Part shown: positions 1 to 64,000 of the stretch, piece by piece
Layout: each line of letters opens with the position of its first letter
Numbering within the stretch: position 1 is the stretch's first letter
Assembly (NCBI RefSeq): GCF_009914755.1
Contig: NC_060926.1
DNA length: 64,000 bases
Reading direction: 5' to 3' (one strand)
Source of the DNA: the human T2T-CHM13v2.0 reference genome, Homo sapiens
The notes under the pieces: generated by a model
The model's input: only the letters and a program-made list of their open reading frames with translations
What the model was told of the DNA's origin: nothing
Databases searched by the model: none
Made by a program: the position numbers and the translations under genes

Positions 1-180
1 GACCTGGGTTTGAATCCCATCCTTTCACTTCAGTCACGTGCAATATTTCTTACCTTCCCTGAACTTCAACTTTTATTTCTGTAAAACAGGGATAATAATA
101 TATATCTGGCAGAATAGTGATTAGAAATAACTTGTGTAAAGTGCCCAGCAAAAGGTGAATGCTTAATAATGGTAACCATT
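1..180 (+). mobile_element. MIR SINE fragment
   Basis: gacctgggtttgaatccc...ctgtaaaacagggataata...gtaaagtgcccagca MIR core. Confidence 0.7.
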
Positions 181-449
181 GTTAAAACTGCTCTTTATGC
201 AACAGGAGAGAAGATATTTCTATTCTTTTGCTATTATGCCTCATTCTCCTTTCTCCACCGTAGCAGGACTTTACCCCTCAGTTACATATTTTCTAAAAAC
301 ATACTGTGAGCCCAACACTGTAGGGAACACAAATAACGTGTGGTGCTGTGACTCTGTCTTTAATCAATTACGCTCTTATGAAGAAAAGACAAAATGGACA
401 TGCATGAAACACAATAATAATAATATCTAATATAGATGGAGAATTTTAC

Positions 450-670
450 TCTGTGACATATTTGTGTTAATGCTTTACAAATTAGATCTCATATCCTCAT
501 CACAATCATCCAGTCAACAAAAGTATTGTTGTCATTCCAATTTTACAGAATAGAAAAACCTCAGAGAGGTTAGGAGTCTTGCCCAAGGTCACACAGCTAA
601 TAGTGGCAGAATCAGGACTTAAACTTGGGCCATCTGACTCTGGAACCTGAGCTCTTAACCACGCTGTTTA
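450..670 (-). mobile_element. MIR SINE
   Basis: attttacaga...ctcagagaggttag...cttgcccaaggtcacacagcta...tctgactc (antisense MIR core). Confidence 0.8.
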
Positions 671-3600
671 ATTGTTCACATGGACAGTATGAAGTGGTGC
701 AAACAAAGGGCTGTCAATTTTCAGAGACTGGACAGACCATAGTAGGGTGGAATTTACCCAGAACATTTTTTGGAGGGAGTGTACCTTCATCTGAGTCCCA
801 CAAGGCATTCTTTAAAAGGGAACGGTTAACAGTAAAATATAACAGTCACAAGAAGGTGAATTAGAAGTTCCCCATGAAACCACATGTCCATCATTTTTCT
901 GCTTGGCTTAATGCCAGGGCCTGAATCTTCTCAAGTAATTCATGGCTGGTTCAGGTGTCCCCAGCATCCTGTGATCTCATTTCTCTTACATCAATCATTT
1001 GGACATCATTGTTTAAGGAATCAAAGGATTTCTGTGCTGGAAGGGATGCCAGGAGCCCCGTCATGACCTCAAGGGAGAGGGTGGCAGTTGCCCAAGGTGA
1101 CACAGCTGCCCCAGCTAGGAATTGGGTCTCTTGACTGCCATACTCATTCTCTTTCTGCTTTGACACATTGGGACCCTGCCTTTGATGGCATCAAGGATGG
1201 TGGTATAGGTCTTACACAAATTCTCCCAGTTCTGTTTCAAGTGGTTAGCACATAGCACTGTGCAATACTCATTTCCTCATTGGTACTTACCTTCTCTTTA
1301 TCAAGGCAGTAAGAATTTCCCCAAAGACATTATTGGTCAGTCTGCATCTCCCTCATCAAAATGCTACTCTATTGTCTTGTTGAGAATCAAACACCATATG
1401 CTGGGGGCCCCTTCTCTCCTCCTCAGAAGTCGTGCTTCCCCCCAAACTGGAAGCAAAGCATGTTCACACTCAAAATCCTGAGCGTTTGATTAGATTTTAA
1501 AGTTGGCTGTACACCCTCTTCCTGCCACCCAATATGTTATGGGTTTGGCTGAAGAGGCTTTTGTTTTGAACTAATGTCTTTATTTAAAACAAAAATTCAG
1601 AGCCTGGTTCGACAAATGCATAAACAGGTATCCGATTTAGAGTGACTTCTTTGAAGAGGCAGCCTCTCGCCGGCTGTCAGTGGGTCCCTGCTGAGTTGTT
1701 TGATGCATTCACTGCATTTTATATTACTTAATGTGGCTTATGTATCTGCCAATAAATCTGAAATACAGGTCACAGAATATGTAGCTCAAGGAAATCCATA
1801 AAAGTAGTAGAGAGAGGCTTCACTAACTGCATCAGATTGCCAAAAGCTGAGGTCATTTCCTCTTGATAAAAATGTAGGGCTCCATAAATTATTTTTATCA
1901 CCTCCAGAGTCAAGCAAACAGTTTTGCACAGATGCCAAAGGGGTTTCATTGCCTTTTCTCCTCTTTAAGCTGAAAACATTTTCCCAAGTCTTCTGCAAAG
2001 TGATTGTGTTTATCCTCCCTGCACCACCCCCCGCAGCATTATTAACATCCTAGTTTATTGCATGTAAATCTAGGAACATAAACACAATTGCACCTGGCTA
2101 GGGTCTTCAGTGAAAGTGACGCAAACACCTGAGCCTAGAAGATGGTTCTGATCTTGGTTTAAATATTCCCCATGACTGGGAGTTGACATTGTTTCCTTGA
2201 AGATATTTTTAAGGAGATGTTAGGTATGCAGAGACAGTAAAAATGAGCAGTGAACATTCAGTGGAGAACTTTATAGAAAACACTACTGAATTAACTTACA
2301 GTACATTTGTTAAACATGAGCACCTCTAATAATGACATTTCATTTAACAATGCCCTTTGTCTTTTCAGTTCATCAGTTACCTATTTCAGTAATGAACTGC
2401 AGTCATACCATTCTGATTTTCTCCTAATGTAAAGGCTCAGCTCACTTCACCGCCAGTGAAGCATGATGCTATTATTCAGTTCCTGGCTTAGGAAAAAAGC
2501 TGTAGAATATATCACAATTCTAATTGGCTAACAAATATTAAGCCCTACAATTGTTAAGGGCACCCAGTGATTCTGTTTAGCTTTTGATGGGAATAAGTAA
2601 AATAAAGAAAGGGGAACGGTTTGAAGGAAAAAAAAAAAGGTTAGTATGTATACTTTATGAGCAGTAACCGAAGTATCCATTGAAAAAATATGAGCACACA
2701 TTATATTTAATAGCTCAAATGTTATCTTAATTCTTTATCAACAATTCATGCAGATAGTTTAATACCAAATATTTTAGTTAGGATTAACAATCTGTGAAAC
2801 AGAAGGTGCAGCAAATGAGAGATGGAATTTGTTCTACCTGCAGCCACACGAGGAGGCAAATGTAAGCTACTGGAAGGCTGGGTCACGCGTGAGACATTCT
2901 TTTTCTGCCAAGTAAATGCAGGCAGATTTGGAAAATATTATGTCTCTCGTAGCCCCTATTTATACTTCCCATGGAAGGTAATGAAGCCTGGGTCCAAATT
3001 TATTTTTGTCCCTTTTGCAAAGCTTTCTTCGGAATGAAAGATGGGCCCCTTCCTTGTTTTCCTTTTTCCACGTGGCAGAATTCACTAAGGCATCTCCCCG
3101 CTCTCTTTTTTGAACTCACAACAACATCTCATTAGTAAAGGCAAGATTCAGCTCACCATAATCTTTCCCCAGCTGAGGCAAAGCTGCACAATTTACAATA
3201 GATCTTTGGAAAACTGCTTTTAACCGAGTGCTGCTGCACCTATAGATCTCTCTCAATTACCCACAGTAAATTTAGGCATTGTACAAGAGCAAATTTTACA
3301 GTCCATGAAGAGATGAAGTGAAATCTAGATGAAATTCATAGTGACAGATTCCCAGTTAGTGCTGTGATGTGTCTGTATTACAGAAGATAGACATTCTATT
3401 AGCATGGAAGCTCCCGTAATGGACTGTGAATCATCTCAGGTAATAGAGATGCCAAGCAGAATGACTGAAAAGCACTATTGAATTCCATTAGAGCTCTTTG
3501 TTTTTAAATCAGTCATTTCTTGTGAATAACCAACTATACACTTCTTGACCCTATCTCCAAGTGATAATTGTGGACTAATATTACAATACATTAATCTGAG

Positions 3601-6600
3601 TTACTGTGCAATTAGCATTTCAGCTGCAGGCTTATTTGGGGTCTCCTAAATGCAAAGGCCCATTCCTTTGGAAGCCAGAGCTTATATTTCAAATGCGCAG
3701 TTTCAGAAAGGGCCTCTCTTCCATGATGCCATTTCTAGTTCCGTTTCCACATTCTGGAGTTGTTCCTTGGTCGTCTTGTTTTCAAGGATTTTGTATTGTA
3801 ACTTTGTGACTTCCTACCCCTTTTCATTTAAAGATTTCTGCCTACACCAGGCCAGACATCAAGGGAAAACAATTATCACAAAGGTAAGTCTATAAAGGAA
3901 ACCATTTTAAATAAGCCAAGTCAGCAAGTCTTTTCTTCCTTTTTAAAATCTCAAATATGTAGCTAATCTTTAGGAAAATAAAGAACATCACATTCTACTG
4001 CATAAACAGCCCCATCTAATCTATCAATCAAATATGATTGATCAGACACAGTGATTACTTGGATAATTAGTACAGGGTTTAGGTTTATGCAGTACTCTGA
4101 AGCCTTTGGGATGTCTGCATAATTACCATTTGTACAGTAGATCGAGTTATAGGAATTCTGCTAGTCGATTATAAACATGAAGCACTTAGAATAGACAACT
4201 CGAACTAGCACAAGTTTCTTAATTCATTGCATTTGATACAAATGCAATAGCTTGTCATGAGGCAAAGCTTTATTTGGCCAAAAGCTCTGAAGTTAGCATA
4301 TATACATTTAAAAAACAACCTATCTCTTCTTGTATCTAGTGTCTTCCACCAGATTTGCAAGGCAGGAGAGAGGTAATTTCACAAGGGGACTGTGGCATCC
4401 AAAGCACAGCAACTTGAGTTGAGCCACTTCAATATTCTCCCATAAATTCCCTGGGACAACTTTAAAAAGAGTCGACTTTACATCTTCTGTCTACAATCAT
4501 CTATTTTCACATCAAGATGAACAACATTATCCTCATCTGCGGGAGGATCTGAGACTAGCGCCTCGACACGAGGCTTTCTACTTAATGTTGTAATGACAGG
4601 TGTAAGATTAACTTTGTTAGGTGTCTAGCCACTCATGCAAACTAAATTAAATTAATGGAACAAATTTCTCTCATAATTAAGATAAAAATTCATGTCAGCT
4701 GTAACCTTGCTGTACACTAATTATATACAAATGATTTATCATCTGCTTCGCCCAGAATATTAATCCTTACCTCATTGATAACTGCAGCCAGTGTTAAGAG
4801 ATGAGAGTTGATTAACTATGACAGATTGGGCAACCACAGCCCTCGGTGCCGGCGCTACCAGTGAAACCAATAACACTCAAGTAGCTCTCTGTGTTTAAAA
4901 TGCATTCCCATGGAAACAGATGCATGCTTAATGAAGGATACTGAGATTATTTTCAATAATGACTGATATTGGAACAGTGGGCAGAGCTGATCAATAACAA
5001 TTAACCACTTAGTCTGCTAAAGACATGGTTAGAGAAAGCAGGTTATTTCCACATTAGCAGAACCTTATTCGAAGCCGAGTGCTCCATAATGTCTCTATGC
5101 TGCACCGTTTCCCTTTTTCCCTGCCTGGGAGGGGCTCCATGGTGGAGAGATGGTATTGTGCCAAGCGCCCTCCTGTCGCCTCTTAGCGCCTGCTTATGAA
5201 ATGAGTGATTGATGTTGCCAGCGGTTCTTTGGATGCTCTCAAGATAGCTGCCAAATGTATCAAGGAAAGTCCAAAAGCAACTGTGACCATGAAACTAATA
5301 TTGCTTTGTATGGATTTGGTTTGGTAGAAAACTTTACTGCCAAGGCGTAACTCAATTGTACAGAAATTTCTTTTGATCTTTCATTGTATGCTTTTTAATT
5401 TAATTTTAAAGAATCCAAGACGAGTCGTGTAGATATTTAAGGAAATCCTTTGCTTTGGACTCCTGTCATACTGGCTGGAAAGGGCTTTAATAACATAAAT
5501 TTAATAATAGATATGGCTTTCAACACTATTTGGAAATTTGCACTTTTATTTTGTATTAATTTGAATCACCCCAGGAGTCAAGATCTTGCAATGCTAATTA
5601 CTAATATAGACTCCCAGAATCCCTACCCTGACAGTCAGCTTGGAGAAATCCCAACTCCCTGGGCCAAAAAGTGTTAATAAAAAGTGATTAGCTACTTAGG
5701 CCAAGGCATATTATAATAATGCATTATATTTCCCTTGAATGGATGATATGTATTCTCATTTCTCTGAATGAAGAAAATGGTTGAGGGAGATGAAAATTCA
5801 GTCACTTCGACTGACATTATTACTGAAAGAATCAAGCTTTTAAAACAAATAGAAGAATGCTGCTTTCTCTGCACTTCTTAGATTTAAGACTCCAATCTGA
5901 AAATGCAAATAAACAGAAATATACTCTATTTACCAGTCTAGTTCATCTGTTTGTTCTATTTTGCAGACCTACGTGTGAACTAATGCAAGCAGCTAATGCC
6001 AAGCCTAACATGCTCCATATGTGTTAGAAGTTTTAAGGTGAAGAAAAGAACTGGCCTTTTTCTTCCTTTAGCCCTGTGAGACAGACATTCTGCACTTAAA
6101 TTATCAGCCACAGGGCATCCGTGGCTGGGAATCCAAACAGATGCTAATGAATTTGGAACAACATTTAAGTGGCTGAACAAAAATGGATCCTAAACACCCC
6201 CAAATCAAGTGCAACAAACAAGAAATAGGCTGACACATTTCTATCAGGAAGGCAACCAGAATGTCAAACTCTTGAATGATACTGGGTGATCTCAGCTCTG
6301 TTTTATCATCTCAGTAAATAAATCTAGAGATGATAAACAACCATAAATACCTGCAACAAATGCTCCATAAAAACCAAATCTTAAATATATTCCACACATT
6401 CCTCTCCAATCACCATCCTCCACCCCGCCCCCATCAAAAAATGACTAACCTTTTGCCAAACCTCTAGGTAGACATAGAATTACATTTAACACAAAGGTAG
6501 TAATAATAATACTATATTTTTGACCTACAGAAACTAGAGTATCAGAAGAAAACAAAATGACATTCTCAGAGTACAGGCTCACTGATTGTTCTTATTAGGG

Positions 6601-7639
6601 GTATCTGTTTACTACCTTTCTGAAAACACCATGATCTTCCCCCAGTGCTGAGGACTTGAATCCTTACTACAGCTAAAACAGTTACACCCCTCCACCCTGG
6701 CTGGAAATGCAGTAGAGGCAATTACCCTTTCCCTACCATCTGAACAACACAATTATTGGGAAGATAATAAGATTATCCAGGCTTTTGCTTCTTAAAATTA
6801 TACTGAGGAACACAAACTGAATACTGTTTCTTATGCATTCATCTTAAAAACAAATAAGGGAAGTAAAAATGTGCCTCTAAGCTAATGAGGACCTTGAGAC
6901 GGAGCCATAGATACATTTTCTCACTTGCCTAATGAGCAAAGTGACAGACAGTGAAACAGTTCACACTTGAGTAATTCTCTAGTCATCAGCAACTGCAGAG
7001 GGGCCCCTCCTGCTAGGGTTGTGGAGGGGGGTGGTCAGGAGATGTAATAAATAGACCCTGGCTCTGCTGGCCAGAATAAGTTATCACAAAGAGAGAGGTC
7101 TTAGGGTACACTCCCCAAGGAAATTTAACCTGAAAAAAGAGCCCATCGAAGGCATCTCCAGCCTTACATTCAATTAGAATTAAATTAAAACAATGGAAAA
7201 AAGAAATCACCTGCTCCTCATCAGGCCAGCTGCCTGGAGCGCGTGGGGTGGCTAGGAATCCGGAAGGCAATGACCCCTCCCCACTGGGATCTACACACTG
7301 TTTTTAAACGGCGCTGTCTTCTCTAGACCTCGTTGTCACGGAAGCATCCTTTCCGGGGAAAATGGGGAAAGTGGGCAAAGGTTAAAGCCAGTCAAGGTGG
7401 TGAAGAAGGGGTGTGTGTGTGTGTGCACAAGCACACATGCGTCCAAGAGATAGGTAGAAAGCATCTTTTTATTGACTACTTTCATGGGCCTATGCAAGTG
7501 TGCATAGGGGAAGCAGATCTTGCAAATCCACCACCTTTCTGGTTTGATCATTAGAAGGAAGGGAACTGAAACTTGTTCCTCCACAACTATGCACCAGGCC
7601 CTGTTTGTCCTTATTGCAACCTCCTGCTGACACTGGGTG

Positions 7640-7790
7640 TGGGCTCTGTGCTAGTTTAGCCACTTTAAAGGGGAACGAACTGAGGTCTCAGTCTGCTAAG
7701 CTATTTGCTGAAGCTCACATGGCCAGTAAATGGAAGCAGAGATCCAAATTTCAGCTTGCTTGGCTCCAAAGCCCAAAGCCTATGCTCTTT
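7640..7790 (-). mobile_element. MIR SINE fragment
   Basis: aactgaggtctcag...gctcacatggccagtaaatggaagcagagat...ctccaaagccc. Confidence 0.6.
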
Positions 7791-10700
7791 CCACTCAAAA
7801 TCTCCCGGTATCCCTCACCAGGAGGCTGATAAAGGAAAAGTGCCGAGTGAGACGTTGGCCAGAGAAATGGGAGCTGAGCTCAAAACATGATGTCTCTTGT
7901 CCATTATCACTAGTTTATCCCTGGGCCCTAGCAGGTTGGTGTGATTCAGGACCAAAGCTCAACACCAGGGTTCCCAGGATGCCAAATATACAACATCTGC
8001 AATCTTCAGCCATTTATTTTGATATCACTTAATATCACACATACATATGGTTTAAAACCTGTTCAAGATATTTAGCACATTCTGTGTCTTTTTATCTTTA
8101 GTGCTTTAATTGCCACAGTATCTTCAAAATTAGTGGGCCGATTCTAGCACTTAGAAGAGAAGCCTGTTTAATGCGTGCCAGTGCTCCGTCTTCTAGAGGT
8201 TCTTTACTTTATTCAAATTACTAATCATTTAGAGCATCACTAAAAGCCTTTTTCCCTTGCTCCCCATGCATGCTTAACCTAATTAACTATAAATGAGGAA
8301 AATGCTATCCACATTAAAAGGAAATGTTAAACTATAAATTATCCCACTAATTCTGGTGAGGCTAAGGCCTCCTTTAGAAAGCTCAACTGTGGGGCAGAAT
8401 TTCAGTTTGTGTGCATCCTCTGCCCTACCTCACTAGAATGGGCTGCAGAATCTCCCATTTCTGGTGGATCCCTTTGTCTGTATTTATATTTTCTCAAATT
8501 GACTCCCTTTGTGTTTGTTTACATACTCTCAGGAAACTCGAATAATCTATAAAATGCCCCCAGGAGCCCACTGGGGTGGAAATCTATCAAGTGACAATCT
8601 AGATTTGTCCCTCAGTGCAGAAAATTCCTCATACACTTCTCCCAGACAGATCCAGCCATAGGAAGCCAACAGTGTCTTGAGAGCCTCAGATCATAGATCC
8701 CAAAATATTCTCCCTCTGGCTGACCACATCTGACCGGGCCTTGTGATGGCTTCCTTCTGAGCCACTCCATTAGGGGGGTTGACACAAATAGGGCAACTCT
8801 CTTGAAAATTCTTGTTAGAAAGAATACCCATTAACACATTAATCTGAAAGATCAAATTAATTTGTCAAATTATCCTAGATTTGACCTTCGAGAGCTGAGG
8901 GCAGGCCTCTGTCAGAACAGAGTATGGAACATGAAATTGGTTATGGAGCCGGACGAGAGGCTGAGAATGTGGATCGTCCTCCGAAGACGCTGTCCAGGGA
9001 AGACCTGGAGTGAATCATGGGCCAAGGGTGGAGGCCAAGTTACGGGGACAGAGAGGCGAAGACAAGGGCAGCAGTGCCCACAACAGGAATTCCTACCCTT
9101 CAACTTTGTTCATAGTGGTCCCTACTTTTAATATATGTAATGTATTAAGACAGACAATTCTGAGGTTGTAGTAACAAGGGAAATGCAACTGGCACAGACA
9201 ACCACTGATTCTTTTTTTCATGACTCCCCTATTCGTGCTAACCTTTGTTCTGTGCCAAGTTCATGACAAACCCCAGTTCATTCCTGCAGCAATGGGGGAA
9301 ACTCTAATCTTTGAGGGTATTGGAAGGCTTCTGCCCTGCAGTCTTGTTGTGGGTTTACGCCTCCAATTCCTACCCTGGGCTCTGTGAGATGGGGAGTAGT
9401 AGAGGCTGTGATCAGGCCACTGGGGAATACCCAAGTCCAAGCAGGCTTGACATCCACATGTGCAGTCAATTCTTGATTATCCACACCAATGGTCTGTGAC
9501 CCAGGCCCAGGTAATCCCAAATAATTGACAATCCAAAAGGAATTTTCTCTTTGGTTTTGGAATATGCTTTGCTTTTTCCAGCTGCAGATCCCCTCTCCCA
9601 CTTACACTTTCCTTGTCGGATATTAAGAATCATTTATGTTCCTTTAGTTGGGCACTTGGTCTGAGCAATGGCTTGAAGTCAGCTTCATATTGAAAATTTG
9701 CCTACTCCATAGACAAATGATTCCCTTGCAGGCAGTTGAATTTGACAGTATCATATATTGCATAAAGAATCATCTGTCCAGGCTAGTGTTGTTAATTCAT
9801 TCATTCACCCATTCGACACACATGCATTGAGCTCCTACTGTGTTCTAGGACTGCACAATAAATTAGAGCTATGGAGATGAAAGATGGAGCCCCAGCTCTC
9901 AAGGGATGTACCTTCTAGTGGGGCTTAATGGAATAGATTTTAGTATTTTCCTCCGGACCTGCACAGACCCACTGCATATTCACTTATTCCCATTTTCAGC
10001 TCCTCATCTAACTCCTTTTGTGTCAGGAGTTTCAATATTTTTGGGAAAGTGCTGTAGATGATTGCTGGGTTGGGCAGTGTTTCCCAGAGATGGAAAGAAC
10101 CCAGGCCACTTTCATTTTTGAGGGTCCAGATATATTAAAAATAGAAGAGATGCCAAAACAGGGGTGCAAATGTGTGGTGGATTTTAAATGTTTACATTTA
10201 ATAAATTAATATTTTGATACTGCAAAATTATAGTGATCATATAACTGCATTTGGAGAAAATGTCAGAAGTCTAAATTCCAAGCCCTTTATGAACGTGAGA
10301 TCTGGCTCCTCTCTTTCCCATTCCCTGCTCATGCTCAACCCCTGCCAAGAAAAGCCCTGATTGTGGGAAAGGAAGTCTAAATGGGACTAAATGGGGAGCC
10401 ATTTTAATGCTCAAAGGAACCTCTACAGACATGAAGCACAGTTGGTCCATGGCTCTGTGCCTTGTGGTCACAGGGAATAGTTCTCAGCAAGGCAGACACA
10501 TCTTAAGCTCTTTGACTCAAGAGGCATCAAATCAATTTGTTTCTACAAAGTTCTCCCATTCCCATGGCATCAAAAGGACCCTAGCGGAGTGCGTGGCTAA
10601 CAGCTACCACTTTGTTAAGCCCATCCCTTCTGAGTATCACCATCTTCTTCATTGCCACCTCCACACACCCCAGTATTTACCCTTAGCCCTCTTATTGAAA

Positions 10701-11520
10701 AGTCCATGGAAGATAAGGAACTTCAGACATGAAAATTGGAGTTAAGGCTCAGAGGTTGCTACTCATCTTATATTTTTATGTTTCTGAACATAAAACAATA
10801 AAGAGAGCATACGAAATAAATTTCTGGTGACATTTCACCCACTCAGTTATGATGGATGCTGTATAATTATTTTTATCTTAGTATCCATTGCTTATTAGGA
10901 ACTTAACAGGAATTCTCTCCCAGAGAAGATCAGTGTAATGTTTGTAAACTTTTTTTTTCAGATAATAGGAACAGGAAGAGGCATTTTCTCTCTGTCTCTT
11001 TCCTCTTCCTAAATGTTCTGTGTTTGTTCGTGTTTGAAATCAGAAATATTAACTCCCACAACCAAGACCCTGGGTCCCCTGTGGTCTAGAAACACAGACT
11101 AGTTAAGGAGTGTAAGTTGGAAAAGGCCTTGGGATGCTTTCATGACTAATTTGGTTTATTTGAAATATCTGTCTAGGAGCCAGGATTACAGCTTCAGCTC
11201 TGCCTGTGGCCCTATTAATACACAGCTTAGCTCTTTGCTTCCTGGAAGAATCAGGCATCTTGTTCTTTTTTCAACTTCCTTCAGAGTGTCTCATGCTTCA
11301 TTGCAAAACATCTACTCTTCCTTTGCCTGATACTTTAGTCTTTATTTCTGCTCCCAATGCCTAATTTCTTTATTTTTCTAGTTATTTCAAACAGGAGTGA
11401 TTCACAAGTCATGCAGACTAGAATCGAAATGCTTGTGGTTGCTAACAGGGCATTCAGAACTCAATCCTTTAATACACACATTTCCCACAGGAGAACTTGT
11501 GGTTTAGAAGCATTCTCTTG

Positions 11521-11524
<4 letters not shown>

Positions 11525-11558
<34 letters not shown>

Positions 11559-11595
11559 TTGTGTATGTGTGTATGTGTGTGTGTGTATGTGTGTG
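11525..11595. repeat. (TG)n dinucleotide microsatellite, imperfect 3' half
   Basis: About 15 perfect GT units followed by interrupted TG repeats. Confidence 0.95.
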
Positions 11596-11819
11596 GTTAA
11601 AGGTTTGTAGGTCGAATAGTCAGAACAGGAGGTTGGAAGCCACAAAAAGAACAAAAGGAATGGACTTGTGCTTGTGAAGGAGCAGGTGAGAGGAGAAGGC
11701 CTCATTAGTCCCTACAGTGGGGAGAGATGAAGTTAGTGCAAACTTTTGTGAAGTCAGACTCATTTTACACAGAATGTGACGATTTGCCGTCCATTGAGAG
11801 AAAAACTCATGGTTTAAAT

Positions 11820-12020
11820 GAAAGCTAACATTTAGCAAGCATTTATTGTGGCAGGCACTGCATAAGTGCTTTACATAAATGCATCTCACTCAATCTTTCT
11901 CAACATCTCTCTGAATGGAACCTGTAAAAATCCCTATTTTACAAAGCCACGAAGTAGAGAGGGTAAGAATTGACCTTGGGTCTGTACGACTCTAGAGTCT
12001 GAGGGCTTGACCATCACCAT
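11820..12020 (-). mobile_element. MIR SINE
   Basis: gctaacatttagcaagcattt...aggcactg...taagtgctttaca...cctattttaca. Confidence 0.65.
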
Positions 12021-12119
12021 GACACAAAACACATGCTTAGGAGCTACTCTCAGAGCAGAGGTCATCCCTGTCTTTGTATTGACTGGGAGAGGGAAAGCAG
12101 GACTAGTGCTGTAGTCTGT

Positions 12120-12500
12120 TCCAGGTCCATACTGCTGGGTAACACACTGCTATAAAACCTACCACTTTATAGTATCTCACGATTGTGTGGCTCAGAAATT
12201 TAGGCAGGGCTCAGCTGGCAATTCCACTTCTAGTAGTTTTGACGTAGGTCACTCACTGGTATTCAGCAGGTGGATGGGCTGGTCTAGAGGCTCCAAGACA
12301 GCTTCAGCTGCACGTCTGCTGCCTGGCAGGCACAGGTGAAATGTTGGGTTCATTTGAGACCATGATCACCGTATGGTGGTCTCAGGCTTTTTGAACGTCT
12401 CATATGGCTGCTCAGGACCCCAGAGAGAGTATTCCAAGATTCAGAAACGAGAAGCTTGAGTCCTGGGCCCAGAGCTGGCACAGCCTCACTTCTATAGTAT
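12120..12500. mobile_element. MaLR LTR (MLT1-like) remnant
   Basis: ctcacgattgtgtggctcagaaatttaggcagggctcagctgg motif typical of MLT1 LTRs. Confidence 0.55.
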
Positions 12501-12769
12501 TCTCAAGCTTATTGAAAGGAGAGTCACTCCCCGCTGACCCTCCTCCTATGCTTTCCACATGTTCCCCACCCTCAGGCTCCTGCCCCTACCAGCCCTCTGA
12601 CACTGCCCTACTTGAGGTCACCAAGGATCTCTTCATCACCAAACTCAAATATCATTTTGCTCCTGTCTGTATCTTACACAATTTCTCAGCAACAGCTGAC
12701 TTTGCCAATCATTTCTTTCTTGCAACTCTGCTTTCTTGGCCGTTCACACTACCTTCTCCTCCTCTGCTT

Positions 12770-12960
12770 TGTCTTCCCCCAGGGAGATTTGGCAATGTCC
12801 AGAGACATTTTTAGTCATCACAACTGGGGTGCTACTGACATCTAGTGGGTAAAGGTCAGTGTTGTTGTTAAATATCCTATAAGGTACAGGATGGCCCCCA
12901 CAACAAAAAAATTACCCAGTCCTAAATGCCAGTAGTGCTGAGGTTGAGAAATCCTGCTGT
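12770..12960. mobile_element. MER20 hAT-Charlie DNA transposon
   Basis: cccccagggagatttggcaatgtccagagacattttt...ctactgacatctagtgggta...gctgaggttgagaaatcctgct. Confidence 0.85.
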
Positions 12961-14348
12961 GGTTTTTAAAAAGAGGGTACTGGAGACAGGATGAATCTTG
13001 GCACAAAGGAAACTCACTAATGGCAGAGTTTCTGGCCTCCTTGGGGAGTTATCTCTGAAAAGGGACTCCTTTCTGGTAAACAACATGGTGTAATGGAAGG
13101 GGAAGGGTTTTGTGGTCAATAGATCTAGGTTTAAATCCTAACTTTCCTAAAGTGGAGGTCATAATTTCTATTTTGTGGAGTTGTCTTGATGAACAAATCA
13201 GATAACCTATATAAAGTATACAGTCAGTTCATAAATGGTAGCCCTCCCCCTTAAATCACATGATATAGCAGATGTCATGATATAGCAAGAGGTGGCTGGC
13301 ACATAATAAGAGCTGAATAAATATTTGCAGGATGAAATATGAATAAACTCATTGCCTTACTCCTTTAAGAAGTTGGTTGCCATGAGAGCTCTCTAGCTAG
13401 AAATGATTTATTTTTTTCTGTCCTTTTTGGACCTAAGGTTTAGAGATAAGTTTCACAACTCTGCATCATAGTCTGGCCCCATCAGTATAATAGCTAGTGA
13501 GGTTTTATGAGGCCAGGCCATTGGCTTGGCATGCAATCCTCCAATTAGAGGGCATGTGACTGCCCATAATATAAAACAGGAAATATGGATAGCTTTATTC
13601 TCTTGTGGACACAGTAAAATTGGCAGAGAAGAATAATAAATTCAGAGACCTATGTGGTATCTCTTGTCCTCAGTATTGATACTAATAGTGAAAAGAAAAG
13701 TTTGTATATTTGGGCATGGGGAGTGGTCTCTTCCCCTTTATCTTTTTGGTGTCTATGAACAATGCATCAACCTAACTTTCTGCTGAGATTCAAAGACAGA
13801 ATTACCATGGAGACCACCTCCTTGGGATTTTCTGTAGTACAAAATCATTGACATTAACATCTCCCTATAACTCCTTGTCTTGTTCTGATTCACCTTCCAT
13901 ATTGTAATCAGGGTAAGCTCTTGGAAACACACACTTTATCATGATACAATCCCCTACTCCCTATTAAATACATTTCAAAACATGTCATACAAGCCCCCAT
14001 GTGGTCAGGCCTTTCCATCCTTTGCTTCAGACTTCAACTTACCTCCCTGCATCAAAGCCCCTTCACAGAGCTGTGTCTCTCTCCTTCACGGTCCTTGGCA
14101 AAGCTATACAATGGTTCATTTGTTAGTGTCCTTCTTTGATTAGCATCAGTCTCTCTCTCGTAAACTCTTTGCTCCATGACAGCTGGGATTGTGTATCTTT
14201 TAGCTTTCATAGTATCCCCAGAGCCTGGCACATCCCCTGAGCCTGGCTCAGTCAAGTCTTCCTAAATAAATGAATATTTAAACAGAATAGATGATATCAT
14301 TAGTAAACATTACTTTCCTACTTCAGCCTAGGACCTAACCAAAACCCA

Positions 14349-14590
14349 CTTTTTTTTCTTCCAACTTTTATTTTAGGGTTGGGGGCTACCTGGTGCAGGT
14401 TTGTTACATGAGTAAATTACATGCCACTGGGGTTTGGTCTACAAATGATTTCATCACCCAGGTAGTGAACATAGTACCTTATAGGTTGTTCTTCCATCCT
14501 CACCCTCCTCCCACTCTTCACCCTCAAGTAAACCCCTGTGTCTATTGTAGTTCCCCTCTTTGGGTCCATGTACATTTAATGTTAAAATCT
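14349..14590 (-). mobile_element. Old primate L1 (L1PA/L1PB) 3' end
   Basis: PolyT then caacttttattttagg...gtgcaggtttgttacatg...atcacccaggtagtgaacatagtacc. Confidence 0.8.
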
Positions 14591-14749
14591 ACTTTTGTCT
14601 AAATATGTGACTACCACTTCTACACCAAGGAAGCTGTGAGATATCAATAGTACAAGTTTACTGATGATGATTACAATGATGATGATGGTAATATCTATGT
14701 AATACTAATATACAATTAAATAATAAAATAATTATATAAAACAGTTAAA

Positions 14750-15250
14750 TCTTCATTAATATTTGTTGAGTGCTTGCTCTATGCCAGATACTATACTAGG
14801 CAATGGGGATAAGCTCTTGAGCAAAATCAGACATGGTATTTTTCATGCATTATCTTATTTAATAGGTCTATTAATTAGGCACAATTATTTTCCCATTTTG
14901 TAGATGAGAAATTGTGACATTGGAAGCTTAACTAAATTGCTCATGATCATACAGCCCATAAATTGGTGTGATATAGCGGTTATTTGAACCCAGGAGTGAC
15001 TCCAAAGTTATTAACCATTACATTGTATAATTTTAGAAGAAAAGAGATTAAGTTAGGCCTAAAAGGTAACATCTATTGGCAAGTGCAGCAGATACTAATA
15101 GATGCACCAGCATCCTCCATGGACTGGGCATTACTACACACCAGACACTGTTTAACATGTGGAATATATGTTTTCTCTAATCTTCACAGCGATTCTAGTG
15201 GTAGGTATTATTATCCTCATTTTACAGGTGAGTCAACAAAGGCTCAAGTA
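14750..15250 (-). mobile_element. Cluster of L2 and MIR fragments
   Basis: atatttgttgagtgctt...ctatgccag (L2 tail); cccattttgtagatgagaaa and cctcattttacaggtgag (MIR cores). Confidence 0.6.
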
Positions 15251-18187
15251 GGAGAAAGAGGCAGGGAACAGGGCAAAGTCAGGTGAGATGCTTGAAAACT
15301 TCCCAGCTCTTGAAGTCTTTACGGCATAACTTTTGAATTATATTTTAAAGACAGGAAAACTTTCTGAATTCAGACTCAATAAACCCAGAATTTGTAATAT
15401 TGAGACACTGAATCATAGACTTTTACAACTGAAAAAGACCTGAGAGATTATCTGGTCTAAGCTCTTCATGGGACTTCGGATTGAGTATAAAATTGGATAA
15501 ATCTTAGGTAGCTCAAAACTTTTATTTTATTCATATGTTATGATTTGTAGGCCAATCACGACTTGCTATTTTGAACAACCTACTCAATTTGAGTGAATTA
15601 GTAGCCATTTCAATCAATTTATAACTACATTTGTATGTAGGAACAGTATAATTCATTATAAATATTTTACATTTGTGATATTAACTAATTCAGATAGGAG
15701 TTTACAAACAAGGTTCCTCTTGGTGGAAGAATGAGATATGAATGATATTTTATTATCCAAAGAAGTCTCAGGACCTGAGGCACACATATTCCAGGGTAGA
15801 AAAGCACATTCCCCAAGTGAAATAAAAGTCTTCTCTTTCTCTCTCCCTTCCCCCCGTCTCTATTTCTATTTCTTTTATTTCCATGCCACTGCTGCATTGT
15901 ATTGTCTTGGACAAGTGAGGCTACATTATGTTTTAAAACTTTTGTCCTCTGGTCATCCATAGGACCTAGAATGCTTCCCACTCCCAGGTCATTAAAAAAA
16001 AATAACTTGGGTAGAAAAGATTTTGTTATTGGTGAAATTGAAGGCTCACCTGAATTTACTTTAATGGAGAACCCTAACTCCCTAGAGCAAAATGTCTGCA
16101 AAGATATCACTGGGAGCTCAGAGGAAAATATTATGTTCTAACCTTTTAAAAATTAATCCAACTATTAAGAGGGATCCCAACTGTATTTCATTCAAGCCAT
16201 AATCTGAAAGGTATGATGATTAAAGCAAGACAAATGTAGTGTCATAAGCAAATGTCATGCCATAGATTTACCTACCAACAAGACATTGGCATGGTTCAGG
16301 TCAGAGGTTAATTAAAGACATCGAAAGGTCATTCTGTGATTAGGTGAAAGCAGGGTTTTAATAGGGCATCAGTCCGACCCACACTGACAGAAGATTTATG
16401 CCAGCCGTGATGACATCGCCACGAATCCTGCTGATAACAAGAGCCTCAATATTGGCCTGAACAGAATGATGAATGGAGCACATATCTCCTCACACTTCTC
16501 ATTACAAGCTCTTTCACTCCTGGTGGCACTTAACAGCATTTATTTACTGAGGTTTGAAGGTGTGGGACAGCAGAACAGGATATCTAATACTTTTAAATGT
16601 AGACTTGTGATATAAAAATGAAACAAGAGATAAGATTAGGTCTTTGAATAATTGCACAGCTTTTCTTCCAAGATTATATTCACTAGTACTAACATTATCC
16701 CCCCTCCATGTTCTGCCAGTGTGTGAGCAGTTCAAGAAAATTAATTGTCTGAGGCAGAAGGTCAGAGGGAAAAAATTACTGATAAGCATTAACCACGCTA
16801 TAAAATAGCACCTCACCACATTTTGCCTTCCACAGCCCTCAGCATGTGAAACAAAAGATAATATAAAGAAAAGGATATACATATTTCCCCCTATGCCATA
16901 TTTAGAGTTGTTAAGTGCTGTTCTTATTTGGATTAGATTAGGTAAAGCATCTAGAAAAAAGCCAAATAAATGAAAAAATAAATAAAAATCAAACAAACAA
17001 CTTACAATATTCTCAGCTGAAAGCAAATATAAGAGAAACTAAAACCCTGATGAATAACGTTTACTTTTCCACGAAACTCCTTTTCAACATGTTATATATT
17101 TATCAAACCACCAGAGTGTAAATTCCATGAATAAGTCCTATCATCTCTCAACCAGTAGACACCATGAAAATTGTAACTACAGAAAATTGTTAGTACTATA
17201 AAAGCGTACTTTCTACAGATCTACATATATCTATTTCTGTAATTTCACAATAGAAAATAAAATCATAATCTTTTTGCTTGGGCCACGAACAGGGGCAGGC
17301 CAGGATAGGATCCCATCACATCTAACCCCAAGCAATGCTCCCATTTATTCGGAAACAAAGATGAGTCACTCTGACGGAAGTGCTGGAGCTGGTGACCTGC
17401 GGCAGGAGAGCTGTGAGAATCTTGTCTTTCCTCTTTTGAGGCAATTGTATTTGTGGATAGAACAAATTTTAGGTGGCTTTACACCAATTAATAATCCAGC
17501 CCAGCACATACAACTGCTCGGAGCCATGAAAATGCACATATGCATGTGTCAACCACACACACAACTTTCAGTCCTGCTCCTCGGCACTGAACAAACTAAA
17601 CAGACATTTTCAGTGGTGGATTTAACCCCACCTTGAGCATATAAAAGCCACTAATAAAGAGGGGGATTTCCTGGTTGACTTTTTGAAAAGAGACTTCTTT
17701 CGGCACTTTTAGCTTAGGATTTTCATTTGCCCTGACAAATGTTCATGGGAGAGGTCTAAAGAATAGATAATAAGGCCTTGCAAAGAGCTTCTTGTCCCTT
17801 CCAGTCTGATCCATTGGAGGTTTATTTATGTAAGCATCCTCCAGCATTAAGACGACAGGCAGTTGGAGAGCAGTCTTGCCTGGGATGATAGGTCTCAGCC
17901 AGGCTACTCATTCCACCAGATGCACGGAGCTGGACCGGGATTCCAAGTGGCCATTAGGAAGATTGGCGTGACGGCCATCAGAAAACTGTATTGATCAATT
18001 TTTGCCAGTCCACATTCTGTCTGCTAGTATACATGGAGAGCTTCAGTCTTGTGTGTGGCGAGAGAGGGGATTGTAAATGCTTTGGGGCAGTTGGAATCAG
18101 TGTACTGTATAGTTTATGGAAAAAGTACTAAGGTTATATAATTTGTGTAAAAAAAGATAATGTTTCCCCAGCTACCATGGAGAAATA

Positions 18188-19351
18188 CAGTCATGTGTCG
18201 CATAACAACATTTTAGTCAGTGATGGGACGTACACACAATGGTGGCCCCGTAATATAATGGAGCTGAAAAATTCCTATGGCTTTGTGGTGTCATAGGCAT
18301 CTTAATGTTGTGGCACAATGCATTACTCACATGTTTATGTTGATGCTGGTGTAAACAAACCTACTGCACTTCCAATTGTATACAAGTATAGCACACACAA
18401 TAACATACAGTTATGTTCCGTACATACTTCATAATGATAATAAATGAACATGTTACTGCTTTACTGTATTTTTGTCATTTTACTTGTACTCTTCAACTTA
18501 TATTTTAAAAAGTTAACTGTAAAACAGCCTCAGATAGGTTATTCCAGAAGAAGGCATTGTTATCCTAGGAGATGACAGCTCCACGCATGTTACTGTCCCT
18601 AAAGACCTTCTAGTGGAACAAGATGTGGAGGTGGAAGACAGTGATATTTAGGACCCTGACCTTGTGTAAGCCTAGGTTGGTGTGTGTGTTTGTGTCTTAG
18701 ATCTTAACAAACAAATTTAAAAAGTTAAAAAATATTTAAGAATAGAAAAAAGCTTATAGAATAAGGATATACAATTTCTTGTACATTTATACTCTTTAAA
18801 GCTAAGTGTTATTACAAAAGAGTCAAAAAGCTTAAAAAGAAGTTCAGAAAGTTAAAAAGTTACAGTAAACTAAAGTTAACATACTATCAAAGAATTAAAA
18901 AATAAATTTAATGAAGCTTCAGTGTACAGTGTTTATGAAGTCTACAGTATGTACGGTAATGCCATAGGCCTTCTCATTCACTCACCACGCACTCTTACTC
19001 ACCCATAGCAGCTTCCAGTCCTGCAAACTCCATTCATGGTAAGTGCCCTACAGAGGTGTGCCACTTTAAATCTTTTGCACTGTATTCTTGCTGTACCTTT
19101 TCTATGTTTCGATATGCTTAGGTACACAAATAGTTACCATTGTGCTACGATTGCTTACAGTATTCAGTACAGTAACACACTATACAGGTTTACAGCCCCG
19201 GAGCAATAGGCTATCCCATACAGCCTAGGTGTGTAGGAGGCTGTGTCATCTAGGTTTGTGTATGTACACTCTATGATGGTCACACAATGATGAAATTGCC
19301 TAATGATGTGTTTCTCAGAACATATCCCCATGGTTAAGTGATGTGTGGTTG
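18188..19351 (+). mobile_element. Tigger3b/MER7 (Golem) non-autonomous Tc1/mariner DNA transposon, ~1.16 kb
   Basis: TA|cagtcatgtgtcgcataac at the left end, degenerate inverse gttaagtgatgtgtggttg|TA at the right end; internal sequence is Tigger3-like. Confidence 0.82.
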
Positions 19352-19737
19352 TAAGTTGCCACCCCTTTGAGGTTTATCTTATTTTCAGAGAAAAATTGAA
19401 GCTAACCAACGTAAACAGCTTGTGTACACTTCCCATCTCAAACCACTAGACTGAAGTGGTATGAAAACAACATGACATATTTTACTTTCTCCTTGTTGGC
19501 ACCAGGAATAAGCATTCTTTTGCAGGGAATTTTGGGTTAATTGTGCTTTAAAAAATCAATTAGCTAGCTTATTGATAACCTATTCTGTGCTAGATACTAC
19601 AAAGGACTCAAAAAGTACAAATCATAGCCCTGCTCTTAGTGGGCTTGAAACTCATTGAGAAGACCTGTGGAAACACTGAAGTATATGTATCAATAAGAAG
19701 CAAGGCTGCATGTGATTATTAGAGAAATGGTATAGAC

Positions 19738-19954
19738 CAGAGTTCAGCAAGTTTTCTTTGTAAATGACCGATAGTAAATATGTTTGCTTGCATGTTGTAT
19801 GTTCTGTCTTAGCTACTCAATTCTGCCATTGTCACAAGAAAGCTGCCACAGATAGTATGTACATGAACGGGCATGGCTGTGTTATAATAAAATTGTATTT
19901 ATAAAAATAGGTGGTAGGCTGAATTTGGCCAGAGGACCATACTTCCTGAACTCT
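19738..19954. mobile_element. MER58A hAT DNA transposon
   Basis: ctactcaattctgccattg...gggcatggctgtgtt..aataaaatt..tttataaaaataggtgg...tttggcc. Confidence 0.75.
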
Positions 19955-22354
19955 GTATCCATGTTAAATACTATGAATATTCAGGAAAATGAGGACGACA
20001 TGTTACAGTGGGTGGAAAGGGAAGTCTTCATGCAGTAGCAGGGGATTGAAGACTATGTAGGAATTAGCGTAAAGAGGAGACATTGTTGATGGGAGCACAG
20101 TGTAAACAAAAGCTACATGTTCTAGGAAGGCTCCATGTAGTGATTAGCTGGAGTAAAAATGGAAAAAGTGGGCCTCTCCGTGAAAGCCACCCAAGAAGGA
20201 AGGGCATTCCACTTCTGTTAGACAACTGCCCAGAAATTATGTGTGTAAGTCAGGTCCTCAGCTGTATTTTCCTAAAACCATGGTGCCCTGGTTAGGTCCT
20301 TTTGCCTTTCCACCTGGCTGTTTTTCTAGCCTATCTCTTTCTGCAGCATTGGCATTTCCGGCTCCAGAATATAGAGATGCCAGCCCACAGGAGGGATGAC
20401 TTAAAGTTTTATGAGTATTTGGGAGTGTTTCTTTGTGATGTTTTCTCCATATTGTCAGGAGCTTGGTCACCAATCCAAGTGATCAAGGTAATTCTGAATG
20501 TCTGTGTCTCTGATGACAAGAGCTCCCAGTTTAAGCCAAACCCTTAAGTCAAATTGGCAGCATTTCTCAAAGTATATCAATAGAATACTAGTTTGCCCAG
20601 ATGATCCCAGGAAAGAGGGTTCTTTGGTGCAAACCATGCTTCCTCTTGAAGATTGACAAGGTACACTGCTACATTAAAGGGCATGAGAAATCCTTTTGCA
20701 AAGACATCTTTTTAACTTGTACAACTATAACTTTTCCCAACATTTGACCACAGAACCCTCTTCCATGTAGTGTCTATGAACATCTCATAGAACTTAATTT
20801 GGAAAACAACAATTCAGGGAAGCAGATGTGGAAATAAATATTGGTAACAGTTACTAGTCATGGCTTCAAGTTAACATGAAACACACATGCACAGAGACAC
20901 ACATGCACAGGGGCACACACAGAGGTGAGAGAATGAGAGGGATTTAAAAACTCCAGTGACTCTTGAGGGATATAAGCAAAGGGTAGAATTGAGCCTTCTT
21001 ATTTATTGTAGCTACTTTAAAAGTCTATCCACTCCTCATCCCCAATGTGCCAAGCAATTGTGGGTGAACAGGAGTACTAAAATGCTGACATATGATAGCA
21101 AAAAATTGAGAGCAGAGTATTTAAACTTATTTTCTTCTTTTTTCCTTCTTGTTGATGTTAAACTTCTGGCTTTGTTTCCTTTTTTCATATCTGTCTGGAG
21201 CCTTTGTTTGACTGAAAACATGAAAATGATTGTCATCTTGAGCTATTCTTGGCAGGCAGGACTAAGCTTAGAGGGAAAACAAATGTATGATTAGCAAGTA
21301 CATCAATATCCCAATCCAGGGCTAACTCCCCTCATCTGTAGAGCGGAGAAAGAGCTGTGCAGAGGAGCAAAGCAACCATGAATTTCATTGAAGCATCTGG
21401 AGAACTCACTGGGAGATTCTGTGAAATTTGCTGCAAACAAGTCAGACATTATAATCTAATTAAACATAATCATATGTCGAAGAGGCTCTAGGTAGCATCT
21501 CATAGAATTTTCTTTTCCTTCTTCTGTATGCTTTCGGGACATCCTAATTTTTATGCACTGCATTGTTCTCTAGTTCTGTCGACTTGTTCGCCTAGTATTT
21601 ATTAAGGACCTACTAGATAACAAGCACTGGCAAATTAATGAAGGATACGACATGATCCCTGCCTTGGAGAAGCTGATAATCCAGATGGGGAGAGAGACAC
21701 AGAAACCAACAAATGTAATCAAGTGTTATAAACGTTACGTGGATATCTGCATAGGGATAGGACAATCCAAAAGAGACAGTTGTCAGTTCTACCTGAAATG
21801 ACAGGAGAAGTTTCATGCAGGGATAACTGTAGAACAGAATCTGGAAAAATGAGCAAGTGTGAAACAACAAGCAACCTATACCAAACAGATCCTTGCATCC
21901 TCCAGAAATATTTTGCTGGTTGGTTCCACGCACATTCGGATGATCAGAACATTCTTGAACCCATTCCATTCCTATAACACCTTGTAATTGAGAATACTGT
22001 AGCACCAGGGATCTTTAAAGTGCTTTATGTGAACCCTAGGGTGGGGGGTGTTCAAGAAGATCCACTAGACTGGGGAAAAAATGCCAAAACTTTAAAACTT
22101 TTATCTTATCTTTATGAAACATCTATTTTTGAGATTGTTTCATAATGTGCATATAGCAAAATAGTACATGTTTATAACTTATAAATAAATATACCTATTG
22201 ACGGTGCATAGTGTATTTTTTTTAACTAATGGAGCGCATGATCAAAAAACTTGTAGACCATCAGTATTCATTATTCACCTATGAAGTGATTGCATGCTGA
22301 AGTTTTAGGTGGACATGGAGTTTTGAGAACACTCTTCAGCTCAAACCAATTTAA

Positions 22355-22667
<313 letters not shown>

Positions 22668-23475
22668 TAAATCTGTATTATTGATATGCAAAATGCTATA
22701 TTAAGTTGAAAATGCATTAAATAGCAGTATGCCTGGTGTGGTTCCATTTTTGTATTAAAAAGTGTATGTTAATATTTGTGTATACATACATAGAAAAATG
22801 TCTGGAAGAGCATACACCAAAATGCTAATGATTATCTCTGTGTGGCAGGATTATGAGTGACTTGTTTTTCTCTCTATTCTTTGCCATACAGTCTGAATGT
22901 TTTGCTATAAAGAGAAAATTTAAAAAAAATTCTAATTCCTTTTTTTTTGAAACAACTCCATTTTTGGCTCAACATTTCCCTAACATTTTAATGATGAATT
23001 ATGAATCCTTATATCATTGTAAGTATCATTAATACTTTTGATGCTTGCAGAAAATCACTTGGGGAAAAAATGGTTAGAAACGATTTTCCTTTATGTTTGT
23101 AAGATAGCACTTCATCAGCTATGTCTTTTGTCACTATGTGTATCCCTCTGTCCCCCAATTAACTACAAAAAGTCCCTAAGTCCAATTTTTAACTTCTTGG
23201 TTATGGTTGTACATCTTTTTCCTCAAAAGAATCTTTAGATATCAGGCAAAAGATTTTAAAAGCATTTTACAGTGTGAATCAATATCTCTTTAATTTTTCC
23301 ACATGCAAAAACTTCATCTTCTCACTAATATTGTGACCCAAGGAAAAGATTGTCTTAGATTTCTTTGCCTTCCTACTGTGGCAACCTAGCTCTGAATAGA
23401 AATCAGCTAAAAAAAAGTGGTTATCTGAATGACCAATCTCTCTATATAAAGATACCTTTTAAAAATAAATGTTTG

Positions 23476-23781
23476 GGCCAGGTGTGATGGCTCACACCTG
23501 TAATCCCAGCACTTTGAGAGGCTGAGGCGGGTAGATCACTGGAGGTCAGGAGTTCATGATCAGCCTGACCAACATGGCGAAACCCTGTCTCTACCAAAAA
23601 TACAAAAATTAGCCAGGCGTGGTGGCACATGCCTGTAATCTCAGCTACTCGGGAGACTGAGGCAAGAGAAGCACTTGAACCCAGGAGGCGGAGGTTGCAG
23701 TGAGCTGAGATCACACCATTGCACAACAGCTTGGGCGACAGAGCGAAACTCCATCTCAAAAAATAAATAATTAAATAAATA
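23476..23781 (+). mobile_element. AluS (Sx/Sq-like)
   Basis: Full dimer ggccaggtgtgatggctcac...ccatctcaaaaaataaataa. Confidence 0.93.
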
Positions 23782-24253
23782 ATGTTGGGTTTCCATAATT
23801 ATCTAATGTTTCATGAGAAATGGAAAGGTTTTCCCTAGTATATATGTCTTTTATTTGCCGCAAATCTGTTTTTCTCAACATCTTAGTCGTTGATATGATA
23901 CAGTCAGCTATTTGGATGGAATTATCTCTCTACTTGCTATTTCTATGTTAGAGTTCCAATCCCTAGGAGTATTTAGACTATTTTTGTCACTACCTTTGCA
24001 ATTTTAGTTTCATGTTTTGCAACATGAAAAACTTTGGAGACTCTTAAAATTAAGATTAACGCTGAGAATATTAACAGATGTATATACAAAATCTGCTATG
24101 AGTCCCCTACCAGGCTGAGAACTCTTCGAAGGCACAAACTGGATTTCTTTCCTTACTATAACCCATATGTAGCACCTTACTGTGTAGATATTTGCCATTT
24201 TTTACTCCCCTGCATAGCTGCAGATTTTTTAATAGGCCCTTGAGCCCTCTACA

Positions 24254-24689
24254 CAGTTGACCCTGGAATGACACAGGTTTGAACTATGCTGGTCCACTTA
24301 TATGCAAATTTTCCTCTCCCTCTGACACTCCTGACACAGTAAGACCAACCCCTTTTCTTTCTCCTCTTCCTCAGCCTCAACAATGTAGGATGAGGAGGAT
24401 GAAGTCCTTTATAATGATCCACTTCCACTTAATGAATAGTAAATATATTTTCTCTTCTTTGCAATTAATATCATTTTTTTCTCTAGTTTACTTTATTGTA
24501 AGAATAAAATATATAATACATATATAAAATATGTGCTAAACAACTGTTTAATGTTATAAGTAAGGCTTCTGGTCAACAGTAAGCTATTGTAATAGTAGTT
24601 AAGTTTTGAGAGAATCAAAAGTTATGCATGGATTTTTGACTATGCGGGGAGCTGGTGCCCTTAACCCTGCATTGTGCAATGGTCACCTG
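24254..24689 (+). mobile_element. Tigger2a (MER28) DNA transposon
   Basis: TIR cagttgaccctggaatgac ... caatggtcacctg; internal ggtttgaactatgctggtccacttatatgc. Confidence 0.8.
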
Positions 24690-27600
24690 CATTTGTTTTT
24701 TGTGTGTGGGGAGAGGAAGGCTAATATCTCCTACTGAACCATCTTGGTGATGTCACTGCTCTGTACCTAGCACCATATCTGGCCCACGGCGCTCACTGAA
24801 TGTACTTGCTAATGTGACTTCTAAGACTCTAGACCTCTCAACAGCCTTATTAGACTGAAATTCTGAATATTCCTTTCCCATCAGGGATGAGCAGTGACAG
24901 TACCTGGCTGAGGCCAAGGAGAAAGAGGGCCAGGAATTTCTTCTTACCCTGCTTTTGAGCATGCAAACTCTCCCTTGGGATATAAAGCATGCAAGTGTCT
25001 TGTCCCTCAGCTCTGGACACACTTACCTCTAGCCTGTGATTTAGGGATGCAAGAAGATAAGCAGTGGGAAAAGGAATTTCTCTAGTGAGTATGAAAAGAA
25101 TTAAAGATCAAGAATATATTGCCAGCTCCCTATGTATCCCACCCACCTCAGTCATCAGCCAGACACAGCATGTGAAACAATCCCTCTGCCTCTGCACCTC
25201 TAACCCCTGCCATACATATTCTCTAAAGGGACACCATGTTTGAACACCATGTGTGGCTCCTGGGGTGAGCAAACCCATGACACACATGCTCAGACAATGT
25301 CCATGAGCTCCACCAACCTCTAGGAAGAGTGTGGTGATGGACTGTGCTCACATATTATTTGGTGAGTGTGTGGTGAGGGGGTGGTTGGGGATAGCCAGGG
25401 CCAAATAGGCTCAGTGTTTCAGGAGAGGCAAGCACAAATACTGGATCCCATTATTTCCTGGAGAGACTGTGAGGACCCCAGAAGAACTTTGGTTTACACA
25501 GTGGGGGCAGCTGTTGCCTCAATGCCAATGGTAATTTCTTCAGTGGAGATAGTGAGACAGAGTCCTAATTGTAGAGGGAATTCTCCATCCCTTTCTCAGA
25601 CTACCTAAAAGATACAGTGCCAAAGCCTGCTGGCTGTTATCATTGTGTGACTGCTGGCATGCCTGAACTTGGTATTGTTTTAGCAATTATCTCTCAGAGA
25701 AAGGAGGTAACATTTGTTAAGAGAGGAGAACAGATTACCCGGTGGCTTCATTTAGAACAGTCTTCCAGATAATATCAGAAGTAGAGCACGCCTTCTTGCT
25801 AGAATATGAAAGAAAAGAAAGCAGCTGAATCAATTGGGAAGCTGAATAACTGAACAACATCCCATATAATTACTGGAGCAGCAAAGAAATGCCTATGTTA
25901 GTTATTTGCAACACTTCTTGCTTCAAAAAAAGAGAAGCTTAAAAACATCAATAAAGACAGATGTAAAATCTCTGTTTCAAGACTCCCAGTTGACACTGAT
26001 AGATTCCTACTGAAAAAAAAGATGTTTCCAAAAAGTAAAATAAAATCTTACTGCAAATATAGTAAAATTGCAAAGGAGGGGAGAAAAGTAGCCTCAGATC
26101 TGTGAGAAATGTCAATCTGCAAAGTCCATTATCCAAAGACCTTGTACATCAATACTAGATTTGAATTATGGAGCTGAGTTGCGCCTTCATTTAGACGGTG
26201 TTTCCCCAAGTAGCCAGATAATATCAATATCTTGCATTTATATGATGATCATCTTCCCAGATGGCTTCATTAAATTGTATGTTTTATGAGACCCACTTTC
26301 TGAAATGTGGTCATCTCTGAATGAGAATGATGCTCCTGGGTAACTTGGGGCAAGGGAAAAATCGTGTTTTGCATTTATGCTGTCTTTCTATCAGTGATCA
26401 TAAAAATCTTCAGTTAGCAAGCATTTCCTGAGCATCTGCATGGGCAGAGCCCGAGACGAGGCTCTGTGTGGTAACATACAGAAGATTAAAAGGTGTGGTC
26501 CCAACCCTCCAATACCTCAGTCTCCATTAAGAACAATTTTTCTGTTTCACAAATGTGAAAACTTGTGGCCAGACAAGTTTAGAGAATTGGAGAAGATGAT
26601 GTAGTAAATTTGTTCCAGAGATAGGAGCCCTCATTTCTAGGATTGGGTCTACATGGTTTTGAGAATAACATCTAAAAATATTTAAAATATGTCAAACCTG
26701 CATTTAAGTGTTAACACTTTGGTTTTTGTTAAGGGAGAAAAGACTAGTTCCCAATTAGGAAAATGAAAAAGGGTCTGTTACGTTGTCAATATGAATTTGT
26801 AAATATTTCTAAATATCTAAGTCTTGTGGTAATTGTAGTGGAGGGACAAAAGGAGGGCAGGCTTCCAACTCTGAAGAATTTGGCTGATTTTAGAAGTAAA
26901 ATCATTGCTGATATGTGGTAATTTCAAAGAAATAAGAAGTCTCCCTTGTGCCTTGAATGAAGATTCACTTTGTTGGCTTATTTCTTCCTACCTTGTAAAA
27001 TTGCTAGTACTCTAGGAGAAGTCCCACATTCAGCCAACCCAGAAAAATGTCTGGCACACAGCAAACACTCCATGAACAATTATGAGGAATTCACGCTGTG
27101 TAGATGAGTTTCTCATAGCCTTTCCTAAGAACCTAGATTTTAATGGGTTTGGAAGTAGGGTGGGGTGGGGAGAGGTCAGAGGTAATAGGTGCCAAGGAAG
27201 GAAAGAAGAAATAAACAAGAGTGAAAAGGATAGCCTAGGGGATGGGGAAAACTTGTCTTTTTAATCTTGTTTAGGGACCATGGTGTGCAATGTACTGTAT
27301 ATCTAGAGATACGGAGATATAAGACTAGTATACTTAAAATACCTGCAAGCTCAGAGATTAGAAATCCCAACTCTAATTCTGATCGATTTGGGATTTGGGG
27401 CAAGTCACTTCACTATACCTGGGCTACAGATATTCCATCTGTTAAGGATATAGACTAGATAATCTCTAAGATCAATTTCTGTTACATAGGATTCTGTTAT
27501 TCTAGCTATATGAGAATATCGGAGCATTTGAAACAGGAAGTAGACGAGTTGTTCTGATGCTTACTTATCTAGATGGAGAGAAGAGACAACATTAAAATCC

Positions 27601-28275
27601 AAAGGCTAATGATCCTTTCTTAATGTAAGTCTAGTCTACCAATCAAAATATATTGGATTCTATACTGTCAACCATAAAAGACCTCAGCCAACTTCGGATG
27701 AATTTGGGTAATGGAAGATTCATCTCTGTTCTAAAATTCTATACTTTTTTTCCTTCTTAAATTAGAATTTTTTTAAAGAAATGTCTAACTTGTGGCTCTA
27801 TCAGTTGGTAATAAAGCTTTTAAATGTTTACTTAAAAATTAAACGTTATCTCCAAAATATTCTACATTTCAAAAACCTTTCCCACGAAATAAAAATGCTA
27901 GATTATGTATTAAAATTACAGGTGCTGCAGGAATTCAGAAAGTAGAAAGATCCTTGTGGTCAATAGGTAACCAAGAAAACCTTCAAAGTAAAAATGAGGT
28001 TCAAAGTTGGGCCCTGAGGGAATTTAAGACTGGGATTTTTGGAGAAGGGGGCTTTCCAGGTTTAAGAGGATCTTCCAAAGAGCAGGGCTTTCCAAATGCA
28101 CACAGATGAACTATTCTGCTTGAGGATGAAGTTTTCACTGCTCCATGACTACTAACAAAACTAAAGGGCAATGTAGTCAGTATGTCCAATAACTAAATCA
28201 AAGCAATTTAAAGGACTACCCCTTATTCTGAGACAGTGTCCTTCCTTGTTTTAGTGTTAAAACATCCTTTTATAA

Positions 28276-28579
<304 letters not shown>

Positions 28580-29499
28580 GATGTTTTCATTTTGAAGTGA
28601 TAGCATCAAATTTGTCTTCCATATGATGGTCTCTCTTGTTCTCTCTTTCTCTTCCTTTGAGATTTTGCTGGCCAATGAAATCTAAAGATCTGTGGACTAC
28701 CAGGTAGGCGAGTATTTCTAAAATGTTTCCTTCATTGTAGCCTTTATCCATGTACACCAAGAAGTCAAGCACAGCTTTCTAGCAAGAGAAAGAACCATTT
28801 AATTTTAGAATTTTGTTTTGCTGTTCTTGTGATACTGTCATGGTAGTAAATGCTGGTCAGGCTTAGCTGTGATGTTGATAGAGTCAAGCTTAATATGCCA
28901 GACCTAGGATGTGTTTCAGGCCTTTCGGTGATATAGCATCCTAGAAAACAACATCTGCTCCGTTTTCAACTTTTACTTGGTTTCCAACCTACATTCCACG
29001 TTGGCAGCAGATCAGCTGCTAAACTGTTTACCAAAGTCCTTGCTTTGTAGAGATTAAATAAACGATTTCATAATTCTCTCTCATTCCATTGATGTAGAGT
29101 GACTAGATCATTAGATTTGCAGTATAAGCATGCCAAGTTTCTTTCTCAGAAGCCAATCTTGGGCATTCAAAGTACTGCTTGCCTCCTGGACACAGGGTAT
29201 TCCCGCCCCTCTAAGCCACCAGGTATATACTCGTTTCCCTCTGGAGGAAACTATGAGGACACAGTGTTTTAGAACAAAACGTTATGGTCTTCCATTTCCA
29301 CAGTTGCCCTTCTATCTCCTGGTCTCTTACTAAGGAGTACAGGGGAACTTTTCATTATGGTAATAGGGCTTGTGCTCTGAGAAGAGATAATGAGCTTTCT
29401 ATATTTTTAATTGGCAAATTGTATATGCGTTTTTATTAGCTCACTATGATCGCTGAGCTGATATGGGGAAAAAAATGGAAACACAAACTCTGATTACAT

Positions 29500-29620
29500 T
29501 TATTTCAACCGAGAGATGAAGGAAACAAAGGTCCAGATTGGGTACTAACTGGCTCAAGGTCACCTAGCTAGTTAGCTGAAGTACAAGGACTTGAAGTTGA
29601 TCTAATGTTCTCTCTCCTAC
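29500..29620 (-). mobile_element. MIR fragment
   Basis: gagatgaaggaaac...ctcaaggtcacctagctagtta. Confidence 0.55.
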
Positions 29621-30445
29621 CTCCCTCCAATACCCCATCGGAATTGAAATCATTGCAATAGCCACTGCCAAGTACTTAACAATGGATATTTGATGGTGGT
29701 CCTTTAGGTCTGTACCAGGGTGGTTTTCAGTTTTTTACTTCATCAGCACAGGAAGGCAAGGACATCGCACTGACTCTCATATTTCATCCTTAGCTCTCGA
29801 TTCCCTTGGTTTTACATTTCTGACTCTTCCTTCAGTTTCTTGTAGGGCTTTATGATTTAATTTAATTTCAGCTTATGGCTGGCTTTGGTACCCAGAAGAG
29901 TGGTAATTTGTCCTTTAAATTATTCACCCAGGGGAGTCGGTGTTCTTAGAAAACGAGGCGGGGAGAACCTATAAGCTTCATCCCAGCAGAGGGACATATG
30001 ACACACACTGATGCCTCACTCACTTGTTCTTCTCCCACAATACCTTATCTCCCATGTTCAGCCTTGGTTCCTATAATACCTTGTATTTCTGCAGAGCTTT
30101 TCACATTAACAAATAAAGCAATTTACAGCATATTTATACACTGACTAGTGACTAATTATACACCTGCAAGCACTGCAATCATTCCAGACAAGCAACATTC
30201 CTCTACATTAGCTTCCCTGTAGGAAGGTGTCTTAGAGCTATTTGCAGAGAGAATTTGGGGCAACAGTCAGTCTCGGCTCTGACACTCAATTGTTGAATGT
30301 GGGGGCAGTTATATAATCTAGGATGCACCTCTAGACATTTTAGCTCGGAGCTGAGCTAGGGGCTAGAAAGATTACGAAAGAAAAGAAAGAGTGGATGAAT
30401 CTGACCCTAGTAGAACTCACTAAAATTGTTGATAAAACCAGGCAA

Positions 30446-30743
30446 GGCCAGGCACAGTGGCTCACGCATTTAATCCCAGCACTTTGGGAGGCCGAGGCGG
30501 GCAGATAATGAGGTCAGGAGATCGAGACCATCCTAGCCAACATGGTGAAATCCCATCTCTACTAATAATACAAAAATTAGCTAGGAGTGGTATCATGTGC
30601 CTGTAGTTCTAGCTACTTGGGAGGCCGAGGCAGGAGAATTGCTTGAACCAGGGAGTCAGAGGTTGCAGTGAGCCAAGATTGCACCACTGCACTCCAGCCT
30701 GGTGACAGAGCGAGACTCCGTCTAAAACACAAACAAAAAACCA
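30446..30743 (+). mobile_element. AluSc with target-site duplication AAAACCAGGCA
   Basis: gaggtcaggagatcgagaccatcc and cctggtgacagag diagnostics; TSD at 30434-30444 and 30744-30754. Confidence 0.92.
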
Positions 30744-31579
30744 AAAACCAGGCAGAAACATATGCAACAACTCACAAAGAAAACGACATTACAAAATCAC
30801 CTGCCAGGGTGTTTGGTATGTTTTAGGTGGAACTGAAGCACGGAATGGAGGAGACTATTGCAGTTGTCAATTAAAAAGATAAGAGATGAATATTGGTAAG
30901 AGCTACCATTTAATGAGTGCCTACTATGTATTTATATTTCCTCAATACCACTGTCATTTAATCCCCTCATAATCTCCAATTATCACATAAAATTAATTGA
31001 AGTTCAAAGATGTAAAATAATGTTCTCAAGATTAAACAGATATTAAGGGAGAGCAGGAATTAAAACCCAGGTCTGTCTGACTCTTAACCACTCCATTATA
31101 CCCTCTTCAGCCTAAGAAAGGGATGGCAAGCATTAACAAGATGCGAATATCTAGTGTGTAAAAGTGGATTGTACAGAGAGAATAAGAAAAGGATTAGTAG
31201 AATCCATTTAAAGGGGTGCTAAGAAAAGAAATTAAATATTTTCAAAGTTTAAGTTTTGGCAATACAGTGGGGTGGAAGCAATGGAGGAGCTCCTAAGAAA
31301 CTAATATGGGCTCAGAGGATGTTCTCTGATGAATTTAAACAGAAAATAGACAAGTAATCACATTTAAAGATAAAGTAGCAATATAAGCCTGTAAGAATAT
31401 TAGATGCTAATGTCCAGAATGTAAGTGAGCTATATGAAGAATGCTAAGTTAGTAAAAGGAAGCCTACACTTCTACGGAGAAGGGAGAACAAGTAACAAAT
31501 ATCTTTACTGCATGGAGCCTAGGCTCTGTTTGTTGGGCTCTGCTAATCCTAGTGTGGAGGCTTTAAAACTTGTCCGCAA

Positions 31580-31752
31580 ATGTTCTCACTCTCCTCTCAC
31601 TGAAAGGTGGAGTCCAGATCTCCTCTTTTCTCCTCTCTGGGATAATCTCAGTGACTGGTTGGCCAACACAGTATGGCAGAAGTGCCCATGTGTAACTTAA
31701 GAGGTGATACAGCTGCTACCTGGTTTGATACAAAGCAATGAATAACTGAAAC
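31580..31752 (+). mobile_element. MLT1-type LTR remnant
   Basis: gtgactggttggccaacacagtatggcagaagtg...gcaatgaataactgaaaca 3' LTR end. Confidence 0.5.
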
Positions 31753-32229
31753 ACCTGGTGAGAATGTCAGAGCAGAGAAAAGCACACATTTGCTGATGTG
31801 AGGCATTTACTCCTGGGAGACCGAAGAACAAATTCAAAGTGTGATAAGTATCAGGTCTAAGGAGTGAAGTAAGGATGAAAGATGAAAGTAAGTATTAAGG
31901 TCAGGCTGGAAACAGGTTAGGCTGTGGAGTGCAAGCATTCATGACTGCACACTACAAACAATACCAGTGTAATTGGGTCAGGACTGATGTGATGAGCCAT
32001 ACAGGGCGCATTTTTATGTGTGACACAGAAATATTCCCAAGGTCAAAGGAGCCTGGTAGTCCTAGACACTCACAATGTTAACAGATAACAGGAGGAAAGG
32101 AGAACTCCCTAACCGCTTTAATTCCTATTTTCTCTCCAGATGAACAATTGTCACATAGAGAAGGGCAACATTAACACTGGTTTTTAAAAAATAAGGTAGG
32201 TGAGGAATCTATAAGTAAGCACTGGCTAC

Positions 32230-33460
32230 TGAAGCTGTGTGTAAGTCTCACAACCTAGATGAGTTACGTTTCTCAGACACTAAAAGAACTTTAGGATAAA
32301 ACAGAACTCCTGTCAATCATCATGAAGAATCTTGAGAATTAGGGAATCCTGAAAATGGGTAAATGTCTTCTTCTAAAAACAGAGGTGAATCCTGTGAATG
32401 CTAGGTAGGTGGGCATCAGATCTGGGTTATCTTTCAGAACAAATCCTCAAAGAGATGATTTATAAGCCTCAGCAAAGGAGTCAGCATGAGTTAATGAAGA
32501 TGAAGTGGTTAACCTGAATTTCTATATGAATTTACCAATCTCTAATGACATGATTCTGAATACGAGCTGGGCACATAGTGAGAATGGCTGTAGGCAAATA
32601 ATGATTTCTGATGAATGGATTTATGTTAACCAAAAGGCACACCTCCAGAGTCCACCACAGGCCCCTGTCCTTAGTGTTGCATTATCGAAAATGTTTATTA
32701 CAAATAAGGTTCTGATGGCAGGATGGCGTGCTGACGCAGGTTGCAATGCGCACTATTATACTGAATGCTGGAATCTGTACCAAAAGTATCTTGATAGGTA
32801 GTAACTATGGACATGTTTTAAAAAGGAGAAATTCAACAGGGAAGCCCTTTTGTTTAGGACCTAGCCTTCACTCCCAATAGAAAAAAAAATCCAAATGCCC
32901 CCAAAGTTTTACCCCAACAATAAAAGAACAGGATAGAAAGAATATGGTTTGTGCGCATGGAAAGGATTTAAGAGTTGTCTAAATTTAACAGCTCTATACG
33001 ACTTAATAGTGGGATGTGGCTGACAAAAATGCTACTGTGATGGGATGTTATGTTAAAAGAAGTATATAGAACAAAAGATGTGATGGTGCAGCTCTGGTGT
33101 TTGTTCTGAAAGTGGTCCTGTGAAGGGATAGTGACAGACTGAAGCATATCCAGAAGAAAGCAACTACTATGGTTAAGGGATGGAGAACAAGTCATATGGA
33201 AAATGACTAAAGAAATTGGGTATATTTAGACATGACAAGGATCTTCGGGGAGCATGGAGCAGGAAGCAGATTTAACAATTTAAAGGCTGGCACACAGAAT
33301 TGAGTGGCAATGTGTGGGAGCCATAAAGAAGCTGGAGAGACTTGAACCCTAGGAAAAACTCTCTTGTACCTGGACCTATGCAAAGATAAAAGCAGTTTCC
33401 TCAAGAGGTGAGGAATTCCCAAACTGAAGGCATTCAACAGACATAGGAAGGTCATTTGTC
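32230..33460 (+). mobile_element. Ancient L3/CR1 LINE remnant (degenerate RT-region and 3' end)
   Basis: CR1-like segments: cacaggcccctgtccttag; ctgaagcatatccagaagaaagcaac...atggttaagggatggagaac...ctaaagaaattgggtatatttag. Confidence 0.6.
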
Positions 33461-36139
33461 AAAGATAATATTAAAGCGAATAAGAATAAATCTGCAAAAC
33501 TATGACCTTTTACCACTACTTTATCACACTTACTCCTTACAACAGGAGGCACTTGTATGATGAAGAAATTGAAGAACAGAGAAATAACTTGTCCAAGAAT
33601 ATGCAGCTGGTAGTGGAGAGCACAGCCTGCAAGGCAGATATGCCTTATTCTAAACAGTGCACATGCCCCAGGCTTCCTCAAATAAAACTGAGCTCTTATT
33701 TCCAGGAGAGGACACTGGATCAATCTCCAAAAGGAGAAATGGGATCCACTGAAGCTAGAGTAGCTAATACATCCTCTGAGAATATTAAACATCACCAGGA
33801 GTCTTCAGGCCATTGATGAGCTACACATACTGTTTCTCAGTTTGGAATGGCTTTTCTGATGATGGTTCTATTACAGCTCAATACCAAAATTAATTTTATA
33901 AATCTAAGATCTGCTTCTTAAAGTTCTTTCAGTTTTCTCCAATCATTACCAAAGTATTAATTCCTAGCCTTTAAAAAAAGTAATGCTTCTCAAATTCCAA
34001 GAGTATTAAATTTAAAATCATTTCACATAATTTCTTTACTTTGATGGGAAATTCTTTTGATGGTTTTTGGTTTTGGCAAGTCTCAATCCCAGAACAAATC
34101 TAAATTCAAGTCCTTGAGTTTCTATAGTGTGTTTTATGTCTGTTACATGAGCTAGCTTTATACATATTTCTTTTGGGTAAGTTTAATTATTGGATCATCG
34201 TGTCCTTCATCTGCTATCAAATGAAACCCTCTGCTTTTGTGAACCAATGCATATAAATGTATACATACATATAATTAGCAAGTCAGAGGAAATTCTCTGC
34301 TACTTCCATCAGTGTCTTATAAAAATAATATACACTCTTAGACAACCATGAGTCTAGCTTAAGTTCAGTTAGAGATAAGAATACATACATTGTCTTCGGG
34401 AGGGACCTAACATTATATAAACCCCATTATGTGTGAGTTCAGTTTGAATGGCGTGTCCCAGAGATGAAACAACAGTACGGTGAATTAGCAGGACAAAAAT
34501 CTTTTAGAGAACACCTTGTTATGTTTTCTGACCTCAAATTGTATGGGCCCTTGTAATAATTAATAGCTAGTGTCGCTTTTATATTCTGGGTCTCTATCAT
34601 TGCCTCTGTGACAAAGAGTTTATAGTCTGTAATCTTTCCAGTTGTCTTCTCACTCTGATGTTTTACACCTCAGTAGCTTTGTCTTAGAGGTGTATTTTGC
34701 ATTTGCTTGCTCATCCATAGTGACCTCGCTTGGGCTTTGTTTAGTTTATTTGTTGCCTGATGATACATACCAAGCCTTACAGCGACCATTTGACTTTATA
34801 TACATTCAATTTATTGACTTTAGGTGTCATTGCTTCTGTACAGACCCATCCAAAAATGCCCCCAAAGTGCTATGCCACTAAAAGATAAATGTCCTCATTC
34901 TCCTTTTTTGGAGCTGTTGATGTGCAAACCTCCCCCTGCCCCCTACCATCCACCTCAATATTGATGACATTATACATCCATTTCAAGATGTCCTTTACAT
35001 TACTATACTTTTAAGCTTACTTACTTTATGCTTTTCTTCACAGTGAGTTTGCAAATATTTTGCTTTTATGATGTATATGAGCTTAAGCCTAAGAATTCTC
35101 TCTCTAGTTTTATGTTTAGAACATTGTAACTTTTTTAGGTTTAAGTAATATTATGATCAAAATAATTTAAGTCAGTATGAGGGGTACATAAAAATTATTT
35201 GTGTGAAAACATTGTTCTAGGATATTCCTATTACATTTCTGAATGCATCATATAGCATTATTCTTAAATATTTAGCCAATATTTAAAATTGGTTTGCATT
35301 CTCTGGCTATGTCTCATCTATTACATTTGCTATGTGGCCAAGGAAAGCCTGGAAAGTATTAAAAACTCATCATGGATAATCATGAATTGATTGTGTTTAA
35401 TACCACTGTAGATAAAAAATAGCTTTATTGACATATTCAAGTATGGCAATGTCAGGGTTTTTCTTTTCTTTCTCGTATCTCTATTGTCTTTTAAAAAATT
35501 CCAAACACAGCATACGCTTTATGCAAGGCATGTTTTCAACTACCTCCTATTAAGTCAATAATTCCAGATCTTCATTTCTAGACCAATTTGGGGATTCAAA
35601 CTCCAGATGCACATTTCCACTGCTCTACTGGACATTTTTACCCGAATGTTCAACAAGTATTTCAAACTCACTCAACCTGAAATTCAATTCTTGTACTCTT
35701 GTTCTAGATCAATGATGTTACTTTCACTCAGTCTCTCAGGCTCAAAACTTTGAAATCAACTTCCACCTTCTTTTCTTCACTCCTAACATTAGCAGTTATC
35801 AAGTCCTGATGATTCTTTGTATCCTCTGCCATTGCCTTTGTTAAGTTTGCACCACCTCTCAGCAGACAATCGCACTAGCTGCCCACGTAGATTCCCTGTC
35901 ATCAGTTGCCTACATCAATCTAGCTTAAAATAGGAAAAATATATCTGATCTCATTGAGAGTTCTCAGTTGACTTGCTTCTGTAGAGGTGGGCTGACCTAA
36001 CTTCTGCATTTCCAGGCTGTGAATTTATTGATGGCAAGAGATCTGTCTTATTCATTGTTGTGTCTCAGTGTTTAACAGAGTTCCCACATGTAACTGCTGC
36101 TTACTACGTGCTTGTGAATGTTGACAGGGCACTAGTGAG

Positions 36140-36440
36140 TGACTAAGAGCATAGGGTTTAGAATCCAATAGATCTAGGTTCAATTTCTGCCTTCTCTGCC
36201 ACTTAGCTATGAAGTGACCTTGGACTGATTAACACTAAGTCAGTGATTCTCAACGCTCAGGTGGGGCTCGGGCACTAGAACTTTTAATAAATCTATGGGT
36301 GATCCTAATATGCAGCCAAAGTTAAGAATCACTGCTTTTAGCCTTAATTTCTCATCTGCTATTTGGTATCTATTTCAAATGGGTTTTGAGCATGTGAAAT
36401 GAGATTTAACTTAGCACAGTGCCTGGCACACAGAAAGTGA
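36140..36440 (+). mobile_element. MIR with nested MER5A-like fragment (~36241-36335)
   Basis: MIR core gtgaccttgg ... ctcatctg interrupted by cagtgattctcaac...tcctaatatgcagccaaagttaagaatcactg. Confidence 0.6.
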
Positions 36441-38610
36441 TTACCATCAATCATGATGTTAAAATACAACTTCAATTTGCAATTTTCTTTTCAATTGCTA
36501 CCCCCAGCTCTGCCTTTCTTTCAATTCCCAGAATGCACCAAGTTTTTCAGCTTTTGTGCCCTCACACCTGTTCTTCATCCTGCTCTTAGCAGATCCCTCT
36601 CAATCTTCAGCTCACGCATGGTCTCCAGGTATTCCCCTTTATTCTCCATCACAATATGGAGATGTTCCATCTTCATGGCACTTGTCTCAGTTTGTAATTA
36701 CATATGAATTCCACCATTTACTGTGTTTCCCCCACAGGACTCTAGCTTCACAAAGGAATGTGGCTTGTCTGTATTGATTTCCTCCTAAAGTCCAGTGCCA
36801 AGTGTCTGGTACCTGCCAGGTGCTCAGGTGATAGCTGGCTTAGTAAATAATCCATTCTGATCTCTCAAAAAAGCAAAATTCCTTGACTTTCTATGTCCCT
36901 CAAACATATTTCACATCAAAACACCGTAACAAAAACCAAAACCAAAAAAGTAGAATGGTCTGTAGTGTGTGGGGTTCTAGCTACTGAATAGGAAAATTGC
37001 AATAGTAAAAAAATTATCTTGGATGTTTTTAATTTGGGTAATGTTTCCAAGTCCAAGGTTCTTAGAGGCTTACTGAATGGCTTAGTCATCAACCTGTAGG
37101 CAATAATTAATGTGACTCCTACAATATCTCACTCCAACAAAGTCAATAAACTTTTGTGGGTGTTTGTATTAGCTAAGTAAAGGGCTTTTTGTTTTCTAAC
37201 TTATCTTTGATCTTCTTGGTTGGGAGACCAAACAACATATAAAGCTAATGGAAAAAACCTTTCTTGAGGTCAAGAATTATCAAATTGTTGATACTTCTAC
37301 CTATAAAAAAGACCTCAGAAATCATCTAAACCAATCTCTCATTTTACAGATGAAAAGAAGAAAGCCTAAAAAAATGAATTTATTGCAAGTGATTACACGC
37401 ATACTGTCTTAGTGCTAAAATACAATCCAGGTTTCAAGGATCATTCACCAGCGTTCCATTGACCACATTACACCAACTTCAAAATAACTCAGTTGTTATG
37501 ATTTCTTGATGTTCTTAACCAATTTATATTCTGGCATCAATTAATTTAGGATTTCCATGTTTCCATAACAAAAATTTAGTCCAAATTCATGAGCCTGATG
37601 TTTAGAACTCACATGTCTCACCATACCTCTTTGTACATGCCAGACTCTGCAATCTGTTTCATGTTTTTCCAACTCTGAGCTTCCACCAGAATGCACAGGC
37701 TAACCATATCTGCATATTTACCCTCAACGCCCACTGAAAGACCACATCTTCCATGAAAACTTTCCTCAAATCTGGTCAAAGAAGACAATGGCCTTTTGTA
37801 TTTCTCCTAGGGATTTTATATTCCTCCTTGTACTGCAGTAGGAGTAACTGCATTAGATATAGGAACCTTGGAACTGGTGCTATATGGTTTTTGCTTTTTA
37901 GGTTCTGTCACTACTTGCAATTAATACATATTTAAACGAAAATAAATGCCCCTCTAGGTTACAATGTTCCATAAGGATTTTCTTGAAGGCAATTTCTAAG
38001 TGTCTGAAAAAAGCTCGGTTGGAGTAGACATGAACTGGACATACAGGACTTGTATTGCTTTAAGGAAATACATGATGTCAGAACATTTTCAAATTATTGT
38101 CTCTTTTCTGAATGCTTTCTCTATTCTTTTAAAAATCATCGTCCATTCTGTATAATTGGCCCAGATCTTTCTTACTGGTAGTGTAAAAACTTACAGGAGT
38201 GAAATTTGAAAGCTACAGAAAACATTAGAGAAAACACTAAGATATAGGAAATGTTAGAGAAGCATCATGCAAATACTTGCCTAGAAACATTTTGTTGGAA
38301 TTCAGATTCTTTTTCAATTTTCAGAAGTAAATGTAGATAAAAAGGTCAAAAAACAAAAATCCATCTTATCGTTTATCAGTTCAAAGTAAATGAAAGGAGT
38401 TTACCATCTGACAGTCCTTTGGAAAACTATTATGCAATTACTCTCGGCCCAGATTTCATCTAGAACATTCAAGTCCATTGTAATCTTACCACATCCATAC
38501 ACGTTTTGGGTTAAGCCACCTCCAAATGGAATAGCTCAATAACTAATACACTCAAGAGAGATTATTTTTTCTCTCTTTTTAAAAAGAGTTGCTTAAAAAA
38601 AACAAATTCA

Positions 38611-38915
<305 letters not shown>

Positions 38916-39329
38916 TCAGAATAGGGAAGCAACTCCTCCTTATGACGAGTACCTTTCGGCACTTATATGGGCTTGCTTTTGCATTGATGGCACCTCTTTC
39001 ATTCAAAAAAAAAAGTTCGCTTGCACAATCTGCAAAGATCTGTTTGGCTTGGTTTCATGTTCTAAAAGTATGGTTTTAGATTAAATGAAAAATAATACTT
39101 CTGAAAAATAAGCGGTTATAAGGTTTTTAAGTTTTCTTTATGTTGGTGTAAACTTATAAAGCCCTTCCTATGAAAACTGTCCCCCAAATCACATTACTTG
39201 GTCGTCCTCGAGGAACGATTTTGAATGAAAAGCACATAAAGTGCTGTAGCATGGAGACGAGAGACAAATAACTATGCCCTTCTCCCAAAATAAGTTATGA
39301 CTTACTAGGGGAGGAAAAGGAGCAAAGAG

Positions 39330-40100
39330 TATAAAGCCCGGTCCTCTGCGGGAAGTACCCGGAGGCCTGCCCCGGAACGCGCTCCTTTCGGCTACGAGAT
39401 GAGGGGCACGCAGACGGACGCGCCCCTCGGTGAGTGTGCGTGTATCAGTGCATGATTCCTTTACTCCGCCCACAGGGTCTGGGCATCCGTCATTACCTAC
39501 GGCTGCCTGGTCAGCAAACAACAGCAGATCCGACAACCGCCAGTCACCTCGACGGTCCACGCCCACCGCTAGCCTCCAGTTTCCCGCAGACCGGAAGCCC
39601 TTTTGCCCCGGCTCGCAGGTCCACGTCTTATTGACAGCAGGAACCGGAAGCTCTTCTGCCCCGATCGCCTGCGCGCGGCCTCGTTGGCCGCACAGGCGCA
39701 GTGGAGCTCGGGCGGAGTTGTGGGAGTGGAGGAGGAAGAGGCGGTAGGGGGTACGGGGGCTGGTCCCAGAAGATGGCGGAGGCGGGGGTGAGTTGGGGGT
39801 CTCCCGGCGAAGCGCGGGTGACGTGGTGCTGAGGAAAGCGGCCTGAGGAGGAGGGTGGCCCTTGGGAAGAAGAACTACTTGTGTTTTTGCAGCCTGGGAA
39901 CCCTGGTGGCAGGTGCGGGGAGCCAGGACCACTGATGGGCCTGCAGGGCAAGGGGCTCCGCTTACCTGAGAGGGGTCCGCAAGGTCCAGAAGGGGACTGC
40001 GGGATCGGGGAGGGGGTATAGGAGGGGTCGAGGCTCCCCGGACAGTGGATGAGTGTCTGAGCGGGAAGAAGGCTGGAGGACGGCGAGAAGGGCGACCCAA
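39330..40100 (+). promoter_or_regulatory. INSIG2: CpG island / INSIG2 promoter with Ets sites (CCGGAAG 39591-39597, 39644-39650), GC box (GGGCGGAG 39710-39717), HRE-like CACGT (39622-39626) and YY1-like AAGATGGCGG (39770-39779)
   Basis: Abrupt GC- and CpG-rich segment in an AT-rich background. Motifs read directly from the sequence. It lies upstream of a strong donor. Confidence 0.88.
39700..39787 (+). other. INSIG2: INSIG2 non-coding exon 1 (5'UTR); start approximate
   Basis: Ends at GGG|GTGAGT donor (GT 39788-39789) inside the CpG island and splices to the acceptor at 47590. Confidence 0.8.
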
Positions 40101-42019
40101 TGGTCTGATGAGGTGGAGGTCAGCGAGCTGTCAAGCATAGAGCTGCCAGGACTTGGGGGCTTGTAGCCTGGGAGAGAAGACTCAGACTTGGGCGGGGATT
40201 GGATCCAAAGAAGACAGGTTGTCGTAGTAAGTTTATAATCCACTAAGGAGATAGGGCATTGGGTTGAGGAGTAATACTCTGGCATTTTTGACTGGAATTG
40301 GTTACCTATGGAATAGGTGTTTCGGTAAAGCCAAATAATTCTTGCCAGGGCCTAGAAGTGGATTTGATGATAATTACTAGATTTTAGGGTTGCTTAGTGG
40401 GGATTGGCAATATGGAGAAGGAAAGCAGTGTGGATTATGGGAGTGGGCGCGGGCAATGGCGCTAACACTTAAGTGATAATGACCCATGTCCAGTTAACGT
40501 TGGAAAAAGTTGTTAAAGTATGATATTAGCTAGATGCTCTAGGAAAATATACCACGAAGAACTTGCTGTTTTGTAGGATTGATGAAGAAATGCTTTAAAA
40601 AGGAATGGTTAGGCTTGGCAGCTGGGCCACTGAAACTGTTTGGTATCAGTATTGCGGTGGAGCTGAGGACTGCAGGGGAATGCGTGCTCCCGTCCTGGTG
40701 CAGAAAAAATAAAAGCAGCCAGACAGTAGCTAGATGGTGTTTTGTAACTTTTGGGTTTGGCCCTGATAGTGAACCACTGAATGAAGATGGATGAAGGGAA
40801 TGCTACTAATGGGGGCCCCAAAGAAAACAAAAATCAGACGTGTGCTCTTCCTGTTTTCTGTCTTTCATTCTTTCCCTGTACTTTGTGCTCAGTACTGTGT
40901 TTTGTCATTGTGTTATGTCGTAGTTCTCAGTTCACATCTGCTGTACAGTGACCAAGCTGTGAATCATGTCCACTCGGGAAAGAGGTTGATTCTGTTTAAC
41001 TGACAACTGTTGCTTTTGCAGATGGTCACACGGAAAAGGAAAGAATAAAATGCAGTTCAGTAGTTTAAAGAGTTTTCTTTGTTCTCAGAAACTTATCTCG
41101 AAACGATGGAGTAACTTTTTTAGGCACTGAGATGTGACATTTAAAACCTGTAAGGGGCTGTAAATGCAGCTAACTTACTGGTTTCTATGTTTGGGTTTTA
41201 ATGTTGAGAGGAAAGAGTTGCAGTGTTTATAAGGCAAATATTGCTTTTCTTCCTAGAAATTTTTAACGTCTCTAGCCCATGATACATGTAGATGTGTTTT
41301 TATTTAGGGAGCATTAAACTGTTGCATTGATTTAAGTCTGTTTTTTTCTAATGTTAGTGCTTATTCTATTTCAAGAATGCTATTCTAATTAAGAGAGCAT
41401 ATGATGAAAAATATGTGAGGTAGTAATTTAACTTTATTATTTAGTAGCTTACGTGACCTAAGCACCTGAAGAGACAGGGTTATCTGAGGGAGTAAAAATA
41501 CTTCTTTTACGGCTAATCATTGGAAGAGGAATGGTCTTGTCATTTGGTTTTAGGGGGTGTTGCAGTTGTTACAATGCAACAGGTTCTTAAGGTTACTAGA
41601 AGATTTTGTATGTGTGTTTGTTTTCAAATGCTTGTTGCCTCTAAGTTGTTTCAGTGGCCAACATGAACCTTGATTTTTATTCACGAAGCTCATAATCACT
41701 TATAACTCTTTTTTAACCTGAAAGTAATAATATCAATCCATTAATAGGCAGCCATACACCTGGAATAATGTTTTTCCAGTATTGATGATTCATCATTGAT
41801 CTATGCAAATTATTTCAACTTTTTTTCTTTTTGTTTAGTATTGTACTTTCCAGAAATTTTAGGCCAGGGCTCAGCGTAGAATTTTTCAAGTCTGGTGGAA
41901 AGTTTTTCTTTGTGAATTGTTGAAAACATTATTTTGGTATTAATAGTAGTTTACCAACATGATTTTAAAAACGGTTTCTTGTGTGGCACTTAAATTGTTT
42001 TGTACCATGTTTGTGAATG

Positions 42020-42200
42020 GAAGCAGTGTGGTGAAGCAGGAAGAACTCCGGACATGGGGTCAGAGTGGGTGAGCCTAGTCCTGGTGCTACCTGGTAACAG
42101 TTCTGTGATCTTGGAAAGTTACTTAACCTATTTTATTTTGTAAAATGGAAACTAACAACACCTGCCTATTTACCAAGATTGTTTTCGAGAATCTATTGAC
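42020..42200 (+). mobile_element. MIR fragment
   Basis: gaagcagtgtggtg...tgtgatcttggaaagttacttaacct...tgtaaaatgg. Confidence 0.65.
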
Positions 42201-43114
42201 ATATTGTCCTTTAAACAGTATCTTTATACCAGAGACTTTTTCCCTGGTCAGCAAATTATTTGTCAAGTAATCTAAATTTTTCAAATATAGATTTTTAAAA
42301 AAAATTTTGGAGCATCAAGTTTATCATTAATGTAAGACTAATATTTAAAGATATAGATCCACTTTGTTTTAAGAAAATGGTATCAGTACAAAATCAGAAA
42401 AACAAACTTCAAAGTAAACTAAGGGAGCTTACTTTCCCTTGAAAATAACCCACTCCTCTGACTCCTCTAGTGTGCAACTGATATTATAAACATGCTTTTA
42501 AAGGAATTTCATTGTTGCATGGTAGGGGGTGAAATGGTTTTGTGGACGCCTCTATCCCTTTGATGAGTCTGGTCATTTTCTGGCATTCACTATACACGTT
42601 TGTGGTAATAAGAACTGATGGTACTGTCTTAATCTTGTTAATCCAGTTGACTACTTTGCATGTCATTGGCCTTGCTAATAGAGTGAGAGAATTGTTAGAT
42701 TACTGATTCTTTACTTTGTTTGGATCATGGACTTTTTTGAGTACTTTATATAAATTATGGAACTTTCATCCCAGAAAAAAATGCATATATATACAACTTT
42801 TTTGTTTTGTTTCGCATGGGGGTCTCATACCCCTTGGAATAGATGATTTCCCAGTTCCCTGCTATTTCTTAAAGCTTTTATTTTTTGTCACCAGTAATTA
42901 TATACTATTGTATTATGATGTAGTTACAAAATTAGCTTTTTGAATCTCATTCAAATAAATGTCAAGCAAATGTGTTATTTTTAAGGAAAACTTTTGGGGC
43001 GAAGTAGAAAACTAAACAAGCACTGCCAGGAAAGGTTAAATAAGCAGCTGTGGTAGAAAACATAAATAAACAGAAAGTCTCTAGCTGTCTTGAAATAGAA
43101 TGAAGTCTGTAGCA

Positions 43115-43280
43115 ATCAGTGGCTCTCATTGTGGGGACAGTTTTGGTTATCACAAATAGGGGAGGGGGCATTTAGTGGGTGGGAGCCAGGGATGCTAAAT
43201 GTTTTGCAATGCTTAGAACAGTCTCACACAGCAAATAATTGTCCTGCCTAAAATATCAGTGCCCTTTGACAAATGCTGGT
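43115..43280. mobile_element. MER20-like hAT DNA transposon fragment
   Basis: ggcatttagtgggtgggagccagggatgctaaatg...acagtctcacacagcaaataattgtcctgcc. Confidence 0.55.
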
Positions 43281-43819
43281 CAGTGTGAGATGGGGGCTAG
43301 CATGACTGAAATAGCTTTTTTAAACTGAAGTTATTTTCCTTTTTAAAAATACTATTAAACATAAAATACCCCTTTCCATTAATTCCCTTTTGGAAAAATC
43401 ACAAACAGAAACAAATGATACGCTGTCTCAATGTGGGTTACTCAAAGTATGCCCATCTTCTAGCAGCTGTTAGCAGCACGTGAGGGCAACGTGCTGTGTC
43501 TACTGGGATCTGGGGAAGTAAAGAGTCAACTAATGTTCTTATACAGAGTGTTAGTTTGCTATTTTTTCTTTTTACTTTAAAACATTTTCACACCTTGATC
43601 TAGTACTATTAAAGAAAATTTCAAGGTGATTTTACATTTATTCTCATCATCTTTGTGCAATTGTATAGTCACCTGCTTGTTTTGGCTTACTATCTGAGAG
43701 TGTATTATAGTTGAGATGGTATTTCAACATCTAACCATCTTTTCAGTAACCAAACACTTTTATATAGAACCATCTGCCGAAAAAGAAGTCTGAGCAGTTG
43801 AGATGGAATGGAATTCAAG

Positions 43820-44044
43820 GTATAGAGGCAAGAGGATGGGTTTTGGAATCAGACCTGAAGTGGAATTTCAGTTTTGATACTGCATGTCATGTGACCATAA
43901 GCAAATTGCTGAATCTCTTTGACTTGGTAGCCTCATCTGTAAAATGAGGATGATAATGTCTACCTTTATGTTTGTTTTGAAGAGTAGAGTTACTATATGT
44001 CTGGCAGGGAGTAGGCCTTCCATAAATGGGTGCCCTATAAAGAA
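43820..44044 (+). mobile_element. MIR SINE directly abutting the VNTR
   Basis: ttttggaatcagacctg...tgtgacc...tgaatctct...cctcatctgtaaaatgaggatgataat...ataaatg. Confidence 0.75.
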
Positions 44045-44446
44045 TAATGATGATGATGATGAGGAGGAGAGTTCTGTAGCTACTGAACCTTGCTAAAAGC
44101 AACCAGATGATGATGATGATGATGATGATGAGGACGAGGAGAGTTCTGTAGCTACTGAACCTTGCTAAAAGCAACCAGATTATGATGATGATGAGGAGGA
44201 GGAGGAGGAGGAGAGTTCTGTAGCTACTGAACCTTGCTAAAAGCAACCAGATGATGATGAGGAGGAGGAGGAGGAGGAGGAGGAGGAGAGTTCTGTAGCT
44301 ACTGAACCTTGCCAAAAGCAACCAGATGATGATGATGATGAAGGAGAGTTCTGTAGCTACTGAACCTTGCCAAAAGCAACCAGATGATGATGATGATGAT
44401 GATGAAGGAGAGTTCTGTAGCTACTGAACCTTGCCAAAAGCAACCA

Positions 44447-44486
<40 letters not shown>

Positions 44487-44658
44487 AGTTCTGTAGCTAC
44501 TGAACCTTGCTGAAAGCAACCAGATGATGATGAGGAGGAGGAGGAGGAGGAGGAGGAGAGTTCTGTAGCTACTGAACCTTGCCAAAAGCAACCAGATGAT
44601 GATGATGATGATGATGAAGGAGAGTTCTGTAGCTACTGAACCTTGCCAAAAGCAACCA

Positions 44659-44707
<49 letters not shown>

Positions 44708-45387
44708 AGTTCTGTAGCTACTGAACCTTGCTGAAAGCAACCAGATGATGATGAGGAGGAGGAGGAGGAGGAGGAGGAGGAGAGTTCTGTAGCTACTGAA
44801 CCTTGCTAAAAGCAACCAGATGATGATGATGAGGAGGAGGAGGAGGAGGAGAGTTCTGTAGCTACTGAACCTTGCCAAGAGCAACCAGATGATGATGATG
44901 ATGAAGGAGAGTTCTGTAGCTACTGAACCTTGCCAAAAGCAACCAGATGATGATGTTGATGATGATGGAGAGTTCTGTAGCTACTGAACCTTGCTGAAAG
45001 CAACCAGATGATGATGATGATGAGGAGGAGGAGGAGGAGGAGGAGAGTTCTGTAGCTACTGAACCTTGCTAAAAGCAACCAGATGATGATGATGATGAGG
45101 AGGAGGAGGAGGAGGAGGAGGAGGAGGAGGAGGAGGAGAGTTCTGTAGCTACTGAACCTTGCCAAAAGCAACCAGATGATGATGATGAGGAGGAGGAGGA
45201 GGAGGAGGAGGAGAGTTCTGTAGCTACTGAACCTTGCTGAAAGCAACCAGATGATGATGATGATGAGGAGGAGGAGGAGGAGAGTTCTGTAGCTACTGAA
45301 CCTTGCTAAAAGCAACCAGATGATGATGATGATGAGGAGGAGGAGGAGGAGAGTTCTGTAGCTACTGAACCTTGCCAAAAGCAACCA

Positions 45388-45429
<42 letters not shown>

Positions 45430-45527
45430 GGAGAGTTCTGTAGCTACTGAACCTTGCCAAAAGCAACCAGATGATGATGATGATGAAGGAGAGTTCTGTA
45501 GCTACTGAACCTTGCCAAAAGCAACCA

Positions 45528-45564
<37 letters not shown>

Positions 45565-45602
45565 AGTTCTGTAGCTACTGAACCTTGCTGAAAGCAACCA
45601 GA
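44045..45602. repeat. Compound VNTR/minisatellite: 22 x 39-bp core GAGAGTTCTGTAGCTACTGAACCTTGCY(A/G)AAAGCAACCA interleaved with (GAT)n(GAG)m microsatellite spacers
   Basis: Units counted directly from the sequence. Cores are near-identical (CTAA/CCAA/CTGA variants) and spacers vary in length. Confidence 0.97.
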
Positions 45603-46499
45603 ATGCATGGCATGCTCATATGCCTGGATTCCACAGCAAGGAATGGTCTGCAGGATCAGGTCAGGAGGAGATGTTTCAGGGCATTTTCAGTTGGTATTTA
45701 GAGTATGTTTTCCCATGAATTAGCTATACTGTGGATTAGTTTTTTTAGTCCTTTAAGCCATAGAGTTCAATTACATTATAGACTAAGTAGGTCAGTGAGG
45801 ACTAGCTTGGGAACAGAATTTCCTCTTGAATGTTGAACACAGAGCTTTGATGTGGCATAGCCCCAGTAAAAAGGCCCGTTGTCTAAGTGTTTATCACATG
45901 GAACTGACAGGTTGTGGAGGTTACTAGTACTTACAGATATTCTCATTTTCATACTAGTTATTTGTAATTCAGCCCCATTCTCTGCGGTTTACATGAGGGC
46001 TTTGTTCCAAAATTCATTCAAAGGTTGTTTGATACTGGAAAACTCAGAGGAAATGTATAAATTTTATGTGATGATTAGGAGCTAGGTTTGCTCTCAAAAA
46101 GGCCTACTTTACCCTATATGGTTTGATTCAGAAAGAGTTAACCCAATTTAATTAAGCAAATATGATTATGTGGAGCTCCCACTGTGGGCTAAGCAGGAAC
46201 TTTTCTGGGTGCATAGGCACAGTGATATTAATATAATAGTGAATAAGACCTTCATAAAACATTTACAATCCATAAAGCAACTATACCTTTAATTAGAAAG
46301 TAGTCATTATAAGTGCTACACTTTTTAAAATAAACTGCTTTTGGATTGAAGGAAATATCATTTCTGTACCGATTTATGAAAGTGCCAAAGATATATTGTT
46401 GGATGGGATAAAAGTAAATTACCTGTGTAGTATTTTTCCCATTTAAAAACTGTTAGTATTCATAGAAAACATATCAAATATGTGACAGTTTGGGAGACT

Positions 46500-46720
46500 G
46501 AACATCATGGTAAGAATGAGGGCTTTGGAGTCAGACTGCATGGTTTTGAATCCCAGCTTGGCCTCTTACTGGAGATGTGAACTAGGTCAAGTGACTTAAC
46601 CTTTCTTTGCTTTTTTGCGTCACCTATAAAATGTACATAATAATTGCACTTACCTCTGAAGGTTATTGTGAGGATTAAATGAATTACCACATGTCAGGTG
46701 CTTAAAACAGCACATAGAAA
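46500..46720 (+). mobile_element. MIR SINE
   Basis: ggctttggagtcagac...gaatcccagct...caagtgacttaacct...ggttattgtgaggattaaatga. Confidence 0.8.
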
Positions 46721-47590
46721 GCCCCAAAAGGAAAGATCACTTTGGTTAGAGGAATGAACAAGTACCTAGACTGATTGTAGTAGCAAAGTTTTAGGTTTTA
46801 GGAGTCAGGGACCAAGTGGATAAAACTCCTTAGAATCTAGCCATTAGATTGTTCTTCATTTTCTTCACTTCCTTTCTTTTGCTTCGTCCTCCAGCTTTCT
46901 TACAATCCCTTCTGTGATTGCAACAAGGGCAGACTGTTGAGACAGGAGTGGGATACAGTTGTGCCCCTGGGGAGAGTGAGTCAGGTCTGGTTTCTGTGTT
47001 TGGTGTATATGTAGGTGTGTGCGTGGTGGTCTGGTTTTGTAGAATGTTTTTGTGCGGATAACCAAATAATAAACATTAAAGCGGGTTATTTTGTTCTTCT
47101 GTGGAGGTTGTCCTTGTAAGCAAGTAACATTTTATTGCAAAATATACAGCGTCTTCAGTCAGAATATGCTTATCTGTAAAATATAAAATACAGTATTGTA
47201 ACTGATAGGCTTAGAGATTTAGGGAGAAGAAACAGAGAGCAGGGTTTTACCCTCCAGATTCTAGTGGAAGTGTCAGATTACCTGTTCTGCTTTTCTCAGA
47301 GATGGAGCAAGCTGTTTCTACTATGATTCTAACCTTCAGGTCTCTTAGGTCATGTTTTCTGTCCTAGGAAATGTAAGGGTAGTACTTTATTTTTTATTAT
47401 GTCTTGCATATAAAAATACTTTTAAAACTTTTTCTTATTCAATAAATAACTGTTAGTAATTTGAATAAATTAGTATACAAGCTTGTCATTTTCTTATTTG
47501 TCCATTTAAATTAACTAGTATTGAAATCAGTAAAATTACAATAATCATGTATTAGATACACATTAATTTCTTTTTTCTTATCTCTTGCAG

Positions 47591-47728
47591 GATTTCTGGT
47601 AGGTCCTACTTTAGGACAAGATGTGGTACCGTTGAAGCGTCAGTCTTTGATTCACAGACAGTTGAGCTTTTCAGCTGGGAAGCCTTTCCATTTTTTTTTT
47701 TTTAACGGCTTTCTGAACCTATGAAACC
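47591..47728 (+). other. INSIG2: 5'UTR part of INSIG2 exon 2
   Basis: Polypyrimidine tract and acceptor ttcttttttcttatctcttgcag| ending at 47590, upstream of the ACCATGG start codon. Confidence 0.85.
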
Positions 47729-47972
47729 ATGGCAGAAGGAGAGACAGAGTCACCTGGGCCCAAAAAGTGTGGCCCATATATTTCATCTGTCACTAGCCAG
47801 AGTGTGAACTTGATGATTCGAGGAGTAGTGCTATTTTTTATTGGAGTATTTCTTGCATTAGTGTTAAATTTACTTCAGATTCAGAGAAATGTGACGCTCT
47901 TTCCACCTGATGTGATTGCAAGCATCTTTTCTTCTGCATGGTGGGTACCCCCATGCTGTGGCACGGCTTCAG
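47729..47972 (+). CDS. INSIG2: INSIG2 exon 2 coding part (aa 1-81, first TM segments)
   Basis: ATG in strong Kozak context (ACCATGG); [17 protein letters not shown]...[11 protein letters not shown]; donor CAG|GTATGT at 47973. Confidence 0.97.
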
Positions 47973-48049
47973 GTATGTGTAGGATGTTTCTGTAATGCTT
48001 AGAAAGGAAATAGGGTAAATGAGTATGGACGTTGTCTGAGCAATAAACC

Positions 48050-48350
48050 TTTTTAAAAAAGAAAATATATTTATTGAGATATAATTTAGGTATAATACAC
48101 TGGACCCGTTTGAATTGAACAACTTGATGTGTTTAGGCAAATGCGTACAGTCACATGACCACTGCCAATCCAGCTGTGGAACATTTCCATCACCCTCCAG
48201 AGTCTCTCGTGTCCTCTTGCAGTCCATTCCCCACCCCCAGCCTCAGGCTACCACTGATCTGCTTTCTGTTGCCATAAATTATTTATCTCTGTTCTAGAAT
48301 GCAATATAAATGGGCTCATAACGTATGTACTCCCTTCTGTCTCATTTCTA
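48050..48350 (-). mobile_element. L1M (L1MB/L1MC-type) 3' fragment
   Basis: tttattgagatataattta...acatttccatcaccc...ctaccactgatctgctttctg. Confidence 0.7.
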
Positions 48351-51300
48351 TCTGTCCTGTAAACTTTTAACATTTAATTCTGAAAAACAATCCTGTTTCC
48401 CTTAGGGATGAAGCATTTAACCCCTTAATTTTGTTCTTTCTTCAACCCATCTCATCTAAGTGTTATTTTAAGTTATTTGGATGATGAGCACCACCATTTG
48501 GTTTTAAGGGTTTGATGCATGTGCTGTAGTCTTGTTTCTGAAGTAATAAAAACTTGAATAATTAAAGTTTAAAGCTTCATGTTGTATTTTTGTAAATGCT
48601 TTTTTCCTTGGTATCTTGTTTTTATAAGTACCTTAGAATAATAAATATTTAAAGACATCTATAAGGTAGACTCTCTTTGCTTAAAATTAGTATCCTATTA
48701 GTTACTTTAGATATTTTTTTGGTGGTGGGCAGTGTGTAATGCATAGAGTAGAGCATTTCACAATACTTTATTGCTGCCATACTTCCACAATGGATAGCAC
48801 TTTAGTGTTTTCTAATGACCAAGACCAATAGATTAATACTGTTTTTAATAATAAAGTAATAAAAGGAAACCATAATCATGTGGTAGAAGATAATTCTGAT
48901 TGAAGGAGAAAATTGCTTTTTAAATACCCATTTGGTGTCTCATACTTAACATATATGAATGAATATCTTGCAACATAATATATGTCCTTCTTGGCTTCCA
49001 TCCAAGAGCGGGAGGTTGAAGGATGAGGTTGCGCTTTACGGAAGTGTTAGAATGGCCTTGTGAAACTTGCTGGACAATTATAGAATCCTGTTGCACAGTT
49101 AGAGGGGCACTGTTGTAGTAAGGCTTCAGTGTTTATATACTGATGTCTCACTATTACATCGTTCACATTAAAAGTGAAGTCATGAAGGCAGTGATTCTTA
49201 GTTTCCCAGGGTTATCATTCTCCAAGAGAAAAGGCAAAAAATAGTCCAAATAAAAAACAAATTAAATTGTATCACTCTGCTGTATGTACTGGTCCTCATG
49301 CATTTTTCTTTCATTTAAATTCAGAAGAGAAAACGTTTTCTCAACAACTTTTCTAGTTCTTTGTTTCTTTTCTTCTATAGTATAGTCTGGCTGCCAGTAG
49401 AAGCTTTTTGGGACATGGAAGAGCATACATGTCTTTTCAGGATAGAACAGAGGGAAGGGAAACTGTTGTTTATTGAATGTCTGCTAATGTGCTAGGTACA
49501 TCCTGTAATCCCAGGGTTCTGTAGAGCAACTTTGGGAGAGAGATGTTTGGCATTGTGCCTGTTATGGGGAGATGAGGACACTCACTGAGATGAAGAAAGA
49601 AAACCAGTGAGCCCAGGGTCCCAGAGCCAGTGAGTGGTGTGACTGGGTCCACATGTCACATGCTGGGGAAGGGAAAAGGAAGCTACTCACACTTTTCCCC
49701 CTACTCAGGATGCCACTTTTCAAGCCTCCAGACTGGGTGCCAGACCTAGATGGAATTCCCTGGCGTGTGTTGTGCATTTGGGCTGGGGCAGGAGAACTTA
49801 ACTGAGGTTTCATTGTACCTCCACTATGAAGAGTAACAGGGCTGCACCTGCTGTCTTGTCCTTCTGCCCCTTTAATGTCAGCACTTTTGCCATAAACTTA
49901 CATTTTAGGAAGGAAAATTTCAAATGCTAATACCACAGTTCAGCCACTACTTTCCTTCCTGTTCCCAGCCACTAGGTTTGTCACACTTACAAACTTAACC
50001 TCATTTGGGGAATTTGCATTTACATTTCTTGCTTAAGTATTTCTTCTGAAAGCAGTTTGTACCATAAGGTACTTGGGCAAAAGAAAGTAGAGAGACATTA
50101 GGAAATCTAGATTCCAGCCAATTCTGCTACCAATTTTGTTAGTTAAGTCATGGTGTTTAGTAGATGAGAGTGAAAGATATCAGATTTGTCCAAGTTGCCA
50201 GAGATGGAAAATGGATTCTCTCAAAATCTCTGCTCTGCCATCCCCTGCATCATTATTTTAGGGAAAGTATCATGGGAAAAGAAGTAAATGATTTAAGAAA
50301 CATAGTGTGTTTGAGTTTGTGTGTGTATGTAATATGCATATGTTTTTGTGTATATGTGTTGGCGTGGATTTTCAAGACCTCGCTAGGGTCTTACCATCTT
50401 AAGTCAGAAAAACTGATAATCATCCTTTGATTTTCCTGTTCAACTAACATTCATAGATAGAGCAGCCACCTTTTGGAGGGGCTCCAGAATCACCACCTTC
50501 TGTGTGTAGAGAGTGCTCCTTGTTATTTGCCACCTTTCTCTATAGCACAATCCTGGAAAATTTGCTAGTGGTGGTTCTGGTGGGACAACTAATAGAGAAC
50601 TTTGGTAAACTAATTTTGATGACTTTTTTTTCTTAATTCCATATTTTTAGTTTGATAATGCTGATGTTACAAGTTAACTTCCTTATGTGTGCCATGCACC
50701 AGAATTGGAATTAGAAATCTTTTCAGCATTATTGAGGGCCACAAAGAAATCTTTCTAAAGAATAAATAGAAAAAGACAACTCGTGTGGATAAAATAAGTA
50801 GAGAAGTTGCCTCAAAAATCACAAGTAGCCTGGTTGTGTCCAAACGTATGAAAATAATATCTAATGTAAAAAGAAAAGAAAAATGTTTCCTGTTTAGCTG
50901 TGCAGTCCCTTGCCCTATTCCTGTAGAGCCTTGTAAGATTCCTTGCTTTCTCTCCCATTCTACATCCAGTTTCCAAGTCTTACATCTTTCCTCTGTCTCT
51001 TTCTTGGTCCATCCCTCAATGGCTGTGCTTGGAGTCTTTAGTCTTTGCCGGCCTCTAGTTTTGCACCCACCCTTTTCTCAGCCCCCTTGTATGGTACCCT
51101 CACTGCTAAGAAGATGGCCTCTCTCTGGTACAACAGTGATGACATTGTTTTCCTGATTGCCCATTGTCTGCAGGGTAAAGTCTTTATAATATGGCCCTTG
51201 ACTGCTTTTTTCTTCTTCAGAGTCTTTCTGGACCCTGCAGCTCCCTTTGTGTCTGAAGCTTACAGCTTCCTCTTAACACCAGCAGTTTCCAGTTTTCCAT

Positions 51301-51430
51301 GATTGTCCTCAGCCACCTCCCTTTAATGAGAGCACTATTTCTGCGCCATTTACTGCTGAATGCTCCTGCCTCAAGGGTCACCTCTTTCCATGAAGCTTTT
51401 CTGACAGCCCAGCACCTTGCCTTCCCCTAG

Positions 51431-51851
<421 letters not shown>

Positions 51852-54370
51852 TTACCTTTTTAAATCTCCAGCAAATACCAAGAACCAGACATATTGTCAG
51901 GGCTTAAGTATTTGTTGAAGGAAAATATTATCTTATAGTTTTGCGTCGAAGTATACCTCATGGAGTGTTTTCGTTTATTCAGTTCCTGTTTTCTTACAAA
52001 ATGTCTGACTTTAACTGTGTTCCTTTTAGTGCCTCCCTGCATTTAAGCACATTCCCATAAAAAAGTGATGACTTACTACTGATATTTTACAAACTTCTTT
52101 AGTGTTTAGCTTTGGTAGACTGTAACTAGTCACTGGGAAATAACTTAAAGGTATCACAAGAAATGTGATTTTTGCATCAGAGAACCATTTGATTTATAAG
52201 CAGGATTGTGTTTGCATATGATTTTACACAGGCATGATTTTAACAGTCTTTCTTGTTTTTTTTAAAAAAAAGTACAAGAAGAGGAAAAGAGGCCCAGACA
52301 TACTCTGTTGAGCTCTCAAACAGTGGAACCTCACAGTGTTGTATATATTGCTATCAGACTCTGCCATGCCTTTATTTAAAGGAAAGAAAGAAGACATTTA
52401 ATGGGAAGTGACAAGCTTCTTCGAATTCTCCCTCTCAGTGAGCAACTGAGAACCATGCATACTCAATGGATTTGATTTTTATTGGCAAATCCCAGGGTTG
52501 GCAGTGTGGCAGTTTAAATTTCTTTTTGTGTTTTTGCTTTCTCTCCTCAGTTGTCTCTCACTTGCAAGTCTGACATCACATGCATAAAAATATAGTCGAT
52601 TTTACTTATTTATACCTTTGCACATACATGTCAGTATTCTCTATGTAATAATTCTTTACCTAGGCATCAGTTGCTCAGGAAAATTGACTTGGAATGTCTG
52701 CTCTTAGTTGACTTTACTCAGCAACAGGCAAAGGGAGGATATATATGGTGGGGGGATGGGGGTGACAAATGAGCTGTTAGTTTTATGACCCCTTGAGAAA
52801 AAAAGAGGTGATATTCGTTTAACTACATTTCAACTGTTAGGGATGCTTGTTGCCATTTTATTTGTATAGAAATTTTAAAATCCTGTCAGTTAATCTTGTC
52901 AGGATTTTGGAGCAGATTTTTAAATAGGAATATAGTGTGAAACTTCTAGATTTACTAATAGTTATTGGAGCTCTGCATTGCCGAGATATGTTCTTAATCT
53001 CTTGATGTTCTGTGAGCCATCTATACTCAGCACATGCCTAACTCAAAAGAGTTGTGGACTAGAAAATGCATACAGTATTGCAGCATCTCATCTCGAGATA
53101 GAAGGGTGGTCACACAGCCTTTTTCAAATGCTGCACCATTGGTCTGCTAGGCTGTGATTTTTGATACTAATTGGTTTCTGTTTTTCTTCGAAGAGTGAAT
53201 GCATTGCCTGTGAGATACAGCTGGCTAATACTGGGTAGGGGGAGGGCCTCTTGTCCCTCAGGCACTTAGATTTTGGCGTTGTAATTTCATGATTCCTCTT
53301 AAGTGGTATTGGTTATTTTAAACATGCTTTTCAACTGATGTGACAGTAGTGTCTTTATTGCCAGAATGGCACAACATAATCATCCTGTTTTTAGGAAGAT
53401 TAGAATATTTTCATTAAATAGTCTTTTTAATAACTAATTTAGCACTTAAAATTCCTTCCCACTAAATGAATAAAATGTTGAGGTTTGAGAAATAAGAAAG
53501 GGATGAGAATATTTTGGGACTCAATCATTGACATTTTATATACAGTTATGTATAATTAATGACACAACATTCAAAGTGTTCTTTCCAAAACTAAGAGAAG
53601 TACTAAGATGATTTCTTCTTCTAACAGTGCACTTAAAATTTAACTGAAAATTTTAAATACCTCTACACCTTGTTTCCTCCATTGTTTCTATGTGCAGAAT
53701 GAGTCTTACCTGTAGATTTCTGTTGTGAGTTTTCCTGCTTTGACAATATGACCTACAGCCTCATTAAAGGGCTAGAGTGGAAAGGAGTGTCAGTAAAAGG
53801 TGCTACATGCTGAAGACTAAAACGGGAAGCTGGTAGGGGCGAGACTGATCTACGTAAGAGGCCAGCCAGAACCTTCAGAACATTGTGTGTATGATGAGCT
53901 TGTTGTATACTTTTATACTTCTAGATTCTCTTAGATTTGTGGCATATAATAAATATTTTATGGTTTGGAGTTTAGAGAGAACATTACTTAACTGCTAACT
54001 GGTTTGATACTTTTTTCAGGTCTCGTAGGTATCAGTAGTAGAAAAGTAGCATGAATCATTTAGTAGCATGAATCATTTAGTCCAGTCTGCTAAATTGTGA
54101 ATCATACATTTGAAGAGTATTTTGTTGATTATAATTTAGAATGTTGTTGTAATCATTTGCAATACTTTCTTCATTGGTGTTATCCTCATTTCATTTCCTT
54201 TGGAAGGTAAGTTAAAAAATATCGGTGATTGATGTGAAATAACTTTTTTTTTTGTTTTTTTTTTTTTAAGAATCTTTAAAATGCTTGTGGTGGTTGTAGT
54301 GATTCTTTTAGCTTAAGTGTTGCCAGTACAACATTGGAGGTAACTTAATTTTTTTCTTTTTTCCCTACAG

Positions 54371-54495
54371 CTGTGATTGGGTTATTATACCCCTGCATTG
54401 ACAGACATCTAGGAGAACCACATAAATTTAAAAGAGAGTGGTCCAGTGTAATGCGGTGTGTAGCAGTCTTTGTTGGTATAAATCATGCCAGTGCT
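54371..54495 (+). CDS. INSIG2: INSIG2 exon 3
   Basis: Acceptor ttttttccctacag|; encodes (A)[41 protein letters not shown]; followed by the U12 donor GTATCCTTT. Confidence 0.96.
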
Positions 54496-57910
<3,415 letters not shown>

Positions 57911-58077
57911 AAAGTGGATTTCGATAACAACATACAGTTGTCTCTCACACTGGCTGCACTATCCATTGGACTGTGGTGGACTTTTGATAGATCTAGAAGT
58001 GGTTTTGGCCTTGGAGTAGGAATTGCCTTCTTGGCAACTGTGGTCACTCAACTGCTAGTATATAATGGTGTTTACCA
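57911..58077 (+). CDS. INSIG2: INSIG2 exon 4
   Basis: [55 protein letters not shown](Q); donor CA|GTAAGT. Confidence 0.96.
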
Positions 58078-58263
58078 GTAAGTATTAATCCTTCAATTTT
58101 TGGTGCTTGTTTGCTAGATAAATAAATGATAACCGCTTTCAGAATTGAGATTATGAAATGAGGTTAGCCAGTTTAATCTACAGAGTAGTTTATTTTCATT
58201 GTAATTATCTTAAGTGTCATTGCAGTTCCTCTGTGGGTATTAAAGACATGTCTGTTATTCTAG

Positions 58264-58363
58264 ATATACATCTCCAGATTTCCTCTATGTTCGTTCTTGG
58301 TTACCATGTATATTTTTTGCTGGAGGCATAACAATGGGAAACATTGGTCGACAACTGGCAATG
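58264..58363 (+). CDS. INSIG2: INSIG2 exon 5
   Basis: Acceptor ttattctag|; (Q)[33 protein letters not shown]; donor ATG|GTAAGC. Confidence 0.96.
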
Positions 58364-59454
58364 GTAAGCTGATGCTCACTTTTCTGAATAAGATGTGGAA
58401 CAAATGACAAGTTTTCTCTAAAAGGCAGTCCTTTAAGGGAAAGCAATTTGTGAAGACAACATTCTTTGATTGCTTTTTTGCACTTCCATTGAAATAAATC
58501 ATTTGGAAGAATTTAATCACAGGTGTTTTAAAAGTTGAGGAGCCACTGGAGAGAAAAACTCAAAATGTGTTATGGATAGGGCAATATGATTTATTGACCA
58601 TATGGGGGATATTAGTGGTTTTTAAAAAACTAATCTACAGGTCTCCCACTATATCAGAAAAGGACAGTTTTAAAAGTTAAAAAGGTCACTACTAATAAGT
58701 GTGTTGCTACAATAGGTATACATTAGGACCACCTCTAACAAATCAAGATGTTTGATCATTTTAGTGATGAAGGAAAAGGAAAAGGCTAGGGAGTGACATT
58801 CAGAGGCCACAGCAGTTTTATGAATCAGTGCTGTCACTTTTACCTTTTTAGCCAGGTTAGGAGAATTGAGTGACTTACTTTGCTGTATTTTTGGTAAAAT
58901 AGCCAACCAATTATCTTACCCTGTTGGTTTCCTTTATTTTGAATTGTGGGTGTACATTTTTATAGCTGTACTTTAAAAATGTTGTTTTGACTGGAAGCTT
59001 TTGTTAATGTAACAGATTTTTTCCTTTATATCATATAGCAATTTGAAAATACAGTGATCTGAGTTCACCACAACAGCCCTATCCTTAAGTTCATGAACTA
59101 TTCTTTGCTAATTTGCCTTATTGAATACTCAAAGAAACCTGCTTTGCTTCCTTTCGACATTAAAAGATTGATCTAAATTCTAAATCATATACTGCCACTA
59201 CTTGCTTGTAATGCAGAAATCTCATCTTTCTCTTGCTTTTGGCTGTGGCTTTTTCACTTCCAGAATGTGAATTATTTTTTTCCCTGTCACATTTGTCATT
59301 TAATCATAGTAATTATGTAACTCTTGGATTATTTGAGGAATAAATGGGCACATAGTAATAAAATGTTCATTTTTAGAGCTTTTCAGTTTATTTGGAAGTT
59401 GCTATTCAAAAAAAGTCTTAATCTGTTAACCTTTTAACCTTTTAATTTTTGCAG

Positions 59455-59496
59455 TACGAATGTAAAGTTATCGCAGAAAAATCTCATCAGGAATGA
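59455..59496 (+). CDS. INSIG2: INSIG2 exon 6 coding part (C-terminus and stop)
   Basis: Acceptor ttttaatttttgcag|; YECKVIAEKSHQE then TGA. Confidence 0.95.
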   Translation, partial: YECKVIAEKSHQE

Positions 59497-61200
59497 AGAA
59501 GGCAAAAAATATCTTTTGTACAGAAAAGCAAGATGAAAAGGATGTGAAATGGTAGATATACCAACAAAACTTCAGACTGTAAAATTGCCAGGATGCAGTT
59601 TTCCCCTTGATTGGCGTGTGTGTATATATGGATAAATATATATATACACACACACATATTACTGCAATCTGTGATTGCTTCATCTGTAAATCAGTTGTAA
59701 ACCTTTACATATTTGACTTAAATAACTGTAAGATATATATGTACTACATTAAAAAGTGTTGATTAATAGATGAAATTTTTAAATTAATTTTTTAAAACAT
59801 GCCATACATTGTATCACAATGTTAATGTGCCAAGATATTGTTCCTGTCATGCAGAGTATAAGAATGCTTTGAACAATTTGTAGACTTAGTGAAATAAAAT
59901 AAGAGGAAAGCCAAAAACAAACAAACAAAAAGCATATGGGGAGCTGGTATTTTCTCTTTAGCTTACTGTTGTGCCTTTTTATTTTTCTAATCACAGCAGT
60001 ATGAGTTATGAGTGCCCTAATTTGTGGTTAGTTTCTAATTTAATGTTGTTTCATAGAGTTTGGAGTGTTTTGATACAGGGTGAAAATGAACTTCTGGTTT
60101 CAAACCTGCATTACTGGAGACAGCCCAAAGAGTAATTTTCTGTTTTGACAGGTTTTACTGGAAGTATATGTGATGAGCAGAAGAGGTTATCAGCATTAAA
60201 TTGTTTTGGTTCTAAATTTGGAACAGTATATATAATTAAAAGTAAGGAACATTAGAGGATTTAATTAGAATAAATACATGTTTTGGAAATACAGTGACCT
60301 CTTGCAGTGTCACAAAAGTGCAAAGTGATATTAGCTGTCATCTGCAATACAGAATCTCATTGCTTTTGCACATGGAGCATATAGGAAACTCCAAACAGAT
60401 CACAATGAGGTTTCTAAATCTGTTGGGTTCTGTCTTCTATTGGGTTCTGTGAAGCAAACCACTGTAGCTTTAGCTGGGTTCAGTCATATGACTCGTTGGT
60501 GGAATGCCTAGGTTTTTCATCTTACATGCAGTCTTGGGGGTGGATGAATACATAATTTCTTATGTATTCGTGTATCCATTAGTGAATAGTTCAAGTCTGT
60601 TTAAGAGTGTATTGAGATGGCATTCTCTGCATGTTAAAGATCTTAATGGCAACCAGCACCTCTTAAGTATGGTTTAAACATATTCTTAGCTAATTTTTTC
60701 CATTAGTTTTTGAAATTGGTGGCAGTTGTCTGATCCACAAGGGCAAGATCTTCTGAGTACTCTGGGGTGTGAGTATGTGTGCACACGTGTGTGTTGGAGT
60801 GAGTGAGAGAATGTGTCTGTGCATGTGGCCATGCTTTCCTAGAATGTCAAGTAGATATTTTTACACTTTGAGTTTTAAAGCAATTACTATCAGACTGAGA
60901 TCTTGTATGCCAAACTTTAATCTGCTTTTATGTTTTCAGGCTGAAGGTGTGAAAATCCTAAGAGGATTTCATATTGAATATGTGTACACAATCTTAACTA
61001 TCGTGGTGGAAAACATACTACTATAATTTATTATTATATCTTCCAGATAATGTTATTCATTTAGAACAAATAAGGTATATTTTTTAGAATCAACTTTGTA
61101 AGCACTATAAAATCTTTAATAAGTTATAAGGTCTATGATGTGTTTACTTTAAAAATTGCTGTTAAAAGCAACACGTATTAAATATGTAATTATCATCTGG
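59497..61200 (+). other. INSIG2: INSIG2 3'UTR (AU-rich, largely repeat-free)
   Basis: Follows the stop codon. Contains AATAAA at 59893 and 60269 and ATTAAA at 61177. Confidence 0.75.
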
Positions 61201-61230
61201 GTTAAGAGTCTGTTTTTCTTCTTTGTGGTA
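61177..61230 (+). terminator. INSIG2: Probable distal polyadenylation signal ATTAAA with downstream U/GU-rich element
   Basis: ATTAAA at 61177-61182, CA ~12 nt downstream, then tgtttttcttctttgtgg. Transposon sequence begins shortly after. Confidence 0.6.
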
Positions 61231-61318
61231 AGTCTTAGAATATGGTACTGTGGATTAATCTAATGAAATTAACATATGTGGTTGAAGTTACCAAGAAACG
61301 ATGAAAAGAAACTAAATA

Positions 61319-61719
61319 TAGTTGACCCTTGAACAACAGGAGTTAGGGGCACCACTCCCCAACATAGTTGAAAATCCATGTATAACTTTTGACTCCTCCA
61401 AAACTTAACTACTAATAGCCTACTCTTGATGGGAAGCCTTACCAATAAGAAACAGTTGATGAACACATATTGTGTATGGTATATGTATTATATACTGTTT
61501 TCTTACAATAGTGTAAGCTAAGGAAAAGAAAATGTGTTTACTCTTCATTCAGTGGAAGTGGACCATCCTAAAAGTCTTCACTCATGCTATCTTCATGCTG
61601 AGTAGTAGGCTGAGGAGGAGGAGGAGGAGGGGTTGGTCTTGCTGTTGCGGGGGTGGAAGAAGATGTGCATTATTAGTGGGCCCACACAGCTGAAAACCAT
61701 GCTGTTCAAGGGTCAACTG
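61319..61719 (-). mobile_element. Tigger2a/2b (MER28) DNA transposon
   Basis: TIRs agttgacccttgaacaac ... gttcaagggtcaactg; reverse orientation relative to the 24254 copy. Confidence 0.8.
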
Positions 61720-62199
61720 TGTGTGGTATCGGTGAGACTGAATGATTATCGTTGGTGTTCTTAAATTATTTTCAGGTCCTCTAGAAAATAAGATAATTAT
61801 AGCAAAAAATAAAATTGTTTTGAAATTTTGATAAATATATAAATGTATAGAACCTATTTTTTTCAATGAAAGAAAATGGGAAACATTTTTTAACATTGCT
61901 AGATTGGCAGTGCTTTCTTTTATTATTTCAAGTTATGGAAATTTGCACAGTTGAAAACTGGGGATAAATTCTACAAAAGTGCAAGAAAACAATTCAAATT
62001 AGCCAGAGCCCTGCTAAAACTTTTAATGTAAAATTTATTTATTTGCACTGAGCTGTTTTACCTTCTTTAAGGCCATTGGGACCTCTCAATGATGCATATG
62101 TTTCATACATCTTGTATTTTCCAGGTAGAAGTCAGACTTGGTTAATACCAATAAATACTTCTGTAATCCTATTGGCTCACTTACCTTTATAATGAAGTA

Positions 62200-63200
62200 T
62201 ATTCTGTGTAAGGTAATTCTTCCAGTGATGGTCTGAGTAGTAGAGTCTTAGCTTTGTGTGTCTGAAAAGGTCTGTTTCATTCTGAAGAATAATTTAGCAG
62301 GCTGTAGGATTCTATGTTCATAGTTTTTTTCCCTCCCTCAGCACTTTGAAGATTTTTAACTCATTGTCTTCTGTCACCTAATGTTACAGATAAGTCTGCC
62401 ATTACCGTAATTTTCTTTCCTTTGTAGATAATCTATCTTTTCACTCTAGGATATTTGCATGATTTTCTCTCTATCCTCTAACATTTTTCAGCTTCATTAT
62501 GATTTGACTAGTTGTAGATTTGTTATTTTTTTTTTTTTGCTTGGTATTTGGTATGTACTTTCAATCTGTGGGCTCATGTTTTCAATTCTGGAAAATTCTT
62601 AAATGTGCCTGCATATTGGAATCACATGGGGACCTATAGAAAATTCTGGTGTCTGGGTTCCACCCCCAGAGACTCTGATACAATTAGTTTGGGGTATGCC
62701 CTGAGCATTAGGATTTTTAAAAGTTCCCCAGGTGATTCTGATGTGCAACCCAGGTTGCCACTCACTGGTGTAGTTATGCATAAAATAAGGGGTAGCGTCC
62801 AGGTGAGAGAGATGAGATGGGTAGTAACATTGGAAATGAAGAATGAGGGGCACATTTTGGAATAAAATCACCTGAACTTGGTGACTTGGGTGTGAAGGTT
62901 AAAGATGAGGAAAAGTCAATGGTAAGTTCATTTTTTTATCTTGAGAAACTAGATGGATGATATTTCCATAAACCAAAAGAGAATGTAGAGAAGCAGGTGA
63001 AGGGGTAAAGTTAACAAGTTTGGTTTGATATGTTGAGGTTGAGTTATGTAGGGCACATCTGATAAAGGTATCATAAACACTTGGATATTTGAGTCTGGGA
63101 TGTAGGATGTAAATGTGGAGTCATCAGCATGTGACCGTAATAAATGATGCCTTAGGAGTGGATGAAATCACATAGGGAGCATGTTATGGTGAAAAGAGAA
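62200..63200. mobile_element. L1M fragment, MER5-type hAT (~62600-62770) and L2 fragment
   Basis: MER5 ccccagagactctgat...ccccaggtgattctgatgtgca; L2 gtccaggtgagagagatga...ggatatttgagtctgg. Confidence 0.55.
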
Positions 63201-63223
63201 GAACGATCAAGAGTAGGAGGAAA

Positions 63224-63580
<357 letters not shown>

Positions 63581-64000
63581 TCAGGCAGAGTAACTGGTAC
63601 AATGAAGTACAATTGGAAGGATGAATTAATCTTGATGATAAAGGAGAAGGTGTTGTTTTACATTGAAAATGTTTTTCTAACTGCTGTCTCTTAACATATA
63701 AAATATCTCCCTGTATACTAATAAAATAGCTCACAAAATAAAGAAAAGCCTGATTATATACTGAGTCTTTTATTGGGAGTGAGGGGATCTGGGGCAACTA
63801 GGGAACTTTGAAAGAATGATGGATGTTTGGACAATATCTATGAAGAATGGACATAGTAACTGACTAAAGATGAAGAAAGACTTGCCAGACAGTTTTGAGG
63901 CCATCAAGGATCCATGTGAGGATAGAGGTCAGATATTTGCAGTAGAGCCAATTGACATTGTTAACGCCATGTCTTAGTGGGCTCAGCAGCCCAGGAGTGT

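What the first reader, a model, noticed from the sequence alone, without database searches (positions are those of the whole stretch)
44045..45602. CRISPR-like repeat-spacer array in INSIG2 intron 1: 22 hairpin cores separated by variable trinucleotide spacers
Seen: a 39-bp core (GAGAGTTCTGTAGCTACTGAACCTTGCYRAAAGCAACCA) occurs 22 times with almost no divergence. Each copy is separated by a different-length microsatellite, (GAT)n(GAG)m, (GAT)nGAAG or (GAT)nG. So there are two nested mutation layers: minisatellite copy number and ~22 independent slipping microsatellites. Inference: this is a young, hypervariable locus that short reads cannot resolve, ~4.3 kb downstream of the TSS of a lipid-homeostasis regulator. 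It could be a hidden cis-regulatory or expansion-prone allele.
Basis: partly seen in the sequence, partly recalled or inferred. Interest (0 to 1): 0.8.

Follow-up and report, generated by a model that had tools for sequence, protein, structure and literature searches.

The report
Known polymorphic compound minisatellite in INSIG2
This is a real 1.5-kb tandem repeat in the first intron of the human INSIG2 gene, built from 22 near-identical 39-bp cores each joined to a small triplet repeat; published surveys already list it as varying in length between people, and it has nothing to do with CRISPR.

Summary
They are separated by (GAT)n(GAG)m, (GAT)nGAAG or (GAT)nG tracts of 19-54 bp. The core occurs nowhere else in the 3.1-Gb assembly.

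"CRISPR-like" is only a visual analogy. This is a human intron, the spacers are microsatellites, and a single core folds only weakly.

The array is a compound minisatellite (VNTR) with higher-order structure. Spacer type and core variant are linked (permutation p = 8e-5). The block [E-c, K-c x1-2, D-g] recurs 4 times and covers 14 of 22 units. It abuts an old interspersed-repeat fragment.

It is already catalogued. Lu et al. 2021 list hg38 chr2:118092813-118094428 with a reference length of 1615 bp and a mean of 1493 +/- 390 bp over 18 assemblies. Lu et al. 2023 list its length as a lead eQTL for INSIG2 in two GTEx tissues, both with negative slope. It is absent from their Data S4, the file cited for fine-mapping.

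The likeliest reading is a largely neutral, hypervariable VNTR. A causal regulatory role is possible but unproven.

The parts
44045..45600 (+). The whole compound minisatellite: 22 units of [triplet tract + 39-bp core]. Unit length is 58-93 bp (mean 70.7), giving 858 core bases and 698 spacer bases.
   Evidence: the only tandem repeat in the window with TRF score >=150 (all 9 of 9 rows)
44250..44522 (+). Higher-order block 1 (units 4-7): E-c, K-c, K-c, D-g
44523..44743 (+). Higher-order block 2 (units 8-10): E-c, K-c, D-g
44819..45006 (+). Higher-order block 3 (units 12-14): E-x, K-c, D-g. Unit 12 carries the only private core substitution.
45319..45600 (+). Higher-order block 4 (units 19-22): E-c, K-c, K-c, D-g
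43838..44009 (+). Fragment of an old interspersed repeat that ends just 5' of the array (profile envelope reaches about 44039). From memory it looks like a MIR SINE. The profile's similarity does not reach the 39-bp core.
   Evidence: 7 dispersed matches on other chromosomes at 73-85% identity. A profile built from those 7 copies hits 43838-44009 with E = 7.7e-27.
45297..45659 (+). Exon of another INSIG2 RefSeq transcript. It begins inside the core of unit 18 and runs through units 19-22 plus 59 unique bases. It is 363 nt long, contains 39 ATG triplets, and folds as RNA at -102.8 kcal/mol (z -4.1).
   Evidence: hub annotation table for the exon; for its content
45660..45665 (+). GT splice-donor context (CAG|GTCAGG) at the end of that exon

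Best explanation
This is a locus-private compound minisatellite (VNTR) in intron 1 of human INSIG2. I infer that it arose when a unique 39-bp segment next to a triplet microsatellite, at the 3' edge of an old SINE-like fragment, was duplicated in tandem.

It now changes at two nested levels. First, whole units and multi-unit blocks are gained and lost by unequal exchange or by slipped pairing between units. The 16-of-18 self-complementary segment in every core lets any two cores pair, which would help this. Second, the (GAT)n and (GAG)m tracts inside each unit slip by triplets.

Frequent exchange keeps the cores almost identical. The array length varies widely among people.

It has no relation to CRISPR, encodes no protein and matches no known RNA family. 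Its length correlates weakly and negatively with INSIG2 mRNA in two tissues in one published screen. I take that correlation to be most likely linkage to nearby variants, so the array is largely neutral.

Shown: the anatomy, uniqueness in the genome, block structure, published length variation and published association. Inferred: the origin, the exchange and slippage mechanism, and neutrality.
For: - 22 cores; 0 expected by chance.
- 22 forward and 0 reverse matches in the whole 3.1-Gb assembly with up to 2 mismatches, and 0 for the reversed control pattern.
- A 97-base query and the right-flank query match only this locus.
- Only 3 variable core positions in 858 core bases.
- Spacer type is tied to core variant: mutual information 0.83 bits with permutation p = 8e-5 for the preceding spacer, and 0.81 bits with p = 3e-4 for the following spacer.
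- All 4 of 4 D-g units are preceded by K-c (p = 0.002). All 4 K-runs are also preceded by E-c or E-x, which happened in 0 of 200,000 permutations. 14 of 22 units lie in four such blocks.
- TRF sees local higher periods of 93 and 168 at 97% matches.
- Two adjacent cores pair as DNA at -16.6 kcal/mol, z -5.1, with 0 of 200 shuffles as good.
- The array abuts a dispersed-repeat fragment.
- Published length variation: reference 1615 bp, mean 1493.0 bp, SD 390.3 bp, n = 18, VST 0.0045 and 0.0031 in the two tables. The catalogue's informative 21-mer hits 44119-44139 with 1 mismatch, including the array's only GAC interruption, and all 44 loose matches lie inside the array.
- No ORF above 54 aa.
- No Rfam match reaches a gathering score.
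- Only 1 CpG in 1556 bp.
Against: - The same locus is a significant lead length-eQTL for INSIG2 in Esophagus_Mucosa (p = 1.46e-6, slope -0.219, q = 4.0e-4) and Artery_Tibial (p = 6.4e-5, slope -0.168, q = 9.2e-3). Full neutrality is therefore not established.
- A RefSeq exon starts inside the array (hub table), so at least part of it is transcribed into a spliced INSIG2 RNA.
- The eMotif table (Data S3) was cut when stored, so motif-level associations at this locus could have been missed.
- The mechanism of unit turnover is inferred from one haplotype's structure and was not observed.
- No ape sequence was available, so neither the age nor the single-unit origin was tested.
Confidence: 0.88

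Rival explanations
1. The array is a causal, length-dependent cis-regulator (attenuator) of INSIG2. Longer alleles would lower transcription, for example because long (GAG)n polypurine tracts and pairable cores in intron 1 impede elongation, or because about 20 evenly spaced CAGATG E-box-like sites recruit factors.
For: - Lead eVNTR with a negative slope in 2 tissues.
- 6 of the 8 polypurine or polypyrimidine runs of >=25 nt in the 64-kb window lie in the array, the longest being 44 nt.
- 20 CAGATG sites in the 1.5-kb array against 18 in the remaining 62.4 kb.
- The array lies 4.3 kb from the TSS.
Against: - It is significant in only 2 tissues, neither of which is liver or adipose. The searches turned up no other row for this locus in that table.
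- It was listed as eqtl = False in the 2021 version.
- INSIG2 is absent from Data S4, the file the paper cites for fine-mapping, which was searched in full.
- The authors themselves state that most such associations are linked with nearby eQTLs (Discussion passage).
- The RefSeq functional-element rows in the hub table list no enhancer here.
- Only 1 CpG, so methylation has almost no substrate.
- The motif counts simply follow from repetition.
Confidence: 0.14
2. The array matters as part of an alternative first exon or promoter. Transcripts starting in it would carry a long, structured leader rich in upstream AUGs that would translate INSIG2 poorly, so array length would tune protein output.
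For: - RefSeq annotates an exon at 45297-45659 that begins in unit 18 (hub table) and ends at a GT donor.
- That exon holds 39 ATG triplets.
- It folds at -102.8 kcal/mol, z -4.1.
- The INSIG2 start codon lies in the next exon (hub table: coding from 47729).
Against: - It is one of 8 transcript models, its support level is not known to me, and its 5' end inside a repeat may be a truncated cDNA or an ambiguous mapping.
- No CAGE or long-read RNA data could be consulted.
- No literature on such a human exon turned up.
- The mouse Insig2a and Insig2b primer sequences do not match the window with up to 3 mismatches, which is uninformative.
Confidence: 0.07
3. It is a CRISPR-type repeat-spacer array or some other acquired-spacer memory system.
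For: Only the outward layout: near-identical 39-bp direct repeats with a weak partial palindrome, alternating with variable segments.
Against: - The spacers are pure triplet microsatellites of 3 types, and only 16 of 21 are distinct.
- The host is a 3.1-Gb, 24-contig human assembly, and the hub table places the array in an INSIG2 intron with only lncRNA genes nearby.
- There is no ORF above 54 aa in the array.
Confidence: 0.001
4. It is the internal VNTR of a transposable element, a segmental copy, or an assembly artefact.
For: An old interspersed-repeat fragment abuts the left edge.
Against: - The core is absent elsewhere in the genome.
- The repeat-family profile ends before the array.
- The right flank is unique.
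- The same array is present in GRCh38 and in 18 independent long-read assemblies.
Confidence: 0.01
5. The array encodes a structured or small RNA, with core pairs acting as hairpin precursors, or a D/E-rich peptide repeat.
For: - Inter-core pairing is far stronger than in shuffles.
- One reading frame of the CA-variant core plus spacer reads as an acidic D/E-rich peptide.
Against: - The best Rfam hits are sR5 at 18.8-21.2 bits against a gathering score of 40.
- Every core has stops in two frames. The TA and TG variants add a stop in the third frame, and K and D spacers shift the frame. The longest ORF is 54 aa.
Confidence: 0.02

Closest known systems
Intronic human VNTRs with internal sequence variation, such as the CACNA1C intron 3 30-bp repeat and TERT intron 6 VNTR6-1 (38-bp unit). 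I saw only titles and abstract openings for these, in the search listing.
   Same: An intronic, multi-kilobase-scale tandem array. It is length-polymorphic among people, has unit sequence variants arranged in patterns, and has been studied as a possible expression or splicing modifier.
   Different: Here each unit also contains its own long, pure triplet microsatellite of three types, so unit length ranges from 58 to 93 bp and TRF cannot assign one period. No disease or trait link was found for this locus in what I searched.
The danbing-tk VNTR catalogue entry chr2:118092813-118094428 (Lu et al. 2021, PMC8275641; Lu et al. 2023, PMC10234305). I read supplementary tables and main-text passages.
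   Same: It is this very locus. The offset from the gene start is 4361 bp against 4328 bp here, and the informative 21-mer matches at the GAC interruption.
   Different: The catalogue records length, a k-mer and eQTL statistics only. The unit anatomy, core-spacer linkage and block structure described here are not in the tables I saw.
WDR7 intronic 69-bp VNTR
   Same: An intronic unit of about 70 bp with hairpin potential and internal variants, reported as having expanded in humans.
   Different: I could not check any detail here. The nested triplet tracts are, as far as I recall, not a feature of that repeat.
CRISPR arrays
   Same: Near-identical direct repeats of about 39 bp with partial dyad symmetry, alternating with variable segments.
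   Different: The spacers are microsatellites and not unique captured sequences. The spacer lengths (19-54 bp) are not uniform. It lies in a eukaryotic intron, not a prokaryotic locus with cas genes. The variability comes from slippage, not acquisition.
Higher-order repeats of satellite DNA (concept recalled from general knowledge)
   Same: Unit variants recur in a fixed order, showing amplification of multi-unit blocks.
   Different: There are only four imperfect blocks covering 14 of 22 units, at the scale of hundreds of bases rather than megabases.

Membership tests
Minisatellite / VNTR | Head-to-tail tandem copies of a unit of about 7-100 bp | tested here: met
   22 units of 58-93 bp, all on the + strand and contiguous
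Minisatellite / VNTR | Array length or copy number varies among individuals | tested here: met
   Published table: reference 1615 bp, mean 1493.0 bp, SD 390.3 bp over 18 assemblies. This assembly has 1556 bp. I did not examine the assemblies themselves.
Minisatellite / VNTR | Single-locus array, not copies of a dispersed element | tested here: met
   Core 23-mer: 22 forward and 0 reverse matches genome-wide with up to 2 mismatches, all in this locus
Compound (nested) tandem repeat | Each long unit contains its own short tandem repeat whose count varies between units | tested here: met
   GAT counts of 3-15 and GAG counts of 0-13 per unit. 16 of 21 internal spacers are distinct.
Higher-order repeat organisation | Unit variants recur in a fixed multi-unit order more often than chance | tested here: met
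   The block E-c/x, K-c(1-2), D-g occurs 4 times and covers 14 of 22 units. The joint ordering was seen in 0 of 200,000 permutations. The other 8 units do not fit the block.
Expression-associated VNTR (eVNTR) | Array length significantly associated with expression of a nearby gene | tested here: met
   Lu et al. 2023 Data S2: INSIG2 in Esophagus_Mucosa (q = 4.0e-4) and Artery_Tibial (q = 9.2e-3), both with negative slopes. It was listed eqtl = False in Lu et al. 2021.
Expression-associated VNTR (eVNTR) | The VNTR, not a linked SNP, is the causal variant | tested here: inconclusive
   INSIG2 is absent from Data S4, the file cited for fine-mapping, which was searched in full. The eMotif table (Data S3) is held only in part.
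CRISPR array | Near-identical direct repeats of a few tens of bp (size range recalled) | tested here: met
   39-bp core x22. This is only a superficial match.
CRISPR array | Spacers are unique, non-repetitive sequences of nearly constant length | tested here: not met
   The spacers are triplet microsatellites of 3 types, 19-54 bp long, and several are identical
CRISPR array | Prokaryotic or viral genome with cas genes or a leader nearby | tested here: not met
   The window is part of a 3.1-Gb, 24-contig assembly, and the hub table places the array in a human INSIG2 intron. No ORF above 54 aa overlaps the array. I ran no cas profile search.
MIR SINE (left flank only) | Similarity to many dispersed genomic copies of one family | tested here: met
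   7 matches on other chromosomes. A profile of those 7 hits 43838-44009 at E = 7.7e-27.
MIR SINE (left flank only) | Match to the curated family model | not testable with these tools
   No library of interspersed-repeat models is available. The name MIR is recalled from the look of the profile consensus.

The most novel reading that the evidence does not exclude
Array length and unit composition causally set INSIG2 dosage. Long alleles would dampen expression from the main promoter, through polypurine and pairable-core structures in intron 1 or through about 20 phased E-box-like sites. The array would also seed an alternative leader exon with 39 upstream AUGs that yields poorly translated mRNA. 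A highly multiallelic repeat that SNP studies cannot see would then contribute to human variation in sterol and lipid regulation.
Probability: 0.1. Interest if true: 0.55.

Novelty: already known. Interest (0 to 1): 0.2.

Why it matters
INSIG2 restrains SREBP processing and has a long, contested history in obesity genetics (general knowledge). A highly multiallelic repeat 4.3 kb from its promoter could therefore be an untyped modifier.

The locus has already been catalogued, genotyped from short reads in GTEx and tested. It gave only a modest association in two tissues that are not central to lipid metabolism, and it is absent from the file cited for fine-mapping.

That grammar would let long-read studies score composition as well as length.

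Tried and rejected
- Rfam scan of 43000-46600: only sub-threshold hits. sR5 scored 18.8-21.2 bits against a gathering score of 40, and mir-153 outside the array scored 21.9 against 54. Rejected as chance.
- Sigma-70 promoter and terminator scan: 10 'promoters' that are one unit motif repeated. This is a bacterial model and is irrelevant to human DNA.
- ORF listing under the standard code: longest 54 aa, so no coding reading.
- Mouse Insig2a and Insig2b exon primers taken from PMC5577246: 0 matches in the window with up to 3 mismatches. Uninformative.
- Test of whether the core comes from the neighbouring interspersed repeat: BLAST of both flanks against 7 family copies and a 7-copy profile. 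Similarity stops at about 44009 (envelope about 44039), and only chance-level hits (E about 2-10) touch the core. Seven old copies give limited power at the family's 3' end.
- Literature, main text: INSIG2+VNTR gave 10 papers, INSIG2+'tandem repeat' gave 38 with 20 listed, and INSIG2+minisatellite gave 1. From the titles and abstract openings listed, none concerns this array. The core 23-mer as a text string gave 0 papers.
- Supplements without INSIG2, among the files that could be read: Bakhtiari 2021 PMC8024321 (10 files searched, 1 unreadable), PMC11701250 (4 files), PMC13263140 (2 files, 14,393 characters), PMC13308034 (2 files).
- The Sulovari et al. 2019 PNAS paper on human-specific expansions is not held, so that catalogue was not checked.
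- I did not attempt ape or macaque orthologues, pangenome haplotypes, CAGE, ENCODE tracks or LD with INSIG2 SNPs, because none of these is reachable with the tools.
Full report
**1. What is in the sequence**

Reading 43800-45900 and parsing it shows exactly 22 copies of a 39-bp core at 44067-45600, all on the + strand. Each is preceded by a triplet tract, and the first tract starts at 44045. The array spans 1556 bp, made of 858 core bases and 698 spacer bases.

A 23-nt core segment matches 22 times with no mismatch. None is expected in 100 dinucleotide-preserving shuffles of the window.

The cores differ only at positions 28, 29 and 31, and every change is a transition. The variants are CA x10, TA x6 and TG x5, plus one CA copy with a G at position 31.

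I label them E, K and D:
- E = (GAT)n(GAG)m, 12 copies including the leading tract.
- K = (GAT)nGAAG, 6 copies.
- D = (GAT)nG, 4 copies.

Internal spacers are 19-54 bp long, and 16 of 21 are distinct. Units are 58-93 bp, with a mean of 70.7 bp. Three tracts carry single interruptions (GAC, TAT, GTT).

TRF cannot give the array one period. It reports overlapping rows with periods of 58, 61, 64, 82, 85, 93 and 168. All 9 rows scoring at least 150 in the whole 64-kb window belong to this array.

**2. The array is private to this locus**

The assembly holding the window has 3.1 Gb in 24 contigs. With up to 2 mismatches, the 23-nt core segment occurs 22 times forward and 0 times reverse, all in this locus. 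The reversed control pattern gives 0. A 97-base unit-plus-core query and the last core with 260 bases of right flank also match only here. So it is not the internal repeat of a dispersed element.

**3. Surroundings and likely origin**

The left flank gave 7 weak matches on other chromosomes at 73-85% identity. I fetched those 7 places. BLAST put the shared part at window 43889-44000. A profile built from the 7 copies alone hit 43838-44009 with E = 7.7e-27 and an envelope reaching about 44039.

An old interspersed-repeat fragment therefore ends just before the array. From the look of the profile consensus I recall it as a MIR SINE, but no repeat library was available to confirm the name. Neither the copies nor the profile align to the core. 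Seven old copies give limited power at the family's 3' end.

The right flank begins with GA, the same two bases that begin every spacer.

My inference is that a single [triplet tract + 39-bp unique segment] at the edge of this fragment was duplicated in tandem. The first three units are all E-type with the TA core, and two of them carry tract interruptions. TA is one transition away from both CA and TG. TA with an E spacer is therefore the simplest ancestral state. This is inference only.

**4. Internal order: blocks, not 22 independent spacers**

Writing each unit as spacer type plus core variant (t = TA, c = CA, g = TG, x = CA with G at position 31) gives:

Et Et Et Ec Kc Kc Dg Ec Kc Dg Et Ex Kc Dg Et Ec Eg Et Ec Kc Kc Dg.

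- All 6 K spacers precede a c core. All 4 D spacers precede a g core.
- The mutual information between spacer type and the following core is 0.83 bits (permutation p = 8e-5). With the preceding core it is 0.81 bits (p = 3e-4).
- All 4 Dg units follow a Kc unit (p = 0.002). All 4 K-runs also follow Ec or Ex, which happened in 0 of 200,000 permutations.
- The block [Ec/x, Kc x1-2, Dg] occurs four times and covers 14 of 22 units. The other 8 units (six Et, one Ec, one Eg) do not fit it.

So the array grew at least partly by copying multi-unit blocks. Within copied blocks the triplet counts have since diverged. For example, the K tracts hold 5, 7, 7, 5, 13 and 5 GAT, and the D tracts hold 12, 15, 6 and 11. 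'About 22 independent microsatellites' is too strong for the tract type, but fair for the tract length.

**5. Structure potential**

A single core folds only weakly as DNA. On the + strand it gives -4.9 to -5.5 kcal/mol, z from -1.75 to -2.17, with 5-11 of 200 shuffles as good. The - strand gives -4.2 kcal/mol, z -0.78. 'Hairpin core' is therefore generous.

An 18-nt segment of the core is 16 of 18 self-complementary, so any two cores can pair with each other. Two adjacent cores give -16.6 kcal/mol, z -5.1, with 0 of 200 shuffles as good. I infer that this pairing between units, together with plain unequal exchange, favours gain and loss of whole units.

Six of the eight polypurine or polypyrimidine runs of at least 25 nt in the window lie in the array, the longest being 44 nt. 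The array has one CpG.

**6. Not coding, no known RNA family, not CRISPR**

No ORF exceeds 54 aa. Every core carries stops in two frames, TA and TG cores add a stop in the third, and K and D spacers shift the frame.

The Rfam hits are far below threshold.

The CRISPR comparison fails on the defining point. The spacers are low-complexity triplet tracts of three types, not unique sequences, and the setting is a human intron (hub table).

**7. Already catalogued and tested**

Main-text searches found no paper about this array. I searched INSIG2 with VNTR, with 'tandem repeat' and with minisatellite, and the core as a text string. The supplementary tables did have it.

In Lu et al. 2021 (PMC8275641; supplementary files 1 and 2) the locus chr2:118092813-118094428 (hg38) has:
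- reference length 1615 bp, mean assembly length 1493.0 bp, SD 390.3 bp, n = 18;
- quality 0.992, which passes the paper's threshold of 0.96 (main-text passages);
- VST of 0.0045 and 0.0031 in the two tables, and eqtl = False.

Its informative 21-mer matches window 44119-44139 with one mismatch, including the array's only GAC interruption. All 44 loose matches fall inside the array. Its offset from the gene start is 4361 bp, against 4328 bp here. It is the same locus.

Divided by the 70.7-bp mean unit, the SD is about 5.5 units around a mean of about 21 (my arithmetic).

In Lu et al. 2023 (PMC10234305; Data S2) the same locus is the lead length-eQTL for INSIG2 in two tissues:
- Esophagus_Mucosa: p = 1.46e-6, slope -0.219, q = 4.0e-4.
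- Artery_Tibial: p = 6.4e-5, slope -0.168, q = 9.2e-3.

It is one of 2870 length eVNTRs in that study. INSIG2 does not appear in Data S4, the file the main text cites for fine-mapping, which was searched in full. Data S3 (motif-level associations) was cut when stored. Data S1 and the supplementary PDF were too large to read. Motif-level results for this locus may therefore exist that I could not see. The authors note that most such associations are linked with nearby eQTLs.

Four other papers' held supplements contain no INSIG2 row. One catalogue of human-specific expansions is not held.

**8. The annotated exon**

The hub table lists an exon of another INSIG2 transcript at 45297-45659. It starts inside the core of unit 18, covers units 19-22 and 59 unique bases, and ends at CAG|GTCAGG. 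It contains 39 ATG triplets and folds as RNA at -102.8 kcal/mol, z -4.1.

If real and abundant, it would be a poor leader for translating the INSIG2 ORF, which starts in the next exon. I could not assess its support. The literature probe and the mouse primer probes led nowhere.

**9. Verdict**

This is a genuine, hypervariable, locus-private compound minisatellite with higher-order blocks. The exchange and slippage mechanism is the best-supported account of how it changes (inferred).

The near-identity of the cores fits either youth or continuing homogenisation. There are 4 private point changes in 1556 bp. That would correspond to roughly 2.6-5.1 million years if the units evolved independently at assumed rates of 1e-9 to 0.5e-9 per site per year. 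Given ongoing turnover, this is not a real age.

A causal effect on INSIG2 is possible, and I put it at about 10-15%. The locus is already in the public VNTR catalogue with eQTL statistics, so the finding is not new. What is new here is only the detailed unit grammar.

Noticed in passing
window 43838-44009 (envelope to about 44039): An old interspersed-repeat fragment abuts the array's left edge. It matches a profile built from 7 copies on other chromosomes at E = 7.7e-27. A weaker relative lies at about 15175-15241 on the opposite strand. The name MIR is recalled and was not tested.
   Followed up: partly
window 45297-45659: A RefSeq alternative INSIG2 exon starts inside the repeat (unit 18). 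It carries 39 ATG triplets, has a strongly structured predicted RNA fold, and ends at a GT donor 59 bp past the array.
   Followed up: partly
outside the window (hg38 chr2:118032993-118033187, 118042420-118042496 and 118136412-118136524): The same published tables list three other VNTRs as INSIG2 eQTLs, in whole blood, lung and skin. The strongest is a motif association in whole blood at p = 3.2e-16. All three lie beyond the window's ends.
   Followed up: no
window 44045-45600: TRF splits this single array into many overlapping rows with periods of 58-168 because the unit length varies. TRF-based catalogues may therefore list it as several small repeats or under an arbitrary period.
   Followed up: no
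window 44119-44139: The catalogue's informative 21-mer differs by one base from this assembly's unit-2 spacer (a GAG where this assembly has a GAT, before the GAC interruption). This shows allelic variation in triplet composition even in the old edge unit.
   Followed up: no
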